A stretch of 64,000 nt of DNA from Candidatus Cloacimonadota bacterium (GTDB taxonomy: Bacteria; Cloacimonadota; Cloacimonadia; JGIOTU-2). Shown piece after piece: positions 1 through 64,000 of this stretch. The stretch covers positions 32,001 through 96,000 of the forward strand of contig JBNGBT010000009.1 in the NCBI GenBank assembly GCA_049903315.1. Direction: 5' to 3'. Both the position numbers and the translations under genes were made by a program. Each line of letters opens with the position of its first letter. Positions within the stretch are counted from its first letter, which is position 1. Under the pieces are notes generated by a model. The model worked only from the letters and a program-made list of their open reading frames with translations. It was not told the origin of the DNA and made no database searches.

Positions 1-198
1 AAGGGGAAGATCAAACTCATAGAGAAATCAACTCATACTCTGAAATGCCCGATCGATTCATTCTCCCGCATGTTCATCGGCAGAAATTCTATTTATGACC
101 TGATAACCTATGGTGAAGCAGAAATATCAAAAGAGATAATAGAAAATATAGACCGTTTGTTCTCAAAGGACATCGTGTTTATTAAAGATATGTTTTAA
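1..198 (+). CDS. Partial CDS (3' end), probable Eis-like GNAT acetyltransferase C-terminal SCP2-type domain
   Basis: Frame 1 is open from the window edge: KGKIKLIEKSTHTLKCPIDSFSRMFIGRNS...IDRLFSKDIVFIKDMF*. Resembles Eis-family C-termini ending in DxF. Confidence 0.5.
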   Translation, partial: KGKIKLIEKSTHTLKCPIDSFSRMFIGRNSIYDLITYGEAEISKEIIENIDRLFSKDIVFIKDMF

Positions 199-207
199 AG
201 GAGTTCA

Positions 208-1281
208 ATGAAAAGCAAGGTGTACTTCATCGATTTTCACACGACATTTCAGCGCTCGATCTTCGATAAGATCGGGGATGCACTCTCGCAGGCAGGATTC
301 AAAGATATCATTCGGGAACATGACAAAGTTGCTGTGAAAATGCACTTTGGGGCAGAAACAAATTTCGGTGTGATCAATCCTCGGTATGTGCGGTATTTTG
401 TGAACCGGATCCTCTCGCTCGATGCAAAGCCCTTTTTGACTGACACGAATACTCTCTATGCCGGACAGCGTGTGAACAGTATTGATCATACCAATTTGGC
501 AATTCAACATGGTTATGCGGAGTCTGTGGTAAATGCGCCGGTCATTATTGCTGACGGACTTGTCGGGCAAAGTGACGAGGTGGTTAGGGTAAATACAAAA
601 GAAACCAAGGAAGCATTTATTGGAAGTGATATTCATCATGCAGACGCAATACTTGCACTCACTCATATGACAGGGCATGAAGCAGCCGGTTTTGGTGCTG
701 CGATCAAGAATATCGGCATGGGGTGCGCATCTCGAAAAGGGAAACTTGCGATGCATAGTACATCCAGACCTGTAATCAGTGCGGACAGATGTATCGGGTG
801 CGCCCGTTGTGTGCAGTGGTGCCAGGTACAGGCAATCAGTATAAAGGAGGATGGCAAGGCACACATTGATGAAAATCTATGCACCGGGTGCAGTATGTGC
901 ATTTCTGTTTGCCCGTTCAGCGCAATTGGAATTAAGTGGAATACCTCTGCAGATTTCCTTAACACCAAGATCACTGAATATTCTCATGCCGTGACGTCTC
1001 ATAAAAAAGACAAAATGTTTTATGTAAACTTCATTAATAACCTCACCAGTCATTGTGACTGCATGAATATTCACGGAGAGCACCTTTTGCCGGACATCGG
1101 CATTCTCTTTTCAAAGGATATTGTCGCAGTTGACAGAGCTTCGATCGACATAATCAATGAGAAGGCAGGGAAAAATCTTTTTGAAGAGCTCTTTCCTGAT
1201 ATTAAATTGGAACATGTGTTTTCATATGCCGAAGAGCTTGGCATGGGTTCACCTGAATATGAGCTGGTTAAGATCAAGTAG
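208..1281 (+). CDS. DUF362 domain protein with 2x[4Fe-4S] ferredoxin domain
   Basis: VAVKMHFG, LTDTNTLY, GFGAAIKNIGMGCASRKGK and CDC motifs. Two CxxCxxCxxxC clusters. AGGAG RBS. Confidence 0.88.
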   Translation: MKSKVYFIDFHTTFQRSIFDKIGDALSQAGFKDIIREHDKVAVKMHFGAETNFGVINPRYVRYFVNRILSLDAKPFLTDTNTLYAGQRVNSIDHTNLAIQHGYAESVVNAPVIIADGLVGQSDEVVRVNTKETKEAFIGSDIHHADAILALTHMTGHEAAGFGAAIKNIGMGCASRKGKLAMHSTSRPVISADRCIGCARCVQWCQVQAISIKEDGKAHIDENLCTGCSMCISVCPFSAIGIKWNTSADFLNTKITEYSHAVTSHKKDKMFYVNFINNLTSHCDCMNIHGEHLLPDIGILFSKDIVAVDRASIDIINEKAGKNLFEELFPDIKLEHVFSYAEELGMGSPEYELVKIK

Positions 1282-1283
1282 CG

Positions 1284-1359
1284 CAAGATTCTGATCTTGA
1301 GTACTCAACATCCGTTTTCATTTCATTACACCGAGACAGGTCGGAGTGTTGAGTTACTC
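1284..1359. repeat. Palindromic intergenic element (REP-like or terminator)
   Basis: CAAGAT-tctg-ATCTTG hairpin, then GAGTACTCAACATCCG (1299-1314) pairing imperfectly with CGGAGTGTTGAGTTACTC (1342-1359). Confidence 0.5.
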
Positions 1360-1567
1360 TTATCTCTTCACTCCTCGCTTAGTCGCTCTACTCTCTACGC
1401 TCCATTCTCAATGAAAAATTCCTGACTGTGCATTTAATTATTTGTCAAACTATACCTTCTTCTTAGGTTATGAGTATGCGAATAATTAGTTATGATAATA
1501 ATTTGACAGAAAATCACAGCATTCAAATATCTGTGGTTCAAAACACAAAAGAATAAGGAGTTTCTAT

Positions 1568-3616
1568 ATGATTCGATTAACTCGTTCTCTGATTATTGTC
1601 TCGATTTTATCAATTTTGGTATTAGCGGGGTGCGAACTTGGAGAAAAGCAAAAAGATAAATCTCAAGTCCTCGCACAATGGGATGGGGGCACGATCACGG
1701 AAAAGGTCTTTAACGCACGCCTTGATCAAATACCTCAATTTTATCGTCCCCGCGGCGGCTTTACTGTCGAGCAAAAGCAAAAATACCTCGATGACTATTC
1801 AATCGAAGAGATCTTCTATATTGAAGCATTGAGCAAAGGAATGGAAAACACTCAAAGCGCTCAGGAATTCTATCGTCAGAATGCTGAAAGAGTCATTCTT
1901 GATAAGTACTACCAGGAACAGATCAAAGACAAGATCAAACCTACTGATGCAGAGCTTATGGCATACTATGAAGCGCATAAAGATGACTTCTATAAAAAAT
2001 CTCCAACAGCCACACTTTTGTATATAGAAACCAAGACGAAAGAAAATGCAGACGCAGCATACCAGGAGCTGGTCTCCGGCAAAGATTTTGTTGAGGTAAT
2101 GAACGTATATACCACAAACGAAAATCTTAAGAAAAAAGGTGGGAAGATCACGAATATCAGAAAAGGCGGTTATATTCCCAATATCGGTAGATCAGAAGAA
2201 CTGGATTCCCTCATTTTTATTGCTGAAGTAAATGACATCATCCCGCCGATTCAGTTTAATGATGCGTATCACATAGTAAAAGTTGCTGATCTCGACATGA
2301 GCACGATACGCCCTTATGATGAAGTCGAAAAAGATGTGAGCAGCAGATATGCAAGCGAAAAGGAGCAGGAACTCCGCACAAAGATACTCGACAAATTATT
2401 CCTGAAATACGCTATCTCAATAGACACACTTGCTGTTAAGGACATAGATTTCCAAGAAGCCGACTCCTCTGACATCGCTGGAAGTGTTGTACTCATTGCA
2501 TCTTCGGTTCCCGAACTTGTGTATACAGCAAAAGATTTTGCCCATGAGGTCAGCATGTTCCCGATGGAAAGAAAGCAGCTCCTTCAGGAAGCAAATGCAA
2601 AGATCGATTTCGTCAACGAAAAAGCCAATAATAATGTGCTGTATCATGATGCGATAAAGAAGGGGTATGAAAATCATCCTGAAATCGCAGACGAGCTTCG
2701 CAGAGCTAAAATGATCGGTGCTCTTCGAGAATATTATAAGCAATTTGTGGTCGACGCAGCAGTGATTCCTGAAGAAGAGATCGTGAAAGCGTATGAAGCA
2801 GATAAAGAAAAACGCTATGTGAACAAGCCCCATGTAAAAGTGCAAGAATTTGCATGCGAAAACCAGGTTACTGCCGATTTCTTACTCTTTAAAGCCAAGG
2901 AAGCACAAACTGATGATGAACTCAATGGACTGATTAAAGAATACTGTGTAAAAACGAAGAATAACGGTGTGATCGGTCCCATTTATGAAGGCGGCATGAT
3001 CCCCGGAGTGGGAAGAGATGAAATCTATCTTGAAAAAGTATTTTCAGTTCCCGAAGGTTCGTTCAGCGATGTGTTTGAAGACGCAAAAGGAAACTGGGTT
3101 TTCTTTAAGGTCGTAGAATTTACTCCGAAATCATATCGCAACATCGATGATGTCCGCGCTGAAATTGAAACCAACCTCACGAGAAAGACTCAACAAGACC
3201 TCTTCGAAAACCTGAAAACAGAGATGCGTCAGAAATATAATCTCGTAGTTTATCCTGAACGTCTTGAAGAAAAACTTCCTGTTGATTCTCTCTTCACTCT
3301 TGCCGAAGAATCCATGACACAGAAAAACTATGCCCGTGCAAACTACTACTATGACAAAGTAATCGAAGACTATCAGAACGGACAGGATGATTATAAAGCA
3401 AAATTCATGAAGGGTTTCATTTACTCCGAATACCTGAAGAATGACGCAAAAGCGATCGAGATGTTCACAGAAGTACTTACCTATCCGAAAGAAGGAACAG
3501 AGACAGATACGACACTCCATCCCTCAGCACGCTATATGCTGAAAGCTCTGACCGGTGAGGAAGATATTCTCGAGAAGATCAATCAGCAGTCCGAACAGAT
3601 GAATACTGATAAATAA
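1568..3616 (+). CDS. Lipoprotein foldase: PrsA/SurA-like parvulin PPIase domains plus C-terminal TPR
   Basis: Lipobox LAGC. Two rotamase-like segments (GKDFVEV...YHIVKV; GNWVFFKV). TPR-like helices (YARANYYYDKVIEDY...AKFMKGFIY). Confidence 0.75.
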   Translation: MIRLTRSLIIVSILSILVLAGCELGEKQKDKSQVLAQWDGGTITEKVFNARLDQIPQFYRPRGGFTVEQKQKYLDDYSIEEIFYIEALSKGMENTQSAQEFYRQNAERVILDKYYQEQIKDKIKPTDAELMAYYEAHKDDFYKKSPTATLLYIETKTKENADAAYQELVSGKDFVEVMNVYTTNENLKKKGGKITNIRKGGYIPNIGRSEELDSLIFIAEVNDIIPPIQFNDAYHIVKVADLDMSTIRPYDEVEKDVSSRYASEKEQELRTKILDKLFLKYAISIDTLAVKDIDFQEADSSDIAGSVVLIASSVPELVYTAKDFAHEVSMFPMERKQLLQEANAKIDFVNEKANNNVLYHDAIKKGYENHPEIADELRRAKMIGALREYYKQFVVDAAVIPEEEIVKAYEADKEKRYVNKPHVKVQEFACENQVTADFLLFKAKEAQTDDELNGLIKEYCVKTKNNGVIGPIYEGGMIPGVGRDEIYLEKVFSVPEGSFSDVFEDAKGNWVFFKVVEFTPKSYRNIDDVRAEIETNLTRKTQQDLFENLKTEMRQKYNLVVYPERLEEKLPVDSLFTLAEESMTQKNYARANYYYDKVIEDYQNGQDDYKAKFMKGFIYSEYLKNDAKAIEMFTEVLTYPKEGTETDTTLHPSARYMLKALTGEEDILEKINQQSEQMNTDK

Positions 3617-3640
3617 AGCAATTGCATCCTTACATATATA

Positions 3641-3671
3641 AAGCGGAGCTTTTCGGAGTTCCGCTTTTTTT
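3641..3671 (+). terminator. Rho-independent terminator
   Basis: AAGCGGAGCT-tttcgg-AGTTCCGCTT followed by a T-run. Confidence 0.85.
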
Positions 3672-3756
3672 AATTGCATGCAACACTCACCATTATAAAA
3701 CTTGACACGGAGAAGTGCAATGATGCATAGAATTACAAAAATCTCAGGAATATCAC

Positions 3757-4860
3757 ATGGCAAAAGTACAATTAGATAAAGTTACAAAAATTTACGAGAA
3801 CAGCTTTGTGGCAGTAAAAGAAGCGGACATTACTGCGGAAGACAAAGAGTTCGTCGTACTGGTCGGACCATCCGGCTGTGGAAAAACAACCACACTACGC
3901 ATGATCGCAGGACTCGAAGACGTGACGTCCGGCGATATCTATATCGGGGACAAAGTCGTGAATAATGTGCTTCCCAAAGACAGGGACATCGCAATGGTGT
4001 TCCAGAACTATGCACTCTATCCACACATGACCGTGTATCAGAATATGGAATTCGCTCTTAAGTTGCGCAAAACTCCAAAAGACGAGATAGAGGGCCGCGT
4101 AAAAACCGCTGCAGGGCTTCTTGGTATCGAGCAGCTCCTGGACAGGAAACCAAAGCAGCTTTCCGGCGGTCAGCGCCAGCGCGTGGCTTTGGGTAGAGCA
4201 ATTGTGCGCCAGCCAAAAGTGTTCCTTTTTGATGAGCCCCTCTCCAACCTCGATGCAAAACTCCGCGTGCAAATGAGAGCCGAGATCATCAAACTGCATA
4301 AGAAGCTCGAAACAACTATTATTTATGTAACCCATGACCAGACCGAAGCCATGACCATGGGTGATAAAATAGTCGTTATGAAGGACGGACTCATTCAGCA
4401 GATCGATTCTCCAATCAATGTGTATAACCATCCGACCAATAAATTCGTTGCAGGATTCATCGGAAGCCCGGCGATCAACTTCTTTACTGGTAAGATAAGC
4501 AAAAAGGATAGCCACCTCCATTTCGATTTCGGCACCTTCTCAGTAAAAATACCTGACACATATGATGATTCTATAAAAGATTATGAGGGTAAAGATATTA
4601 TCATGGGAGTGCGTCCCGAAGATATCTACCACAAGAAGTATTCCTCAAATGCGGAAATTCCTGCGGAAATGAAAGCAATGGTCGAGGTGGTGGAACCCCT
4701 TGGCTCGGAATTCGTGGTGAATTTTGAAACTGGTGACACGATCTTTACAGGACGTCTCGAACCCAAAGAAGAACCAAAAATGGGTGAAACCATGGACCTT
4801 GTATTCGACATGAAAAAGGTTCATTTCTTTGATAAGGAAACCGAAGAGACGATTGTGTAG
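3757..4860 (+). CDS. Sugar ABC transporter ATP-binding subunit (MalK/MsmX/UgpC family)
   Basis: [26 protein letters not shown] and [13 protein letters not shown] motifs. C-terminal TOBE/OB domain. Confidence 0.95.
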
Positions 4861-4942
4861 GAATTTCTAAATCCTAATTTCTAAAGATTTATGTAATACA
4901 TCCCGTTGGAAGTTTTACGCGTAAAATTAAAGGGGTACAGTC

Positions 4943-7900
4943 GTTACACGAAATTATGTAAATCAGAGTAAATTAAGTTTTAATTTAGATACTCGTATAA
5001 AGGAGAAAATATAATGAACAGGTTAATTATAAAAACTTCTGACTACTTCAAAATAATCACCTTATTATTGGTCTCATTCCTTCTCTTATTTTGTTCCTGT
5101 GCAACAAATAAAGGACAGAATGTTGATTTTTGGATTGAGAGACTCGATCATCAAAATTACAATGAACGATATAAAGCAGCAAAAAAATTAAGAAAGTTGA
5201 GTGATAAAAAAGCAGTTTTACCATTAATCAATGCCCTTATTGAGTATAATGATAATTGGAAATTTAGACAAGTAATAATAGAAACATTAGTTAATATTGG
5301 TGATGAGGCTGTCGAGCCCCTTATTACTGTTCTTAATAATGATGATGAAGATGTTAGATATTCTGCCGTAATAGCATTAGGTAAAATAGAAAACACACAA
5401 GCAATTGAACCATTAGTCACACTTCTTTTAGATGAAAATGTATATGTTAGAAAATACACGGTGGAAGCTTTAGAAAATCTTAGTTGGGAACCAAAATCAG
5501 ATTATGATAAGGTTGTTAATCTTTTTGCTAAGGATAATAAACAAGATTGGATAATTTTATCTACTAACCTCTTAAAGCAATTAGTTGATGCACTCAAATA
5601 TGATAGTTGCCGAATAAGAGTTTCCGCAGTCTGGGTATTAGGTGAAATCGGAAATCCAAATACAATTGGACCACTTATCGAGGCATTAAAATGTAAGGAC
5701 GAGAAAGAAAGGGAAGTAGTAGCGAATGCATTAGTAAAATTTGGACATGAGGCTGTACTCCCACTCATTATCGCGCTCAAATCTGATGATTATAACACTC
5801 CAATATGGGCAACATGGATATTGGGAGAAATAGGAGATCCTCGTGCAGTAGTACCACTTATTGAGTCAATAATAGATAATAAAACCAAGTACCATTATGA
5901 AGAAAAAGTAGAAGATGCATTAGTGAAAATTGATTATTTGTCTATATATCCATTAATTTCTTCACTTAGAAGTAATGATAATGATGTGAGAATAACAATA
6001 TCTAATGTATTAGGTAGGGTAAGAGATAGTAATGCTATTGATCCACTTATTTGTACTCTCCAGGATATGGAAAGAAATGTTAGAGAATCTGCTGCGAGAG
6101 CTTTAGATAATCTAAATTGGCAACCACAATCTAATTACCAAAAGACTATATATCTGATAGCAAAGGGTAATTGGCAAGAATGTGTGGAGATAGGTGAAGA
6201 TGCTGTGGAACCATTAATTTATGCTCTTAAATATGATAAAGATAATTACCGTATCAGGCTTTATGCTGTTTGGGCATTAGAGGATATTGGAGACCAACGA
6301 GCTATTGAACCTCTTACTGCTGTTCTAAAGGATAATGATCCAAAAGTCAGAGAATCTGCTGCGAAAGCTTTAGATAAACTAAAGTGGAAACCACAATCTA
6401 ATAAGCAAAAAACTATTTATCTGATAGCAAAAGGAAAATGGCAAGAATGTGTAAAGATAGGCACAGATGCTGTTGAACCGTTAATATCTTCATTTAAATA
6501 TATACATAACAGTAATTTAACGATAACTTTAAGCGGAATGGGATCATTTGCGATAGAACCACTCATTGCTGCTCTTGAAGATAGTAACGATTATATTAGA
6601 GCTGGTGCTGCAGAATCACTAGGGAAAATAGGTGATCCTAAGGCAGTGGATCCGCTAATCAAGTTACTACAGGATGAAATTAGATTTGTTAGAAATTATG
6701 CAGCTGAAGCTTTGGATAAACTAAATTGGGAACCGCAAACAGATTATCAAAAATCTATCTATTTTATTGCAACGGAAAGATGGACGGATTGCAAAAATAT
6801 AGGAATTGGATCAGTAGAAACACTGATTAAAACTCTTAACAACAATAATTCCTATATAAGAGAAAGGGTAGCGGAGATTTTGGGTGAAATTGGAGATTTG
6901 CGTGCAGTTGAGCCACTCATTATTGCTATGGAAAAAATGGATTATCTATATAATACTAGCCCAGAATATGCAGAAGCATTAGGTAAAATTGGTGATCCAA
7001 AGGCAACAGAACCATTAATTAAGGTTCTCAAAGAAAATGACACATCTCTAAACAATATAGATATAAAAGTTGCAGCAGCAATTGCATTAGGGAATATTGG
7101 TGATCTTAAAGCAATGGAGCCGTTAATTGAAGTTCTCAAAGATAAGTATCCGGATTTAAGGGCCGCTGCTGCAGAAGCATTAGGAAAGATAGGAAATCCA
7201 AAAGTAATAGATAAACTTATCGCACTTCTTTACGATGATAATTTTAATGTAATTTCAAAAACAATTGAATCACTACAATATCTGAGGTGGACACCCCAAG
7301 ATAATTATCAAAAAATTTTATGTCATATTGTAATGCAAGAATGGCAAGAGTGTGCAAATTTTGGCGCAGATGCAGTTGATCCTCTTATTAAAGCAATTAG
7401 AAATTGCTCACAGTATGATTATTATAAAAGAAAAAAAATGATCTATTCTTTATCGCAAATAGGCCAACTATCAGTATCTCCACTTATTTGTGCTCTAACT
7501 GACAGCAATGAATATTTAAGACAGAGTGCTGCTGAAGCTTTAGGATTGATAGGAGATTCACTTGCCGTAGAGCCACTAATTGCAACACTTGATGATAAAA
7601 TTGGAGATGTGAGAGGAAGTGCTGTGGAATCTTTAGGTCTTATAGGGGATACAAGAGCTAATGATCCTCTTTTAAAAATACTTAAGGATGATGATGAATG
7701 GTTCGTTAGAAGTAAAGCTGGTATAGCATTAGGTAAAATGGGAAATAGAAATATCATTCCAAGATTAGAATATTTATTAAAAAGTTGGTATTCAGGTATA
7801 TATGCATTAAATGCTCTTAGAATGCTAAAGTGGGATCAACAAACATTATCAGACACAATTCATGTTTTAGTAGCAGAAAGAGATAAGGTTAAATTATTAC

Positions 7901-8253
7901 AGATGTGGGATAAAGCTAAGATGATTTTGCTCAATGATATCATATCAAATAATTATCTCACTGTCGAAAATGCTTTGTATGGATTCATTGGCATTGGTAA
8001 GCAAGAAATTATTCCCGAGTTAATTGGTATACTTAATAAAAGTGGAACAAAAACTACAGCTGAAGCATATCTAAACTGTGGTAATAATGAACTTGTTATT
8101 GCTGCTAAATCTTGGGCAAGTAAAAATGGTTACTATATTCAAAATATCGGTGGCAGTTCACCTGTCAGGTGGGGTGGAATGTAGCTTTATCATATGTGCA
8201 ATTGAGATATTGGTTCAATAAATCTGCTCTGTTTGAAAATTAATTCGTGTAAC
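4943..8253 (+). mobile_element. Putative solitary integron-type gene cassette carrying the HEAT gene
   Basis: GTTACACGAA (4943-4952) upstream and its exact reverse complement TTCGTGTAAC (8244-8253) downstream, in the R'/R'' arrangement of a cassette. No complete attC or integrase seen. Confidence 0.45.
5014..8184 (+). CDS. Large HEAT-repeat (PBS lyase-like) probable lipoprotein
   Basis: Many AAEALGKIGDPKAVEPLI repeats. Signal peptide with FCSC. AGGAG RBS. Visibly AT-rich. Confidence 0.9.
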   Translation: MNRLIIKTSDYFKIITLLLVSFLLLFCSCATNKGQNVDFWIERLDHQNYNERYKAAKKLRKLSDKKAVLPLINALIEYNDNWKFRQVIIETLVNIGDEAVEPLITVLNNDDEDVRYSAVIALGKIENTQAIEPLVTLLLDENVYVRKYTVEALENLSWEPKSDYDKVVNLFAKDNKQDWIILSTNLLKQLVDALKYDSCRIRVSAVWVLGEIGNPNTIGPLIEALKCKDEKEREVVANALVKFGHEAVLPLIIALKSDDYNTPIWATWILGEIGDPRAVVPLIESIIDNKTKYHYEEKVEDALVKIDYLSIYPLISSLRSNDNDVRITISNVLGRVRDSNAIDPLICTLQDMERNVRESAARALDNLNWQPQSNYQKTIYLIAKGNWQECVEIGEDAVEPLIYALKYDKDNYRIRLYAVWALEDIGDQRAIEPLTAVLKDNDPKVRESAAKALDKLKWKPQSNKQKTIYLIAKGKWQECVKIGTDAVEPLISSFKYIHNSNLTITLSGMGSFAIEPLIAALEDSNDYIRAGAAESLGKIGDPKAVDPLIKLLQDEIRFVRNYAAEALDKLNWEPQTDYQKSIYFIATERWTDCKNIGIGSVETLIKTLNNNNSYIRERVAEILGEIGDLRAVEPLIIAMEKMDYLYNTSPEYAEALGKIGDPKATEPLIKVLKENDTSLNNIDIKVAAAIALGNIGDLKAMEPLIEVLKDKYPDLRAAAAEALGKIGNPKVIDKLIALLYDDNFNVISKTIESLQYLRWTPQDNYQKILCHIVMQEWQECANFGADAVDPLIKAIRNCSQYDYYKRKKMIYSLSQIGQLSVSPLICALTDSNEYLRQSAAEALGLIGDSLAVEPLIATLDDKIGDVRGSAVESLGLIGDTRANDPLLKILKDDDEWFVRSKAGIALGKMGNRNIIPRLEYLLKSWYSGIYALNALRMLKWDQQTLSDTIHVLVAERDKVKLLQMWDKAKMILLNDIISNNYLTVENALYGFIGIGKQEIIPELIGILNKSGTKTTAEAYLNCGNNELVIAAKSWASKNGYYIQNIGGSSPVRWGGM

Positions 8254-8329
8254 AAACAATTCCACTGCCAAGCAAGTAGAAATGCAAAAATAGCGTGGCA
8301 GCTGCCATTCATTATCCCATTTCTTTTAT

Positions 8330-8394
8330 CCCCCCCCCCCTCTGCGTTCTCTGCGCTTCCGCGCTCCTTGCGCGCCTTTGCGTTCTTTGCGAGA
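8330..8394. repeat. Poly-C tract plus six degenerate pyrimidine-GCG short tandem units
   Basis: C11 then TCTGCGT TCTCTGCGC TTCCGCGC TCCTTGCGC GCCTTTGCGT TCTTTGCGA, between convergent genes. Confidence 0.7.
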
Positions 8395-8396
8395 AG

Positions 8397-9509
8397 CTAT
8401 TTATCCAAAGCTTGCAGTGCAAAGGCATACGCGCCGAGGGCTGTCGCTGTGCTCGTGCCGAGTTGTGAAATTCCTACACCTATTTTTTTCTGTATGTTGT
8501 AGTATACTTTTTTATTACTGAAGGGAACGTGTATAAGTGTATAGCGCTCTTGCAGAAATTCATCAAATTCTTTTTCATCCATCAAATTGTAGACCTTCAT
8601 TTCAAGCCGTTCGATCTTTTCGTTATTAAAAGATTTAAATGCGGTATTTATTTCCCTGACGAGTGCAGGCATGAAGAGCTTCCATGCACCGGAAAGCCCG
8701 CCGCCGACAACCACGAGTCCATCGATAAGGGTTGCTGCCTGTGCAAAGGCATTTCCTGCAGCTCTTCCAAGTTCTTCATATGCTATTTGCGCTGCGATTT
8801 TATTCCCCTCTTTCAAGCCCATGCCGATCTCATAGATCTCCTGTGCGGAAGGAACTTCTTCGGTAGTAATAGTAATACCTGTTTCCCGGGCATACACCCT
8901 TCGTACTCCTTTGCTGCTGACACTTTCCTCAACAGAATAATCCGGATAGAGATGATTCCACATGCGGTTTATCTCTGCCTGTGCAGAATTATCTCCGGTA
9001 AAGATTTTTCCATCAATGACAATTCCACCGCCAAAACCGGAACCGAATGTTCCGCCAATGAGGTTACGATATCTTTTTGAACTTCCCCTTTTTTCAAGCA
9101 GAGAATTCACATAAGGAAGTAATCCCGCGATCGCTTCTCCATACGTAAAAAGATCTGCATCATTATTTATAAAAACAGGCAATCCAAATTTCTCTTCCAA
9201 CATTGCTTTGAGCGCAACACCACCCCTGTATGCAGGCAGATTTATCAAATCACCGATAATACCGTTCTTGTAATCTGTCGGTCCGGGAAATCCGAAACTT
9301 ATCGCAACGGGTTGTTCATTGAGTTGCGCTTGAACCGCAGAAAAACCTGAAATAATATTCTTCAGGCTTTGTTCGAGATCATTTCCGCAGGCATTAAGAC
9401 GAACTGGAGATACGATTTCACTTTTACCCTGCACTGCAGAAAAACGAAGGTTTGTTCCCCCTGCATCGAGGGTCATAACAATTCTTTTATTCGATTGATA
9501 GCTATCCAT
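8397..9509 (-). CDS. ROK family sugar kinase
   Basis: LDAGGTN, GFPGP, PVFINNDAD, GTFGSGFGGG and GGGLS motifs. Start reassigned to ATG 9509 (MDSYQ). Confidence 0.88.
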   Translation of the reverse strand: MDSYQSNKRIVMTLDAGGTNLRFSAVQGKSEIVSPVRLNACGNDLEQSLKNIISGFSAVQAQLNEQPVAISFGFPGPTDYKNGIIGDLINLPAYRGGVALKAMLEEKFGLPVFINNDADLFTYGEAIAGLLPYVNSLLEKRGSSKRYRNLIGGTFGSGFGGGIVIDGKIFTGDNSAQAEINRMWNHLYPDYSVEESVSSKGVRRVYARETGITITTEEVPSAQEIYEIGMGLKEGNKIAAQIAYEELGRAAGNAFAQAATLIDGLVVVGGGLSGAWKLFMPALVREINTAFKSFNNEKIERLEMKVYNLMDEKEFDEFLQERYTLIHVPFSNKKVYYNIQKKIGVGISQLGTSTATALGAYAFALQALDK

Positions 9510-9981
9510 AATAGTTACAAAACTCCGATACTTTCTCTGCAATCATTTTTAGAAATACCTCATCTTCACCAGAAAAAGCTGCGATAGTATGAGAATCGAT
9601 GTCGATCTCGCCGATGAATTTTCCTTTTTTGAAAATAGGCACCACAATTTCAGACTTCACATCGATGCTACAGGAAAGATAATTCTCTTCTTGTGCTATA
9701 TCCTGTACAATACGAGCGCGTTCATCTTCTGCAACCTGTCCGCACACGCCCTGCCCGAAAGAGATACGCGTATGCTCTGTAGGTGCGCCTTCGAAGGGAC
9801 CGAGAATGAGTTCATTGGGATTTTGCCTATCAACAAAATAAAATCCAACCCAATCATAATGCGCGGTGTCCTCTTTGAGCAGCTTACATATATTCTGCAG
9901 CTTGTTGAGCATACTTGCCTTTTTATGAAGGATATCATCAACCCGCTGCTCGAGTTCTGCAATGAGATTCTTATTTTTCAT
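9502..9981 (-). CDS. GAF domain protein (free methionine-R-sulfoxide reductase MsrC-like)
   Basis: YDWVGFY, LGPFEG, GQGVCG, YLSCS, SEIVVP and GEIDIDS motifs. Start at 9981 or 9987. Confidence 0.85.
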   Translation of the reverse strand: MKNKNLIAELEQRVDDILHKKASMLNKLQNICKLLKEDTAHYDWVGFYFVDRQNPNELILGPFEGAPTEHTRISFGQGVCGQVAEDERARIVQDIAQEENYLSCSIDVKSEIVVPIFKKGKFIGEIDIDSHTIAAFSGEDEVFLKMIAEKVSEFCNYYG

Positions 9982-10327
9982 GGTCATTTCTGTTTTTGAG
10001 TTCAAGCCAGGTTTTGATCGCTTTTCTCAAATGAGGAATTGTGATCGTCCCGCCAACAATGAGCCCGACAGAAAGTGCTTCGTCCAGCTCCTCGTCAGTA
10101 ACGCCCTGTTTTTTGCACTCAATGAGATGATAGGATATACAGTCATCACACCGAAGCACAAAGGATGAAACCAGCCCGAGAAGTTCCTTTGTTTTCTTTG
10201 GGAGTGCGCCGTCCTGATAGGTGTTAAAGTCAAGGTTAAAATAGCGTTTAACGATCTTTCCGCTGAAGTCGAGCACGTCCTTGTTGGATTCATCACGCTC
10301 TTTTATAAAATCTTCAATATTCTTCAT
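9971..10327 (-). CDS. Carboxymuconolactone decarboxylase/AhpD family protein
   Basis: GALPKKTKELLGL and LRCDDCISYH motifs. Confidence 0.88.
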   Translation of the reverse strand: MKNIEDFIKERDESNKDVLDFSGKIVKRYFNLDFNTYQDGALPKKTKELLGLVSSFVLRCDDCISYHLIECKKQGVTDEELDEALSVGLIVGGTITIPHLRKAIKTWLELKNRNDHEK

Positions 10328-10336
10328 GAACGAACT

Positions 10337-10681
10337 TTAAAGTGCATCCCTTATTGCATCCAATTCTTTTTTGGCTTCAGGCACCATTTCGTGAAATTTT
10401 GCTATTTTTTCACATCCGTAGTCATCACAATATGCACAGTTGAGTAATTCTTTGTCCAAGACGCATTTTCGTATCTCGCATTCGGCGCAGTGCCCAATAT
10501 GCCTGCCCTCTTCCTCGAGGCATCCCACACAATACACATCATCTGGATTGATTGTCGCTCCATACATTTTTGACCACTCTTGCGCTGTCTTTATTCTCAG
10601 CTCTTCATCATCATTCAGGGTCGCGATGAATGCCGGACATGCCGTGCAGACTATTCCACATGCAGCTATTATTTTTTCCAT
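10337..10681 (-). CDS. DUF3795 Cys-rich protein
   Basis: CGIVCTACP, CVGC, CAECEIRKC and CAYCDDYGC motifs. Confidence 0.85.
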   Translation of the reverse strand: MEKIIAACGIVCTACPAFIATLNDDEELRIKTAQEWSKMYGATINPDDVYCVGCLEEEGRHIGHCAECEIRKCVLDKELLNCAYCDDYGCEKIAKFHEMVPEAKKELDAIRDAL

Positions 10682-10720
10682 GATTTCTCCTTGCGAATTT
10701 TTGGAATTTTCTAAATTAAT

Positions 10721-11869
10721 TTATTTACCGTCCAGAATTTTGCATTCCGTCAGGAAGGGGGAGTTAAAATCCGTGAACTCACCTGCTTTTTTGCCGGGAA
10801 CAGGGAACAACCTTGCTGAAAGGGGTTTATCCAGCTTCAAGCTTAAGCTCGCCACATCAAAAAGAATATTCTCCAGTTCCTGAGCGATTATATCTCCCGG
10901 AAGCGGGATACAATCCAGGCCGGTTCCGCAGACTGCAGAATATGCCAGTAATTTTTGGACATCCAACAGCCTGTCTCCACAACGTGCTGCAAGCCCTGCA
11001 TCTTCCAGAACAGGAAGCATGAGCCCATTATAACCCCATTTTCTGATTGGGAGTGATTTCAGAACGCCTGTGATCATCGCCGCAATTGCGAGTGTGCCCG
11101 GTTCGCCAAATTTATTAAATCCGAGTTTTTCAAATCCGAACGCAATGCTTTCTTCTTTTTCCAGCGAAGGTGCAATTGAAACATCGATTCCTTTGAAGGA
11201 TACGCCTGTATCATCCTCGATCATCATGCCGATATCTTCGAGTGGGCGCAGTTCCTGTATGAAAATCTTTTTCAGGTTTTCACGCGCAGTACCAAAGGAA
11301 GCCTGGTCAGTAAAAGCCCTGTTAATGAGATCGCTGCATTCCAGACCGAGAGTAAAGCAATTCTTCCCAACATGGTAGCTTGCAGGATAGAATGGAATGT
11401 CCGGCGGACAGTTCGCGATCGCAGCAAAGCGGAAATTTCCATACCCTTTTTCCGTTATTTCAGAAATATTTTTGATCGTTTGTGCTGCTTTCTTCAAAGC
11501 TTCAGCGCTGAATCCCGAAATATCATCAACAATAGTTATTGTTGTGGAGATTCTTTCTGTATATAGAATGATCTCGGGTATCACATCCATGTATTCCGGC
11601 TCTTTCACAGTCCCAATACTGGTGAATTCCACACCTTCCTGTTTACAAAGTGTCTCGAAATTCTGCAGCGTTCGGATGAGCTCGCTTTTATCCAGATGTC
11701 CGAGAAATTCCGGCCACGAATGTGTGGTTATGCGCGGCTCCTGCACCTCGAATCCTTGATCTTCATATATTTTTCTGGCATTATTGTTGAATGCCGCTGC
11801 ATCTTTGATCACATGTTCGTCCAGGGGATATCCTGGCGATATGCCGTGAGTTATAGTTCGTATTTTCAT
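10721..11869 (-). CDS. DUF711 (UPF0210-like) family protein
   Basis: MKIRTIT, IPFYPASYH, GLMLPVLED, SAVCGTGLDCIPLPG and KPLSARLFP motifs. Confidence 0.82.
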   Translation of the reverse strand: MKIRTITHGISPGYPLDEHVIKDAAAFNNNARKIYEDQGFEVQEPRITTHSWPEFLGHLDKSELIRTLQNFETLCKQEGVEFTSIGTVKEPEYMDVIPEIILYTERISTTITIVDDISGFSAEALKKAAQTIKNISEITEKGYGNFRFAAIANCPPDIPFYPASYHVGKNCFTLGLECSDLINRAFTDQASFGTARENLKKIFIQELRPLEDIGMMIEDDTGVSFKGIDVSIAPSLEKEESIAFGFEKLGFNKFGEPGTLAIAAMITGVLKSLPIRKWGYNGLMLPVLEDAGLAARCGDRLLDVQKLLAYSAVCGTGLDCIPLPGDIIAQELENILFDVASLSLKLDKPLSARLFPVPGKKAGEFTDFNSPFLTECKILDGK

Positions 11870-11871
11870 GC

Positions 11872-13380
11872 CTATTCTTCCTCTAATTCCTGCCGCAAAT
11901 GCAACAGGGCATCTTCAGCTGAAATGTGTTTTTTTATTAAATCCATTATTGTATTTTTTGAATACTCGTGGTCATCTCGAAGCTGGTTTGCGGCATTGAT
12001 AATTTTGCCGAAAATTTTATCAGGTGTAAATCCAATCGAAATCAGGTCTCTTCCTTCTATGATATTTTCTGGTTTATCGCGGTCAACATTGAGTGCCTGC
12101 GATCGTTCGATGAGCCATGCCCCTGATTTGAAATCTTCATCCCGATCATGAAGGCGAGTGCCTTTGCCCATATAATCTGCCTCAGCAACGAGAGTAAGCT
12201 CGTAAATTGTGGCTGGATAGAGCCGTCGTGCAAGCCGTCGTATAGCGCCGTCAGTGATCTTTTCACCTTTGCGGAACTCCGCTTTATATAAAGAAAAGGG
12301 CGCAAGGTGATTTTTTACAAGGGGTATCACCTTTTCTTTGGTTTCGTTATCCGCGCCAATTTGATTAAGAAAAGCCCGGGTCGGTTCTTCGCCAGCAGAT
12401 TCGTGCTCCGGCGTAGAAATTCGCCCCTCACCTTTTATGGTCGTTTCCGGTTTGCCAAAATCGTGGCACAGGATACCAAGCATGATCACGAATGCTTCTC
12501 GAACCCGGAGAGGTTCTCTGTGTATGATCTGTGCACCTGCATTGATGCATTGTAGCGTATGTATCCACACATTTCCTTCCGGATGCCAGAGTGGATCCTG
12601 CTCTGTTTCTGTTAGCTTAAAAAGCGCGGGATAATACCTTTCTATGATACCAAGGTCCAACATGGTTTTTAATCCAAGAGAGGGCTTCCTTGCTTTGAGC
12701 AGCAGTTTTTTCCACTCCTCCTGGATGCGCTCCTTGGGTAATTCTTCGAGTGATGGCACTGCCTTTTGCATGAGAATAAAGCTCTTCATTTCGACTGCGA
12801 GATCAAAGCGTGCGACAAATTGAACTCCCCTCATCACGCGCAGAGGATCTTCGGTAAAAGTATCTTTATCAACCACTCTCAGTACTCTCTTTTCAAGATC
12901 TGCAAGCCCGTGGAACGGGTCGATGAGTACTTCTGTAACAGGATCATACATCATTGCATTAATAGTGAAGTCCCTTCTGCGTATCGCTTCTTTGATATCC
13001 ATAAAAGGGTCGGTATCAACTGCAAATCCCCTGTGCCCTTCACCAACCTTTGAATCCTTTCTGGGAAGGGAGAAATCTATTTCCAATGTGCCGTCATAAT
13101 ATTTCAGCACCCCAAACGATTTGCCCACCTCCATGACCTTGCCGTACTTTTCTACAATTTCCTGAATCGTATCAGGTTGCATGCCGTACACTTCTATATC
13201 AAGGTCCTTTGTGGGCTTTTTCCCCAGAAGCATGTCGCGCACACTGCCGCCGACCAGAAATGCCTTGCCACCCTGTCCGTCTATTTCTCTGACAATATCA
13301 ATAACGGTCTGCGGAATAGTAGAAAGTGCCGGTGTGAAAAAGCGTGGTATTTTCTTGATATAGGAATTCGGTATCTTCAT
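11872..13380 (-). CDS. cca: CCA tRNA nucleotidyltransferase with HD domain
   Basis: LVGGSVRD, DLDIE, RRDFTINA, EDPLRVMR, HPEGNVWIHT and CHDFGK motifs. Confidence 0.9.
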   Translation of the reverse strand: MKIPNSYIKKIPRFFTPALSTIPQTVIDIVREIDGQGGKAFLVGGSVRDMLLGKKPTKDLDIEVYGMQPDTIQEIVEKYGKVMEVGKSFGVLKYYDGTLEIDFSLPRKDSKVGEGHRGFAVDTDPFMDIKEAIRRRDFTINAMMYDPVTEVLIDPFHGLADLEKRVLRVVDKDTFTEDPLRVMRGVQFVARFDLAVEMKSFILMQKAVPSLEELPKERIQEEWKKLLLKARKPSLGLKTMLDLGIIERYYPALFKLTETEQDPLWHPEGNVWIHTLQCINAGAQIIHREPLRVREAFVIMLGILCHDFGKPETTIKGEGRISTPEHESAGEEPTRAFLNQIGADNETKEKVIPLVKNHLAPFSLYKAEFRKGEKITDGAIRRLARRLYPATIYELTLVAEADYMGKGTRLHDRDEDFKSGAWLIERSQALNVDRDKPENIIEGRDLISIGFTPDKIFGKIINAANQLRDDHEYSKNTIMDLIKKHISAEDALLHLRQELEEE

Positions 13381-14225
13381 GGATTCAACTCTATTCTTTC
13401 TTTATTGATTTGTAAAGCCAATTTGTACACCCGGTTTCTCGAGAGTTTATGCTCCTGAGCCAACTCCCTGGCAGTCCTGCTTACAGACTTATTATGATGA
13501 AATTCCTCTGTGATAAGTTCTCGAAGTTCTTCATCAGACAGAATTTGCTCCTGCGCGCCCTCCAGGATAATTACAAACTCGCCTTTCAAAGTGATCTCGT
13601 TAAAATTCTCAACAAAATGTGAGAGCTTTCCGCGATAATGTGTTTCAAATTTTTTTGATATTTCTCTGGTAATGCAGATATGCCTGTCTTTCAGGTATTT
13701 GAGTAATTCTTTCAGTGTTTCATGAAGACGATGCGGCGCTTCGTAAAAAATTAACGTGTCCTGAATATTTTCAAGATTTTGCAAAAACTCTCTGCGCTCT
13801 GATTGTTTCTCCGGCAGAAATCCAACAAAATAGAACTTCTCGGTTGACAAACCGGAAGAAACCAGTGCGGGGATCAGTGCAGTTGCGCCGGGTAGAGTAA
13901 CGATCTCTAGTTCTCTTGTAATCGCTTCCTGAATGAGGATGCCAGCCGGATCCGATATGCTCGGAGTTCCTGCATCCGAAATGATCGCAATGTCTTTTCC
14001 CTTTTGCAGTTTTTCTATAAACTCATCGAGACGCCCTCTCTCATTGAACTTATGATAGCTCACCATAGGTGTAGAAATATTATAATGATCGAGCAAAATC
14101 CTCGATGTGCGTGTGTCCTCAGCGCCGATAAGGGCTACTTTCTGTAGGATTTCAACTGCCCGATAAGTAATATCACCGAGATTGCCAATGGGTGTAGGCA
14201 CAATATAGAGCGTTCCGTTTTTCAT
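13377..14225 (-). CDS. rsmI: 16S rRNA (cytidine1402-2'-O)-methyltransferase
   Basis: LYIVPTPIGNLGDIT, AEDTR, SDAGTPSISDP and YEAPHR motifs. Start at MKNGTL. Confidence 0.95.
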   Translation of the reverse strand: MKNGTLYIVPTPIGNLGDITYRAVEILQKVALIGAEDTRTSRILLDHYNISTPMVSYHKFNERGRLDEFIEKLQKGKDIAIISDAGTPSISDPAGILIQEAITRELEIVTLPGATALIPALVSSGLSTEKFYFVGFLPEKQSERREFLQNLENIQDTLIFYEAPHRLHETLKELLKYLKDRHICITREISKKFETHYRGKLSHFVENFNEITLKGEFVIILEGAQEQILSDEELRELITEEFHHNKSVSRTARELAQEHKLSRNRVYKLALQINKERIELNP

Positions 14226-14330
14226 GATAGAGAAGTGTTTCAAATCACAAAATTTCTGGCAATATTTTTGTTAATATATAAGACTGAAGCCAGAATTTGT
14301 TATTATATTTTTTAACCATATTAAAAAAAC

Positions 14331-14359
14331 TTGACCTGGCGTACGCCATTGCGTACTTT
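14331..14359 (+). promoter_or_regulatory. Sigma70-type promoter of the TA operon with palindromic operator
   Basis: TTGACC-N17-TACTTT. The inverted repeat GTACGC-catt-GCGTAC (14341-14356) overlaps the spacer and the -10 box. Confidence 0.75.
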
Positions 14360-14384
14360 TGTAAAAAATATTTCGGGGTGCTCT

Positions 14385-14627
14385 ATGCCAACATTATCAG
14401 CAACAGATGCGCGCGCAAAACTGTATCGCCTTATTGATCAAACCCATTCCTCTCACGAGCCGATCGTGATCACGGGAAAACGGGGCAATGCGGTTCTCAT
14501 CTCCGAGGATGACTGGCGTGCTGTTCAGGAAACCCTGTACCTTCTAAACATACCTGGCATGAAAGAGTCTATCAAAAAAGGGTTAGCCACACCGATAGAT
14601 GAGTGCGATGAGGAAATCGATTGGTGA
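14385..14627 (+). CDS. yefM: Type II antitoxin, Phd/YefM family
   Basis: SATDARAKLYRLID, PIVITGKRGNAVLISEDDW and ETLYLL motifs. Confidence 0.92.
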   Translation: MPTLSATDARAKLYRLIDQTHSSHEPIVITGKRGNAVLISEDDWRAVQETLYLLNIPGMKESIKKGLATPIDECDEEIDW

Positions 14628-14887
14628 ACTGGCGAATCGTTTTTACAAAACAAGCACAAAAGGATGCAAAAAAGATCACTCTTTCGGGTTTGAAAAGTAA
14701 GGTTGAGACTCATCTCGATTTACTCCGTAAGGATCCGTATTGTAAACAGCCACCCTTTGAGAAACTTGTTGGTGATTTGGAAGGTGCATATTCTCGTCGT
14801 ATAAACATCCAACACCGGCTTGTGTATCAAATCATAGATGAAAAGAAAACTGTAAAAATTATCCGCATGTGGACACACTACGAGTAG
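14621..14887 (+). CDS. yoeB: Type II toxin, Txe/YoeB family mRNA interferase
   Basis: PPFEKLVGDLEGAYSRRINIQHRLVY...WTHYE. Overlaps the antitoxin stop. Confidence 0.93.
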   Translation: MVNWRIVFTKQAQKDAKKITLSGLKSKVETHLDLLRKDPYCKQPPFEKLVGDLEGAYSRRINIQHRLVYQIIDEKKTVKIIRMWTHYE

Positions 14888-14977
14888 GTATTTGATTATT
14901 CGAGATAATCCCAATCTGCAATTTAGCATATTAATTTATGACACTTTATTATTGGAATCTTTTATAAAGGTACGCAC

Positions 14978-15418
14978 ATGAGACTCTGGTCAATACATCC
15001 CCATTATCTCGATGCAAAAGGTTTAGTCGCACTCTGGAGAGAAGGACTGCTTGCGCAGAAAGTTCTTCTCGGTGCGACAAAGGGCTATAAGAATCATCCT
15101 CAGCTCAAGCGGTTTGAAATGTCAGACAATCCTGTCGGTTCAATTGCCAGTTACCTGCAATGCGTGGCAGATGAAGCTGATAAGAGACATTATCGCTTTA
15201 ATAGGAACAAGATCGATAGCACGCGCTCTGAAAATAAAATTCCCGTCACTGATGGACAGATTAAATACGAATTTACTCATCTTCTTAATAAACTTACCGT
15301 TCGTGATCATGATAAATATACAAGGACCAAATCTATCAAAAAGATCGACCTACATCCCCTCTTTGAAATCATCCCTGGCGATATTGAAGAATGGGAAAGA
15401 GAAAAAAATATAAAATAA
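14978..15418 (+). CDS. Pyrimidine dimer DNA glycosylase/T4 endonuclease V-like protein
   Basis: MRLWSIHPHYLDAKGLVALWREGLLAQ...GYKNHPQL family signature. Confidence 0.82.
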   Translation: MRLWSIHPHYLDAKGLVALWREGLLAQKVLLGATKGYKNHPQLKRFEMSDNPVGSIASYLQCVADEADKRHYRFNRNKIDSTRSENKIPVTDGQIKYEFTHLLNKLTVRDHDKYTRTKSIKKIDLHPLFEIIPGDIEEWEREKNIK

Positions 15419-15430
15419 AGTGAGAATACA

Positions 15431-16747
15431 ATGATAAAAAAAATCTTCCCTTTCGTGGTGCTTTTTATGACAATCCTATTCTGTGGTTGCTCAGAGAAAG
15501 AGCAGACAACCCATATTGACATAACTGATTATAACATTACGATTGATTTCCCGTCCCCCGGCGAAATGGTTGTTTCTGCTACTATGTCATGCTTAAATCA
15601 AGAAAACTCGCAGCAATTTGAATTTCTGTTGAATCCTATGGTTTCAATCCATTCCGTCAGCATCAAAAATAATGATGCATGGTTAGAGGTCGCTTATGAG
15701 CGGGAAGATGACAAGGTTGGGCTTTCTATACCGGACAGCTTAGTGTCAATAGATCAAATTCTTCGTTTTGATTACCTGTTCCCATTGGAGCAGCAGTTGG
15801 GAAATTTCTTCTACATCGATCGCGGCTTTAGATGGTATCCCATGATTATCGACGAAGTGGCAAATGTCAGGATTTCTGCAACAGTGTTTCCAAGATACAG
15901 CATGTTCTCCTGCGGTGATCTCGTTGGGGTTACAGAAGCTGGCACTCATTTGACCTATATCTGGGAGACGCAGATTCCTGTGTTCAAGATTCCGGTCGTA
16001 TTAATCGCAACGGACATGTATACTAAGATTTCTGCTCCGTGTAATGATAACGAAATCATCTTCTATGTGCTGGACGAGAATCCTGAAACAGATCCTTTGC
16101 TTCTTGGAGAAGCGTGTGCCATGTTCGGCTACTGCGAATCACTCATCGGCACGTATCCTCATGAAAAATTAACTTTTATCGAATCCACCGCTTTTGAGGA
16201 CATGAGTTTTATTGCGTCCGGTCTTGTTCTTGTCAGCTCGGATTTCATGGAACAGTTCCGTCATGGATACACGCAGGGACTTCATCTGCCGATTGCCATG
16301 CAGTGGTTTGGTTCCGGAGTATTTGCAACATTTCAGGATGAGGGATTCTGGTTCTTCTCTCTATCTCTTCCTCACTATCTGCGACTTATGGCAGTACAAA
16401 GATTCGAGGGGAATGAGTCCTTTTCACGCGGTTTGATAGGACCCTATGATCTGTATCAAATTTATGCGGATGCTGAAGACGATATGCCTGTGGTAGATGT
16501 GGATATGCTGGACTCCCAAGCAAAAGGATATGCTATAACTGGTAAAGGTCCCCTTATTTTTGATCGACTTAGAAGAGAAATTGGTGAAGAACAATGGGTA
16601 AACTTTCTTCGAAGTTTATATGTGGACCACCTCGGGAAGACAATGACGTATGAAGAATTCACCGAAGAGCTATCCGAATATGCTGAGCCAAAACTGGTGA
16701 AAAAGTTCAATAATATGACGCATTCAAAGGGCGTGATTTCCCAGTAG
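15431..16747 (+). CDS. M1 aminopeptidase-fold lipoprotein, apparently lacking zinc ligands
   Basis: LFCGC lipobox. M1-like layout (WYP, GTYPHEKL, QWFG, KGPLIFDRLRREIG), but the HExxH position reads LPIAM. Confidence 0.7.
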   Translation: MIKKIFPFVVLFMTILFCGCSEKEQTTHIDITDYNITIDFPSPGEMVVSATMSCLNQENSQQFEFLLNPMVSIHSVSIKNNDAWLEVAYEREDDKVGLSIPDSLVSIDQILRFDYLFPLEQQLGNFFYIDRGFRWYPMIIDEVANVRISATVFPRYSMFSCGDLVGVTEAGTHLTYIWETQIPVFKIPVVLIATDMYTKISAPCNDNEIIFYVLDENPETDPLLLGEACAMFGYCESLIGTYPHEKLTFIESTAFEDMSFIASGLVLVSSDFMEQFRHGYTQGLHLPIAMQWFGSGVFATFQDEGFWFFSLSLPHYLRLMAVQRFEGNESFSRGLIGPYDLYQIYADAEDDMPVVDVDMLDSQAKGYAITGKGPLIFDRLRREIGEEQWVNFLRSLYVDHLGKTMTYEEFTEELSEYAEPKLVKKFNNMTHSKGVISQ

Positions 16748-16961
16748 ATACAAGGTTGTTTTCTAGAACATAATCCATCTCAATGTAAAAATTGACAAAA
16801 AACAAGCCTTTTTGCCACCTTATAGGCAACAGTTTTTTCGTATCGGTGCTGAACTTGAACCAGCCCTGTCTTTAGCGCTCCTTGTCACTGCTTATGTATA
16901 ATACGTAATACTCAGATAATATGTAAAGTGCAAAAAAGTAGATCTAAAAAAAGGAGTTAAC

Positions 16962-18131
16962 ATGAAAAAAAAGAAAACCTTTACCTTAACTAGTGCATTA
17001 TTAATCCTTTGCACCATATCAATCATTATTATTACCAACTCCTGTTCAAAATCCACAGAACCAACAGAGGTCGTCTTCACAGCGCTTCCTTTTGCCAGTG
17101 ACGACTATTCGCTTGGTATTGCGGAAGGAATTAGCGGTGATGGCACTGTCGTGGTTGGCGGCGGTGCAGTTAATACACCAGATGACGGCAAATATTTTGA
17201 GATTGCCCCGGTCATTTGGACAGATAATACAATAACTGTTCTTCCCTTTATGAGAGATAAAATTCAGGATTTCCCTCGTGAAGGTATTGTGTATGATATC
17301 TCAGATACTGGGATTTTGGCTGGTTATGAAACCCTGGGAGATTTTTTCCCTGATGCATATTACTATTCAAATAATCAATGGCATGGGATAATCAATCCTT
17401 CTAATTCTGCTATAGCCCAAACAGCTGAAGGAATCTCTTCTGATGGCACTATTATTGTTGGTATGACAGGATGGAATGATGACCCGGGTGGCTATTACTA
17501 CAATGTTACCACTGGAACATTCACTATTCTTGAGTCCTCTTTTAAAGATAGTGCTGATTACACAAAAGCTCAAACTAATTTATACGATATATCCGGTGAT
17601 GGAACTCTATTGGTTGGTTCGGATTGTGCAAATAAATTTGATAGCATTTCTGTCAAACTACCTATGTATTTCAATATGGCAAAAGACACGTTACCAACCA
17701 TACTTCCTCTTCCGTCCGGATACACGGCTGGAGCTGCTGAAGGAATTTCTAATGACGGCAGTACTATCGTAGGACATGTTTATGATGATGAGGACACTCC
17801 CTATGCTGCGTACTGGGATGAGAATCGTCAGGCACATTTGCTCGGCACCTACTGCCCCTATCCCGGACCCCTGCAACCAGCAACTATCGCACACGATGCT
17901 TCAGATAACGGTGACAGGATCGTGGGTACATCCTATGAAATCGCATTTATTAAATTCAAGAATGATGCAATGTTCCCACTCCAGGAGTGGCTGGAAGATG
18001 AAGGACTTGCTTCCGAACTCGCGGACTGGAGGCTTATTACTGCCACAGGAATCACACCGGATGGGCACTGGATAGTCGGAACCGGCGTAGATGGTGTTCA
18101 TACACGGGCATTTAAAGTGTATATTCCATAA
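16962..18131 (+). CDS. Lipoprotein with HAF-like extracellular beta-propeller repeats
   Basis: TNSC lipobox. Repeated AEGISxDGxxxVG units. Confidence 0.75.
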   Translation: MKKKKTFTLTSALLILCTISIIIITNSCSKSTEPTEVVFTALPFASDDYSLGIAEGISGDGTVVVGGGAVNTPDDGKYFEIAPVIWTDNTITVLPFMRDKIQDFPREGIVYDISDTGILAGYETLGDFFPDAYYYSNNQWHGIINPSNSAIAQTAEGISSDGTIIVGMTGWNDDPGGYYYNVTTGTFTILESSFKDSADYTKAQTNLYDISGDGTLLVGSDCANKFDSISVKLPMYFNMAKDTLPTILPLPSGYTAGAAEGISNDGSTIVGHVYDDEDTPYAAYWDENRQAHLLGTYCPYPGPLQPATIAHDASDNGDRIVGTSYEIAFIKFKNDAMFPLQEWLEDEGLASELADWRLITATGITPDGHWIVGTGVDGVHTRAFKVYIP

Positions 18132-18158
18132 AAAAGAAGACAGAAGTCAGGAGATATA

Positions 18159-19472
18159 ATGGAACATAGAAAATTCCGAAATATCCTCGGTTTGGTTATT
18201 GCTCTCGTTATTACATCAATGCTTGGCTCATGTTGCAAAACAACCAATCCTAGTGATAATGATGAGGTTTTGACCGTTATCGCACGATATGAGCTGGATA
18301 CCGAAGATATTATGGATCAAGTGCAGGAATTGCCGGATGCTCCGAATGGATTTGATTATCACGATCTATACTACGAAATTTCTCAGACCGCATCCGGGAG
18401 TCCGCATCTTGTTGCCCATGAAGTTGTGAAATATACATCCAAGGACGACCAGGGAAATGATATCGAACTGTCCGGGCTCTTCATCTATCCCCTCAAGTTG
18501 GATGGAGAAATCCTGCAAACTCCACTCGTCTCTTATAACCATGGCACAGAACTGATGAAAAAATACGCTCCCTCCAAATGGGATCCCTTCGATATATCTG
18601 AGTATAAGAATTTCATGGAAGTGATCGTTGCTCATGTGCTGGCTTCTTTCTTTGGCTGGTCCATCATTATGCCGGACTACCAGGGTATGGGCTATGATCT
18701 GAACGAACCTCATCCCTATTGTATACGAGAAAAGCTGGCTGCGGCAACCGCTGATATGGTCGAGAAGGGCATCAATATGATAAAGGACAACAATCACGAT
18801 TTCGTGAACTGGGACGGTCATCTCTTCGTGTATGGCTATTCCGAAGGTGGATTCGTGACCATGGCAGTTACCCAGGAACTGGAAGACCGCAACATTGCTA
18901 TGACCGGTTCTGTTTGTATGGACGGTCCCTATGATCTTTCTGGAACAATGCTTGATATGATGATCGGTGATGAACCTGCTCCCGTTCCATATTATCTCCC
19001 TCTCATGCTTGTTGGATATAATAATCAATATCCTGAAACCTATGTCTATGATCAGATGTTGAAGGAACCATACCGAACAGACGTTCCCAAATATGCGACA
19101 GGTTTTTATGATGAAGATGTCGTGAATGGCATTATGCCTGCATCTCATATTCTTAAAGAAATATTCGAAGATGCTTTCGTTGATTCTCTTAATGACTCAA
19201 CAAGTGTAGCATGGCAAAAACTGTATGAAAACGACACCTATCAAAACTGGATCCCGGAAACCACTATGCTGATGTGGCACTGCCAGAACGATGACTGCGT
19301 TCCCATCGGTAATTACGAAGCTGCGAAAGCCGTCTTTGCCCAGGGTGGAGCTCAGAACATCACCTTTGTCGAGTTTCCTCCTGTGCCGAACTGGGCTGGA
19401 ACCGTGCATGTGTCCGCAGCCCCCATTGCCTTTCTTGAAGGGGCTTTGTGGATCAAACAGCAGTTGGAATGA
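18159..19472 (+). CDS. Alpha/beta hydrolase lipoprotein (secretory lipase-like)
   Basis: YNHGT, PDYQGMG, GYSEGG nucleophile elbow, DDCVP, and a C-terminal His (TVHV). Confidence 0.85.
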   Translation: MEHRKFRNILGLVIALVITSMLGSCCKTTNPSDNDEVLTVIARYELDTEDIMDQVQELPDAPNGFDYHDLYYEISQTASGSPHLVAHEVVKYTSKDDQGNDIELSGLFIYPLKLDGEILQTPLVSYNHGTELMKKYAPSKWDPFDISEYKNFMEVIVAHVLASFFGWSIIMPDYQGMGYDLNEPHPYCIREKLAAATADMVEKGINMIKDNNHDFVNWDGHLFVYGYSEGGFVTMAVTQELEDRNIAMTGSVCMDGPYDLSGTMLDMMIGDEPAPVPYYLPLMLVGYNNQYPETYVYDQMLKEPYRTDVPKYATGFYDEDVVNGIMPASHILKEIFEDAFVDSLNDSTSVAWQKLYENDTYQNWIPETTMLMWHCQNDDCVPIGNYEAAKAVFAQGGAQNITFVEFPPVPNWAGTVHVSAAPIAFLEGALWIKQQLE

Positions 19473-19540
19473 GGACACTTGGTTGAAGTTGTTAAGTAAT
19501 TTGAAAAAATTAATATGTAACTTAATACTGGAATAAAATT

Positions 19541-20608
19541 GTGATTAAAAACAAAATAATTGTATCTGGGCTATCATTACTAGAAGATTTTGTTTCTGAC
19601 ACAGACGGCCAATGCTTTGCTTGTGATTATGATCTAGAGTGGATGTTTAATCATCCGAGCACATTAATATGGGCTGACAAGATAATCATCTCTCCCACAA
19701 TATTTAAATACATCAAAGAAGAAAAAAGTCCTTATCATAATTCGCAATTGTGTGGTAAGGTTGCAAAGATGTTTTTCGAGGTTGCAGATGAACTCGGTTT
19801 ACTTGAAGTTAAAAAACCCTCTGGTCTTTTCTCAACTGCTTTTGTTTATATAATGAATCGGGGTGTTGAAAATGAATTTCAGGAACTTGTATCTTCCTAT
19901 CCAGAGATGATAACCGAAAAGGGAGAAAGGAATTCACCCTCAATCTTTTCAATTAAAAATGAACATTTCTGTGAACCGCGAGTGTTAGCTTTTTACACCA
20001 GTTTGGCTTTATCAAAATTCTGGGGGGCAAAAATACTTCTTAATAATAAATGGAAATTATATCTTGATTACAGTTATAATTTAAAATCAAAAATAAAAGA
20101 TGGAAAATCACCAAAGTTAAAGGCGTTTGAAACAATATTTTCACAATATATCCCTGAAATGAACTTATACCCTCCAGATATAAGATCAAACTGTATAACA
20201 TGTAAGCACTTTGAAAAATGCAATTCAGAGCACCTTTTTAATGTAGAAAAGTATCTGGGGAAATATTCAAAAATCAGAGAATACGATGAATTATACCAGC
20301 TAAGAAAAGTAATAAACAAAATAATTCTAAGGACAACTGGCGAATTTAACCCAAACGATATAAAAAAGGAATTTTCTGAAGTAAAAATAAAATTAAGAAA
20401 ACAGATGAGAAAGGTGTTCCCATCCTTCTCTCGTTGGTCAAAAATTTCTACAATTATATCTATCCCGGTTATTACATTCGGCTTATCATCTGGTAATCAT
20501 TTAATTAGTGCTGCAGGTGGTGCTTTGGCTGGTATGTCAAAAATGATTGAAAAATATATCGATTTATTTAACAATAAAAACAGATGGATATACTTTAAAC
20601 AAGATTAA
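19541..20608 (+). CDS. Hypothetical protein, AT-rich, with Cys clusters and a hydrophobic C-terminal hairpin
   Basis: 355-aa ORF with GTG start. CFAC and CITCKHFEKC motifs. No recognised family. Confidence 0.65.
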   Translation: MIKNKIIVSGLSLLEDFVSDTDGQCFACDYDLEWMFNHPSTLIWADKIIISPTIFKYIKEEKSPYHNSQLCGKVAKMFFEVADELGLLEVKKPSGLFSTAFVYIMNRGVENEFQELVSSYPEMITEKGERNSPSIFSIKNEHFCEPRVLAFYTSLALSKFWGAKILLNNKWKLYLDYSYNLKSKIKDGKSPKLKAFETIFSQYIPEMNLYPPDIRSNCITCKHFEKCNSEHLFNVEKYLGKYSKIREYDELYQLRKVINKIILRTTGEFNPNDIKKEFSEVKIKLRKQMRKVFPSFSRWSKISTIISIPVITFGLSSGNHLISAAGGALAGMSKMIEKYIDLFNNKNRWIYFKQD

Positions 20609-20696
20609 CGGTATCTATTAAATAAATATTTTAGTCATTATTAGATAATTTAAATATTATGAAATAACATAGTTTCTTTAAATTTCGGAGGTCTTC

Positions 20697-21596
20697 ATGC
20701 CTATTACTCATCGTCAATTCAACCCGGAAGATTTCGCTCGTGTAAGTGATTTCCTTATCGCACATTATCTTCCGGAAAACCGTGATGGCAACTGGCTGCA
20801 GCCGGCATGGGAGTATATGCATACGCATCCTGCACTTGATGAGAAGTCTTTGAATAAGATCAGGATATGGGAAGACAACAGAGAAATCGTAGCTGTGGTT
20901 CATTATGAGTCCCGGCTTGGGGAAGCGTTTTTCCAGGTTCATCCTGACTATGGTAATCTCAAATCGGAAATGCTCGAGTATGCAGAGCACTCTTTTAAGG
21001 GTACAACAAAAGAAGGCAAAACATATCTGCATGTGTTTGTGAATGATTTTGATAATGACTTCAAAAGTCTTGTCCGGTCAAAAGGGTACATACGAGCCGC
21101 AGCAGAAGATCGTCCTCTTTCCATGATGCGTATACCCTGCCCATTTCCTGAAATTGCAGTACCGGATGGATTTATCATCAAAAGTCTCGCTGATGAGAAT
21201 GACTTATACAAGATCAATCGTGTACTTTGGAGAGGTTTTAACCACCCTGGAGAACCGCCTGAAGAAGATGAGGATATTGAAGATAGGAGAAAAATGCAGT
21301 CAAGCCCAAACTTCAGAAAAGATCTGACCATTGTGGTCGCGGCAACATCCGGAGATTTTGTTGCCTTTGCCGGAACATGGTTCGCTCCAAAAAATAATTT
21401 TGCATATGTAGAACCCGTTGCCACTGATCCCGATTTCCGTAAAAGGGGGCTGGGAAAAGCAGCAGTACTCGAAGGTATCCGACGCTGTTGTGAATTAGGG
21501 GCAGCCGTTGCGTATGTAGGTTCGGACCAGTTTTTCTATCAGAAACTTGGATTTAAAAAAATCTTTACTACAGAATGCTGGGAAAAATATTTCTGA
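20697..21596 (+). CDS. GNAT family N-acetyltransferase
   Basis: VEPVATDPDFRKRGLGKA acetyl-CoA motif and FYQKLGF. GGAGG RBS. Confidence 0.9.
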   Translation: MPITHRQFNPEDFARVSDFLIAHYLPENRDGNWLQPAWEYMHTHPALDEKSLNKIRIWEDNREIVAVVHYESRLGEAFFQVHPDYGNLKSEMLEYAEHSFKGTTKEGKTYLHVFVNDFDNDFKSLVRSKGYIRAAAEDRPLSMMRIPCPFPEIAVPDGFIIKSLADENDLYKINRVLWRGFNHPGEPPEEDEDIEDRRKMQSSPNFRKDLTIVVAATSGDFVAFAGTWFAPKNNFAYVEPVATDPDFRKRGLGKAAVLEGIRRCCELGAAVAYVGSDQFFYQKLGFKKIFTTECWEKYF

Positions 21597-21617
21597 AAAA
21601 TAATAGGGAGCTTTCCA

Positions 21618-22529
21618 TTGGAAAACATAACTGACAAAACGATCTTTACTACCCTTATCAGGTCTCCTCAAGAAATCCCTCACGTGCGCCTGCTCATAGA
21701 TAGCATTCGTACTTGGGGAGGAGTTATGGCGGACATTCCAATTATTATCTTTAATGTGAATCCGATTGAGGTCTCAACCAAGGAATTAGAAGGTAAGAAT
21801 GTTGAAAGTATCATGCTTGATGTTCCGGAGAATCTCAGGAGATATTTCTATGGTGATAAAGTTTTTGCAAGTGCGCGTGCCGAAGAACTCTATCCCGAAA
21901 TGGAGACGATCATCTGGATCGATCCTGCATGTCTGGTAGTGAATCCTCCACTCGAATACCAGCTACAAAAAAAGTATGACTGCGCTGTTCGTCCTGTGCA
22001 TATCAAAAATGTAGGTCTTCAAGCAAACGACTCACTCGATATTTTCTGGAAAAGGATCTATGAAATATGCGGTGTTAATGATATCGGCAGAACAGTCGAA
22101 ACCTTTGTTGATAAAAAGCTTATTCGGGCATATTATAATACTCATGCTCTCTCGGTGACTCCTGCTGCATGTTTGTTCAGACAATGGTTTTCATTATTTG
22201 AAAAACTCCTACAAGATGCTGATTACCAGCAAGCTGCATGTGAGGATGTGTGGCACAAGGTTTTCCTCCACCAGGCAGTACTGAGTGCGCTCATTTCAGT
22301 CAGATGCGATGCGGACAGCGTGCGAATCCTTCCCCCCGAATATAATTATCCTTACAATCTGCAGGACAAAGTCCCCGATGAAAGAAGAGCCGCTGTTCTT
22401 AATGATCTTGTTACGGTCGCATATGAAAACCGCACCCTCGATCCTGATACAATGGATGATATCGAGGTTCTCGAGCCACTGAAGGGGTGGTTGGAACGTG
22501 CTGTTCATATATCGCCAGGTTCGAACTAA
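21618..22529 (+). CDS. Hypothetical protein, possible GT8-like glycosyltransferase fold
   Basis: TTG start after GGGAG. LLIDSIR, IIWIDP, YYNT, HQAVLS and LPPEYNYP resemble GT-A folds. Confidence 0.55.
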   Translation: MENITDKTIFTTLIRSPQEIPHVRLLIDSIRTWGGVMADIPIIIFNVNPIEVSTKELEGKNVESIMLDVPENLRRYFYGDKVFASARAEELYPEMETIIWIDPACLVVNPPLEYQLQKKYDCAVRPVHIKNVGLQANDSLDIFWKRIYEICGVNDIGRTVETFVDKKLIRAYYNTHALSVTPAACLFRQWFSLFEKLLQDADYQQAACEDVWHKVFLHQAVLSALISVRCDADSVRILPPEYNYPYNLQDKVPDERRAAVLNDLVTVAYENRTLDPDTMDDIEVLEPLKGWLERAVHISPGSN

Positions 22530-22710
22530 AGGCGATATTGCACTCAAAATTCAAAATAAAGTCCCTTTTATAAAAATTTATTGACCGCTAAACAGAATTT
22601 TGAACAAATTTTCTCTATCACACAGAATATATCGTAATTAATGCAGGTTCTCAAATTATTTTCACAGCAGAAACAGGAAAAATAAATAATATAAACTGGA
22701 GTAATACCCT

Positions 22711-24438
22711 ATGATAAAAGGTGTTCTTTTCATAGTAATTTTATTTCTCTTTTCTCCTCTCAAAGCGTATGAAACTACTCCCCCTGTTATCCACAAACCT
22801 TTTGATGAATCCGCTATTACACAACCTCGTTATATCCCTCTGCAACCTCCCTCGGGACTTGAGATCGTTAATCCTGCAGAATTCGGCAGATCCGATGGCG
22901 TCATACTTGCGTGGCCAGGATGGGGGAATGAGATCATCGGAGATATCGCTTTTGAGGTTGCTCAGGACTATAAAGTGTTCATGGTTGTTGCCAATGATTA
23001 TTATGAAACAGTTGCCGCTGCATATCTCACTTCTGTGGGTGTGAACATGGCAAATGTGTCCTTTATTCATGATTCCACGATGAACAATTCCGGTATGTGG
23101 ATTCGGGATTATGGACCCTTCTGTATACATGATGACGGCAAACGTGGAATTGATGATTTCGTTTGGAGCGGCAATTACGGCATCGATCTTATACCCTACA
23201 CTATTGCAGACACGTTTGACCTCCCTCTTTATCACAGCCCTGTTATCCATCATGGCGGCAATCATATATCAGACGGCAACGGCATGGGCTTTTTCTCTAC
23301 AAATATTTTCAACCATAATACTTCCTACACCCATACTCAAATTAAGCAGGAATTCAAGGATTTCTTCGGTATAGACTCCATGGTCGTGTTCGCACCAATG
23401 AATGGTGATGGCACCGGGCATGTGGATATGTTCTGCAAATTATTGAATGATACGCTTCTCATCGTCGGAGAATATGAAACTCCAAGTGCAAGTTACCCCG
23501 GCGATTATGATCTTCTAAATAATCTGGCTGCTTATCTTGGCACACTTACCAATATTGACGGCAGAAAATTCAGGGTGGAAAGAATCCCGATGCCTGCTTA
23601 TTATTATGGCGGTCCCGCAGGAACAATAAACTACACCTATACAAATTCACTTATTATTAACAACAAGGTACTTGTGCCCGTGTATGGATTTGATATGGAT
23701 GCAGCCGCATTACAGGTTTATGCAGATTTGATGCCCGACCATGAAATAATCGGCATCGATTCTGAATTTATCATCCAGTACTGGGGTGCAGTTCATTGTA
23801 TTACTAGTGAGCTTTTCAGCAACAATCCATTGATAGTACTTCATCATGCAATAGATACTCTTATAGCGGGTGTAGCTCCGCAGATAAAATTCCGGCTTAA
23901 TCCAAAATTTGCTGTGTCGGGAGGATCTGTTTTTTACAAATTAGACTCAGGCATTTTTTTTACTGAAGTTATCGCAGAACTGAACGGAGGAGTATGGACT
24001 GCGAGTTTGCCTGCGATGTCAGAGAATTTCTCTTACTATATTGAAGGTTCTTCTGTTTCCGGCAGTTATAATTTCGAAACAACTCTCCCGGAAAATGCCC
24101 CCTGGGAAACCTTCCCTGTTCTTGTGGAAAATGTTGCGGCTGACAATGAACATGCTTCACCATCCATATGTCTTACCAACTACCCAAATCCTTTCAATCC
24201 ATCAACGACGATCTCATTCAGCATTCATGATCCGGGAAAAATAGAAGTGAGTATATATAATATTAAGGGGCAAAAAGTAAAGAATCTGCTCAAGGAGCCA
24301 AAAGAATCCGGCACATACTCAATAGTTTGGAATGGGAGAGATGAAAAAGAACAAGCGGTTGAGAGCGGAATATATTTCATCAGGCTTGCCACAGAAAAAG
24401 GGCATACCACAATAAAACGAATGATATTGATGAGATAG
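22711..24438 (+). CDS. Secreted agmatine/peptidylarginine deiminase family protein with FlgD/T9SS-like CTD
   Basis: PAEF, WIRDYGP, GGN, TGHVD and GAVHCIT motifs. C-terminal NYPNPFNPST...SGIYF. Confidence 0.88.
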   Translation: MIKGVLFIVILFLFSPLKAYETTPPVIHKPFDESAITQPRYIPLQPPSGLEIVNPAEFGRSDGVILAWPGWGNEIIGDIAFEVAQDYKVFMVVANDYYETVAAAYLTSVGVNMANVSFIHDSTMNNSGMWIRDYGPFCIHDDGKRGIDDFVWSGNYGIDLIPYTIADTFDLPLYHSPVIHHGGNHISDGNGMGFFSTNIFNHNTSYTHTQIKQEFKDFFGIDSMVVFAPMNGDGTGHVDMFCKLLNDTLLIVGEYETPSASYPGDYDLLNNLAAYLGTLTNIDGRKFRVERIPMPAYYYGGPAGTINYTYTNSLIINNKVLVPVYGFDMDAAALQVYADLMPDHEIIGIDSEFIIQYWGAVHCITSELFSNNPLIVLHHAIDTLIAGVAPQIKFRLNPKFAVSGGSVFYKLDSGIFFTEVIAELNGGVWTASLPAMSENFSYYIEGSSVSGSYNFETTLPENAPWETFPVLVENVAADNEHASPSICLTNYPNPFNPSTTISFSIHDPGKIEVSIYNIKGQKVKNLLKEPKESGTYSIVWNGRDEKEQAVESGIYFIRLATEKGHTTIKRMILMR

Positions 24439-24443
24439 AATTT

Positions 24444-25775
24444 ATGTTAAATTTTTTTAAATTACTGAATAAGATTTTCGGCCTATTGTTCACAATCTGC
24501 ATTGTTCTTGTTCATCCAATTATTTGGGCGGATAGCGAATCTCCTGATCTCGAATTGATTATTCAAAAAGCAGAAAATGGAGACGCTTATTACCAGGGAG
24601 TACTGGGAGGAATTTATCGTCGTGGCGAAACAGGTGAAATAAACTATAAAAAAGCCTATGATTTGTCCCGATTATCTTCTGACAAGGGTAATCCAATCGG
24701 TTCATGCAATTTAGCTGTGTTGTATGAATATGGGATCTTCGTTACAAAAGATTCTGTCCGTGCTCATGAACTATATGCAGAAGCCTATATGCCAATGTTT
24801 GAATTGGCAAGTCAGGGCGACGAAAGGGCTCAGGTGAATTTGGGATATATGCTCGAGCTTGGTAATGGCGTTGATCCCGATCTACAAAAAGCACTGATTT
24901 GGTATGAAAGAGCTGCCGTAAATGGATACTCTAGAGCTCAACTCATTGTGGGTTATAAGTACTATTACGGATGGGGATATGAAAAAGATTATGATAAGGC
25001 ATTTGAATGGTTCAAAAAAGCGGCAGAACAAGGTTACCCAATGGCTTGGCAATTTTTGGGAATCATGTATGAAAATGGCTATGGTGTAACAAAAAGTCTT
25101 GATCGGGCTGTGAAATGGCATAGAGAAGCAGAAAAATATCAGCCCAACATAGAGGTGATGCCTCATGATTCTGTGGACTATATGTTTAATGGGATTGAAT
25201 ACAAGGGAGATCAAATAATTCCTGGGTTACTACCTCCCCGCTTTATACTTGAAATTCCTGAAGGCAGCTGTGGTGAATCCTGTTTGTGGAGTATCATTAA
25301 TTCAAAAGAATTCATTTCTGCACAGTTAGAGATCAACACAGATGGAGGGAGTCCCGGGAGAGGATTGCATGCAAACGAGCTTCATAAACCTTTAGATAAA
25401 TATCACATTCAATATGAGGATAATATGAACAAATCATATTTTAACTATGTGGTATCGTTTTTTAATCCTGCAAACCTTTTTTCATCACATGCAAATAAAT
25501 ATAGAGCTTTTTTATATGATGAGATAATCGAGAAAGTAAAACAGGGAAATCCAATTATTTTAGGAGTTAAAATATATCCGGATAAACATTATTTTTGGGA
25601 TTGTGATCACTTTATTTTACTGGTTGGATATAATGAAACTACAAACGAGTTGATCTTCAATGATTTCAACGCACGAAAAAGAATACACGCAGATAAGCTG
25701 TTAGATAAAACTGATGGATATTCCATAATAAACAGGTATAATTTTCTCAATTATATAGAAATTAAGAACTTTTAA
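24444..25775 (+). CDS. Sel1-repeat protein with C-terminal C39-like cysteine peptidase domain
   Basis: Sel1 repeats (AQVNLGYMLELGNGV; WFKKAAEQG). SCGESC, DHFILLVGY and FND motifs. Confidence 0.75.
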   Translation: MLNFFKLLNKIFGLLFTICIVLVHPIIWADSESPDLELIIQKAENGDAYYQGVLGGIYRRGETGEINYKKAYDLSRLSSDKGNPIGSCNLAVLYEYGIFVTKDSVRAHELYAEAYMPMFELASQGDERAQVNLGYMLELGNGVDPDLQKALIWYERAAVNGYSRAQLIVGYKYYYGWGYEKDYDKAFEWFKKAAEQGYPMAWQFLGIMYENGYGVTKSLDRAVKWHREAEKYQPNIEVMPHDSVDYMFNGIEYKGDQIIPGLLPPRFILEIPEGSCGESCLWSIINSKEFISAQLEINTDGGSPGRGLHANELHKPLDKYHIQYEDNMNKSYFNYVVSFFNPANLFSSHANKYRAFLYDEIIEKVKQGNPIILGVKIYPDKHYFWDCDHFILLVGYNETTNELIFNDFNARKRIHADKLLDKTDGYSIINRYNFLNYIEIKNF

Positions 25776-25818
25776 AATCAGTTCAAAATTAAATAAAAAT
25801 TCGATCAGGAGGTTTTGT

Positions 25819-26935
25819 ATGTCGCTTGCTGCTACAATTATCGGATGGATTTTATGTGGTATCTTCTTCATCTTTAATGATCATAACCCTTTCTCTAGGA
25901 AGAATCGTTCCGGCTATACCGTTACTTCTTACCTGTATCCTTGTTTCACCCCTTTTCGGAAAATTGTTCAAAACGAAAAACGTCAAAATCATCATGTATA
26001 TTGTGCGTACAGTTCTCGTGCTTGTATTTCTTTTTGGTTTTGTCATGCTCTCGTTCATTGATGCGATAAAATATCCTTTATACAAAACCAATCAGCTCAA
26101 AGCAGACCTGCAACGCGTCTATGATGAGAAGATGGAAAAATGGCCAGTATCTTATGAGACACAATTTGTTGAATGTGCCGGGGGAAATGCATTTGTGGTT
26201 ATCTGCGGTCCTGAAGATACTCCTCCCGTTCTGCTGTTCCATGCTGCAAGTATGGGATCGTGGTCATGGCTTTATAACGTTGAAGAGCTCGCTCAAGATC
26301 ATAGAGTGTATGCCATAGATTATATTGGGGAACCCGGTAAAAGCATTGTAACAGACGAAAAGGCAATTCCTTTTGATACTGATGGTCTTAATAAAATGTA
26401 TGATGACATCATAGCAGGACTTGGCATCAACCAACCTTATGATGTAATCGGAGCGTCTTTTGGTGGATTCGTTGCAGTTAATCGTGCGATGCATGCCCCC
26501 ACTGATGTCAAATCCGTTATATTACTCGGTCCTATGGGAATGACGCCAGCCACTTCGAGCGTGAATACAAAACTTATGGCATACCAGCTATTCCCGCTTA
26601 AGCCATTCCATAAAATGATGTTCCACTGGGCTTTGGGATATGATCCTGATGTTGTTTCAGAAACAGAGGAATGGTTCTGGCTGGTGCTGAATGGTGTCAC
26701 AAGAAAAGGATCACCGCCAAATACGTTCACACCTGAGCAATTAAAAAAGATAAAAATTCCCATGCTCCTCGTTCTTGGAGACAAAGATGGGCTTGTGGGA
26801 AATCCTGAAATAGTAACTCCGCTTGCTCAAAATGTACTCAATATGAATATTGAGATTCTGCCTTCCGGTTATCTTATCGGTATGGAAAAACCGGAAGAGA
26901 CCAATGCCCTGATTATGGAGTTCCTTAGTAAGTAA
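25819..26935 (+). pseudogene. Membrane-anchored alpha/beta hydrolase, frameshifted
   Basis: AGGAGG-ATG at 25819 gives MSLAATIIGWILCGIFFI. The hydrophobic reading continues in another frame after TTT at about 25873. GASFGG is intact, but the expected catalytic His reads Tyr (SGYLIGMEKP). Confidence 0.7.
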
Positions 26936-27163
26936 AATTCCCCTGCCAGAACCTAACGAAGCAGGAGTTTCTACACAACACAGTCTCCCCCTGCTTGTCA
27001 TTTATTGAGATATACTCCCTTCGAAGGTAGTGGGGTTGCTTCGGAAGTTAAATCTTAAAAAGGTGAATCTTACTGATGATGACTCGATAAAAATAACCCA
27101 TAAAAATTTGACAAGCAAAAACACGTGTTCCTCTTTATCAAAAAAACACATATTAATAAAATT

Positions 27164-27430
27164 ATGAAATACGATATTGACCAAACGTGCAAAATATTAA
27201 AAGCACTCTCTCATCCGGACAGGCTGAAGATCGTGATCGGGTTATATCACGATGAATGTAATGTATCTGCCTGCCAGAAAAAGATGAATCTTCCGCAATC
27301 AACCATTTCCCAGCACCTGAGAACGATCCGTGAAGCAGGAATTTGTATCAGCATGCGCAAGGGAAATCAGGTTTGCTATAAAGTGATTGATAAGTTTGCG
27401 ATTGAACTTATCAAAGTCATGGAAGGATAA
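27164..27430 (+). CDS. ArsR/SmtB family transcriptional regulator
   Basis: LKALSHPDRLKI, ECNV, PQSTISQHL and GNQVCY motifs. Confidence 0.92.
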   Translation: MKYDIDQTCKILKALSHPDRLKIVIGLYHDECNVSACQKKMNLPQSTISQHLRTIREAGICISMRKGNQVCYKVIDKFAIELIKVMEG

Positions 27431-27445
27431 ATTTTTTTACTTATG

Positions 27446-27467
27446 TATATCCAATTATTCGAATATA
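27446..27467 (+). promoter_or_regulatory. Probable ArsR operator
   Basis: Imperfect palindrome TATATCCAATTATTCGAATATA directly after arsR and before the flavoprotein genes. Confidence 0.55.
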
Positions 27468-27495
27468 ACAATAAACAGATAGTAAGGAGAATTAC

Positions 27496-28338
27496 ATGAA
27501 ACACACCATTACACGTAAGGAAGACCTCAATGCTGCCGATTATGTCATTGATGTCGTTGCACCCCGAGTGGCAAAGAAGTTCCGGCCCGGTAATTTCGCG
27601 GTGCTGATCACAGTACCAAATGGTGAAAGGATACCGATGTCCATCGAGAGGGCTGAAGGAGATAAGATCACCATGTATATCAAGCGGCTTGGAAAAACGT
27701 CCCGCGAACTGGACACATGGAACGTGGGTGATGCGCTTTACAAGGTTATTGGACCCATGGGAACACCTCCTCCGCTTAAGAAATACGGTACTGTCGTTTT
27801 TGCGTCAGACCTTGTATGCGGACACGCAGAAAATAATGCGATGTGCCGGGAGCTTTCAAAAATTATGGGCAACCACATTATTTCCATCCAAAGCTTTCCT
27901 GATAAATCACAAATTTATCCGGAACACGAGCTCGCAAAATCTGTGGCTGATGAATTCATTTTATGCACAGAAGATGGTTCTGTTGGAAGAAAAGGACACT
28001 ATCTTGATATCATGCAGGAACTACTCGAAGAGAGAAAGATCGATCAGGTCTTTGCAGGCGGAGGAATTCCCCCCTTGCAAAAACTTTCCATTCTTACAAA
28101 AAAATATAATGTGCCGGTTTATACAACCGTCCGCCAGATCATGGTCGATGCAACCGGTATGTGTGGCTCCTGCCGCGTGTTCATAGATGGGGAACAGAAA
28201 CTCGCCTGTATCGACGGACCTATGTTTGATGGGCATAAAGTTGACTGGGAAGCCGCAATAAGCCGATTGGCTATGTTCAAGGGAAAAGAAGCAGTGGCGA
28301 TGGAATGCTATAACGAAAAAATGAAGGCGGTGGTATAA
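27496..28338 (+). CDS. NfnA/SudB-like FAD and [2Fe-2S] subunit
   Basis: PGNF, GERIPMSI, GPMG, TEDGS, MVDATGMCGSCRV and ACIDGPMFDGH motifs. Confidence 0.85.
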   Translation: MKHTITRKEDLNAADYVIDVVAPRVAKKFRPGNFAVLITVPNGERIPMSIERAEGDKITMYIKRLGKTSRELDTWNVGDALYKVIGPMGTPPPLKKYGTVVFASDLVCGHAENNAMCRELSKIMGNHIISIQSFPDKSQIYPEHELAKSVADEFILCTEDGSVGRKGHYLDIMQELLEERKIDQVFAGGGIPPLQKLSILTKKYNVPVYTTVRQIMVDATGMCGSCRVFIDGEQKLACIDGPMFDGHKVDWEAAISRLAMFKGKEAVAMECYNEKMKAVV

Positions 28339-29717
28339 TGGCTATTCAAAAAAGAATTCCTATGCGCGAGCAGGATCCCAAAACCAGGATCACAAACTTC
28401 CTTTCGGTTCCTCTTGGCTATTCCGCAGAGGAAGCAGTTGAAGAGGCAAAAAGATGCCTACAATGCAAAGTGCCTTTGTGCGAAACAGGATGTCCTGTGC
28501 GCATGAGCGTAAAAGATATCATAAAATTAATCGTTGATGAAGATTTCGAAGAAGCGTTTTTCCTTTCAAAGCAGGACAATGCTGTCCCCGCAATGACCGG
28601 TAGGGTATGCCCACAAGAAGACCAATGTGAAGGGAAGTGCGTGTTAGACAAAACAGGTCAACCGATCAATATTGGAAAATTATTTGCCTTTGTCGCTGAC
28701 TGGGCGCGTGAAAATAATCTCCTGGAAGATACAGTACCAAAAGAGAACGGCAAAAAGGTCGCAATTGTGGGTTCGGGTCCAGCCAGTATTACCTGCGCGG
28801 TCGATCTCCGCAAACTTGGTTATCAGGTCACAATATTTGAAGCGCTGCACATGGCTGGCGGCGTTCTCCAATACGGAATTCCTGCATTCAGGTTACCCCG
28901 CGATGTCGTTGATTATGAACTGTCCTATCTTGAAAAAATCGGCGTAGACATCCAGCTCAATCAAGTAGTTGGTCAGAATGTGGACTTCGAAGAACTCAAA
29001 AAGGAATATGATGCGATCTACCTCGCAACAGGAGCGGGCGCGCCAAGATTCCTCAACTGTGAAGGGGAAAAACTGAAGGGCGTGTATTCTGCAAATGAAT
29101 TCCTGATCAGGGTAAATTTGATGAATGCATATCAATTCCCAGACTGGGATACTCCGATAATTTGCGGCAATAAAGTCGGTGTGATCGGATGCGGAAATGT
29201 CGCAATGGATTCAGCTCGCTGCGCAAAACGCCTCGGTGCAAAAGAAGTGTATATACTTTATAGGCGCACAAAACAGTGTGCTCCGGCACGTGCCGAAGAA
29301 ATCAACCATGCAGAAGAAGAAGGGATTATTTTCAAAGAAATGATCTCCCCGTGCCGTATCTTCGGTGATGAGGACGGCTGGGTAACAGGCATTGAAATGA
29401 TAAAGACCGAATTCAAGGGTACCGACAAAAGCGGTCGCCCAAGACCGGTAAACATCGAAGGCTCCGAGTTCATCATGGAAGTGGACACCATCATAAATGC
29501 TCTTGGTACAACCCCGAATAGACTCTTTCTGAGTAATGTCCCCGAGTTGGACACCCACTCATGGGGCGGGATCAAGGTCGATGATAATTTCATGACGAAT
29601 ATTCCCGGTGTGTTTGCAGGTGGAGATGCACTTTCCGGTGGATCAACAGTTATCGATGCAATGGGAAATGGAAGGGACGCAGCTGAACGTATTAATAGAT
29701 TTTTAAAAAATCACTAA
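28338..29717 (+). CDS. NfnB/SudA-like (GltD-homologous) NADPH-dependent FAD/4Fe-4S subunit
   Basis: CLQCKVPLCETGCP, GRVCPQEDQCE, GSGPAS, YGIPAFRLP, GCGNVAMD and YRR motifs. TAATG coupling. No gltB nearby. Confidence 0.9.
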   Translation: MAIQKRIPMREQDPKTRITNFLSVPLGYSAEEAVEEAKRCLQCKVPLCETGCPVRMSVKDIIKLIVDEDFEEAFFLSKQDNAVPAMTGRVCPQEDQCEGKCVLDKTGQPINIGKLFAFVADWARENNLLEDTVPKENGKKVAIVGSGPASITCAVDLRKLGYQVTIFEALHMAGGVLQYGIPAFRLPRDVVDYELSYLEKIGVDIQLNQVVGQNVDFEELKKEYDAIYLATGAGAPRFLNCEGEKLKGVYSANEFLIRVNLMNAYQFPDWDTPIICGNKVGVIGCGNVAMDSARCAKRLGAKEVYILYRRTKQCAPARAEEINHAEEEGIIFKEMISPCRIFGDEDGWVTGIEMIKTEFKGTDKSGRPRPVNIEGSEFIMEVDTIINALGTTPNRLFLSNVPELDTHSWGGIKVDDNFMTNIPGVFAGGDALSGGSTVIDAMGNGRDAAERINRFLKNH

Positions 29718-29739
29718 AATTAATATAAAGGAAGTCCTT

Positions 29740-30117
29740 ATGCAAAAAATATTAAAAGCAATGGATATTATGGAAAAAAATGTAATAACTATTGGGCCTG
29801 AGGTAACTTTAGATAAAGCAATTCAAAGATTACTAGAAAACAAAATTAGCGGTATGCCTGTTGTCGACGACAATGGAAAGATATTAGGTGTTATTTCCGA
29901 AAAGGATATTCTGAATTTTGTGTTCTGTGGCTATCTCCATAATACAAAAGTTAGTGAGGTTATGACAGAAAATTTTGTTCATTTTGCCCCGGAGACAAGA
30001 ATAGAAAAAATTGCTGTTGCAATTTCTAAATATCAGTTTCGTAGAGTGCCAATAGTTAAGGACGGCACAGTAGTAGGAATTGTTTCGCGAAGAGATATTA
30101 TTCGTCACGTACTTTAG
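29740..30117 (+). CDS. CBS domain pair protein
   Basis: ISGMPVVD...GVISEKD and RRVPIV...GIVSRRD. Confidence 0.9.
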   Translation: MQKILKAMDIMEKNVITIGPEVTLDKAIQRLLENKISGMPVVDDNGKILGVISEKDILNFVFCGYLHNTKVSEVMTENFVHFAPETRIEKIAVAISKYQFRRVPIVKDGTVVGIVSRRDIIRHVL

Positions 30118-30166
30118 ACTACATAAATATCTGAACTCATAAATTCTCTCTCGCTCAAGCATAAAG

Positions 30167-30197
30167 AACCGCCTGCAATTTTTCGGGCGGTTTTTTT
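30167..30197 (+). terminator. Rho-independent terminator
   Basis: AACCGCCTG...CGGGCGGTT followed by a T-run. Confidence 0.8.
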
Positions 30198-30344
30198 ATC
30201 TCAAAAATCCACACTTACAACGACATCCTGTTAACAATATGTCCTGCCGATACGGATGATACGCATTTTATTGACATAAATCACATATCAAAATTTGTTA
30301 AAATATATACAATAAGGAAAAATAATTTACATAAAGGAAGTTAT

Positions 30345-31862
30345 ATGAAAAAGACAATCGTTGTATTTTTTTCACTTGCAACCATGCTCATCCTTGTATG
30401 CAATTCTCTTCATGCAATAGAATTATTAAAAGGCAAAACCCTGTACATGCAGGCACAATCCAGTGAAAAGAATGCAGATTACCTCAAAGCTCAAAACCTT
30501 TACAGGCAAGCGCGTAAAGAGCTTCTTAAGGAAAATGATATCGCTCTTGCAGATCTGTGCCGCCAGGGATTCACGCGGATGATGAAAATAACTCTTACCT
30601 ATACTCATACTGCAGAGGATGTCCGAAAGATCATCAAAGAAAAATACCCGGAAACAACTGACCGGCGCATAGACGAAGTGCTCAAAGACGGTCGTCTTGC
30701 TCATCTTAAAATTGGTGGGGAAACCTATTATTTTGACCAATTTTTGAATACACTCTATCATATCTATCCTGATTTTATGACAGAAGAAGCAAAGGGTGCC
30801 TTGGGAAAGATGGGAACGATCTTCGAGATCATGTCTCCCTACATTTATGAACATAAATATCTTCCTTCATGGCAGACAATCTCGAGTCCAATTACATTTG
30901 AGTTCGACGCGCATCTTTCTATCCCAAGAGATTCATTCCCTGATGAAGGAATGTTGCGTGCCTGGATGCCGCTCCCGCTTTCAAATTCGTCCCAGACAGA
31001 TATTGTGATAGAGTCGGTCTGTTCCGAAGAGTACATTCCATATCCCGCTCAGCTTGATGGAGATATCGGGTATGTGTATTATGAATTCCCGCTTGAGCAA
31101 GTACAGGACAGTATAAGGATCGGTGCAAAATTTTCATACACTGCGTATGAGGTCCGGTTCGACGTAGACCCCGGGAAGGTTGGCGAGTATGATAAGAACT
31201 CCCCACTCTATAAACGCTATACTGCTTCAGACAAAAACATTGCCATCACACCGGAAATCCGAGAGACTGCGCTGAGAATAGCAGGAGATGAAACCAATCC
31301 TTATTTGATCGCGAAGAAATTCTATGATCATATTGTGTACGATCTGGATTACAGCTATATGCCGCATGTTGCCCTGGAAGCACTGAAAATTCCAGAATCT
31401 GTCTATGTGCACGAACATGGTTACGGTGATTGCGGCGCACAAAGCATGTACTTTTCTGCACTTTGTCGTTCGGTTGGTATTCCTGCACGTGCGTCGGGCG
31501 GGATGCAGCTTTTTCCGCTGAGTGCAGCACATTGCGGCGACCACTTCTGGGCGCATATGTACATCCCGAATTACGGATGGATACCAGTTGACACTTCGGT
31601 TGGTCAGGCAGCCAAATATATTATTACCATTTCTAAAGAACAGCAAACAGACTTTATCGAATACTTCTTTAGCAAGATCGATCCGTTCCGCTACCTTATT
31701 CAAGTGGATGTTGATGTCCCTCTGGAACCTGCTCCTGAAGAACCTTTATTATTCGGAATGGTGCTCCAGGCGCCCACAGCAGAATGCATGGAAATGGATG
31801 AAAACCCCGGATTGCTGTTTATGGAAAACTGGAAAATACGCAGTAAGGAAATATCCAAATAA
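30345..31862 (+). CDS. Secreted transglutaminase-like protein
   Basis: Signal peptide. GDCGAQS, LCRSVGIPAR, HFWA and GWIPVD give a Cys-His-Asp triad. Confidence 0.88.
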   Translation: MKKTIVVFFSLATMLILVCNSLHAIELLKGKTLYMQAQSSEKNADYLKAQNLYRQARKELLKENDIALADLCRQGFTRMMKITLTYTHTAEDVRKIIKEKYPETTDRRIDEVLKDGRLAHLKIGGETYYFDQFLNTLYHIYPDFMTEEAKGALGKMGTIFEIMSPYIYEHKYLPSWQTISSPITFEFDAHLSIPRDSFPDEGMLRAWMPLPLSNSSQTDIVIESVCSEEYIPYPAQLDGDIGYVYYEFPLEQVQDSIRIGAKFSYTAYEVRFDVDPGKVGEYDKNSPLYKRYTASDKNIAITPEIRETALRIAGDETNPYLIAKKFYDHIVYDLDYSYMPHVALEALKIPESVYVHEHGYGDCGAQSMYFSALCRSVGIPARASGGMQLFPLSAAHCGDHFWAHMYIPNYGWIPVDTSVGQAAKYIITISKEQQTDFIEYFFSKIDPFRYLIQVDVDVPLEPAPEEPLLFGMVLQAPTAECMEMDENPGLLFMENWKIRSKEISK

Positions 31863-31892
31863 TATAATCGTACTTTTGTCGAGGAAAGGAGA

Positions 31893-32558
31893 ATGATGAA
31901 AATTGTAACAGTACTTTTGATGATAATCGTGTTGTTCTGTTCCGTTATATACGGACATGCACAGAAGGATAAGATCCCATCACATTATTTGATTGTCATG
32001 TATGGAAAGAGCCAACTTTATTTTGATTCTATCAATTCACATCAAAGCATATCGGTTGGATATAATCCCATGCATAAAAATAAAGGATTCGGTCTCAATG
32101 CATGGTATCTTCAGGATGATCACACTTCATATTATGGATTTAAAGAAAGTATGATCATAATCCAGCCATCTATTCATCTTCTCCATAAATCTCTCGTTGT
32201 AAAACTCGGCTGGAACGTATTTATCCTCAGTGAAGGAGAGGAACCCGGACTGAAGACATGGCAGCCTGCGATCGAAATAAACTATGGGTTTATGGAAAAT
32301 TTCTATCTCTCTTTTAATTTCAAATCAGACATGTTTTTTGGTAGTGTAAATGCGAATATTCATTACGTGTTCAATGATAACATTTCAGGAATAATGCTCG
32401 GATATGCATATAAGGAAAACTGGGACGACGATTATAATGGACTTATATATAAGCTCGACTGCAAGGTTTTCAAAAAATTCCTACTGCGGGTTTGTGGCAA
32501 TGTCGATTTTAAATTTTCGCCACAAGGGATACAGGTTGGAGTTGGGATGCTTCTATAA
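31893..32558 (+). CDS. Hypothetical exported protein, possible small beta-barrel
   Basis: Signal peptide, aromatic alternating strands, GGAG RBS. Confidence 0.6.
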   Translation: MMKIVTVLLMIIVLFCSVIYGHAQKDKIPSHYLIVMYGKSQLYFDSINSHQSISVGYNPMHKNKGFGLNAWYLQDDHTSYYGFKESMIIIQPSIHLLHKSLVVKLGWNVFILSEGEEPGLKTWQPAIEINYGFMENFYLSFNFKSDMFFGSVNANIHYVFNDNISGIMLGYAYKENWDDDYNGLIYKLDCKVFKKFLLRVCGNVDFKFSPQGIQVGVGMLL

Positions 32559-32580
32559 AAATGAAAAAGAAATAGAATAA

Positions 32581-32778
32581 TCCGTCAACAAAAGTCATCC
32601 TTCTCATCACACATCGGCACACCAGCTTGCTGAGATTGCAAATAAGTGTAAACCGGAATTACTCATAACCTATCATACGCTTTACCGGGGTGCACATGAT
32701 GGGGACATGCTTAATGAGATCACACAGAATTATAAAGGCAGGGTTGTAATTGGGCGGGATCTTCAAATTTTTCATTGA
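32581..32778 (+). pseudogene. C-terminal remnant of an RNase Z/arylsulfatase-type MBL hydrolase
   Basis: Frame with no start codon for the domain: SHHTSAHQLAEIANKCKPELLITYH...YKGRVVIGRDLQIFH*. Absent from the ORF track. Confidence 0.7.
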
Positions 32779-32844
32779 CAATAAATTGTTGCAATCACGT
32801 TGTTTTTATTGATGCTATGCAAATAAATCAAAGGAGAATGCATC

Positions 32845-33207
32845 ATGATAAAATTAATGACCGGGCTTCCGGACAATGTGCTGGGACTTATCGCAATTGG
32901 AGAACTTACTGCAGAGGATTACAAAACTGTTGTCATGCCTGCGGTTGAGGAAAAAGTTAACCTCTATAAAAAGATCCGGCTGATTTATGTCATTGGCAAA
33001 AAATATAAAGATTTCTCCATCGGTGCGATGTTTGATGACATGAAAACTGGCTTCAGCCACCTTGCTATATGGGATAAAGTTGCGGTTGTGACGGATATCA
33101 AATGGATTGCAAATGGAGTAAGATTCTGGGGATTCACCGTGCATGGTGCTTTTAAGGTATTCAGCACAGACCAGGTAGAGCAGGCTCGAGAGTGGATATC
33201 AGAATAG
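32845..33207 (+). CDS. STAS/SEC14 (SpoIIAA-like) protein
   Basis: GELTAEDY, KVAVVTD and AREWI motifs. Confidence 0.85.
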   Translation: MIKLMTGLPDNVLGLIAIGELTAEDYKTVVMPAVEEKVNLYKKIRLIYVIGKKYKDFSIGAMFDDMKTGFSHLAIWDKVAVVTDIKWIANGVRFWGFTVHGAFKVFSTDQVEQAREWISE

Positions 33208-33217
33208 GAACTTCTCT

Positions 33218-34048
33218 ATGAAACTTACCGTTCTTGTGGACAATAATACTTATATCGACCGCTACTTCCTTGGCGAGCCGGCACTTTCCTTCTTTATTGA
33301 AGATGGGGAAAAGAGAATTCTTTTTGATTGCGGATACAGTAATATATTTTTTGAGAATGCCCGAAAAATGGAAATTGATCTTCGCTTTCTTGATTATCTT
33401 GTGTTGTCACATTGCCATCTTGACCATACATGGGGCGTTGAGACACTGATCCGTGAATATACAGAAGCCCGCCTTGAGAAGCTGGATTTTCACAAACCCC
33501 TCCTTGTTGCACACCCCGGTGTCTTTGTAAGCACTTATGTAGATGGAGTGGGTGAGATCGGCACACTACTTTCCGAAAACAAAACTAAGGCACATTTTTC
33601 ATTACAGCTGAGCAAATATCCAATTAATCTTACAGAAAACCTTATATTTCTTGGTGAAATACCGCGCGTATTCCCATTTGAAGCTATGGCTCCAATAGGT
33701 AGGAAAGCCGACGAAAAAGAATATGATCTCGTTCCCGACGATACTGCGCTTGCTTTCAAATCAGAGAAAGGTTTGGTGATCATCACCGGCTGTTCGCATG
33801 CAGGAATTTGTAATATTACCGAGTACGCCAAAAAAGTCTGCAACGAGGATCGGATTGTTTCCATTATCGGTGGATTGCATCTGCTAGATCCGACCAAAGA
33901 ACAGCTTGCCGGAACTTTGGAATATATTAATAAGCTTAACTTGAATGCTCTTTATGCCTGTCATTGTACTGATTTTGCTTCGAAATGCGCACTGGCAAAG
34001 GTTACTCCGGTAGAAGAAGTTGGAGCCGGGTTGTGTGTGGCGTTTTGA
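33218..34048 (+). CDS. MBL-fold metallo-hydrolase
   Basis: LFDCG, SHCHLDH, TGCSHAG, GGLHL and CHCT motifs. Confidence 0.9.
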   Translation: MKLTVLVDNNTYIDRYFLGEPALSFFIEDGEKRILFDCGYSNIFFENARKMEIDLRFLDYLVLSHCHLDHTWGVETLIREYTEARLEKLDFHKPLLVAHPGVFVSTYVDGVGEIGTLLSENKTKAHFSLQLSKYPINLTENLIFLGEIPRVFPFEAMAPIGRKADEKEYDLVPDDTALAFKSEKGLVIITGCSHAGICNITEYAKKVCNEDRIVSIIGGLHLLDPTKEQLAGTLEYINKLNLNALYACHCTDFASKCALAKVTPVEEVGAGLCVAF

Positions 34049-34076
34049 GGAATATTTTCACAGAAAAGGATATCTA

Positions 34077-34715
34077 TTGAAATATAAACTGGTCATCTTC
34101 GATTTCGACGGCACCCTTGCCGATACTTTTCCCTGGTTTGTAAAGAACATCAGGGCTGTCGCGGATAAATACGGCTTTAAACATATAAAGGATGAGGAGG
34201 TAGAGGAGTTAAGAAATTTTGATGCGAAACATATGTTAAAATTCGTAGAATTTCCCATACTTAAACTCCCGCTGATCGCTACATATATGCGCGGACTTAT
34301 GAAAACAGAGATAGATGAGATCAAGCTTTTTGATGGTGTGCCGGAAATGCTGCACCAGCTTTATGATGCGGGTCTTACCCTCGCAGTAGTAAGTACAAAC
34401 TCCCGGGAAAACGTGAAAGCTGTACTCGGTGCTGATTTGAGTGCATTGATCACAGATTATGAATGCGGTGTGTCGCTTTTCAGCAAGGAAGCCAAGCTGA
34501 AGAAAATATCCCACAAGTGTAAAATTTCCCTGTCAGAAGCCATTTACATTGCTGATGAACTACGAGATTTCGATTCTGCCCGGAACGTTAAGCTTGATAT
34601 TGGGGCTGTTGCCTGGGGATATACGAATCCTGAAGCATTGAAAAAATTGCAGCCAACATTGTTTTTTGAGAATGTGAGGGAGATTGAAAAGAAATTAAAA
34701 ATGCTCGCAAAATAA
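34077..34715 (+). CDS. HAD family phosphatase (phosphoglycolate phosphatase-like)
   Basis: FDFDGTLAD, VSTN, ADELRD and VAWGY motifs. TTG start after AAAGGA. Confidence 0.88.
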   Translation: MKYKLVIFDFDGTLADTFPWFVKNIRAVADKYGFKHIKDEEVEELRNFDAKHMLKFVEFPILKLPLIATYMRGLMKTEIDEIKLFDGVPEMLHQLYDAGLTLAVVSTNSRENVKAVLGADLSALITDYECGVSLFSKEAKLKKISHKCKISLSEAIYIADELRDFDSARNVKLDIGAVAWGYTNPEALKKLQPTLFFENVREIEKKLKMLAK

Positions 34716-34851
34716 TTATCTCATTCTCGGATATAATAAGTCTTTGAGGGAGGTTATAAAAATTTTTATAATAATGTTGACAATAAAATATAAAATTAGC
34801 ATTAATTATTTAAATATGTTTTTTCTAAATTAATAGTGTTGGAGAAATTAC

Positions 34852-34879
34852 TTGACGGAAAATTTTTTTAAATTAGTTT
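34852..34879 (+). promoter_or_regulatory. Probable sigma70 promoter upstream of the NYN leader
   Basis: TTGACG-N16-TAGTTT. A TTGACA also lies about 75 bp upstream. Confidence 0.45.
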
Positions 34880-34891
34880 ATTGTCATCATC

Positions 34892-34947
34892 CTAAGGTAA
34901 TCATGTATTGCTTTAGCCCCGAATTCGAAAGAGGATTCGGGTTTTTT
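34892..34947 (+). ncRNA. Candidate structured small RNA or attenuating leader (two hairpins plus U-tract)
   Basis: CTAAGGTAAT-catgt-ATTGCTTTAG (10 bp including G-U pairs), then CCCGAAT-TC-gaaa-GA-gg-ATTCGGG-TTTTTT, ending 7 nt before the NYN ATG. Confidence 0.5.
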
Positions 34948-34954
34948 ATATCTT

Positions 34955-35602
34955 ATGTTTAACGCTGTTTTCTTTATTGATGGATTTAATTTCTATCATT
35001 CATTGATTGATGATGATCCATTAATGCATGTACAACGTTATTCCCAATACAAGTGGTTAAACTATCGGAAGCTTTGTGAACTTTTTATTTCAAAATCAAT
35101 TTGTATTAGGAAGATTTTATTTTTTACAGCCCTTACTGTTTGGAATCAAGATAAAGTTTTAAGACATAAACAATTAATAAAAGCACTTCAATCTATTGAT
35201 ATAGAAATCGTTTATGGTAAATTTAAGAGAAAAGATAGAACTTGTCGTATTTGTAAGAAAACATATAGAACACACGAGGAAAAACAGACAGACGTAAACA
35301 TTGCAATTGAACTTCTATCATTAGCCTATCAAAATGTTTATGATATTGCATATATTATATCAGGTGATAGTGATTTGATTCCATCAATTCAAGCAGTCCA
35401 AAAGACTTTTCCAAATAAAAAGATTAATATAATTTTTCCAATGAACAGAACATCCTTGGAGCTTAAGCAGATTGTTGATCGGAGCATGAAAATAAAAGAG
35501 ACTCATCTAATATCAAGTCTATTTGAAAGAGAAATTGCTTTAAGAAATGGAGAAAAAATAACCTGTCCGGATAGTTGGGTTAATCCAAAGTATCACATAT
35601 AG
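34955..35602 (+). CDS. NYN domain (LabA/DUF88, PIN-like) protein
   Basis: FIDGFNFYH, EEKQTDVNIA and ISGDSDLIP acidic motifs. CRIC knuckle. AT-rich. Confidence 0.92.
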   Translation: MFNAVFFIDGFNFYHSLIDDDPLMHVQRYSQYKWLNYRKLCELFISKSICIRKILFFTALTVWNQDKVLRHKQLIKALQSIDIEIVYGKFKRKDRTCRICKKTYRTHEEKQTDVNIAIELLSLAYQNVYDIAYIISGDSDLIPSIQAVQKTFPNKKINIIFPMNRTSLELKQIVDRSMKIKETHLISSLFEREIALRNGEKITCPDSWVNPKYHI

Positions 35603-35642
35603 TGTCTTTTTAAAATTATTAGATATCTTATTGGAAAAATTT

Positions 35643-35674
35643 AAGCCCCAACATTCGCCGGGGCTTTTCTTTTT
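35643..35674. terminator. Terminator between convergent NYN and kbl genes
   Basis: AAGCCCC...GGGGCTT with a T-rich tail. Confidence 0.7.
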
Positions 35675-35690
35675 ATCTAAGTAAGTGGTA

Positions 35691-36920
35691 TTAGTGTGTT
35701 TCTTTATACTTTTTCAAAACGCCGAGCACATAATCAATATCAGCTTCAGTATGGTCAGCGTTTACCTGGAATCGAATCTCTTCATCACCTTTTGGCACAA
35801 CAGGGAAGTTCAATCCTGTTGCAAGTACGCCGTTTTCTGTCAGGTATTTCACAAGTTCTGCTGTTTTGGGTGTATCGCGTACCATGAGGGGAACAACCGG
35901 GTGAGGTCCTTTGATGGTTTCATACCCAAGATCGATCAAACCTTTCTCAAATTTTGCAGTCATTTCTGCGAGGTGTGCGAGTCGTAAAAGTCCTTCCGGC
36001 GAATCTATGATTTCCAGAACTTTCAGTACTGCGGCAGCTTCTGAATTTGTGATCGGGTTGGAGTATATGTACATCGGGGCTTTCTCTCTAAGATAATCAA
36101 GAATCGTTTTGGAGGTAACTACATATCCGCCGTTCACGCCAAAAGCCTTACCCATGGTTCCGACCAGCACATCGACCTTTGTGTTCAAATATTCTTCGGT
36201 TCCTCGTCCAGTTTTACCGAGTGCGCCAACGCCGTGGGAATCATCAACGATACATATGATGCCTTCTTCGAACTTATCATCATATTTTTTGCACAATTCC
36301 ACGATCTTATCAAGCGGGGCATTATCTCCGCGCATGCTGAAAATTCCGTCAGTAATGACCATGCAGCGCTTTCCTTTACCAACAGCTTCCTGCAGTTGCA
36401 CCTCAAAGTCTTCCATATTATTGTGCTTCCAGATCAGCTTTGCCGCCGGGCGGGACAGCCGGATCGCCTGAATGATACAGTTATGATTCAGTTCGTCGCT
36501 GACCACCACGGTTTCTTTCGTCATGAGTGGATATATCACACCCATGCTTGTCACATATGCAGAGCTGAATATCATGCCTGCTTCTCTTCCATGGAATTCC
36601 GCAAGTTTCTTTTCCAGCTCGATATGCGGCGTATAGGTTCCGCTGATGAACCGAACCGCGCCGGGACCAACACCATATTTTTCTGCAGCTTTTTCCTCAG
36701 CTTTAATCACCTCGGGGTTGAGTGACATTCCAAGATAGGAATTTGAATTCATCTTGATGAACTTTTTTTCTCCAGCGCCTTTGATGCGAAAACGGGGACC
36801 GAATTTGCCTTCGGGTTTTATCACATCCGTGATAACCATTTCAGCACCCTTGTCTCTGCCTGTTTCTCTTAACTCTTTCAGTTCCTTTTCAAGCGCAGTT
36901 TTTAATCTGTTTACTGGCAT
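35691..36920 (-). CDS. kbl: Glycine C-acetyltransferase (2-amino-3-ketobutyrate CoA ligase)
   Basis: NSYLG, AVRFISGT, DELNH, DGIFSMRG, DDSHG and GTMGKA (PLP Lys) motifs. Adjacent to tdh. Confidence 0.85.
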   Translation of the reverse strand: MPVNRLKTALEKELKELRETGRDKGAEMVITDVIKPEGKFGPRFRIKGAGEKKFIKMNSNSYLGMSLNPEVIKAEEKAAEKYGVGPGAVRFISGTYTPHIELEKKLAEFHGREAGMIFSSAYVTSMGVIYPLMTKETVVVSDELNHNCIIQAIRLSRPAAKLIWKHNNMEDFEVQLQEAVGKGKRCMVITDGIFSMRGDNAPLDKIVELCKKYDDKFEEGIICIVDDSHGVGALGKTGRGTEEYLNTKVDVLVGTMGKAFGVNGGYVVTSKTILDYLREKAPMYIYSNPITNSEAAAVLKVLEIIDSPEGLLRLAHLAEMTAKFEKGLIDLGYETIKGPHPVVPLMVRDTPKTAELVKYLTENGVLATGLNFPVVPKGDEEIRFQVNADHTEADIDYVLGVLKKYKETH

Positions 36921-36948
36921 TTATTCCTCCAAATATATTTTCTGTTCA

Positions 36949-37899
36949 CTATTTTAATTTTTTCGATAAAACTTCAAGCATGTCTTTTGTCATCGCTTCA
37001 AGATCATAATCGGGTTTCCAGCCCCATTCTTCGCGGGCAGCAGAATCGTCCATGGAGTTGGGCCATGAATTGGCAATTGCCTGCCGTACAGGATCGACAT
37101 CATACTCCAGCACAAATTCGGGAATGACTTTCTTGATCGAAGCAGCAATCTTTTCCGGATCAAAGCTCATTGCGGTCACATTAAAGGCATTTCTGTGTTT
37201 CAGTTTTGCGGGATCGGCTTCCATGAGGTCGATGGCGGCTTTGATCGCATCGGGCATATACATCATATCCAGGTATGTTCCTTTGCCGAGATTGCAAGTA
37301 TATTTTTTATTCTTGATGGCTTCATAATAGATCTCGACCGCATAGTCTGTTGTGCCGCCGCCGGGGAGTGTTTCGTTTGAGATAATTCCCGGATAGCGGA
37401 CACCACGGGTATCCACGCCGAATCTTTTAAAATAATAATCGCAAAGTAATTCTCCTGCAACTTTGGTAACGCCGTACATCGTACTTGGTCTTTGGATCGT
37501 ATCCTGTGGTGTGTTGTCAAGAGGTGTAGATTCTCCGAATGCGCCGATTGAGCTGGGAGTAAATACCGCACAACCATATTCGCGAGCTACTTCCAGAACA
37601 TTGTACAGGGCATTTATGTTCACGTTCCATGCAAGATTCGGTTTTGCTTCCGCAACTGCGGACAGGATCGCTGCCAAATGATAAATTGTGTCGATATTGT
37701 ATTTTTTTACAACATCTCTTACCTGCTCGATATTGGTGCAATCAACCATTTCACAAGGACCTGAGTTTTTAAGTGTTTCTCCAGGTTTTGTTCTGTGAAA
37801 TCCGGCAACCACATTATCATTACCATATCTCTTTCGTAATTCCATAGTGAGTTCAGAGCCAATTTGTCCTACAGCTCCAGTAACAAGGATTTTTTGCAT
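36949..37899 (-). CDS. tdh: SDR-type L-threonine 3-dehydrogenase
   Basis: TGAVGQIG, PSSIGAFG, MYGVTK, PGGGTTDYA and MMYMPD motifs. Confidence 0.88.
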   Translation of the reverse strand: MQKILVTGAVGQIGSELTMELRKRYGNDNVVAGFHRTKPGETLKNSGPCEMVDCTNIEQVRDVVKKYNIDTIYHLAAILSAVAEAKPNLAWNVNINALYNVLEVAREYGCAVFTPSSIGAFGESTPLDNTPQDTIQRPSTMYGVTKVAGELLCDYYFKRFGVDTRGVRYPGIISNETLPGGGTTDYAVEIYYEAIKNKKYTCNLGKGTYLDMMYMPDAIKAAIDLMEADPAKLKHRNAFNVTAMSFDPEKIAASIKKVIPEFVLEYDVDPVRQAIANSWPNSMDDSAAREEWGWKPDYDLEAMTKDMLEVLSKKLK

Positions 37900-37913
37900 G
37901 TATTCCTCCGATT

Positions 37914-38306
37914 TCAATTTATTTTTTCTAAAATTACTACTGCAATTGCAGATTCTTTCGTGTGAGAAAGCGACACATGGACATTATCGATACCTGCATT
38001 TTGACAAATCTCCTTCGCAGAGTTCTGCATGCGAAGTTCCGGCTTGCCAAGTTCATTATTGACAACCTCGACATCCTTCCATTTCAAACCACCCCGTAAA
38101 CCGGAACCAAGTGCTTTCAGGAATGCTTCTTTCGCAGCGAATCGTGCCGCAAAACACTGTGCCTGTATGCCGAGATTTTCGGCTCTGGTGCAATAGATTA
38201 TCTCGCTCTTTGTGAAGAGCATATCTATGAACTTTTCACCATGGGAAGCCAACTCTTTTTTGATCCGTTCAACTTCTACAAGGTCTGTGCCAATGCCAAA
38301 TATCAT
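37914..38306 (-). CDS. acpS: Holo-ACP synthase
   Basis: GIGTDLVE, AARFAAKEAFLKALG and VSLSH motifs. Confidence 0.95.
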   Translation of the reverse strand: MIFGIGTDLVEVERIKKELASHGEKFIDMLFTKSEIIYCTRAENLGIQAQCFAARFAAKEAFLKALGSGLRGGLKWKDVEVVNNELGKPELRMQNSAKEICQNAGIDNVHVSLSHTKESAIAVVILEKIN

Positions 38307-38309
38307 AGT

Positions 38310-39860
38310 CTACTCTTTTTTTTCTGCTGGTTTCTCTGTCAACATTAATTCGCGCTTTTTTAAGGCATTTTGTACAACCAGATATTCACTCCAGGGAACT
38401 TCCTGAGTGCCGTAACACATTGTTGTTTCGTGAGCTTTCCCACATGTAATAACCGTGTCTCCATCCTGTGCAGAAAGTATCGCTTTTTCTATTGCTTTTT
38501 TGCGATCCGGTCTCTTAAAAAAATCAATTCCTTCTCTTCTTCCTTCCTGCATGCAGCCAGCAGCGATCTCTTTTATGATCGCATCGGGTGATTCCGTACG
38601 TGGGTCTTCTGCAGTGATGTAAATCTTGTCTGCGAGCTGCCCTGCGACAATGCCCATTTCTCTCCGCTTTTGTACATCACGAAGTCCGGCACTTCCAAAA
38701 ACGACATGTATTTGACCTTTTGTGAATGTCCTAGCCGCTCGAAGGGCTTGCTCAAGCGCATTTGCCGTATGTGCAAAATCAATGATCACATTAAAATTTC
38801 CCAGCGTATGTGGGATAAGTTCCATCCTGCCTTTTATGCGCTTTAATGAATCAATTGCCGAGATGATCTTCTCTTTGGGAATATTTTGAGAATATGCAAC
38901 TGCAATTGCTGCGAGAATATTATAGACGTTATACTCTCCGAGAAGGTGGCTTGTAATTTTTAGCTTTTCTTTGGGTGTATGAACCGTAAATTTCAGCAAT
39001 CCCTCTTTTTGAAAGATATCATCAGCCCAGAAATCTGCGTTATTACTCAACCCAAAAGAAAAATGCTGACCTGCATCATATTTGCTAAAAGTGCCGTAGA
39101 TTGGATCATCATAATTGAGCACACTTATTTTAGGGATATCTTCCTTATTATTAGATAAAGAAAGAAGCTCGAATAAATGAGCTTTTGCGCTGATGTACTC
39201 CTCCCGGGATTTATGGAAATCGAGATGTTCAGAAGTAATATTCGTGAGTACTGCAAAATCATATTCGCATGCTTCCACACGATACTGTGCGAGCCCGTGT
39301 GATGAGGTTTCTATTACTGCATATTCTGTTCCGGCTTCAATCATTTCTGCCAGATATTTCTGGATTGATACTGCGTCGGGTGTTGTGGTATGAAATCCTG
39401 TTTGGAATACTGTATCTCCGATTATAGCATTTATCGAAGTTATCAAACCTGTTTTGTGTCCCGCTTCGTTCAGAATATGATGTATCAGCGTCGAAGTTGT
39501 TGTCTTTCCATCCGTGCCGGTCACACCAATGATCCCGAGCTTTCTTGCTGGAAATCCGTAAAATGCTGCGGCAAGATGAGATATTGCGTCTCTTGTATTT
39601 TTTGTTTTTATGAAAGGTATAATCTTATCATTGGGAGAATACGCTTCGTCTTCAAACAGAACTGCTGCTGCTCCTTTTTCAATTGCTTTATGTATATAAT
39701 TATGCCCGTCGGCATCAACTCCTTTGATGGCCACAAACAGGTTGCCCATCTCAAGATTTCGCGTGTCAAAAGAAATGCCGGATATATTAATTTCGTGGAT
39801 GGATTTTTTGCCCAATAAAACATAATCTTTCAGATTTTCAAGGAGTTTTTGTAACGTCAT
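38310..39860 (-). CDS. murE: UDP-MurNAc-L-Ala-D-Glu:diamino acid ligase
   Basis: GVTGTDGKTT, TTPD, ETSSHGL, EHLDFH, DFAHT and FGSAGLRD motifs. Specificity motif EDPR. Confidence 0.92.
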   Translation of the reverse strand: MTLQKLLENLKDYVLLGKKSIHEINISGISFDTRNLEMGNLFVAIKGVDADGHNYIHKAIEKGAAAVLFEDEAYSPNDKIIPFIKTKNTRDAISHLAAAFYGFPARKLGIIGVTGTDGKTTTSTLIHHILNEAGHKTGLITSINAIIGDTVFQTGFHTTTPDAVSIQKYLAEMIEAGTEYAVIETSSHGLAQYRVEACEYDFAVLTNITSEHLDFHKSREEYISAKAHLFELLSLSNNKEDIPKISVLNYDDPIYGTFSKYDAGQHFSFGLSNNADFWADDIFQKEGLLKFTVHTPKEKLKITSHLLGEYNVYNILAAIAVAYSQNIPKEKIISAIDSLKRIKGRMELIPHTLGNFNVIIDFAHTANALEQALRAARTFTKGQIHVVFGSAGLRDVQKRREMGIVAGQLADKIYITAEDPRTESPDAIIKEIAAGCMQEGRREGIDFFKRPDRKKAIEKAILSAQDGDTVITCGKAHETTMCYGTQEVPWSEYLVVQNALKKRELMLTEKPAEKKE

Positions 39861-40942
39861 TACTCTTCCAAAGAATCAGAGATCTTGCCCTTTTTAATGA
39901 GGCTGCGGAGCGATACATAGGTTTTTATTCCGCCGTTCATAAGCTTGTACCAGAATGGCTTGAATACATGATCCTGCATGCCGATGAATTTCCTGAACTC
40001 ACCACCGAATCCCTTTTTGAAGCGATACACGCCAAAGAGCGGATGTCCCTCGTGGGGATGAGCAGGCACACCCCAGAGGTCATATATTTTATATCCCTGC
40101 TTCTGAGCCCACTGTATCACATGCCAGTGCAGCGCCTGGTTCGGCATGACATTTCGATATTCATTCGAGGATGCGCCGTACATGTACCAAATTTTTTGTC
40201 CAAATGCAAAGATATACACCCCAGCAACAGGAACGTTCTTATAATATGCCATAAATAATCGCACCATCCCTTTGTCTGCCATTTGCTCGATTACTCGTTT
40301 ATAGTACTCAAAATTATGTATGATGAATGCATCGCGCCTTGCAGTGGTTTCATAAATATCATAAAATTTCTGTGCGCCTTCCAGCGAAGTTTCTTCTCTT
40401 ACTTCTACTCCTTTTTTCATCGAAAGCCGGATATTGTACCGTGTTTTTGATTCGCATCCTGCAAGAATATCCTCGGCTGATTTCGTGAGATCAAGAAAGT
40501 ATGTTGCTCTTGGTTGTATCTGCTTTTTTACAAAATGAAAATTATGCTCTTGCAAAATACTGAGTGCCGTTTCATTATCTTCATCAATTTCAGGATCGAT
40601 TTTCAGAACAATTGCATTATATTGTTTGGCAATCTGGGAAATTTTATCCATCAGTGCAGAGAAATGTTCGCGTTTTGTAACATCGATAACCGGGCCTCGC
40701 GGTGCATAGAACAGGCATTTTCCTATATATGGAATTTTCCGTTTTTGTATAGATATACCGCCTACTATTTTGCGGTCCTCGAAAACGGCAATTCTGATCG
40801 GCACCCAGCCGGAAATTCTCTTTATCTCTCCCCATTCATAGGATTGGATGATCGGACATTCCGGCGTGGAAGCCACGAAGGTATTCCATGCGGAAAATTC
40901 TTCTTCGGTCTCTAAAATCTTGCATTCAATATTTACATTCAT
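39860..40942 (-). CDS. FemABX family aminoacyl-tRNA-dependent peptidoglycan bridge transferase
   Basis: QSYEWGEIK, YAPRGP, KTRYNIR, YMYGAS, YDLWG and GVYRFKKGFGG motifs. Confidence 0.92.
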   Translation of the reverse strand: MNVNIECKILETEEEFSAWNTFVASTPECPIIQSYEWGEIKRISGWVPIRIAVFEDRKIVGGISIQKRKIPYIGKCLFYAPRGPVIDVTKREHFSALMDKISQIAKQYNAIVLKIDPEIDEDNETALSILQEHNFHFVKKQIQPRATYFLDLTKSAEDILAGCESKTRYNIRLSMKKGVEVREETSLEGAQKFYDIYETTARRDAFIIHNFEYYKRVIEQMADKGMVRLFMAYYKNVPVAGVYIFAFGQKIWYMYGASSNEYRNVMPNQALHWHVIQWAQKQGYKIYDLWGVPAHPHEGHPLFGVYRFKKGFGGEFRKFIGMQDHVFKPFWYKLMNGGIKTYVSLRSLIKKGKISDSLEE

Positions 40943-41096
40943 AGATACTCAACGAACTTTTTCGTTCAGATGTGAGAATCTTTACATATCGAATCTGTCA
41001 ACTTTTTCCTTCTCCGCTATGCATTTCGTAAAAATTGACAGCCCTCACCGCTCATCCAAAAAGAACCCAATCATAATGAAAAGGAGTTCATTAATT

Positions 41097-41798
41097 ATGA
41101 AAATCATTCGATTGTTACTGATCGGTCTCATCTTAACCGTTCTGCTTTCCTGCGGCGGATTCCTTTTTGCACAGGATAATACACAACCAGAAGAGGAGAT
41201 CATGAAAGACCCGATAGTAAAAATGCACACGAATTATGGTGACATCACACTCAAACTTTATAACGACACACCTCAGCATAGAGATAATTTTCTTAAACTC
41301 GTTGAAGAATGCTTCTATGACAGCACACTTTTCCATAGAGTTATTGCCGGCTTTATGATACAGGCAGGTGATCCAGACTCAAAAGGTGCGATGCCCAAAA
41401 AACAGCTTGGCGTCGGTGGTCCGGGTTATACAGTAGCGGCAGAATTCCGTAAAGACCTAATCCACAAAAAGGGCGCACTTGCTGCAGCGAGGCAAGGTGA
41501 CCAGGTCAATCCGCAGAAACGCTCTTCCGGGTCACAGTTCTATATCGTTGTAGGACGTCCCTGGACAGCAGACGAAATGATAATGGTCCAGGAAAGATTA
41601 GGTTTTAAATATACTGACGAGCAGAAAGAAATCTATGAAACTCTCGGTGGCTACCCCTTCCTTGATAGAGAATATACTGTATTTGGAGAAGTAATCGAAG
41701 GACTGGATGTTGTTGATGCGATATCGGTTGTTGACACAAATCCTGCTGACAGACCACTTCAGGATGTGGTTATTGAAAGCATCGAAATTGTGGAATAA
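41097..41798 (+). CDS. Cyclophilin-type peptidyl-prolyl isomerase (exported)
   Basis: FHRVIAGFMIQAGDP, GALAAAR, SGSQFYIV and YTVFGEV motifs. Start reassigned after AGGAG. Confidence 0.92.
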   Translation: MKIIRLLLIGLILTVLLSCGGFLFAQDNTQPEEEIMKDPIVKMHTNYGDITLKLYNDTPQHRDNFLKLVEECFYDSTLFHRVIAGFMIQAGDPDSKGAMPKKQLGVGGPGYTVAAEFRKDLIHKKGALAAARQGDQVNPQKRSSGSQFYIVVGRPWTADEMIMVQERLGFKYTDEQKEIYETLGGYPFLDREYTVFGEVIEGLDVVDAISVVDTNPADRPLQDVVIESIEIVE

Positions 41799-41925
41799 GT
41801 GTCTCGATTTTTCCCTTGGGAAAGCCCATGCTGTAGTATTTTTTATCATAAATTTCAGTGCAAAGATTGACATAGAAAATCATGGTTTTGTTTTTGATAT
41901 ATAAATTTACCGGAGGTGATACTTA

Positions 41926-42126
41926 GTGACCAAAGTGGTAGTTGGTAAAGACGAGAGCTTTGAAGGTGCTTTTCGCCGCTTCAACCGAAAGGTTCAGCGC
42001 TCGGGCGTTCTTTCTGATATCAAAAAGAACCGTTATTACGAAAAGCCCAGCGATAAACATCGAAGAGAACTCAAGGCGACTTTACGTAAACTTAAACGAA
42101 ATAGTTTCAGATATCGTTCGCGCTAA
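41926..42126 (+). CDS. rpsU: 30S ribosomal protein S21
   Basis: ESFEGAFRRF...YYEKPS. GGAGG RBS with GTG start. Confidence 0.93.
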   Translation: MTKVVVGKDESFEGAFRRFNRKVQRSGVLSDIKKNRYYEKPSDKHRRELKATLRKLKRNSFRYRSR

Positions 42127-42155
42127 TGTGTATCGATAATTTTACGTAAACCTCA

Positions 42156-42725
42156 ATGGATATTATTAATATCATTACCCTCGGAATCATTCTTGTTTTC
42201 GGGGGTTTTGGTTTTATATCAGGATTCATCAAAGGAAGCGCTCGGCTCATTGGGTGGATCGTTGCCCTGATCATTGCAATCCGGCTGGGTCCTGCATTTT
42301 CAGTATTCTTCCAGAATACTTTTCATTTTTCGGTAAAAACATCTCACATACTGGGTGGTGTTGTTATTTTTCTTATTGTGATGGTTATCATTGCCTTTAT
42401 TGTAAAAATTTTGAAGCGGCTGGCTCAGGCACTTCATTTGAGCTTCCTGGACAAATTACTCGGGCTTATTCTGGGCTGCTTCCAGGCAATGATCGTGATC
42501 TTTCTGCTTTCTCTTTTCATACAAATACTCCCACTGAAGGGAAAAGCACAAACAGTCATAACAAACGCAACTTTTGTGGAATGGAGCAACGAGAAGATCG
42601 CACGAATTCTTGAAGCGACCAAGCTTGATTCTCAAATTCGAAATAACTCCTATTATCAGGAACTTCTTAAATTACAATATAAGCTTCAGAAGGAAGTAAC
42701 GGACACCGTTTCACCCCTTTCATGA
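42156..42725 (+). CDS. cvpA: CvpA family membrane protein
   Basis: GFISGFI and LDKLLGLILG motifs, four TM segments, upstream of mutS2. Confidence 0.85.
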   Translation: MDIINIITLGIILVFGGFGFISGFIKGSARLIGWIVALIIAIRLGPAFSVFFQNTFHFSVKTSHILGGVVIFLIVMVIIAFIVKILKRLAQALHLSFLDKLLGLILGCFQAMIVIFLLSLFIQILPLKGKAQTVITNATFVEWSNEKIARILEATKLDSQIRNNSYYQELLKLQYKLQKEVTDTVSPLS

Positions 42726-45091
42726 AAAACGCTTTTGAAGAACTGGAATTCAATAAAGTAAAAGCGTTGATTTCCTCACATTGCATGTCTCCACTTGGAG
42801 AACGGATTGTGGAAAATCTCGCACCGCTTCGAGAAAAAAAACTCGTAGAAAAACACCTATCCAAGCTGCAGGACGTCTTCAATTACCTCGAACAAAGCCA
42901 TCATTTTGCGCTTTCCGGTCTTGAAGACACAGAAATGCTGTTTGACTATTTTAGCAAATACGAGCAGTTCAATATCGACCAGCTCCTCATGTTTGGAAGC
43001 AATATCCGTATTGCAAACACTCTTAAAAAAGACAGAGATATTTTACCTGAGAATTTTCCCGAACTGCACGCAATTACATCTGCACTTATCGAGATGAAGG
43101 AGCTGGAAAATAGGTTTGATAAAATCTTCGATGCAGGAGGTGAGATCAAAGATACAGCAAGCCCGATGTTATCTTCAATCCGAAAAAATAAGCTGAAGGC
43201 AAGAAAGCGCATTTATACCGAACTTGAAAGCATTCTTGAGAAAAAAGATTACGAAAATGTTATTCAGGAAAAAGTTGTGACCTTCCGGGATGAGCGCTAT
43301 GTGATACCCGTCCGAGAAGGTGGTGTTACGCAGATGAAGGGCATCGTGCACGGACGCTCAAAAACCGGCGCTTCCTTTTATGTGGAGCCCCTCTCTGTTA
43401 TGGAACTCAACAATTCTCTGAACACACTCTCCGAAGAAGAAAAACAGGAAATTCACAGAATACTTACCGAGCTTTATAACCAGTTAAGAGACAATAAAGA
43501 TGGGCTTTGGCAAAATCTTGGCATTCTTCAAATAATCGATTTCCTAAATGCCTGCGCTCTCTATAGCAGAAGCATTGGTGCGCACATGCCGACCATTATA
43601 GATGACACGTGCCTGAGCTTGAAAAATGCCAGGCATCCCCTTCTTTTCACCAGCATAAAAGAGCCCAAAAACATCATCCCTTTCTCTCTGCATATTGGAG
43701 ATGAATTCAGAGGGATCGTCATTTCCGGTGTGAATACCGGCGGGAAAACCGTCACGCTGAAAGCAACCGGACTTCTTACTATGATGGCTCTTTCAGGTTT
43801 GATGATCCCGGTCGAAGAGTCTGAGATAGGAATGTTCACTTCATTTTTTACTGATATCAATGACGAACAGTCGATCGAGGACTCGATCAGCACGTTTTCC
43901 TCTCATATTAAGAAACTCAATGCAATTTTTGATGGCGCAGATGAATCTTCCCTCATCCTTATTGATGAACTTGGTACTGGCACTGATCCGGAAGAAGGCG
44001 CTGCGTTTGCACAATCCGTCATGGAAGCACTGATTGCAAAAAAATCAAAGGTGATCATTACCACACATTTGAATAAACTGAAAATATTTGCATCTGAACA
44101 CCCCCTTTGCGAAAATGCTTCGATGCGGTTTGATCAGGAAAAGCTGCAACCCACCTATCTGCTCGATCTCGGTTTTCCGGGCAACAGCTATGCGCTCGAT
44201 ATTGCAAAAGAGTATCATTCTCCCGAATATATTGTATCGAGAGCGCGAGAACTTATTGATCAGAAAAGTCTGCAATTGAGTGAGCTTCTGAAAAAAACCG
44301 AGCAGCAGAGGATCCATCTTTCGCAAAAACTATACGAGTTCGATTTGAAGAATAAGCTTCTCGAACAGCAATTGGAATCTCTCAATAAAAAAGAGCAAAA
44401 TTGGAAGCAGATCGAAAAAGACCGAACGCAGAAAGCGCTTAAGGATTCTGAGGAATATCTCTCACAATTACAACGGGAGTTCGATCGCGATATTGATGAA
44501 CTGAAAAAACAATTCCGGGCAGAAAAAATTATAGATCATGATAAAGTACATGACGTTAAAAACAGAATCTCAAAAGAAAGAATTTCGATTGAAAAAAAGC
44601 AGGATGAGCTCTCCGATGTCGAATTCGTTCCGATAAAAGAAATTTCTGTCGGCAAAGAGATTTATATCAAGCCGCTCAAGCTGGTTGGGAAAGTGCATTC
44701 TGTTGAGAAAAATACTGCTCATGTTCTTGCCGAGGGGCTTACCTACAACGTCAAGAAGTCCGACCTGTATGAAGTTCCCAAAGGTAAGGAGTCACACGAT
44801 CATAAGGAAGATTCGGACATCTCCATTCATGCGGATATCGACCACGATTTTGCATTTGAGCTCAACCTTATGGGCTTGACTTTTGATGAAGCCCGTTTTG
44901 AATTAGATAAGTATCTTGACAAAGCGATACTGCTGAATTATCCAAAAGTAAGGATCTTGCACGGAAAGGGCTCCGGTCAGCTCAGGCGAAAGATCTGGGA
45001 GCATTTAAAGCATGACCGGCGCATTAAAGAATTTGGCTCAGCTCCACTCCAGGAAGGCGGAGACGGAGTGACTGTGGTGTTTCTGAGGTAA
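42722..45091 (+). CDS. mutS2: Endonuclease MutS2
   Basis: LEFNKV, GVNTGGKT, STFSSH, DELGTGTDP and TTH motifs. C-terminal Smr domain (LHGKGSG...GGDGVT). Confidence 0.95.
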   Translation: MKNAFEELEFNKVKALISSHCMSPLGERIVENLAPLREKKLVEKHLSKLQDVFNYLEQSHHFALSGLEDTEMLFDYFSKYEQFNIDQLLMFGSNIRIANTLKKDRDILPENFPELHAITSALIEMKELENRFDKIFDAGGEIKDTASPMLSSIRKNKLKARKRIYTELESILEKKDYENVIQEKVVTFRDERYVIPVREGGVTQMKGIVHGRSKTGASFYVEPLSVMELNNSLNTLSEEEKQEIHRILTELYNQLRDNKDGLWQNLGILQIIDFLNACALYSRSIGAHMPTIIDDTCLSLKNARHPLLFTSIKEPKNIIPFSLHIGDEFRGIVISGVNTGGKTVTLKATGLLTMMALSGLMIPVEESEIGMFTSFFTDINDEQSIEDSISTFSSHIKKLNAIFDGADESSLILIDELGTGTDPEEGAAFAQSVMEALIAKKSKVIITTHLNKLKIFASEHPLCENASMRFDQEKLQPTYLLDLGFPGNSYALDIAKEYHSPEYIVSRARELIDQKSLQLSELLKKTEQQRIHLSQKLYEFDLKNKLLEQQLESLNKKEQNWKQIEKDRTQKALKDSEEYLSQLQREFDRDIDELKKQFRAEKIIDHDKVHDVKNRISKERISIEKKQDELSDVEFVPIKEISVGKEIYIKPLKLVGKVHSVEKNTAHVLAEGLTYNVKKSDLYEVPKGKESHDHKEDSDISIHADIDHDFAFELNLMGLTFDEARFELDKYLDKAILLNYPKVRILHGKGSGQLRRKIWEHLKHDRRIKEFGSAPLQEGGDGVTVVFLR

Positions 45092-45122
45092 CATTACTTA
45101 TGATGGAGAAACGGAGGATCAT

Positions 45123-46112
45123 ATGAAAAATATACTCTTAATTATTACGTTATTATGCCTCTTATTTGCTTGTTCCGAAACCCCCTATGAACCCGAATGG
45201 GTAGACGCCATCTTTATTATGGATGACGATGGCAGCAATGTAACATATCTAGCTGATGGGAATCCGGGTAGTATACAATTTGCCCCCGATGATTTAAAAT
45301 TAATTATTAATAGGGGTGCAAGTGGGATTTGGTCCATGAATACTGATGGTACTGAGTATAAAGCAATAATAGATACTATAAGCGGAGGTTCTTCATTACC
45401 TTCCATTTATACGGATTCATTAGGTTGTACCAAAATTGCTTTTGCGTCAGGTGATATTTATACTATAAATCTCGATGGCACAAATTTACAGAATCTTACA
45501 AATACACCTGATGTAAGAGACAGATATCCTCACTTCTCTCCTGACGGAGATTCTATTGTTTATACCACAGATTCTGATACCTTAATTACTATCTCTATAA
45601 TTGATAAAAATGGCGAATCTTCGAGGATACTTATCAGCAACACCCCCTCAACTAAGCTTGCTCAGGTTTATTATTATCCTCGCTATAATAGAACCGGTGA
45701 TAAAATCTATTATAAATTTCTTGGTGAATTAAAAGGTTTGTATTCTATTAATACCGATGGGACAGATAACTCTCTTCTTTTTGATGGCCATCTGGCAACA
45801 GATTTTCTTTCTATGCCGGATGATGGGAGTAAACTTATTTTTTCGTGTAATTCTCATATCTATATATTGAATACTGTTGATTCTGAAATTATGGATTTAG
45901 GTTATGGTGGTTCACCAATGATTTCTTCTAATGGCGAAAAAATATTATTTAATGGTGTTAAAATAATGAATAATGATGGGTCGGGGCTTACAAAACTTGA
46001 ATACGGTTGGGATCCTCGTTTCTCTCGCAACAAATATAATGGTCATTACAAAGTAGTCTATATCGGTGAAAGGCAAATTATCAAAGATTCAAACAAAGGA
46101 ATCGTAAATTAA
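45123..46112 (+). CDS. TolB-like beta-propeller lipoprotein
   Basis: LFAC lipobox. PD40-like repeats (INLDGTNLQNLT, PHFSPDG). Confidence 0.78.
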   Translation: MKNILLIITLLCLLFACSETPYEPEWVDAIFIMDDDGSNVTYLADGNPGSIQFAPDDLKLIINRGASGIWSMNTDGTEYKAIIDTISGGSSLPSIYTDSLGCTKIAFASGDIYTINLDGTNLQNLTNTPDVRDRYPHFSPDGDSIVYTTDSDTLITISIIDKNGESSRILISNTPSTKLAQVYYYPRYNRTGDKIYYKFLGELKGLYSINTDGTDNSLLFDGHLATDFLSMPDDGSKLIFSCNSHIYILNTVDSEIMDLGYGGSPMISSNGEKILFNGVKIMNNDGSGLTKLEYGWDPRFSRNKYNGHYKVVYIGERQIIKDSNKGIVN

Positions 46113-46193
46113 TATTTCCGTTTTAGGGATCAATTCCTTCTTCTGCTATCATATTAAACTTGCATAAAAATAATCCTTCATTCAATTGAAGTC

Positions 46194-47954
46194 ATGCGAT
46201 ACGACCAAACACTTCTCGAAGATATACGCTCTGCAAACAGCATTGTAGATGTGGTCGGGGAATATGTGCCGCTGAAAAGAAGCGGTGCGAATTATACAGC
46301 GCCCTGCCCTTTCCATAATGAGACAAAACCTTCATTTATGGTCTCGCCCCGCCTGCAGATTTTCAAATGCTTCGGGTGTGGAAAAGGCGGAAACGTCTTC
46401 AGCTTTCTCATGGAATATGAAAAGATCACTTTTAACGAGGCGGTTAAAAAACTCGCTGACAGAGTCGGAATAAAGCTCCCTGCATATAAGGAACAGTCCA
46501 AAGAAGACAAGAGTTTATACAACTCCCTTTATGGCATTTATGAATCAGCCCTGCGGTATTATCAAAATAATCTTACCACAAAAGATAATGATGGGCTTGC
46601 GTATCTGAAAGCAAGAAACGTCTCGGAAGATGACATCAAAACTTTTCGGCTTGGTCTGGCTCTAAAAACACAAGCCGGGCTTCATGGACACCTGGCAAAA
46701 AAAGGATTTTCAAAAAATGCACTTGCCAAATGCGGATTGTTTACAAGCTCGAATGGCGGTCTTCGTGATAAATTTTTTGAGAGGATCATGTTTCCTGTGT
46801 ATAGTTCGGACGGTAAGGTAATTGCGTTTGGAAGCCGAATATATAAAGAAGGTGATGACCGCGGTGCAAAATACCTGAACTCACCCGAAACCCCGATCTA
46901 TCAAAAGAGAAAGCATCTCTATGGACTGTACCAGACAAAAGATTCGATCATCAAGAATGATTCTGCTATTTTAGTTGAGGGCAACATTGATCTGATTGCG
47001 CTCTGGCACTATGGGTTTACAAACGTTGTTGCAAGTTTGGGGACAGCGCTTACAGAAGAACAGGTCAAACTCCTTTCCCGATATACTAAAAATATTTACA
47101 TCCTTTATGACAGCGACAGTGCGGGAAAAGAAGCTGCTGCGCGCGCTGTTAATACATTCATAACTCAGTCTATTTTTCCAAAACTCATCACCCTTCCTTC
47201 CAACACTGACCCGGATGATTTCCTCGAAGAACATGGTGCAGGTGCGCTTCGTGATTACATCGATGATGCAAAGACATTCTACGGATTTATATATGAAATA
47301 AGAAATGCCGGGAAAAATCTTGATTCTAAAAAAAGAGCGCTGTCCGAAGTTATCTCCTTCCTCGATCAAATTGTAAGCCCTGTGCAAAAAGAGCTTTATG
47401 TGCAGGAATGTGCTAATCTGTTCGGGGTAAGTGAAACGAACATCTTCCGTGCATTGCAGGCGCTTCAGAAGAAATCATGGAAGCCCAGAGATCCGCTTAA
47501 CCTGCATGTGGACCCTTATCATGAAGAAAAAGATATTATCCAACTCATCCTTTCTCATCCAGAACAGTGTGCAGATTATTTTGATGATATAGAGGTTGAT
47601 TATTTTACTCATCCCCTCATCAGAAAGCTTTTTAAGCTTTTCAAGACCAACGAAAATCCCGATATCCTTGCCGAGAAAGGTGCCCCTTTGTTGGACTATT
47701 TTGATCCAAAAGATGCTGATTTTATTTCTGACCTTCTCTTCAATGAATTGCCTTTTTCCAGAAATGATTTTGAAAAAATGCTCCTCGGTTTGCAATTAAG
47801 AAAGTTAAATGTTGACTTAAATATGCTTAATGAATATATTATAAAACATCCGGATAATGAAGATAAAATTCAAGAAAAGAAAGCTATTAAGCAAAAAATA
47901 AATCAATTAAAGAAGGACTTTAAAGGTGGTACTGTAAAGAAACTTTTAAGCTAA
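46194..47954 (+). CDS. dnaG: DNA primase
   Basis: CPFH...CFGC zinc finger, KYLNSPET, VEG and YDSDSAG Toprim motifs. Confidence 0.97.
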   Translation: MRYDQTLLEDIRSANSIVDVVGEYVPLKRSGANYTAPCPFHNETKPSFMVSPRLQIFKCFGCGKGGNVFSFLMEYEKITFNEAVKKLADRVGIKLPAYKEQSKEDKSLYNSLYGIYESALRYYQNNLTTKDNDGLAYLKARNVSEDDIKTFRLGLALKTQAGLHGHLAKKGFSKNALAKCGLFTSSNGGLRDKFFERIMFPVYSSDGKVIAFGSRIYKEGDDRGAKYLNSPETPIYQKRKHLYGLYQTKDSIIKNDSAILVEGNIDLIALWHYGFTNVVASLGTALTEEQVKLLSRYTKNIYILYDSDSAGKEAAARAVNTFITQSIFPKLITLPSNTDPDDFLEEHGAGALRDYIDDAKTFYGFIYEIRNAGKNLDSKKRALSEVISFLDQIVSPVQKELYVQECANLFGVSETNIFRALQALQKKSWKPRDPLNLHVDPYHEEKDIIQLILSHPEQCADYFDDIEVDYFTHPLIRKLFKLFKTNENPDILAEKGAPLLDYFDPKDADFISDLLFNELPFSRNDFEKMLLGLQLRKLNVDLNMLNEYIIKHPDNEDKIQEKKAIKQKINQLKKDFKGGTVKKLLS

Positions 47955-47979
47955 GTTTTAGTGTGTGCCCGGAGACTTT

Positions 47980-49722
47980 ATGAAGACAATAAGTGAATTT
48001 ATTGAAGAATTAAAACAGCGCGGGAACGAGAGAGGTTTCATCACCTATGATGAGATCAATCAGTTACTTCCCGATAACCCGATCTTTTTAGATAAAATTG
48101 ATGATATTTTTAATGAACTAAAGGACGCCGGGCTCGAAGTTCTTGATGAAACCATGAAGGGGGACATCCGCAAGAGAAAGCGTGCCCCGAAACCCAAAAA
48201 AGCTTCTGTCAAAATTAGTTTTTACGACGATCCTGTCCGAATGTATCTGAAAGATATGGGAAAAGTTCCCTTACTCACGCCTGAAGATGAAGCCCATATT
48301 TCAAAAAGGATAGAGGACGCACAAACTACCATCAATAAAATGACCCTTAATTGTGGGAGCAGTCTCCGTGAATTTCAAAATGTAATCAAGCGTTACCGCG
48401 AAGGCAAGATCAAAATAGACCAGATATTAAAAATAGAATTCGGCAGCTGGTTTGATAAAGAAAATAACGAACGGCTCATAACCCTGCTTGATGAACGAAC
48501 AAAAAAATCCCTTGATTACTCTGATGAGATCGAGAAGATTATCAACAAAAAACCCTCTAAACGATTCAGTAAAACTCAAACCGTAGGCGAGAAGATCAAG
48601 GAGAACCGCGATCAAATCATGGCGCTTTTTGAGGAGATGTGCTTCACAGATATGATGATCCAACGCCTTATTTACAGGATCAGCAGCTTGCTTGGCCGTA
48701 TTAATGTCAGCCTTAACCGCATAAATGCTGTGAGCAACATCAAGGGATACAGTACTGCAAAGATTTGTACTCTGGGGAGAAAAGCAGAAAAGGGAAAACA
48801 AGATTTTAATGAGGTTGCAGAATTAACCGGACTCGATCCCCATATCTTTATGGATGCTCTTCGTAAAATTAAGAACAACCGGCGTAAGATCCGCAGGGTT
48901 GAGCTCGAAACCCGTATGACTGCCGATGAGCTTAAGCGTCTTATGGATGATATCCGTAAGGCTCAGGACGAAAAAGAGCAGGCAAAAAATGATATTATAA
49001 AAGCCAATGTCCGCCTTGTGATCAGCATTGCAAAAAAATATAACAATCGCGGGCTCAGCTTCCTCGACCTTATCCAGGAAGGAAATATCGGGCTTATTCG
49101 TGCCGTAGAAAAATACGATTATCACAAAGGATATAAATTTTCAACATATGCCACATGGTGGATCAGACAGACGATCACAAAGGGGATTGCTGACCAATCA
49201 CGTACTATTCGTGTGCCCGTTCATATGGCAGAGGCAATCAACAAGGTGAACCGTGCTCATAACAAACTTGTACAAGCACTCGGTCGTGAGCCCTATCCAG
49301 AAGAAATCGCACAAGAGCTTGACCTTCCGGTAGAAAAAATAAAAAGCATTATCAATGTCTCAAAACGCCCAGTGTCCCTTGACAAGCCAGTTGGTGATGA
49401 AGACGGAGACACCACCCTCAGTGATTTTATCGAAGATGATAACATGATCTCTCCTGAGAAAATAGCCGAGAGAACACTACTCAGAAAACAAGTCGAAGCA
49501 GTGCTTTCTACACTCACCAAGCGGGAGCGCCGCGTGATAAAACTACGATTCGGCATTGGAGACCAAACGCCCCGTACCCTTGAAGAGGTCGGACATATTT
49601 TTGATATTACTCGAGAACGTGTCCGTCAGATCGAAGAAAAAGCAAAAGAAAAACTACGTCATCATAGCAGGGCAAATATTCTTAAGAAGTATATGGATAC
49701 ATTCGAGGAATTCAACAGATAA
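47980..49722 (+). CDS. rpoD: Primary RNA polymerase sigma factor
   Basis: Region 1.1, [28 protein letters not shown] and TRERVRQIE motifs. Confidence 0.97.
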
Positions 49723-49745
49723 AACTTAATACCCCAAAAATACAT

Positions 49746-49777
49746 AAAAACCCCGAACTATAATTGTCCGGGGTTTT
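49746..49777. terminator. Bidirectional terminator
   Basis: AAAAACCCCG...CGGGGTTTT between convergent genes. Confidence 0.8.
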
Positions 49778-49800
49778 CTATTATTAAGGAGAAATGGGAT

Positions 49801-52800
49801 TTATTTAAAAACGACGAACCTTTTTACGTCAAATGAGCTACCTGTTTGAAGTACATAGAAATATATGCCATTCGAAAGATCGTTGATATCTATAATCGCC
49901 TTTCCCTCGATACCTTGTACCGTTTTAACCAGCTCTCCAAGAATGTTATAGATGCTAATTTCTGTGTTTTGGTCGTTTGTGCTCCCCCTAATTTTGTAAA
50001 ATATTTTTGTAGAACTCCTCGTAGGATTAGGGTACGAATTCCCAAGAACGTTCTCAAGATAGAAATCCGGAGAATTATCTCCGTTGCTATCTCCAGGGGT
50101 GTATTCTATAGAGCCATTGAATTCTGAAATTCCGTTGAGGTTCACTACTTCTAGCCAGTAATAATGTGGTGCGAGGATATTCGCATCAAGATCGGAAAAG
50201 TAATATTCATTGGTTTGTGTCGACGTGCCTACTGCAGAAATAAGGCACTTGTTTATCCTATTTCCCACAGTTGAAACATCATCATGCTCGGAGCGATATA
50301 CATTGAATCCCAGGACATCAGTTTCTGATGCAGTAGCCCAGGACAGCGACACAAATTCAATTGCTCCTTCGGTGCTGTACACAGCACTGAAGTATTGCAG
50401 TTCGACGGGTAGTGTGTTTAAATTTTCACTCCCTGGGGTTCCCGTTCCTGTCGGATTTTCCGTCCACGACTCTTGATTTGTTCCAGAATTCAAGGACGTT
50501 CTTTCAAGCACTATTCCTGCATTCCAAGACCACGGATCTGCAGGATCATTGAACTGGTCGATGATTGCTTTTTTATCCGGAATGATGATTTCGACGATAT
50601 CTTCTCCGCCATCAAGTGGAAATTCTGATGTCATAGTTCCCCAGTCGAAGGGAGCTTGAAAATCTGCTGCTATCCCCATATATGTCATAGAGAATGCACC
50701 ATGTTCTTGGCAAATGATTTTATATTGCGAAGGTTCTATCCAACCAAAAAGATCCAATGTGGCTGTTGGAGCAATGGCACCATTATCATAGTATCTAACC
50801 ACAACATTGTTAAGGTCAATAACAGAACTTGAAATATTTTGAAATTCAATAAAACCTGTATTTGGCTGACCCATTAGATCGACGCCATCTCCGACGATTT
50901 CTGTGATAATCAAATCTCCGGCTACAGGTGTTGTGAGTGTAATTTCGCTTGCAGAAGGCACATCCCCGTCTGTTTTATAATTAATTGCTGTGCTTGAATT
51001 AGTATAGGGATAAATCTTGAAATAATATGTAGTCCCTTCCAAAAGAGATGTCCAATTATAAGATCCCTTGCCGCTGTGAGCTATATTTACGATTCCTGCT
51101 CCATCAGAAAGATCTGTATCATCTACTTCTTCTGTTCCGTCAACTGGAGATACAATATCACCAAATCCCGTGTTATTTGCTTTTACCAAATATGCGTCTG
51201 GTAGTTGCCCTCCTTCTGAATCTGTCCATGAGCAGTTTATCTGATCTAGGCCAGTTCCGCCTTTTACTGCATCAAAATCTGTGACATGATTACTCGGTTC
51301 GGATTTGTAGGTTGTCGCGTCATCATAGGGAACAGTTCCATCAGTTTTGTAATTCGTATATCCAAAGTCGTTAGTATAAGGATATATCTTAAAATTATAC
51401 GTAGTTGAAGGACTACAATTATCAAATGAGTAGGATGTTGTTCCATGTGACACTTTCACATTTCCGCTACCATCAGTAAGGTCAGTATCATTGACTGGAT
51501 CTGTGTTATCATCAGGTGGGACAATTCCTCCTGTTGATGCTTTTATTAAGTAACCGTCGGCTGAATTATCGCCGTCATTTTCCGTCCAGGCAAGGTCTAT
51601 CTGAACATCATCATAAGGAGTTGCACTAAAACCTGAAACATGATTCGATGGTTCTCTGGGATAATCTCCAGAATCTGCCCACCATTCATAAGCACCGATA
51701 TCGACTTCTTCATTTATGGGAGCATTTCGCTGATCCCTTGTATAACCTACCCCCCAAGCCGGTATTGAAGTATCATCACCATTATCTATGGCTATACTTC
51801 CTGAGCTCGTTTTTAACGTATAGGTTCCTTCTGTAGTAAAGTTGGACTCTAAATTAGAACTAAGATTCAAAAATGGTTGAGGGCCTGTATGATTAGATGC
51901 TTCTCCACTAAAATCGTATCCATCATAATCTTCAATAATATTATAACCATAATCGTCCATATCTTCATCAGGTGGGTAGAAATACACATCATCACCTTCA
52001 TCAGAATCAGAATCATTATTTCCGAGAATTGTATTCTTCAAACGGGCTGATGAATTAGGTCCGTAATAGATTCCTCCACCTTGACCGCCTGAATCGTTTT
52101 GGCTAATTGTTGCATTGCAAATATATACTCTGCTTCCAGGATTTGTAACGGCAATGGAACGAGCTGATATCCCACCACCCTTAACTGCAGCAGTATTATG
52201 GGAAATTGTTGAATTACGAACATCTAAGATCGGAGAGTAAGTTACATGAACGCTTTCGTAATTGCTGATACCTCCGCCATCTCCATCGGTTGTATTGTGA
52301 TGAACTGTGCAATAATAAAGACTTAAAACACCCCTATAACCATTAAATATTCCTCCTCCACGATCATCTGCATGATTATAGACTATATTACAATTTTCCA
52401 GGATTAAATTAGCTTCCCTATTATAAATACCTCCACCTCCGTTAGAAGTATTCCCATACCGAATAGTAACATCATGAATTCGAATATATCCCCAAGTATC
52501 AGATGTAGAGATAACTCTGCCATCAGCAAGGCCCTGAACTGAATGACCTTGAATGATAGTGTCTTCTGCACCTGCACCTTGTAATGTAAGATCCTGGAAG
52601 GATCTGTTAACGATAATCGTTTGGGTTGTAGAACCATCCCAAAGATTAAATGTTCCTGAAGAAATGTAGATCACAATATCATTATCATCTGGGTCAGTAA
52701 CATTATCTAAAGCGTATTGAATCGTCTGCCAGGCATCTGTTCCTGGTCCTGCGCCGTGGACTCCATCATCTGTACCCAGCGGGTCCACGTAGTAATAGTC

Positions 52801-52866
52801 AATCGCAAATAATCCAGTTGTTGTAAGTAATAAAATGATAAATAAAACAAGCTTCATTAATTTCAT
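49801..52866 (-). CDS. Large secreted protein: beta-helix (GGG-repeat), two FN3-like modules, lamin-tail-like domain, T9SS-like CTD
   Basis: Signal peptide. GGGI repeats, DQR/DIGAYE, duplicated EPSNHV...YxFKIYPYTN, LIITEI...FIE, LPVEL and SYPNP...GIYF. Confidence 0.8.
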   Translation of the reverse strand: MKLMKLVLFIILLLTTTGLFAIDYYYVDPLGTDDGVHGAGPGTDAWQTIQYALDNVTDPDDNDIVIYISSGTFNLWDGSTTQTIIVNRSFQDLTLQGAGAEDTIIQGHSVQGLADGRVISTSDTWGYIRIHDVTIRYGNTSNGGGGIYNREANLILENCNIVYNHADDRGGGIFNGYRGVLSLYYCTVHHNTTDGDGGGISNYESVHVTYSPILDVRNSTISHNTAAVKGGGISARSIAVTNPGSRVYICNATISQNDSGGQGGGIYYGPNSSARLKNTILGNNDSDSDEGDDVYFYPPDEDMDDYGYNIIEDYDGYDFSGEASNHTGPQPFLNLSSNLESNFTTEGTYTLKTSSGSIAIDNGDDTSIPAWGVGYTRDQRNAPINEEVDIGAYEWWADSGDYPREPSNHVSGFSATPYDDVQIDLAWTENDGDNSADGYLIKASTGGIVPPDDNTDPVNDTDLTDGSGNVKVSHGTTSYSFDNCSPSTTYNFKIYPYTNDFGYTNYKTDGTVPYDDATTYKSEPSNHVTDFDAVKGGTGLDQINCSWTDSEGGQLPDAYLVKANNTGFGDIVSPVDGTEEVDDTDLSDGAGIVNIAHSGKGSYNWTSLLEGTTYYFKIYPYTNSSTAINYKTDGDVPSASEITLTTPVAGDLIITEIVGDGVDLMGQPNTGFIEFQNISSSVIDLNNVVVRYYDNGAIAPTATLDLFGWIEPSQYKIICQEHGAFSMTYMGIAADFQAPFDWGTMTSEFPLDGGEDIVEIIIPDKKAIIDQFNDPADPWSWNAGIVLERTSLNSGTNQESWTENPTGTGTPGSENLNTLPVELQYFSAVYSTEGAIEFVSLSWATASETDVLGFNVYRSEHDDVSTVGNRINKCLISAVGTSTQTNEYYFSDLDANILAPHYYWLEVVNLNGISEFNGSIEYTPGDSNGDNSPDFYLENVLGNSYPNPTRSSTKIFYKIRGSTNDQNTEISIYNILGELVKTVQGIEGKAIIDINDLSNGIYFYVLQTGSSFDVKRFVVFK

Positions 52867-53230
52867 TTTTTTCCTCCTGTTTAGTTTTTTATGAAATTAG
52901 TTCTCGGATTCTGTTTCTGTATTCGTTACAATACATGTTCGTAGAAGTGCAAGATGAATGCGCACTTTTTTTTATAAAATTTAGTATTTTTCTGTCAATT
53001 ATTTTATTTTAAAAATTTATCTTCATATTCCATAACCCCGAAACACATATAAAATCCCAAATCTTCATTATTTGGGGTTTTTTTATTAGGAAAAAAAGTC
53101 CAAAAATCTAAAAAATCCTTGACGGCATCAGGACAAATGCTACTTTGTCTCATATTATTTTTCCAATATTGAGACTTAATAAACTTTATCACAAATAAAC
53201 TTTGGATCTTAAGTTAGAAAGGAGTATTTT

Positions 53231-55393
53231 ATGCATAAAAAATTTAAGGTCTTTATATCCCTTCTTCTATTTCTTTTTATCGCTAATGTGTCTGTTGGGA
53301 GCTCAACAAACTCAAAACCAAATTCTCACAAACAACACACCCTCAAAGTAACTACTGTACCGGTTTATCGTCTCAGAAGCGATTCCAATCAGGATCACTT
53401 TTATACTTCCAATCAGTTCGAGATACCAGAATATACTGATGATGGTTACAGGTTTGAAAGTATTATCGGTGAGGTTTTTACAGAACAACAACCAAACACG
53501 GTGCCCTTGCATCGTCTGTACTGTCCATCAGAAAAAAACCATTATTACACTATCAGAGATAACTATGAAAAATTGACCACTCGATCATATAATCCATATA
53601 CTTATGAAGGTGTCGTTGGATATGTTTATGAAACAGAAGTGGAAAACTCTATTCCTCTCTATCGTTTAAGAAGCGATGCTCAAAAGAATCATTTTTATAC
53701 CACAAATAGCAAAGAAAAGGATATTGCTACCAAAAAAGGTTATCGTTTCGAACGTGTCGAATGTTATATACTTCCTTCCGAACAAAATAATGTGCAAAGT
53801 GATCCAGGCGTTGCGGTTAAGCCGCCTGGTGATGAAAAAAAATTAACTTCCCCACTTTACAGGCTACGGTCTGATTCGAACCAAGACCATTTCTACACAT
53901 CCAATCAGGCAGAAATACCCGCATTCACCGATCAGGGCTACCGGTTTGAAAGTATTATTGGTGACGTTTTTACAGAGCAACAACCAAATACAGTACCCCT
54001 ACACCGCCTGTATTGTCCCTCTGAAAAGAACCATTTTTATACTATCAGGGATAATTATGATAAATTAGTTACTCGTTCCTATAATCCCTATACTTATGAA
54101 GGTATTGTTGGATATGTATATGAAACGGAAGTAGATAATTCTATTCCTCTATATCGTCTGAGAAGTGACGCTCAAAAGAATCATTTTTATACCACAAATA
54201 GCAAAGAAAAGGATAATGCAACCAAAAAAGGATATCGTTTTGAACGAATCGAATGCTATATCCTCCCTGAGGTTGTAGAAAATCAAGTAAATGATATTCA
54301 AGACGAACCTGTTATAGAGAAAACTCCTTCCCCTCAAACCATGCCTACACAAGTTGAATATTCAGGAAATTTTGTTGAGGATGAAGATGTAAGAATTTAT
54401 CAAGCTCATAATGGCTCTATCACTCTTTTTGATTTTGATAATGATAATGACCTGGATCTTTTAGTTACAGGTAAACATCGTGCTGATTTGTATGAAAATG
54501 ATGGTGCTGGTAATTTTGAAAAGCTGCCAGATGATTTTCAACCAGTACAATACGGCTGTGCTGTGGTGGGTGATGTTGATGGAGATAATTATAAAGATAT
54601 CATCATAGCGAGCATGGGTAATACGGTTTTATATAAGAATAATTCTGATGGAACATTTACCGAATCTTCCAGAAATTTTAAAGGATTGCATAGTACAGCA
54701 ATGGCTATCGGTGATGTAGACGGTGATTTTGATCTTGATTTCTTAGTCTGTGGAAGAACTGGCAGTTTAGATAAAGAAACTCATTTGTACTTTAATAACG
54801 GAAACGGAATATTTGCGGAATCATCCCAGGATTTTAAAGGTGTATCAAAAGGATCTGCAGAAATGGAAGATGTTGATGGTGACAATGACCTTGATATTCT
54901 TTTAACCGGAAATAAATCTGTTGTACTTTACATTAATAATGGTTCTGGGGTGTTTACGGAAAAGCCTTCTGGTTTCCCCGCACTTCTTGTAAGTGATAGC
55001 GATTTTGCTGATATCGATAGTGATGGTGATAGCGACCTTGTTTTGATTGGTTCTACCGATGGAGATGAAATTACCAGAATCTATTTGAATAATGGAACAG
55101 GAAATTTTACTGATTCCGGACAACGGCTTATAAATGTAGAAAACGGTGCCGCTAAATTTCATGATCTAGATTTAGATGGTGATCCTGACCTGCTTTTAAG
55201 TGGTTGGGATGGCGAGAATGGCAAAACTATTCTTTATTTAAACGACGGCTCAGGACTCTTTGTTGAAACAGAGATTAATCTTCCTGATGCCAATCAATCC
55301 ATGGCAGACTTTGGTGATATTGACAATGATGGTGATGTTGATATCATTTTTGGTGGCTATCGTGGTGGTACTGCCTTATACAGACAAGAATAA
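53231..55393 (+). CDS. Secreted protein: two tandem PLYRL/HFYT (DUF5648-like) domains plus FG-GAP/VCBS propeller
   Basis: Signal peptide. Six PxYRL...HFYT sub-repeats and seven DxDxDGDxD-type repeats. Confidence 0.82.
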   Translation: MHKKFKVFISLLLFLFIANVSVGSSTNSKPNSHKQHTLKVTTVPVYRLRSDSNQDHFYTSNQFEIPEYTDDGYRFESIIGEVFTEQQPNTVPLHRLYCPSEKNHYYTIRDNYEKLTTRSYNPYTYEGVVGYVYETEVENSIPLYRLRSDAQKNHFYTTNSKEKDIATKKGYRFERVECYILPSEQNNVQSDPGVAVKPPGDEKKLTSPLYRLRSDSNQDHFYTSNQAEIPAFTDQGYRFESIIGDVFTEQQPNTVPLHRLYCPSEKNHFYTIRDNYDKLVTRSYNPYTYEGIVGYVYETEVDNSIPLYRLRSDAQKNHFYTTNSKEKDNATKKGYRFERIECYILPEVVENQVNDIQDEPVIEKTPSPQTMPTQVEYSGNFVEDEDVRIYQAHNGSITLFDFDNDNDLDLLVTGKHRADLYENDGAGNFEKLPDDFQPVQYGCAVVGDVDGDNYKDIIIASMGNTVLYKNNSDGTFTESSRNFKGLHSTAMAIGDVDGDFDLDFLVCGRTGSLDKETHLYFNNGNGIFAESSQDFKGVSKGSAEMEDVDGDNDLDILLTGNKSVVLYINNGSGVFTEKPSGFPALLVSDSDFADIDSDGDSDLVLIGSTDGDEITRIYLNNGTGNFTDSGQRLINVENGAAKFHDLDLDGDPDLLLSGWDGENGKTILYLNDGSGLFVETEINLPDANQSMADFGDIDNDGDVDIIFGGYRGGTALYRQE
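53360..54268 (+). repeat. Intragenic duplication, 2 x 417 bp (53360-53776 and 53852-54268)
   Basis: Both copies run from PxYRLRSDSNQDHFYT to ECYILP, 139 aa each. Confidence 0.9.
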
Positions 55394-55413
55394 TTTATCA
55401 TTAAAATATATTC

Positions 55414-55448
55414 GGGGGTTTGGTTTAATACTTAACCCCCCTTTTTTT
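55414..55448 (+). terminator. Rho-independent terminator
   Basis: GGGGGTT...AACCCCC followed by a T-run. Confidence 0.75.
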
Positions 55449-55529
55449 ATTGCAATTTTTGTTTCGGCTTCTATCATATTTTTTTCTCAAGGCACGCCAA
55501 GCTTGACAAAAATATTTATGTGCTACAAA

Positions 55530-55566
55530 TTTTACACTATGTAAAATGCTTTTACGTAAGGTAAAA
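55530..55566. promoter_or_regulatory. Tandem TetR operators
   Basis: TTTTAC-actat-GTAAAA (55530-55546) and TTTTAC-gtaag-GTAAAA (55550-55566), downstream of TTGACA at 55503. Confidence 0.72.
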
Positions 55567-55578
55567 TTGGTCATAAAA

Positions 55579-56181
55579 ATGAATAGAAAAGAAAAAGAAA
55601 TGAATGCGCGCAGAGAAGCAATTGTTGCTGCTGCTGAAGAATTATTTCTCGACAAGGGCTTTCAGAATGTCACAATGGAAGAGATCGCCCGGAAAGCGGA
55701 ATTCACGAGACCGACACTTTACGCGTATTTTAGCAACAAAGCAGAACTTTATTTGGTTATATTTACAAAAATTTCACTGATCCGCTGGAAATTGCTCAAC
55801 GATGCAATGGCGACAAAAGATACGGGCTATGACAAACTCTACGCTTTTGGTGATACCTATTATGAATTTGCAATCAAATATCCAGAATATCTGAAATTTA
55901 TGCTGTACTGGGATCATTATGGGCTGCCTTTTGATAAAATAAATCCTGACATTGTAAATGCGTTTATTCAACCAAGGGATACGGCACGTCTCGATCTTGT
56001 GAATGCCTTTGAACTGGGGATAGCCGACAAGACTATTCGAGACGACATTAAAATTGAATATGTCATGCCCTACTTATGTATTACCACCCGCGCTGTTTTA
56101 AATGAAGTCGTTTTAGGGTATGCCGGAAAAGAATATTATTATAGTTTTCTTGAGTTGTTTCTAAGGGGACTAAAAAAATAA
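55579..56181 (+). CDS. TetR/AcrR family regulator
   Basis: AAEELFLDKGF...TMEEIARKAEFTRPTLYAYFSNK. Start uncertain. Confidence 0.92.
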   Translation: MNRKEKEMNARREAIVAAAEELFLDKGFQNVTMEEIARKAEFTRPTLYAYFSNKAELYLVIFTKISLIRWKLLNDAMATKDTGYDKLYAFGDTYYEFAIKYPEYLKFMLYWDHYGLPFDKINPDIVNAFIQPRDTARLDLVNAFELGIADKTIRDDIKIEYVMPYLCITTRAVLNEVVLGYAGKEYYYSFLELFLRGLKK

Positions 56182-56200
56182 AGGCTGGCGGAGGTCTTCA

Positions 56201-57304
56201 ATGATAAAAAAGAAAAAATTACATTGGGTAATTCTCTTGTGTGTATGTTTCCTTCCTATTATTTTACACGCTCAAAACTATCTAGATATGCCGGAGGGTA
56301 TCTCGTATGACAGCATCTCAAAAAGTTATTTTGTTTCGTGCTGGAATCCTGCGTGTGTTGTAAAAATTGATAGTTTGGGAAATCAGAGTATTTTTAAATC
56401 CGGGCTAAATGCCTGTGCAAATAATGTGCTGGTTGACTCTATACTCTATGTTTCCTACAGGTATGGAGTGAAGGCGTTTAATATTAACACTGGAGTTCAG
56501 GTTCTTTATAAGCCTATAAGTGCAAACAATTACTTCGACGGAATAGCATATCATGATGGTTATCTTTATCTCATTAATCACGGGCAGAAACTCTATAAGA
56601 TAGATCTTTCAGATAGCTCTCATGAATTGTTGGCGAGCACTGGTCTTGGTAACTATCCACAAGGACTCATCTATGATGAAGTAAATGACAGGCTGCTGTC
56701 CTGCTCTTTCCAGAATAGTGCTCCCATCGTTGCGATCGATCCTGAAACAGGACAGACGTCATATGCTCTGTGGACTGGATTGAATAATCTCGATGCCCTG
56801 GCCCAGGATCAACATGGCAACATTTATGTTACCTGCAATGGAACGAGCTCGGTGTACAGGTACGATTCCAATTTGGAAAACAGGATAGTAGTTTCTTCCG
56901 GTCATAGCGGCCCTTCAGGCTTAGAATACAATCGTGAAGAGAATATTCTTGCGATCTCAAACTTTTTTACTGACGTTGTTGATTTCGTGTCGATGAGCCC
57001 TTATTCTGTCGATCCTTCTCCCGAGGATGGGATTCGTTTAAATCAAAATTTCCCCAATCCTTTCAATTCTTCTACAACCTTTCAGTTCTCGTTACGTAAA
57101 TCCTCCAATGTTTCTCTCTCTTTGTTTGATTCCCGCGGTCGCCTTGTTCACAAACTTGTTGATGATTGCTATCCTTCCGGCACACATTGCGTGAATTGGG
57201 ATAGAGAAATAAGCAGTGGTCAGGGCATTTCATCCGGAACTTACTTCGTCCTTCTGAAAAATGACGAACAGGAACTTGTAAGAAAAATTACGATTCTGAA
57301 GTAA
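56201..57304 (+). CDS. Secreted SMP-30/NHL-like beta-propeller with FlgD/T9SS-like CTD
   Basis: PEGI, DGIA, PQGL and PSGL blades. QNFPNPFNSST...SGTYF. Confidence 0.78.
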   Translation: MIKKKKLHWVILLCVCFLPIILHAQNYLDMPEGISYDSISKSYFVSCWNPACVVKIDSLGNQSIFKSGLNACANNVLVDSILYVSYRYGVKAFNINTGVQVLYKPISANNYFDGIAYHDGYLYLINHGQKLYKIDLSDSSHELLASTGLGNYPQGLIYDEVNDRLLSCSFQNSAPIVAIDPETGQTSYALWTGLNNLDALAQDQHGNIYVTCNGTSSVYRYDSNLENRIVVSSGHSGPSGLEYNREENILAISNFFTDVVDFVSMSPYSVDPSPEDGIRLNQNFPNPFNSSTTFQFSLRKSSNVSLSLFDSRGRLVHKLVDDCYPSGTHCVNWDREISSGQGISSGTYFVLLKNDEQELVRKITILK

Positions 57305-57389
57305 GTCTATTTCGAGTTTGTTGTTCCGTAAATTGTGACTGTAGGAAATTCGAGAACGAAAAAAATTTCTCTGAATATATCATATAATT

Positions 57390-57794
57390 TTAATCATCAA
57401 ATCTGACTGATATTTCATCTATGTTTTCGTCACCCTTGAGGACTTTTTCCTGGAATTCGACGGTGGTGAGAAACCCCTTAGTTCTTCCTGCTTCGAAAAT
57501 ACCATAAAGCATCTTTGAGCCAAGCTCCAGATTTTTATGATACACCCGGACAATAATGCGCCTTTTAATCTGAAAACTCGCCTTGTTCACTACCTCAAAA
57601 TAGACTTGGCAAAAGGTTGGGGCTTCTGTCTCGATCTTGATCTCCTGCACTTCCAGGTATTTATCAAGCTGTTTGTGGCAATACTTTGTTTGAAGCATAC
57701 CGAATATTGCTGCTGCGAGGAGGAGCACCCAGATGAACATCGGCACTCTCTGTTTTCTTGTTTTTAATGTTTGGGGTTTTCGTACTCTTAACAT
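57390..57794 (-). CDS. Hypothetical membrane-anchored protein
   Basis: One TM segment followed by an Ig-like beta pattern. Confidence 0.55.
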   Translation of the reverse strand: MLRVRKPQTLKTRKQRVPMFIWVLLLAAAIFGMLQTKYCHKQLDKYLEVQEIKIETEAPTFCQVYFEVVNKASFQIKRRIIVRVYHKNLELGSKMLYGIFEAGRTKGFLTTVEFQEKVLKGDENIDEISVRFDD

Positions 57795-57878
57795 ATGAGG
57801 AGAGTAGGCTGTCGAGAAATTTACGGCAAGTTTTTCGAATAAAAAATTTCCATGCTATGAGGACAACTGATTACAAAA

Positions 57879-59720
57879 TCAAAAACTCGTTTCTACTTGA
57901 AATTTGATCTGTCTTGATCGCTTAATCTTCTTCTCTTTCCAGATTTTCTCGGCATATTTTGCTTGCAATGATATGTAGGAACCTATGTCATATTTGAGAA
58001 GAATATACCCGAATACACCATCGCCCTTAAATTGTGAGTTGAGCATGACCCCATCGAGGTCGTTTTCATACATGTACAGAATAATATCGCCCGTGTGATA
58101 TTGGCAGAAGCGAATATAGTTTTTTAGCTTGGGCGTTATAAAGTACTTAATTTCTTGGTAGAGTAGGGTGCCGGCATCATACTTGTCGGTATTGGTATAA
58201 TGATGATAGGTGAATTCTCCCCGGAATTTAAGTTCGATCTTATCGTTGATCTTTTGTATGAAATCACATCTGTAGGTATTTCTTTTTACCTGATACAGCT
58301 TGCTCACATCATCAAAGCTTCGCCATCGCTCTGTCTGCTTGTAATGATAGGTCAGGCGTATGCGAGAAGCATTCCACTTCTGATCAAATTGAACAAAAGA
58401 ATCGAAGCCATAGATCGGAAGATTGCCGTAAGTGCTTTCCTCGGGAAAACGGAAGACATCAAAATAAACGTCCAGGCGGGATTTCGCAAGGGGACGATAT
58501 GTAATGCCATAATATAATCCTCTCTCGTTATCAAAATTTCCACCAGCATGAAACGGATTACCATGAAAGGAGGGGAAATCCTTCTCATAATTCCTGTATA
58601 AAATGACATTTTCGAATGTGTCTTGCTGCCATAGTACCCCAGTGAGAAAAGCACGCTTTCCATTCGCAAGTGCTCCTTCTCCGAAAATTGTGATGTTTTT
58701 GTAGTTAAGATAATAATCTGCGCTGTAAAGATTCTGAAACTGTTTTTTTGTCGAGTCACAAAAGGGATGGTTATAAAAATCTCTGTATGCAGTAATACCA
58801 AGCGTGTTCTGGGCTCCATAACTGATATGTGTGCCATATAATTTTTCCCGAATTGCGTCCTTTTTATCCAGGTCGCTCTCACTTCGATGAAATCCAGTAA
58901 TATCTATGCTTTTTATACAGCCGTTTTCAACTATTCCATCAAGGGCATAGTCAGAATAGAAGGGTATGATATGAAAATCGTACAAAGAAAAATCTCCCGC
59001 AAAACCAAATAGGGAATATGCCTCATTGGTCGAGGTGTAGGGTTTTATATCTTGATAGTGTTTGAGTGGCTGGTGTGCTGCATTTCCGCCTTTCGAGAGC
59101 GCTAGTTTGGGGGCAAAAAGTATTCCCTGACCGAAAGATAATCTATAGTTCCCTGCTGCGAAACTTTTTATAAAACCCATTTCTTTTGCATAGAGCGTTG
59201 CGCTCCAATAGTCAACCCAATCTTTCTCCCCCTCGTCCTTTTGTGAGAGGAAGTATAATGAAAAATTCCTCCAGTTCGCTTGATATCTCTGATAAAATTT
59301 CAGTGGCGAGGTATATTCTGTATCTTCTTTGTACTGGATCCTTTGGCGCGTGATCACATGAACTGGCGTTGGCAAATGAAATGAAATATAGGGTTGAAGT
59401 TCCTCGATAATCCCTTGTGAAATCCCTGCTTTCTGTAATGCGGTGTTGTTTACAATTGCGTGTGTTTTTCGATAAAGAAGAATTGCATCCACGTCCTGTG
59501 GTGAAAGCCAAGGAAGCGCAACAAGTTCTTCATAATCCGCCTTGTTAATGTCGAGTTTGTGTTTTTCAAGATATTCCAGGTGCTGCTGTAATTCGGTGGA
59601 AATATAGGTTTCATCTTCCGAAGAAAAGAGCTTTTCCATCTGCTCTTCTGTGTCTTCTGCGTGAAGCTGACATACAGCAACAGCGAGAAGAAAAACGAAG
59701 AAAAAAAATTTATTTCCCAT
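57879..59720 (-). CDS. ComEA-like helix-hairpin-helix protein fused to a probable outer-membrane barrel
   Basis: LDINKADYEELVALP, KDEGE and GNYRLSFGQG motifs. Terminal Phe. Start at MGNKFF. Confidence 0.75.
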   Translation of the reverse strand: MGNKFFFFVFLLAVAVCQLHAEDTEEQMEKLFSSEDETYISTELQQHLEYLEKHKLDINKADYEELVALPWLSPQDVDAILLYRKTHAIVNNTALQKAGISQGIIEELQPYISFHLPTPVHVITRQRIQYKEDTEYTSPLKFYQRYQANWRNFSLYFLSQKDEGEKDWVDYWSATLYAKEMGFIKSFAAGNYRLSFGQGILFAPKLALSKGGNAAHQPLKHYQDIKPYTSTNEAYSLFGFAGDFSLYDFHIIPFYSDYALDGIVENGCIKSIDITGFHRSESDLDKKDAIREKLYGTHISYGAQNTLGITAYRDFYNHPFCDSTKKQFQNLYSADYYLNYKNITIFGEGALANGKRAFLTGVLWQQDTFENVILYRNYEKDFPSFHGNPFHAGGNFDNERGLYYGITYRPLAKSRLDVYFDVFRFPEESTYGNLPIYGFDSFVQFDQKWNASRIRLTYHYKQTERWRSFDDVSKLYQVKRNTYRCDFIQKINDKIELKFRGEFTYHHYTNTDKYDAGTLLYQEIKYFITPKLKNYIRFCQYHTGDIILYMYENDLDGVMLNSQFKGDGVFGYILLKYDIGSYISLQAKYAEKIWKEKKIKRSRQIKFQVETSF

Positions 59721-60504
59721 ATTGTAGCGAGATATAATGTGTTGATTGCAAGTATTCGTGGGTTTCAATTGCATATTGTATCTTAAAATTTAAAAAGGTA
59801 AATTCGCATCCTGCAGTGAACTGGTTTGGTTCTGTATGAAATCCGCTGAAGAAGCCAAAATATTTCATGGGATAATATGAAATCCCTACCCGGAAAGAAA
59901 AGGAGTAATCGAATTCTTTCACAAAACCAAATCCTGCCTGAAGATTTTCTGCAATATCGTATGCAATAAATGTTCTATTCTCTTGTGGAAGAGGATCGTT
60001 TTCCAGCTCTCCAAAATTCAGATTCAAGTATGAGGTTGAGAACGTAAGGTTTCTGTATTCTGCCCTAAACCCAATGTCCACCTGGTATGAATTCTGGGCT
60101 TCAAACGACTGTGTTTTATCACATAGATAGCGCAATCCTACTCCAAGCCGATAGTGCGAAAAGATTCTAATATTTGCTGCGGAAATGAAGCTTTGTTCTT
60201 TATAAATATCGTTTCCGAAATCCTGATAACCAAAACCGATAGTTATTTTTCCAAACCGATACGAAAATGCAATATTTTTGTAAGATATTTCCCTAAATGA
60301 AAATGGCATTGTGTAGGATGAAGCTGCAGAGAACTGCTGCTGCATATTTGCCGGATTTAAGAACATGCTGGCTGCTGAACCGTCAAGCAGAGACATTCCG
60401 GAAAGTGCTGCGATCTTTGCTGACGGGGCATACTGCAAGAATGCGCCTTCAGCCGGAAGGACGATCACACACATCAATAAAATCGTAAAAAGAGTAATTT
60501 TCAT
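59710..60504 (-). CDS. PorV/PorQ-like outer-membrane beta-barrel
   Basis: Signal peptide. PSAKIAALSG...FLNPA N-terminal motif and amphipathic strands. Confidence 0.6.
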   Translation of the reverse strand: MKITLFTILLMCVIVLPAEGAFLQYAPSAKIAALSGMSLLDGSAASMFLNPANMQQQFSAASSYTMPFSFREISYKNIAFSYRFGKITIGFGYQDFGNDIYKEQSFISAANIRIFSHYRLGVGLRYLCDKTQSFEAQNSYQVDIGFRAEYRNLTFSTSYLNLNFGELENDPLPQENRTFIAYDIAENLQAGFGFVKEFDYSFSFRVGISYYPMKYFGFFSGFHTEPNQFTAGCEFTFLNFKIQYAIETHEYLQSTHYISLQYGK

Positions 60505-60578
60505 AACTCGCTCCACGTCTATTTTTTTTCCTTTGAAATGGAGTGTTGGTTTGTGATATTTTTTGTCAATTTTTTATT

Positions 60579-60600
60579 AAAAAAACCCGCAAGGTGCGGG
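60579..60600 (-). terminator. Terminator of the tRNA operon
   Basis: Minus strand CCCGCA-cct-TGCGGG-TTTTTTT. Confidence 0.8.
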
Positions 60601-60606
60601 AAAAAG

Positions 60607-60693
60607 TGGTACCAGAGGCCGGACTTGAACCGGCACGGGTAAAAACCCGAGGGATTTTAAGTCCCTTGTGTCTACCAATTCCACCACTCCGGC
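60607..60693 (-). tRNA. tRNA-Leu(TAA)
   Basis: GCCGGAGTGGTGGAATTGGTAGACAC...CTTAAAA loop, long variable arm, GGTTCAAGTCC, encoded CCA. Confidence 0.96.
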
Positions 60694-60705
60694 ACGTAAT
60701 AAATT

Positions 60706-60779
<74 letters not shown>

Positions 60780-60788
60780 AGAAAAAAA

Positions 60789-60863
60789 TGGAGCGGGAAA
60801 CGGGATTCGAACCCGCGACATCTACCTTGGCAAGGTAGAGCTCTACCACTGAGCTATTCCCGC
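60789..60863 (-). tRNA. tRNA-Gly(GCC)
   Basis: GCGGGAATAGCTCAGTGGTAGAGC...TTGCCAA loop, GGTTCGAATCC, encoded CCA. Confidence 0.96.
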
Positions 60864-60958
60864 AGTAGGAAGTAAAAAATTTTAGTCCTGCTTCCCATGT
60901 CAAGAATTTTGCACGTCTATATCATTCGTTCTCTGCCAGATACCGATCATGCAAATCC

Positions 60959-62719
60959 TTAATATCTTAATATCGGCTCTTTATCAAAATAATATCCTAA
61001 AATTTTACCGGCGAGTATTGCTGCAATGTCCGCTCCGGATCCGCCCTGTTCCACAAAGATAAGAACGGCTATCTCTGGATCATTCATTGGCGCTACTGCA
61101 ACGAACCATGCATGGGTGTCTCCATAATAATTTTCTGCGGAACCTGTTTTTCCACCAACCATAATATCTTTTACCCGGGCCATTCCACCTGTTCTTCCCT
61201 TTGCATTGACGGCTTCATACAAAGATTGTTTCAAGAGATCAAGGGTGTTTTGCGAAATTGGCAATCTCATTTGAGGATATTTATAGGGTTCTGTGATTTC
61301 ATCCCGAATTGCATAATCTACAAAATGCGGACGATGCACAATTCCATTGTTTGCTATACCAGCATAAAAACAAGCCATTGATAGGGGTGTGAGAAGCACT
61401 TCACCCTGTCCGATAGTCAGGTTCAGCAGGTTACCTCTTGTCCAGCCCAATTTCCCATAATTTTTGTCATACCATTCTGAGGTTGGAAAGAAACCTTTTC
61501 TGCTTCGGATTTGGTCAACAGGAATGCTTTCCAGAAGATTGCAGTCTTTTACAAATTCCATAAAATCGTTAAGGTCCATCATTTCTGCAATTTTATAAAA
61601 ATATGAATCACACGACTCTCTTATTGCATCGAGAAGATTAACTTTTCCGTGCCCATCCTCTTTCCAACATCCAAAAAACCTACCCCCATATTCTACTCCT
61701 CCTTCGCAATCAACGAGATTTTCATGCGGCTCGACAAGGTTTCTTTCTAGTGCATAAGCTGCTACAACAAGCTTAAAAACGGATCCAGGCGGGTATGCTG
61801 CGCTCATAGCTTTATTCAAGAGCGGATTGTTCTCATCCTCCACTATTTGCTTCCAATAATCCTCATTCATACCAGTAACGAAATTATTCGGATCATATTC
61901 CGGAGTGCTTACCATTGCCACGATCCCGCCTGTTTTACAATTCATCACAATGGCTACAGCTGAAGTATCTTTAGGGAGCAGTTGTGCAATTTTTTTTTGA
62001 AGACTTTTGTCGACCGTTAACACAAAATCTTTCCCTGGTAAAGATTGTTTTCCGGAATTTTCTTTCATGAGACCCAGTGGTTGCCCCGTTGCGTCCACCT
62101 GGATGACATCGTATCCTTTTTCACCCTTGAGCTCCGTCTCGAAACATTTCTCCAAACCAACTTTGCCAATATAATCTGTTTTTGAATAATCTCCATCTTG
62201 GAGCGTTTGATACTCCGCAGATGACATCTTTCCTACATATCCGATATAATGAGAGTTTAGGTCATAATATCTGATTGCTTCCGGTTTAATAATGACTGCC
62301 GGGTATTCTTCGCTGTGTTCCTCAAGCTTGATCGCGATTTCCATATCAACTTTATCCTGTACAAGAACCGGTGCAAATTTGAAAAACCTGTGTTTATAGA
62401 TGAGCTCAGAAATTTTCTCTACAGGAACCCCAAGATTTCCGGACAGGAAAGCCGCGACGTTGTCTGCATCTGTAATTTCATTGATATCAATATAAACTGA
62501 AAGGGATGGTATATTTTCTGTGAGCGGCTGCATATTGCGGTCATACAGGATGCCCCTGCGGGCGGGTTTTTTTATAATGCGAAAATAATTTTTCTCGGCA
62601 ATTTCTTTGTACTCATTTCCCTTTACGACCTGTATCTGAAACAAAAAATAGGTAAACATCAGAAACAAAGCCAGTACGAGAATCAATAGCTGGTCGGCTT
62701 TTTTCAGCTTCAATTTCAT
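60959..62719 (-). CDS. mrdA: Penicillin-binding protein 2
   Basis: ARRGILYDRN, YPPGSVFK (SxxK), SCD and KTG motifs. Follows mreD. Confidence 0.95.
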   Translation of the reverse strand: MKLKLKKADQLLILVLALFLMFTYFLFQIQVVKGNEYKEIAEKNYFRIIKKPARRGILYDRNMQPLTENIPSLSVYIDINEITDADNVAAFLSGNLGVPVEKISELIYKHRFFKFAPVLVQDKVDMEIAIKLEEHSEEYPAVIIKPEAIRYYDLNSHYIGYVGKMSSAEYQTLQDGDYSKTDYIGKVGLEKCFETELKGEKGYDVIQVDATGQPLGLMKENSGKQSLPGKDFVLTVDKSLQKKIAQLLPKDTSAVAIVMNCKTGGIVAMVSTPEYDPNNFVTGMNEDYWKQIVEDENNPLLNKAMSAAYPPGSVFKLVVAAYALERNLVEPHENLVDCEGGVEYGGRFFGCWKEDGHGKVNLLDAIRESCDSYFYKIAEMMDLNDFMEFVKDCNLLESIPVDQIRSRKGFFPTSEWYDKNYGKLGWTRGNLLNLTIGQGEVLLTPLSMACFYAGIANNGIVHRPHFVDYAIRDEITEPYKYPQMRLPISQNTLDLLKQSLYEAVNAKGRTGGMARVKDIMVGGKTGSAENYYGDTHAWFVAVAPMNDPEIAVLIFVEQGGSGADIAAILAGKILGYYFDKEPILRY

Positions 62720-63198
62720 TTTTGAGTAAAGCTTAGTTTAAGATGGTCTGCGAGGTATAAAAGGAGTATTATTATAAAAGAATATGCTGAATTATAGAGA
62801 GAGAGAACGATGATCTTTCCAAGCGCAAGCGCATCGCCTGTATTAAATATCAGGAATATCGCTGATGAAAGAAAAAAATAGAACAGGTTGGCGAGGATTA
62901 CCAGTACAAATCCTATCCCGATCAGCTGTCTGCTCAGTAATCTCTTGAGTCTGCTGAGGTTAAATGCTATAATGAGAAAAAGCAGGGGCGATACTCCAAA
63001 TGATGAGGGCTGATTAAGGTCAATAATTATGCCGAGGATGAATGCTAAGACAAAACCGGAAACATTCTCCCGCGTGAGGTTATAATAGATAATCAGTGGT
63101 AAAAAAAGATTCGGTATCGTTTCCCATAATCCAAATGATGCTGCAAAAAAATATTGAAAATAGACTGTGAATATGGTGACGAGAATGAGAACGATCAT
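62716..63198 (-). CDS. mreD: Rod shape-determining protein MreD
   Basis: IPNL and AFILGIIID motifs, multi-TM, directly upstream of mrdA. Confidence 0.85.
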   Translation of the reverse strand: MIVLILVTIFTVYFQYFFAASFGLWETIPNLFLPLIIYYNLTRENVSGFVLAFILGIIIDLNQPSSFGVSPLLFLIIAFNLSRLKRLLSRQLIGIGFVLVILANLFYFFLSSAIFLIFNTGDALALGKIIVLSLYNSAYSFIIILLLYLADHLKLSFTQK

Positions 63199-63875
63199 AG
63201 CTTCTCCCAAACAAGGCACAATGGCGTGAGTTCCATTTGCTGTCCCTGTGGATTATCTCCCATGATCTCTTCGAGAAGCCGGGCATTAATTCCGGCTGAT
63301 CTGCCAATAACCCACGATCCGCCTATGTCATTGATATCCATGATTGCGGCTTCGTTCCCAGTTATTTCATGAATTTTCCGGCATATCTCGTCCGTATGAA
63401 TAGGACCTTTGATAACAGTCTTGTTGTACGGCGTTACTGGTGATGTGTGTGCAGCATCGACAAGTGCCGCTTGCTTACCAGCAATGCGGTAAAAGAGTCC
63501 GTGTATTCCAAATAATTTCCCGATAGCGCCGGCAATTGCCGCTATTATAATCCTAAGGTGGCCGCACTCGTCTATTGCGCACTGCATGCTTGTTTTTGAG
63601 CGCAAGCCAACTCCATATGGTACTTTGCTTACTCCTCGCCAGAGAAGTTTTGAGAGAAGTCCGATCTTTATCTCGTCTTCCAGTACAGCCCTTCCTTGAG
63701 TGATCGCCACAGGGCTTTCGCTCATGACGATAATATCACCCGCTTTTCTTTTTCCTTCTGTATATTCAAGTACGATATTTACAATGTCGTCTTCGGGCGT
63801 TAAAATTTTTGTTTTGATGGGTTGCCTTAAATAGATTTTCGTTTCTACTGTTCTTTCTGTGATGTTATTTTTCAT
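63195..63875 (-). CDS. CofE/F420:gamma-glutamyl ligase-like protein
   Basis: PIKTKIL, GDIIVMSESPVAITQGR, IMDINDIG and DNPQGQQMELTP match the CofE-like ligase pattern. Confidence 0.75.
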   Translation of the reverse strand: MKNNITERTVETKIYLRQPIKTKILTPEDDIVNIVLEYTEGKRKAGDIIVMSESPVAITQGRAVLEDEIKIGLLSKLLWRGVSKVPYGVGLRSKTSMQCAIDECGHLRIIIAAIAGAIGKLFGIHGLFYRIAGKQAALVDAAHTSPVTPYNKTVIKGPIHTDEICRKIHEITGNEAAIMDINDIGGSWVIGRSAGINARLLEEIMGDNPQGQQMELTPLCLVWEKL

Positions 63876-63999
63876 AATTTTGAATTATCGCCACTGCCTC
63901 GATATTCGCGAGATTTACATAAGGTTCTATAGCTGCCCTTGTGAAAAGTCCATCGCTGCTTTGCTCGATCTCAACGATATTTCCAAATGGAAGTTCGGG
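63872..63999 (-). CDS. mreC: Rod shape-determining protein MreC, 3' end (partial)
   Basis: PELPFGNIVEIEQSSDGLFTRAAIEPYVNLANIEAVAIIQKL*, typical of the MreC C-terminus. Not in the ORF track. Confidence 0.8.
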
Positions 64000-64000
64000 A

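Follow-up and report, generated by a model that had tools for sequence, protein, structure and literature searches.

Micrococcus luteus and the Negativicutes substitute the α-carboxyl of the D-glutamate in the peptidoglycan stem, and both the glycine of Micrococcus and the bridges of the group-B type are attached as amines to this carboxyl. MurT/GatD, the system for D-isoglutamate amidation, works through an acyl-phosphate. A polyamine on the stem D-glutamate α-carboxyl is described in the available part of PMC10628300. The chemistry of these branches (glycine, diamines and group-B bridges) has long been established, and our searches connected no gene family with it; they turned up no gene for group-B, α-carboxyl or diamine ligation. 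The fold that concerns us here is that of CofE, in which, according to the accessible text of PMC10861534, R234 stacks on the F420 ring. A COG1478 member complements an E. coli folC mutant, as reported in the accessible portions of PMC1971073 and PMC4161248. No peptidoglycan role for a CofE-fold, PF01996 or COG1478 gene was found in a literature search outside which most subscription journals lay.

Here we consider a gene, referred to as X, in a 64,000-nucleotide stretch of Cloacimonadota DNA (the window). X occupies positions 63195..63875 on the minus strand, is present in a single copy in the genome and encodes a 226-aa protein with a predicted CofE fold. Upstream lie mreC, the 3' end of which is at 63865..64000 (minus strand) and which continues to window-equivalent position 64632, and mreB (window-equivalent 64663-65694), which is outside the window and was read from the rest of the genome. 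Downstream are mreD (62716..63198, minus strand; 160 aa, PF04093) and mrdA, encoding PBP2 (60959..62719, minus strand; 586 aa), so that the order is mreB-mreC-X-mreD-mrdA. Directly 3' of mrdA, tRNA-Gly, tRNA-Cys and tRNA-Leu (60607..60863, minus strand) mark the boundary of the operon; mrdA is not followed by rodA, a homologue of which is found on contig C7. A scan for promoters and terminators returned counts no higher than chance level. The original prediction had placed a CofE-like reading frame between mreC and mreD, with ATGA overlaps at both of its ends and another between mreD and mrdA. The reading frame is real, as judged from the ORF call, the matches to PF01996 and PF04093 and the continuation of mreC beyond the window, and the X/mreD (63195-63198) and mreD/mrdA (62716-62719) junctions are true ATGA stop-start overlaps. 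Coupling of mreC to X through the upstream ATGA (63872-63875) is ruled out, because mreC ends in ...QNYEK with its TAA stop at 63867-63865, an 11-nt overlap into X; the TGA within that ATGA ends a 32-codon stretch in the third frame.

The position of X in this operon is shared by most members of the phylum. X is present in 125 of 151 Cloacimonadota genomes, and the mreC-X-mreD arrangement is not due to chance, because it recurs in 65 of 68 Cloacimonadota loci. With start codons picked automatically, mreC and X overlap or abut in 58 of the 63 loci that could be measured (by exactly 4 nt in only 4), and X and mreD do so in 43 of 59 (by 4 nt in 24). In one rearranged locus (L096) X is still together with mreD-mrdA. 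Five near-complete Cloacimonadota genomes are without X, and mreC is joined to mreD in these; the step performed by X is therefore dispensable there. Our literature search found no account of peptidoglycan chemistry for any member of the phylum. Tight operon linkage of this kind would also be expected if X acted at the envelope in some other capacity, either as a non-catalytic partner of the elongasome or as a ligase anchoring a protein or polymer to the wall, and two conserved helices of X (72-84 and 106-123), which are basic amphipathic or hydrophobic, suggest membrane contact. However, the acidic residues of active-site type are invariant across phyla and most relatives of X reside outside mre operons, and we regard such a role as very unlikely.

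The assignment of X to the CofE fold draws on several comparisons. X scores 29.7 bits against PF01996, for which the Pfam gathering cut-off is 25, with a match that covers residues 20-99 only. When the AF2 model of X (pLDDT 90.2) was submitted to Foldseek, A. fulgidus CofE was the sole fold match (E 4.7e-8), and the two structures align with Z 14.6 and rmsd 3.1 over 181 residues, the next match having Z 4.8. Identity to CofE is 14-16%. Profile-profile comparison gave a probability of 98.4 with CofE-family proteins, the top match being a CofE from a cofGHDCE operon. A PDB sequence search with X or a close alignment yielded only chance matches, and a broad alignment retrieved CofE at E 0.06. Plasmid sequences contained no match to X at E 1e-3 and only weak matches, mostly CofE-type proteins, to a distant family member; viral contigs searched with X gave none. 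The invariant residues of X are D140, D180 and D207-N208-P209-x-G211-Q212-x-x-E215-x-T217-P218, with D140, D180 and E215 conserved in 67 of 67 aligned sequences. In the alignment with CofE, D180 corresponds to the aspartate of ITDTN and D140 to that of VDES, residues that are metal ligands in CofE.

Source annotations label X as an F420-0:glutamate ligase, in keeping with the fold of the model and with a PF01996 score slightly above the cut-off. However, CofD was found in none of the 151 Cloacimonadota genomes, whereas controls were matched in three archaea, and CofG was not found in the source genome, which is 96% complete, the pathway search covering these two genes. NCBIfam contained no family match for X at E ≤ 1, its CofE model included, and sequence identity to CofE is low, as noted. 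Further, both profile and structure alignments reveal a 25-residue gap in X where CofE has a long hairpin, from the position of which we infer that it is the F420-binding hairpin, and X ends about 20-26 residues before the end of CofE, short of R234. As neither CofD nor CofG was found and the F420-contacting parts are missing, we reject an F420 role and consider the database label extremely improbable.

A second cofactor-based possibility is that X glutamylates a folate or pterin, like chlamydial FolC2 (CT611, COG1478), redundantly with FolC. The complementation of folC by a COG1478 member, cited above, offers a precedent, relatives of X adjoin purU in one metagenome locus (L118) and purH in another (L130), and the source genome has a gene of the pterin-binding family. 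On the other hand, folC is present in the source genome (362 bits) and in 145 of the 151 genomes, which rules out X as a replacement for FolC, and neither cof genes nor folP, folB, folK, folA or folC occur among the scanned neighbours of X relatives in 79 metagenome loci. The pattern of CT611 is the opposite one, since it was found via the folate operon in genomes without folC. We consider a folate function highly improbable.

X had been proposed to fit an unusual MurE/FemX locus in the same window, which is not part of the mre operon. MurE (38310..39860, minus strand), the only MurE in the genome, carries EDPR instead of DNPR, and its best PDB match is the L/D-lysine MurE of T. maritima; the neighbouring gene (39860..40942, minus strand) encodes a FemX/FemAB-family aminoacyl transferase. 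Among 28 genomes tested, strong FemX matches (E ≤ 4e-19) were restricted to four genomes of the source genome's order, and the stand-alone non-DNPR MurE to the same four; one other genome had a weak FemX-like match (E 7e-9). X is more widespread than this one order and is kept in families in which FemX is absent and a DNPR-type MurE is encoded in longer ORFs, probably as a MurF fusion. DapF was found in both of the tested genomes that combine X with a DNPR-type MurE and in none of three tested that combine it with an EDPR MurE and FemX. Since X is retained whether the MurE is of the mDAP type or not, a specific link to the MurE/FemX locus is ruled out, and this part of the original prediction must be given up. 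The same retention with either type of MurE speaks for an acceptor that the two kinds of stem share.

Metagenomes yielded 79 loci with relatives of X, from a wide range of phyla. A peptidoglycan-type gene adjoins the relative on the same strand in 13 of these, compared with 1.4% of source-genome genes, and lies no more than three genes away in 22, compared with 3.7%, figures to be read in the light of a choice of gene families made after looking at the loci, of several near-kin pairs among the loci, and of a baseline that is too low, being derived from only 19 genes in a crude call of 1,821 that misses membrane proteins. The other 57 loci, many of them short, have no peptidoglycan gene within three genes. 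Homologues associate with cell-wall genes beyond the phylum as well as within it, and adjacency is seen in Patescibacteria too. The identity of the peptidoglycan partner varies with lineage: murJ (L149, L163, L190), murB (L125, L193), murG with M23 (L130, L151), vanY (L119, L142), ftsEX (L121), an LD-transpeptidase (L189) or dacA (L132).

Besides the pur genes already mentioned, the non-peptidoglycan neighbours include purE (L130), panD (L174, L185) and an ectB-like gene. The closest relatives outside Cloacimonadota come from 12 loci, 11 of them labelled Sumerlaeota, and are 55-63% identical to X; these 12 loci have no match to mre, murE or femX, and in four of them the X relative follows argD-argF. 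The panD, ectB-like and argD-argF neighbours and the Sumerlaeota loci would suit an enzyme that makes a soluble small-molecule amide, such as a dipeptide osmolyte or a pantothenate-like or other cofactor amide, with placement among the mre genes reflecting co-expression only. In addition, the AsnB proteins that accompany some relatives also match N-acetylglutaminylglutamine amidotransferase models, below the cut-off. This explanation does not account, however, for the repeated adjacency to differing peptidoglycan genes, Patescibacteria included, or for the phylum-wide retention of X, down to gene overlaps, in the mre operon, and we judge it quite unlikely.

The AsnB amidotransferase is fused to the X relative in 8 of the 79 loci and adjacent in 2, and among the best 120 long homologues 119 are X-AsnB fusions. 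In a quick tree, the only version of the phylogeny, the fusions fall into two separate supported clades. Microbacterium has a group-B bridge that starts from the stem D-glutamate α-carboxyl and is not known to contain D-Asp or D-Glu. It carries an X relative behind rpoD, and all five loci of its clade have an Alr-like racemase gene, an ATP-grasp gene or both near the relative, with a diaminobutyrate transaminase near one; racemase, ATP-grasp enzyme and transaminase are parts that a D-diamino-acid bridge would need. Knoellia, the wall of which is cross-linked directly through mDAP and is not known to contain glycine, carries an X-AsnB fusion. A fusion is also found in Intrasporangium calvum (P0162; 33% identity to X, E 6e-32), for which the accessible text of the genome paper (PMC3035309) gives glycine on the α-carboxyl of the stem D-glutamate and a triglycine cross-bridge without a dicarboxylic acid. 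The presence of X alongside a substituted α-carboxyl fits I. calvum and Microbacterium, whereas Knoellia may not fit.

These fusions raise the alternative that X is a cross-bridge ligase. It would take free D-Glu or D-Asp, activate the side-chain carboxyl and link this to the amine of the position-3 residue or of a residue added by a Fem enzyme, while the fused AsnB would amidate the bridge residue, as in an Aslfm/AsnH-like pair of another fold. The cell-wall gene context is the same for this alternative, the AsnB fusions fit AsnH-type amidation, and the carriers include Flexivirga and Ornithinibacter, which belong to groups with D-Asp or D-Glu bridges. Yet I. calvum has the fusion despite its bridge, the Microbacterium bridges are not known to contain either acid, and in the source genome we found a single Asp/Glu racemase and no AsnB. 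Even though CofE handles glutamate and γ-carboxyl activation (accessible text of PMC10861534), we hold the cross-bridge assignment to be unlikely.

As for the amine, 7 of 14 genomes with X and 0 of 7 without it encode spermidine synthase, a difference that is suggestive, but the genomes are kin; PF02784 and AsnB do not track the presence of X among the genomes compared. The source genome gave no match to spermidine synthase or to decarboxylases of PF02784 and PF01276, and on this basis we reject a polyamine donor there. No MurT (MurT_C), which acts on the stem D-glutamate α-carboxyl, turned up among the 151 Cloacimonadota genomes.

We propose that X, lying within the mreBCD-pbp2 operon, encodes an amide ligase that depends on an NTP and a metal. 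By analogy with the CofE chemistry in the accessible text of PMC10861534, an acyl-phosphate would form first; an amine would then attack it, and NDP and Pi would be set free. Genomic context points to the free α-carboxyl of the position-2 D-glutamate as the likely acceptor, the stem probably being presented as lipid I or II. The amine would vary by lineage: glycine in Intrasporangium, the (Gly-)diamino acid with which the group-B cross-bridge of Microbacteriaceae begins and, because the source genome is without the polyamine genes tested, glycine or another small amine in Cloacimonadota. Where AsnB is fused, its target for amidation would be either the newly introduced carboxyl or a carboxyl of DAP. 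That X has a peptidoglycan role of some kind appears quite probable, and the original idea of an amide ligase for a cell-wall precursor has gained strong guilt-by-association support, the MurE/FemX tie apart. The predicted activity itself, NTP-dependent ligation at the stem D-glutamate α-carboxyl, seems to us evenly balanced between right and wrong. More tentatively, and with doubt outweighing confidence, the family may be a peptidoglycan amide-ligase fold distinct from the Mur ligases, ATP-grasp and Fem enzymes, and the single missing enzyme of the D-glutamate α-carboxyl for glycine and glycinamide tails, the first group-B bond and perhaps also the polyamines that serve as tethers in diderm Firmicutes.

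On this wider reading, a family mislabelled as F420 ligase would span Cloacimonadota, Actinomycetota, Bacillota and Patescibacteria, and Cloacimonadota would have a branched type of peptidoglycan, new to the literature, whose synthesis keeps pace with the elongasome. If the proposal is true, the widespread label "coenzyme F420-0:L-glutamate ligase" would be corrected in organisms without an F420 pathway, the CofE fold would be extended from cofactors to cell-wall synthesis, and wall chemistry would be predicted for gut Clostridia and for the uncultured phyla Cloacimonadota and Patescibacteria. A candidate with one invariant motif can be tested in culturable actinobacteria.

X resembles CofE in its modelled fold (Z 14.6), its N-terminal motif and the aspartates aligned to D140 and D180, and acyl-phosphate chemistry is presumably common to both. 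In contrast to CofE, it is missing the 25 residues of the hairpin region and the C-terminal segment that contains R234; it also possesses additional basic or hydrophobic helices and the invariant DNPxGQxxExTP motif, and sits with cell-wall genes in a phylum searched without finding CofD. FolC2/CT611 likewise belongs to the CofE family and has shifted to an acceptor other than F420 (accessible text of PMC1971073), but it is part of a folate operon in genomes without folC, whereas X occurs in genomes that also have folC and is not flanked by fol genes, a distinction drawn from gene context. Glycine addition in Micrococcus, diamine transfer in Selenomonas and Veillonella and the group-B bridge of Microbacteriaceae place an amine on the stem D-glutamate α-carboxyl, as proposed for X; they differ in being known as chemistry or crude activities, with no CofE-fold gene tied to them in the literature searched. 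A gene for the Selenomonas transferase may have been reported. Aslfm and AsnH similarly form a pair of ligase and AsnB-type amidotransferase on peptidoglycan, but Aslfm has the ATP-grasp fold and acylates a lysine amine with D-Asp. MurT/GatD acts on the same α-carboxyl as that proposed for X and has a glutamine amidotransferase partner; it differs from X in its Mur-ligase fold and in its use of ammonia as the donor.

At the window's end the minus strand reads mreB, mreC, X, mreD, mrdA and then three tRNAs, X being the gene of a predicted CofE-fold protein; the window boundary falls within this operon. X (63195-63875, minus strand) encodes 226 aa and is recognized by the PF01996 profile with 29.7 bits over residues 20-99, in agreement with the original prediction; it matches no NCBIfam model. 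The X of Ca. Celaenobacter antarcticus is 91% identical to it, and the relatives of the host genome (2.96 Mb, 96.4% complete) are Cloacimonadota. ATGA overlaps had been proposed at both ends of X. The one with mreD is confirmed and recurs in type at mreD/mrdA; at the other end mreC and X overlap by 11 nt, the stop of mreC being a TAA (63867-63865), and the TGA taken for that stop ends a short third reading frame. In this genome rodA does not follow mrdA, where the three tRNAs stand instead (window 60959), and is located on contig C7; in locus L158 it does follow mrdA.

X was detected in 125 of 151 Cloacimonadota genomes, as a single copy in each except for one split match. In all 29 other loci retrieved from the phylum, X lies between mreC and either mreD or mrdA. 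A second set of 80 loci comprised 68 counted as Cloacimonadota, including L074, which is labelled Armatimonadota and has a Cloacimonadota-type operon (mreB 66%, X 60%), and 12 others, 11 labelled Sumerlaeota and one unlabelled. The order mreC-X-mreD occurs in 65 of the 68; two of the others are broken by contig ends and one reads X-mreD-mrdA behind other genes. Because kin genomes are not independent, this placement counts as a single ancestral arrangement, retained with overlapping frames. A broad profile did not find X in five near-complete Cloacimonadota genomes (four genera), in which mreC is joined to mreD. The 12 non-Cloacimonadota loci showed no match to mre, murE or femX. In four Sumerlaeota loci (L054, L058, L079, L094) argD-argF precede X, and in L051 a GAF histidine kinase follows it, with similar N-termini in six more loci.

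The structure model of X (pLDDT 90.2, built on 107 sequences) has Archaeoglobus fulgidus CofE as its sole match (Foldseek E 4.7e-8); the five Foldseek matches below 0.001 are all CofE, and structure alignment gave Z 14.6 to this protein against 4.8 for the next chain. Compared with five plasmid CofE-family proteins, headed by a protein encoded in a cofG-H-D-C-E operon, the X profile scored a probability of 98.4. Plasmids of Bacillus and Lactobacillus carry a further branch of the CofE family (L280 3519-4289, L281 3504-4229), next to genes for shikimate dehydrogenase/TIM barrel or NUDIX proteins; the stretches displayed contain no cof gene. R17, T22, G105, G126, F128, D140, D180 and the motif DNPxGQxxExTP are invariant in a 67-sequence cross-phylum alignment; D140 aligns with the aspartate of CofE VDES and D180 with that of A. 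fulgidus ITDTN. Relative to CofE, X has a 25-residue gap and stops 20-26 residues earlier. In extracts of the CofE structure report, a domain-swapped hairpin and R234 contact F420, and the acyl-phosphate mechanism is likened to that of MurD (PMC10861534). Since the hairpin-region stretch and C-terminal end are missing, the modelled protein appears to retain the catalytic core of CofE without the F420 cradle. X belongs to the CofE fold, yet tests of whether it is CofE proper or FolC2 came out against both. That it is an F420 ligase, as this fold might suggest, is scarcely credible, since these contact parts are missing and the pathway check proposed earlier found CofD in 0 of 151 genomes and no CofG in the host genome. 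Helix 72-84 (moment 0.58, net +3.2) and the hydrophobic helix 106-123 (net +2.1), both basic and conserved, would fit an acceptor in the membrane, on weak and uncontrolled evidence.

A metagenome scan with a degenerate motif gave at least 120 matches; 80 loci were listed, of which 79 encode the X family, and Pfam was run on 253 ORFs, comprising neighbours, fusions and some additional ones, and on further ORFs dropped by the gene picker. This survey bears out the expected association with cell-wall genes: a peptidoglycan-type gene adjoins X on the same strand in 13 of the 79 loci, namely vanY (2), murB (2), murJ (3), an M23 peptidase, a PcsB-like gene after ftsEX, mreC, an LD-transpeptidase, an SH3 protein and an Alr-like racemase about 900 bp away. 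Within three genes there are 22 such loci (17 without Alr-like racemases) and 57 with none. The host-genome baseline of 1.4% (adjacent) and 3.7% (within three genes) is too low; moreover, the list of families was drawn up after the loci had been inspected, and some of these loci are closely related. Cluster labels include Microbacterium, Lutispora, Flavonifractor/Lawsonibacter, Nomurabacteria, Liptonbacteria, Roizmanbacteria, Fermentibacter and Acidimicrobiales, and in a quick tree different wall-gene partners lie on different branches. X quite probably has some peptidoglycan role. A small-molecule ligase is improbable, and another role in the envelope still more so. Literature searches, covering few subscription journals, turned up no paper describing a wall role for this family. 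In one clade (L174 721-1143, L185 2946-3371) a panD-like aspartate decarboxylase gene stands right after X, and there the amine could be beta-alanine. In P0121 and P0122, X (57% identity) is the N-terminal fusion partner of a long protein that contains a hydrophobic stretch, and P0121 has a TPR match.

The host genome's only MurE (38310-39860, minus strand) lies outside the dcw cluster, beside femX (39860-40942, minus strand; this concerns window 38310-40942 and contig C55 of the genome), and has EDPR instead of DNPR. The EDPR MurE of this order is closest to the lysine MurE of T. maritima; DapF was not found in three genomes of the order and is present in the two other families tested, where most MurE ORFs measure about 880-1090 aa and probably are fused MurE-MurF forms. 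The pattern suggests that the whole order switched from an mDAP to a Lys/Orn wall. The proposed fit of X with the MurE/FemX locus is not specific, for X is also kept in families with DNPR MurE and without FemX; within Cloacimonadota it is indifferent to stem position 3. Window 22711-24438 encodes a protein of the peptidyl-arginine/agmatine deiminase family that ends in a secretion-type tail.

AsnB-type amidotransferases are fused to X in 8 of the 79 loci (L123, L126, L133, L164, L169, L180, L181, L189) and adjoin it in 2. Searching with the fused domain gave 1,009 long proteins, and of the best 120 of these, 119 have an AsnB domain; the fusions (P0123-P0242 and the eight loci) are annotated only as asparagine synthase. 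Carriers named among these 120 include Terrabacter, Intrasporangium, Terracoccus, Humibacillus, Knoellia, Flexivirga and Ornithinibacter. The fusions occur in Intrasporangiaceae/Dermatophilaceae and Roizmanbacteria, and in L123 and L180 are followed by a class II tRNA synthetase gene, gatA and gatB. AsnB was not found in X's host genome.

Three clues converge on the alpha-carboxyl of the stem D-Glu as the predicted target of X. First, Intrasporangium calvum carries an AsnB-X fusion, and its wall has a triglycine bridge and glycine on this carboxyl (extracts of PMC3035309). Second, in Microbacterium X is located behind rpoD, and all five loci of the clade (L168 2-4119, L192 1-5674, L115 361-4035, L159, L175) contain a racemase gene (Alr-like), an ATP-grasp gene of the 'sugar-transfer associated' type, or both, with a diaminobutyrate transaminase in L168; these Microbacteriaceae clusters are candidate group-B bridge gene clusters. 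In group-B walls the bridge begins at the D-Glu alpha-carboxyl. Third, X is kept with either predicted position-3 chemistry in Cloacimonadota. A rival for this carboxyl would be MurT, which was detected in none of the 151 genomes. Against this reading, Knoellia has an AsnB-X fusion, although its wall is not known to be substituted at the D-Glu alpha-carboxyl, and the Sumerlaeota loci show no wall-gene context. A ligase for a D-Glu/D-Asp bridge is the unlikely alternative; a ligase on the D-Glu alpha-carboxyl is the predicted function, at a confidence midway between doubt and acceptance. In Negativicutes polyamines are attached to the D-Glu alpha-carboxyl (extracts of PMC10628300, PMC12826042); none of the three polyamine gene families tested was found in X's host genome.

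A folate enzyme is very improbable. The check for folC found it in the host genome and in 145 of 151 genomes across the phylum, and the neighbours scanned in the 79 metagenome loci included no cof or core fol gene, with purU once and purH/purE once. In its favour is chlamydial CT611, a CofE-family member that, according to extracts of two reports, takes over from an absent FolC and lies within a folate operon (PMC1971073, PMC4161248). CT611 is the only re-purposed member known in the CofE family; its genomes are without FolC, whereas the genome that hosts X has folC.
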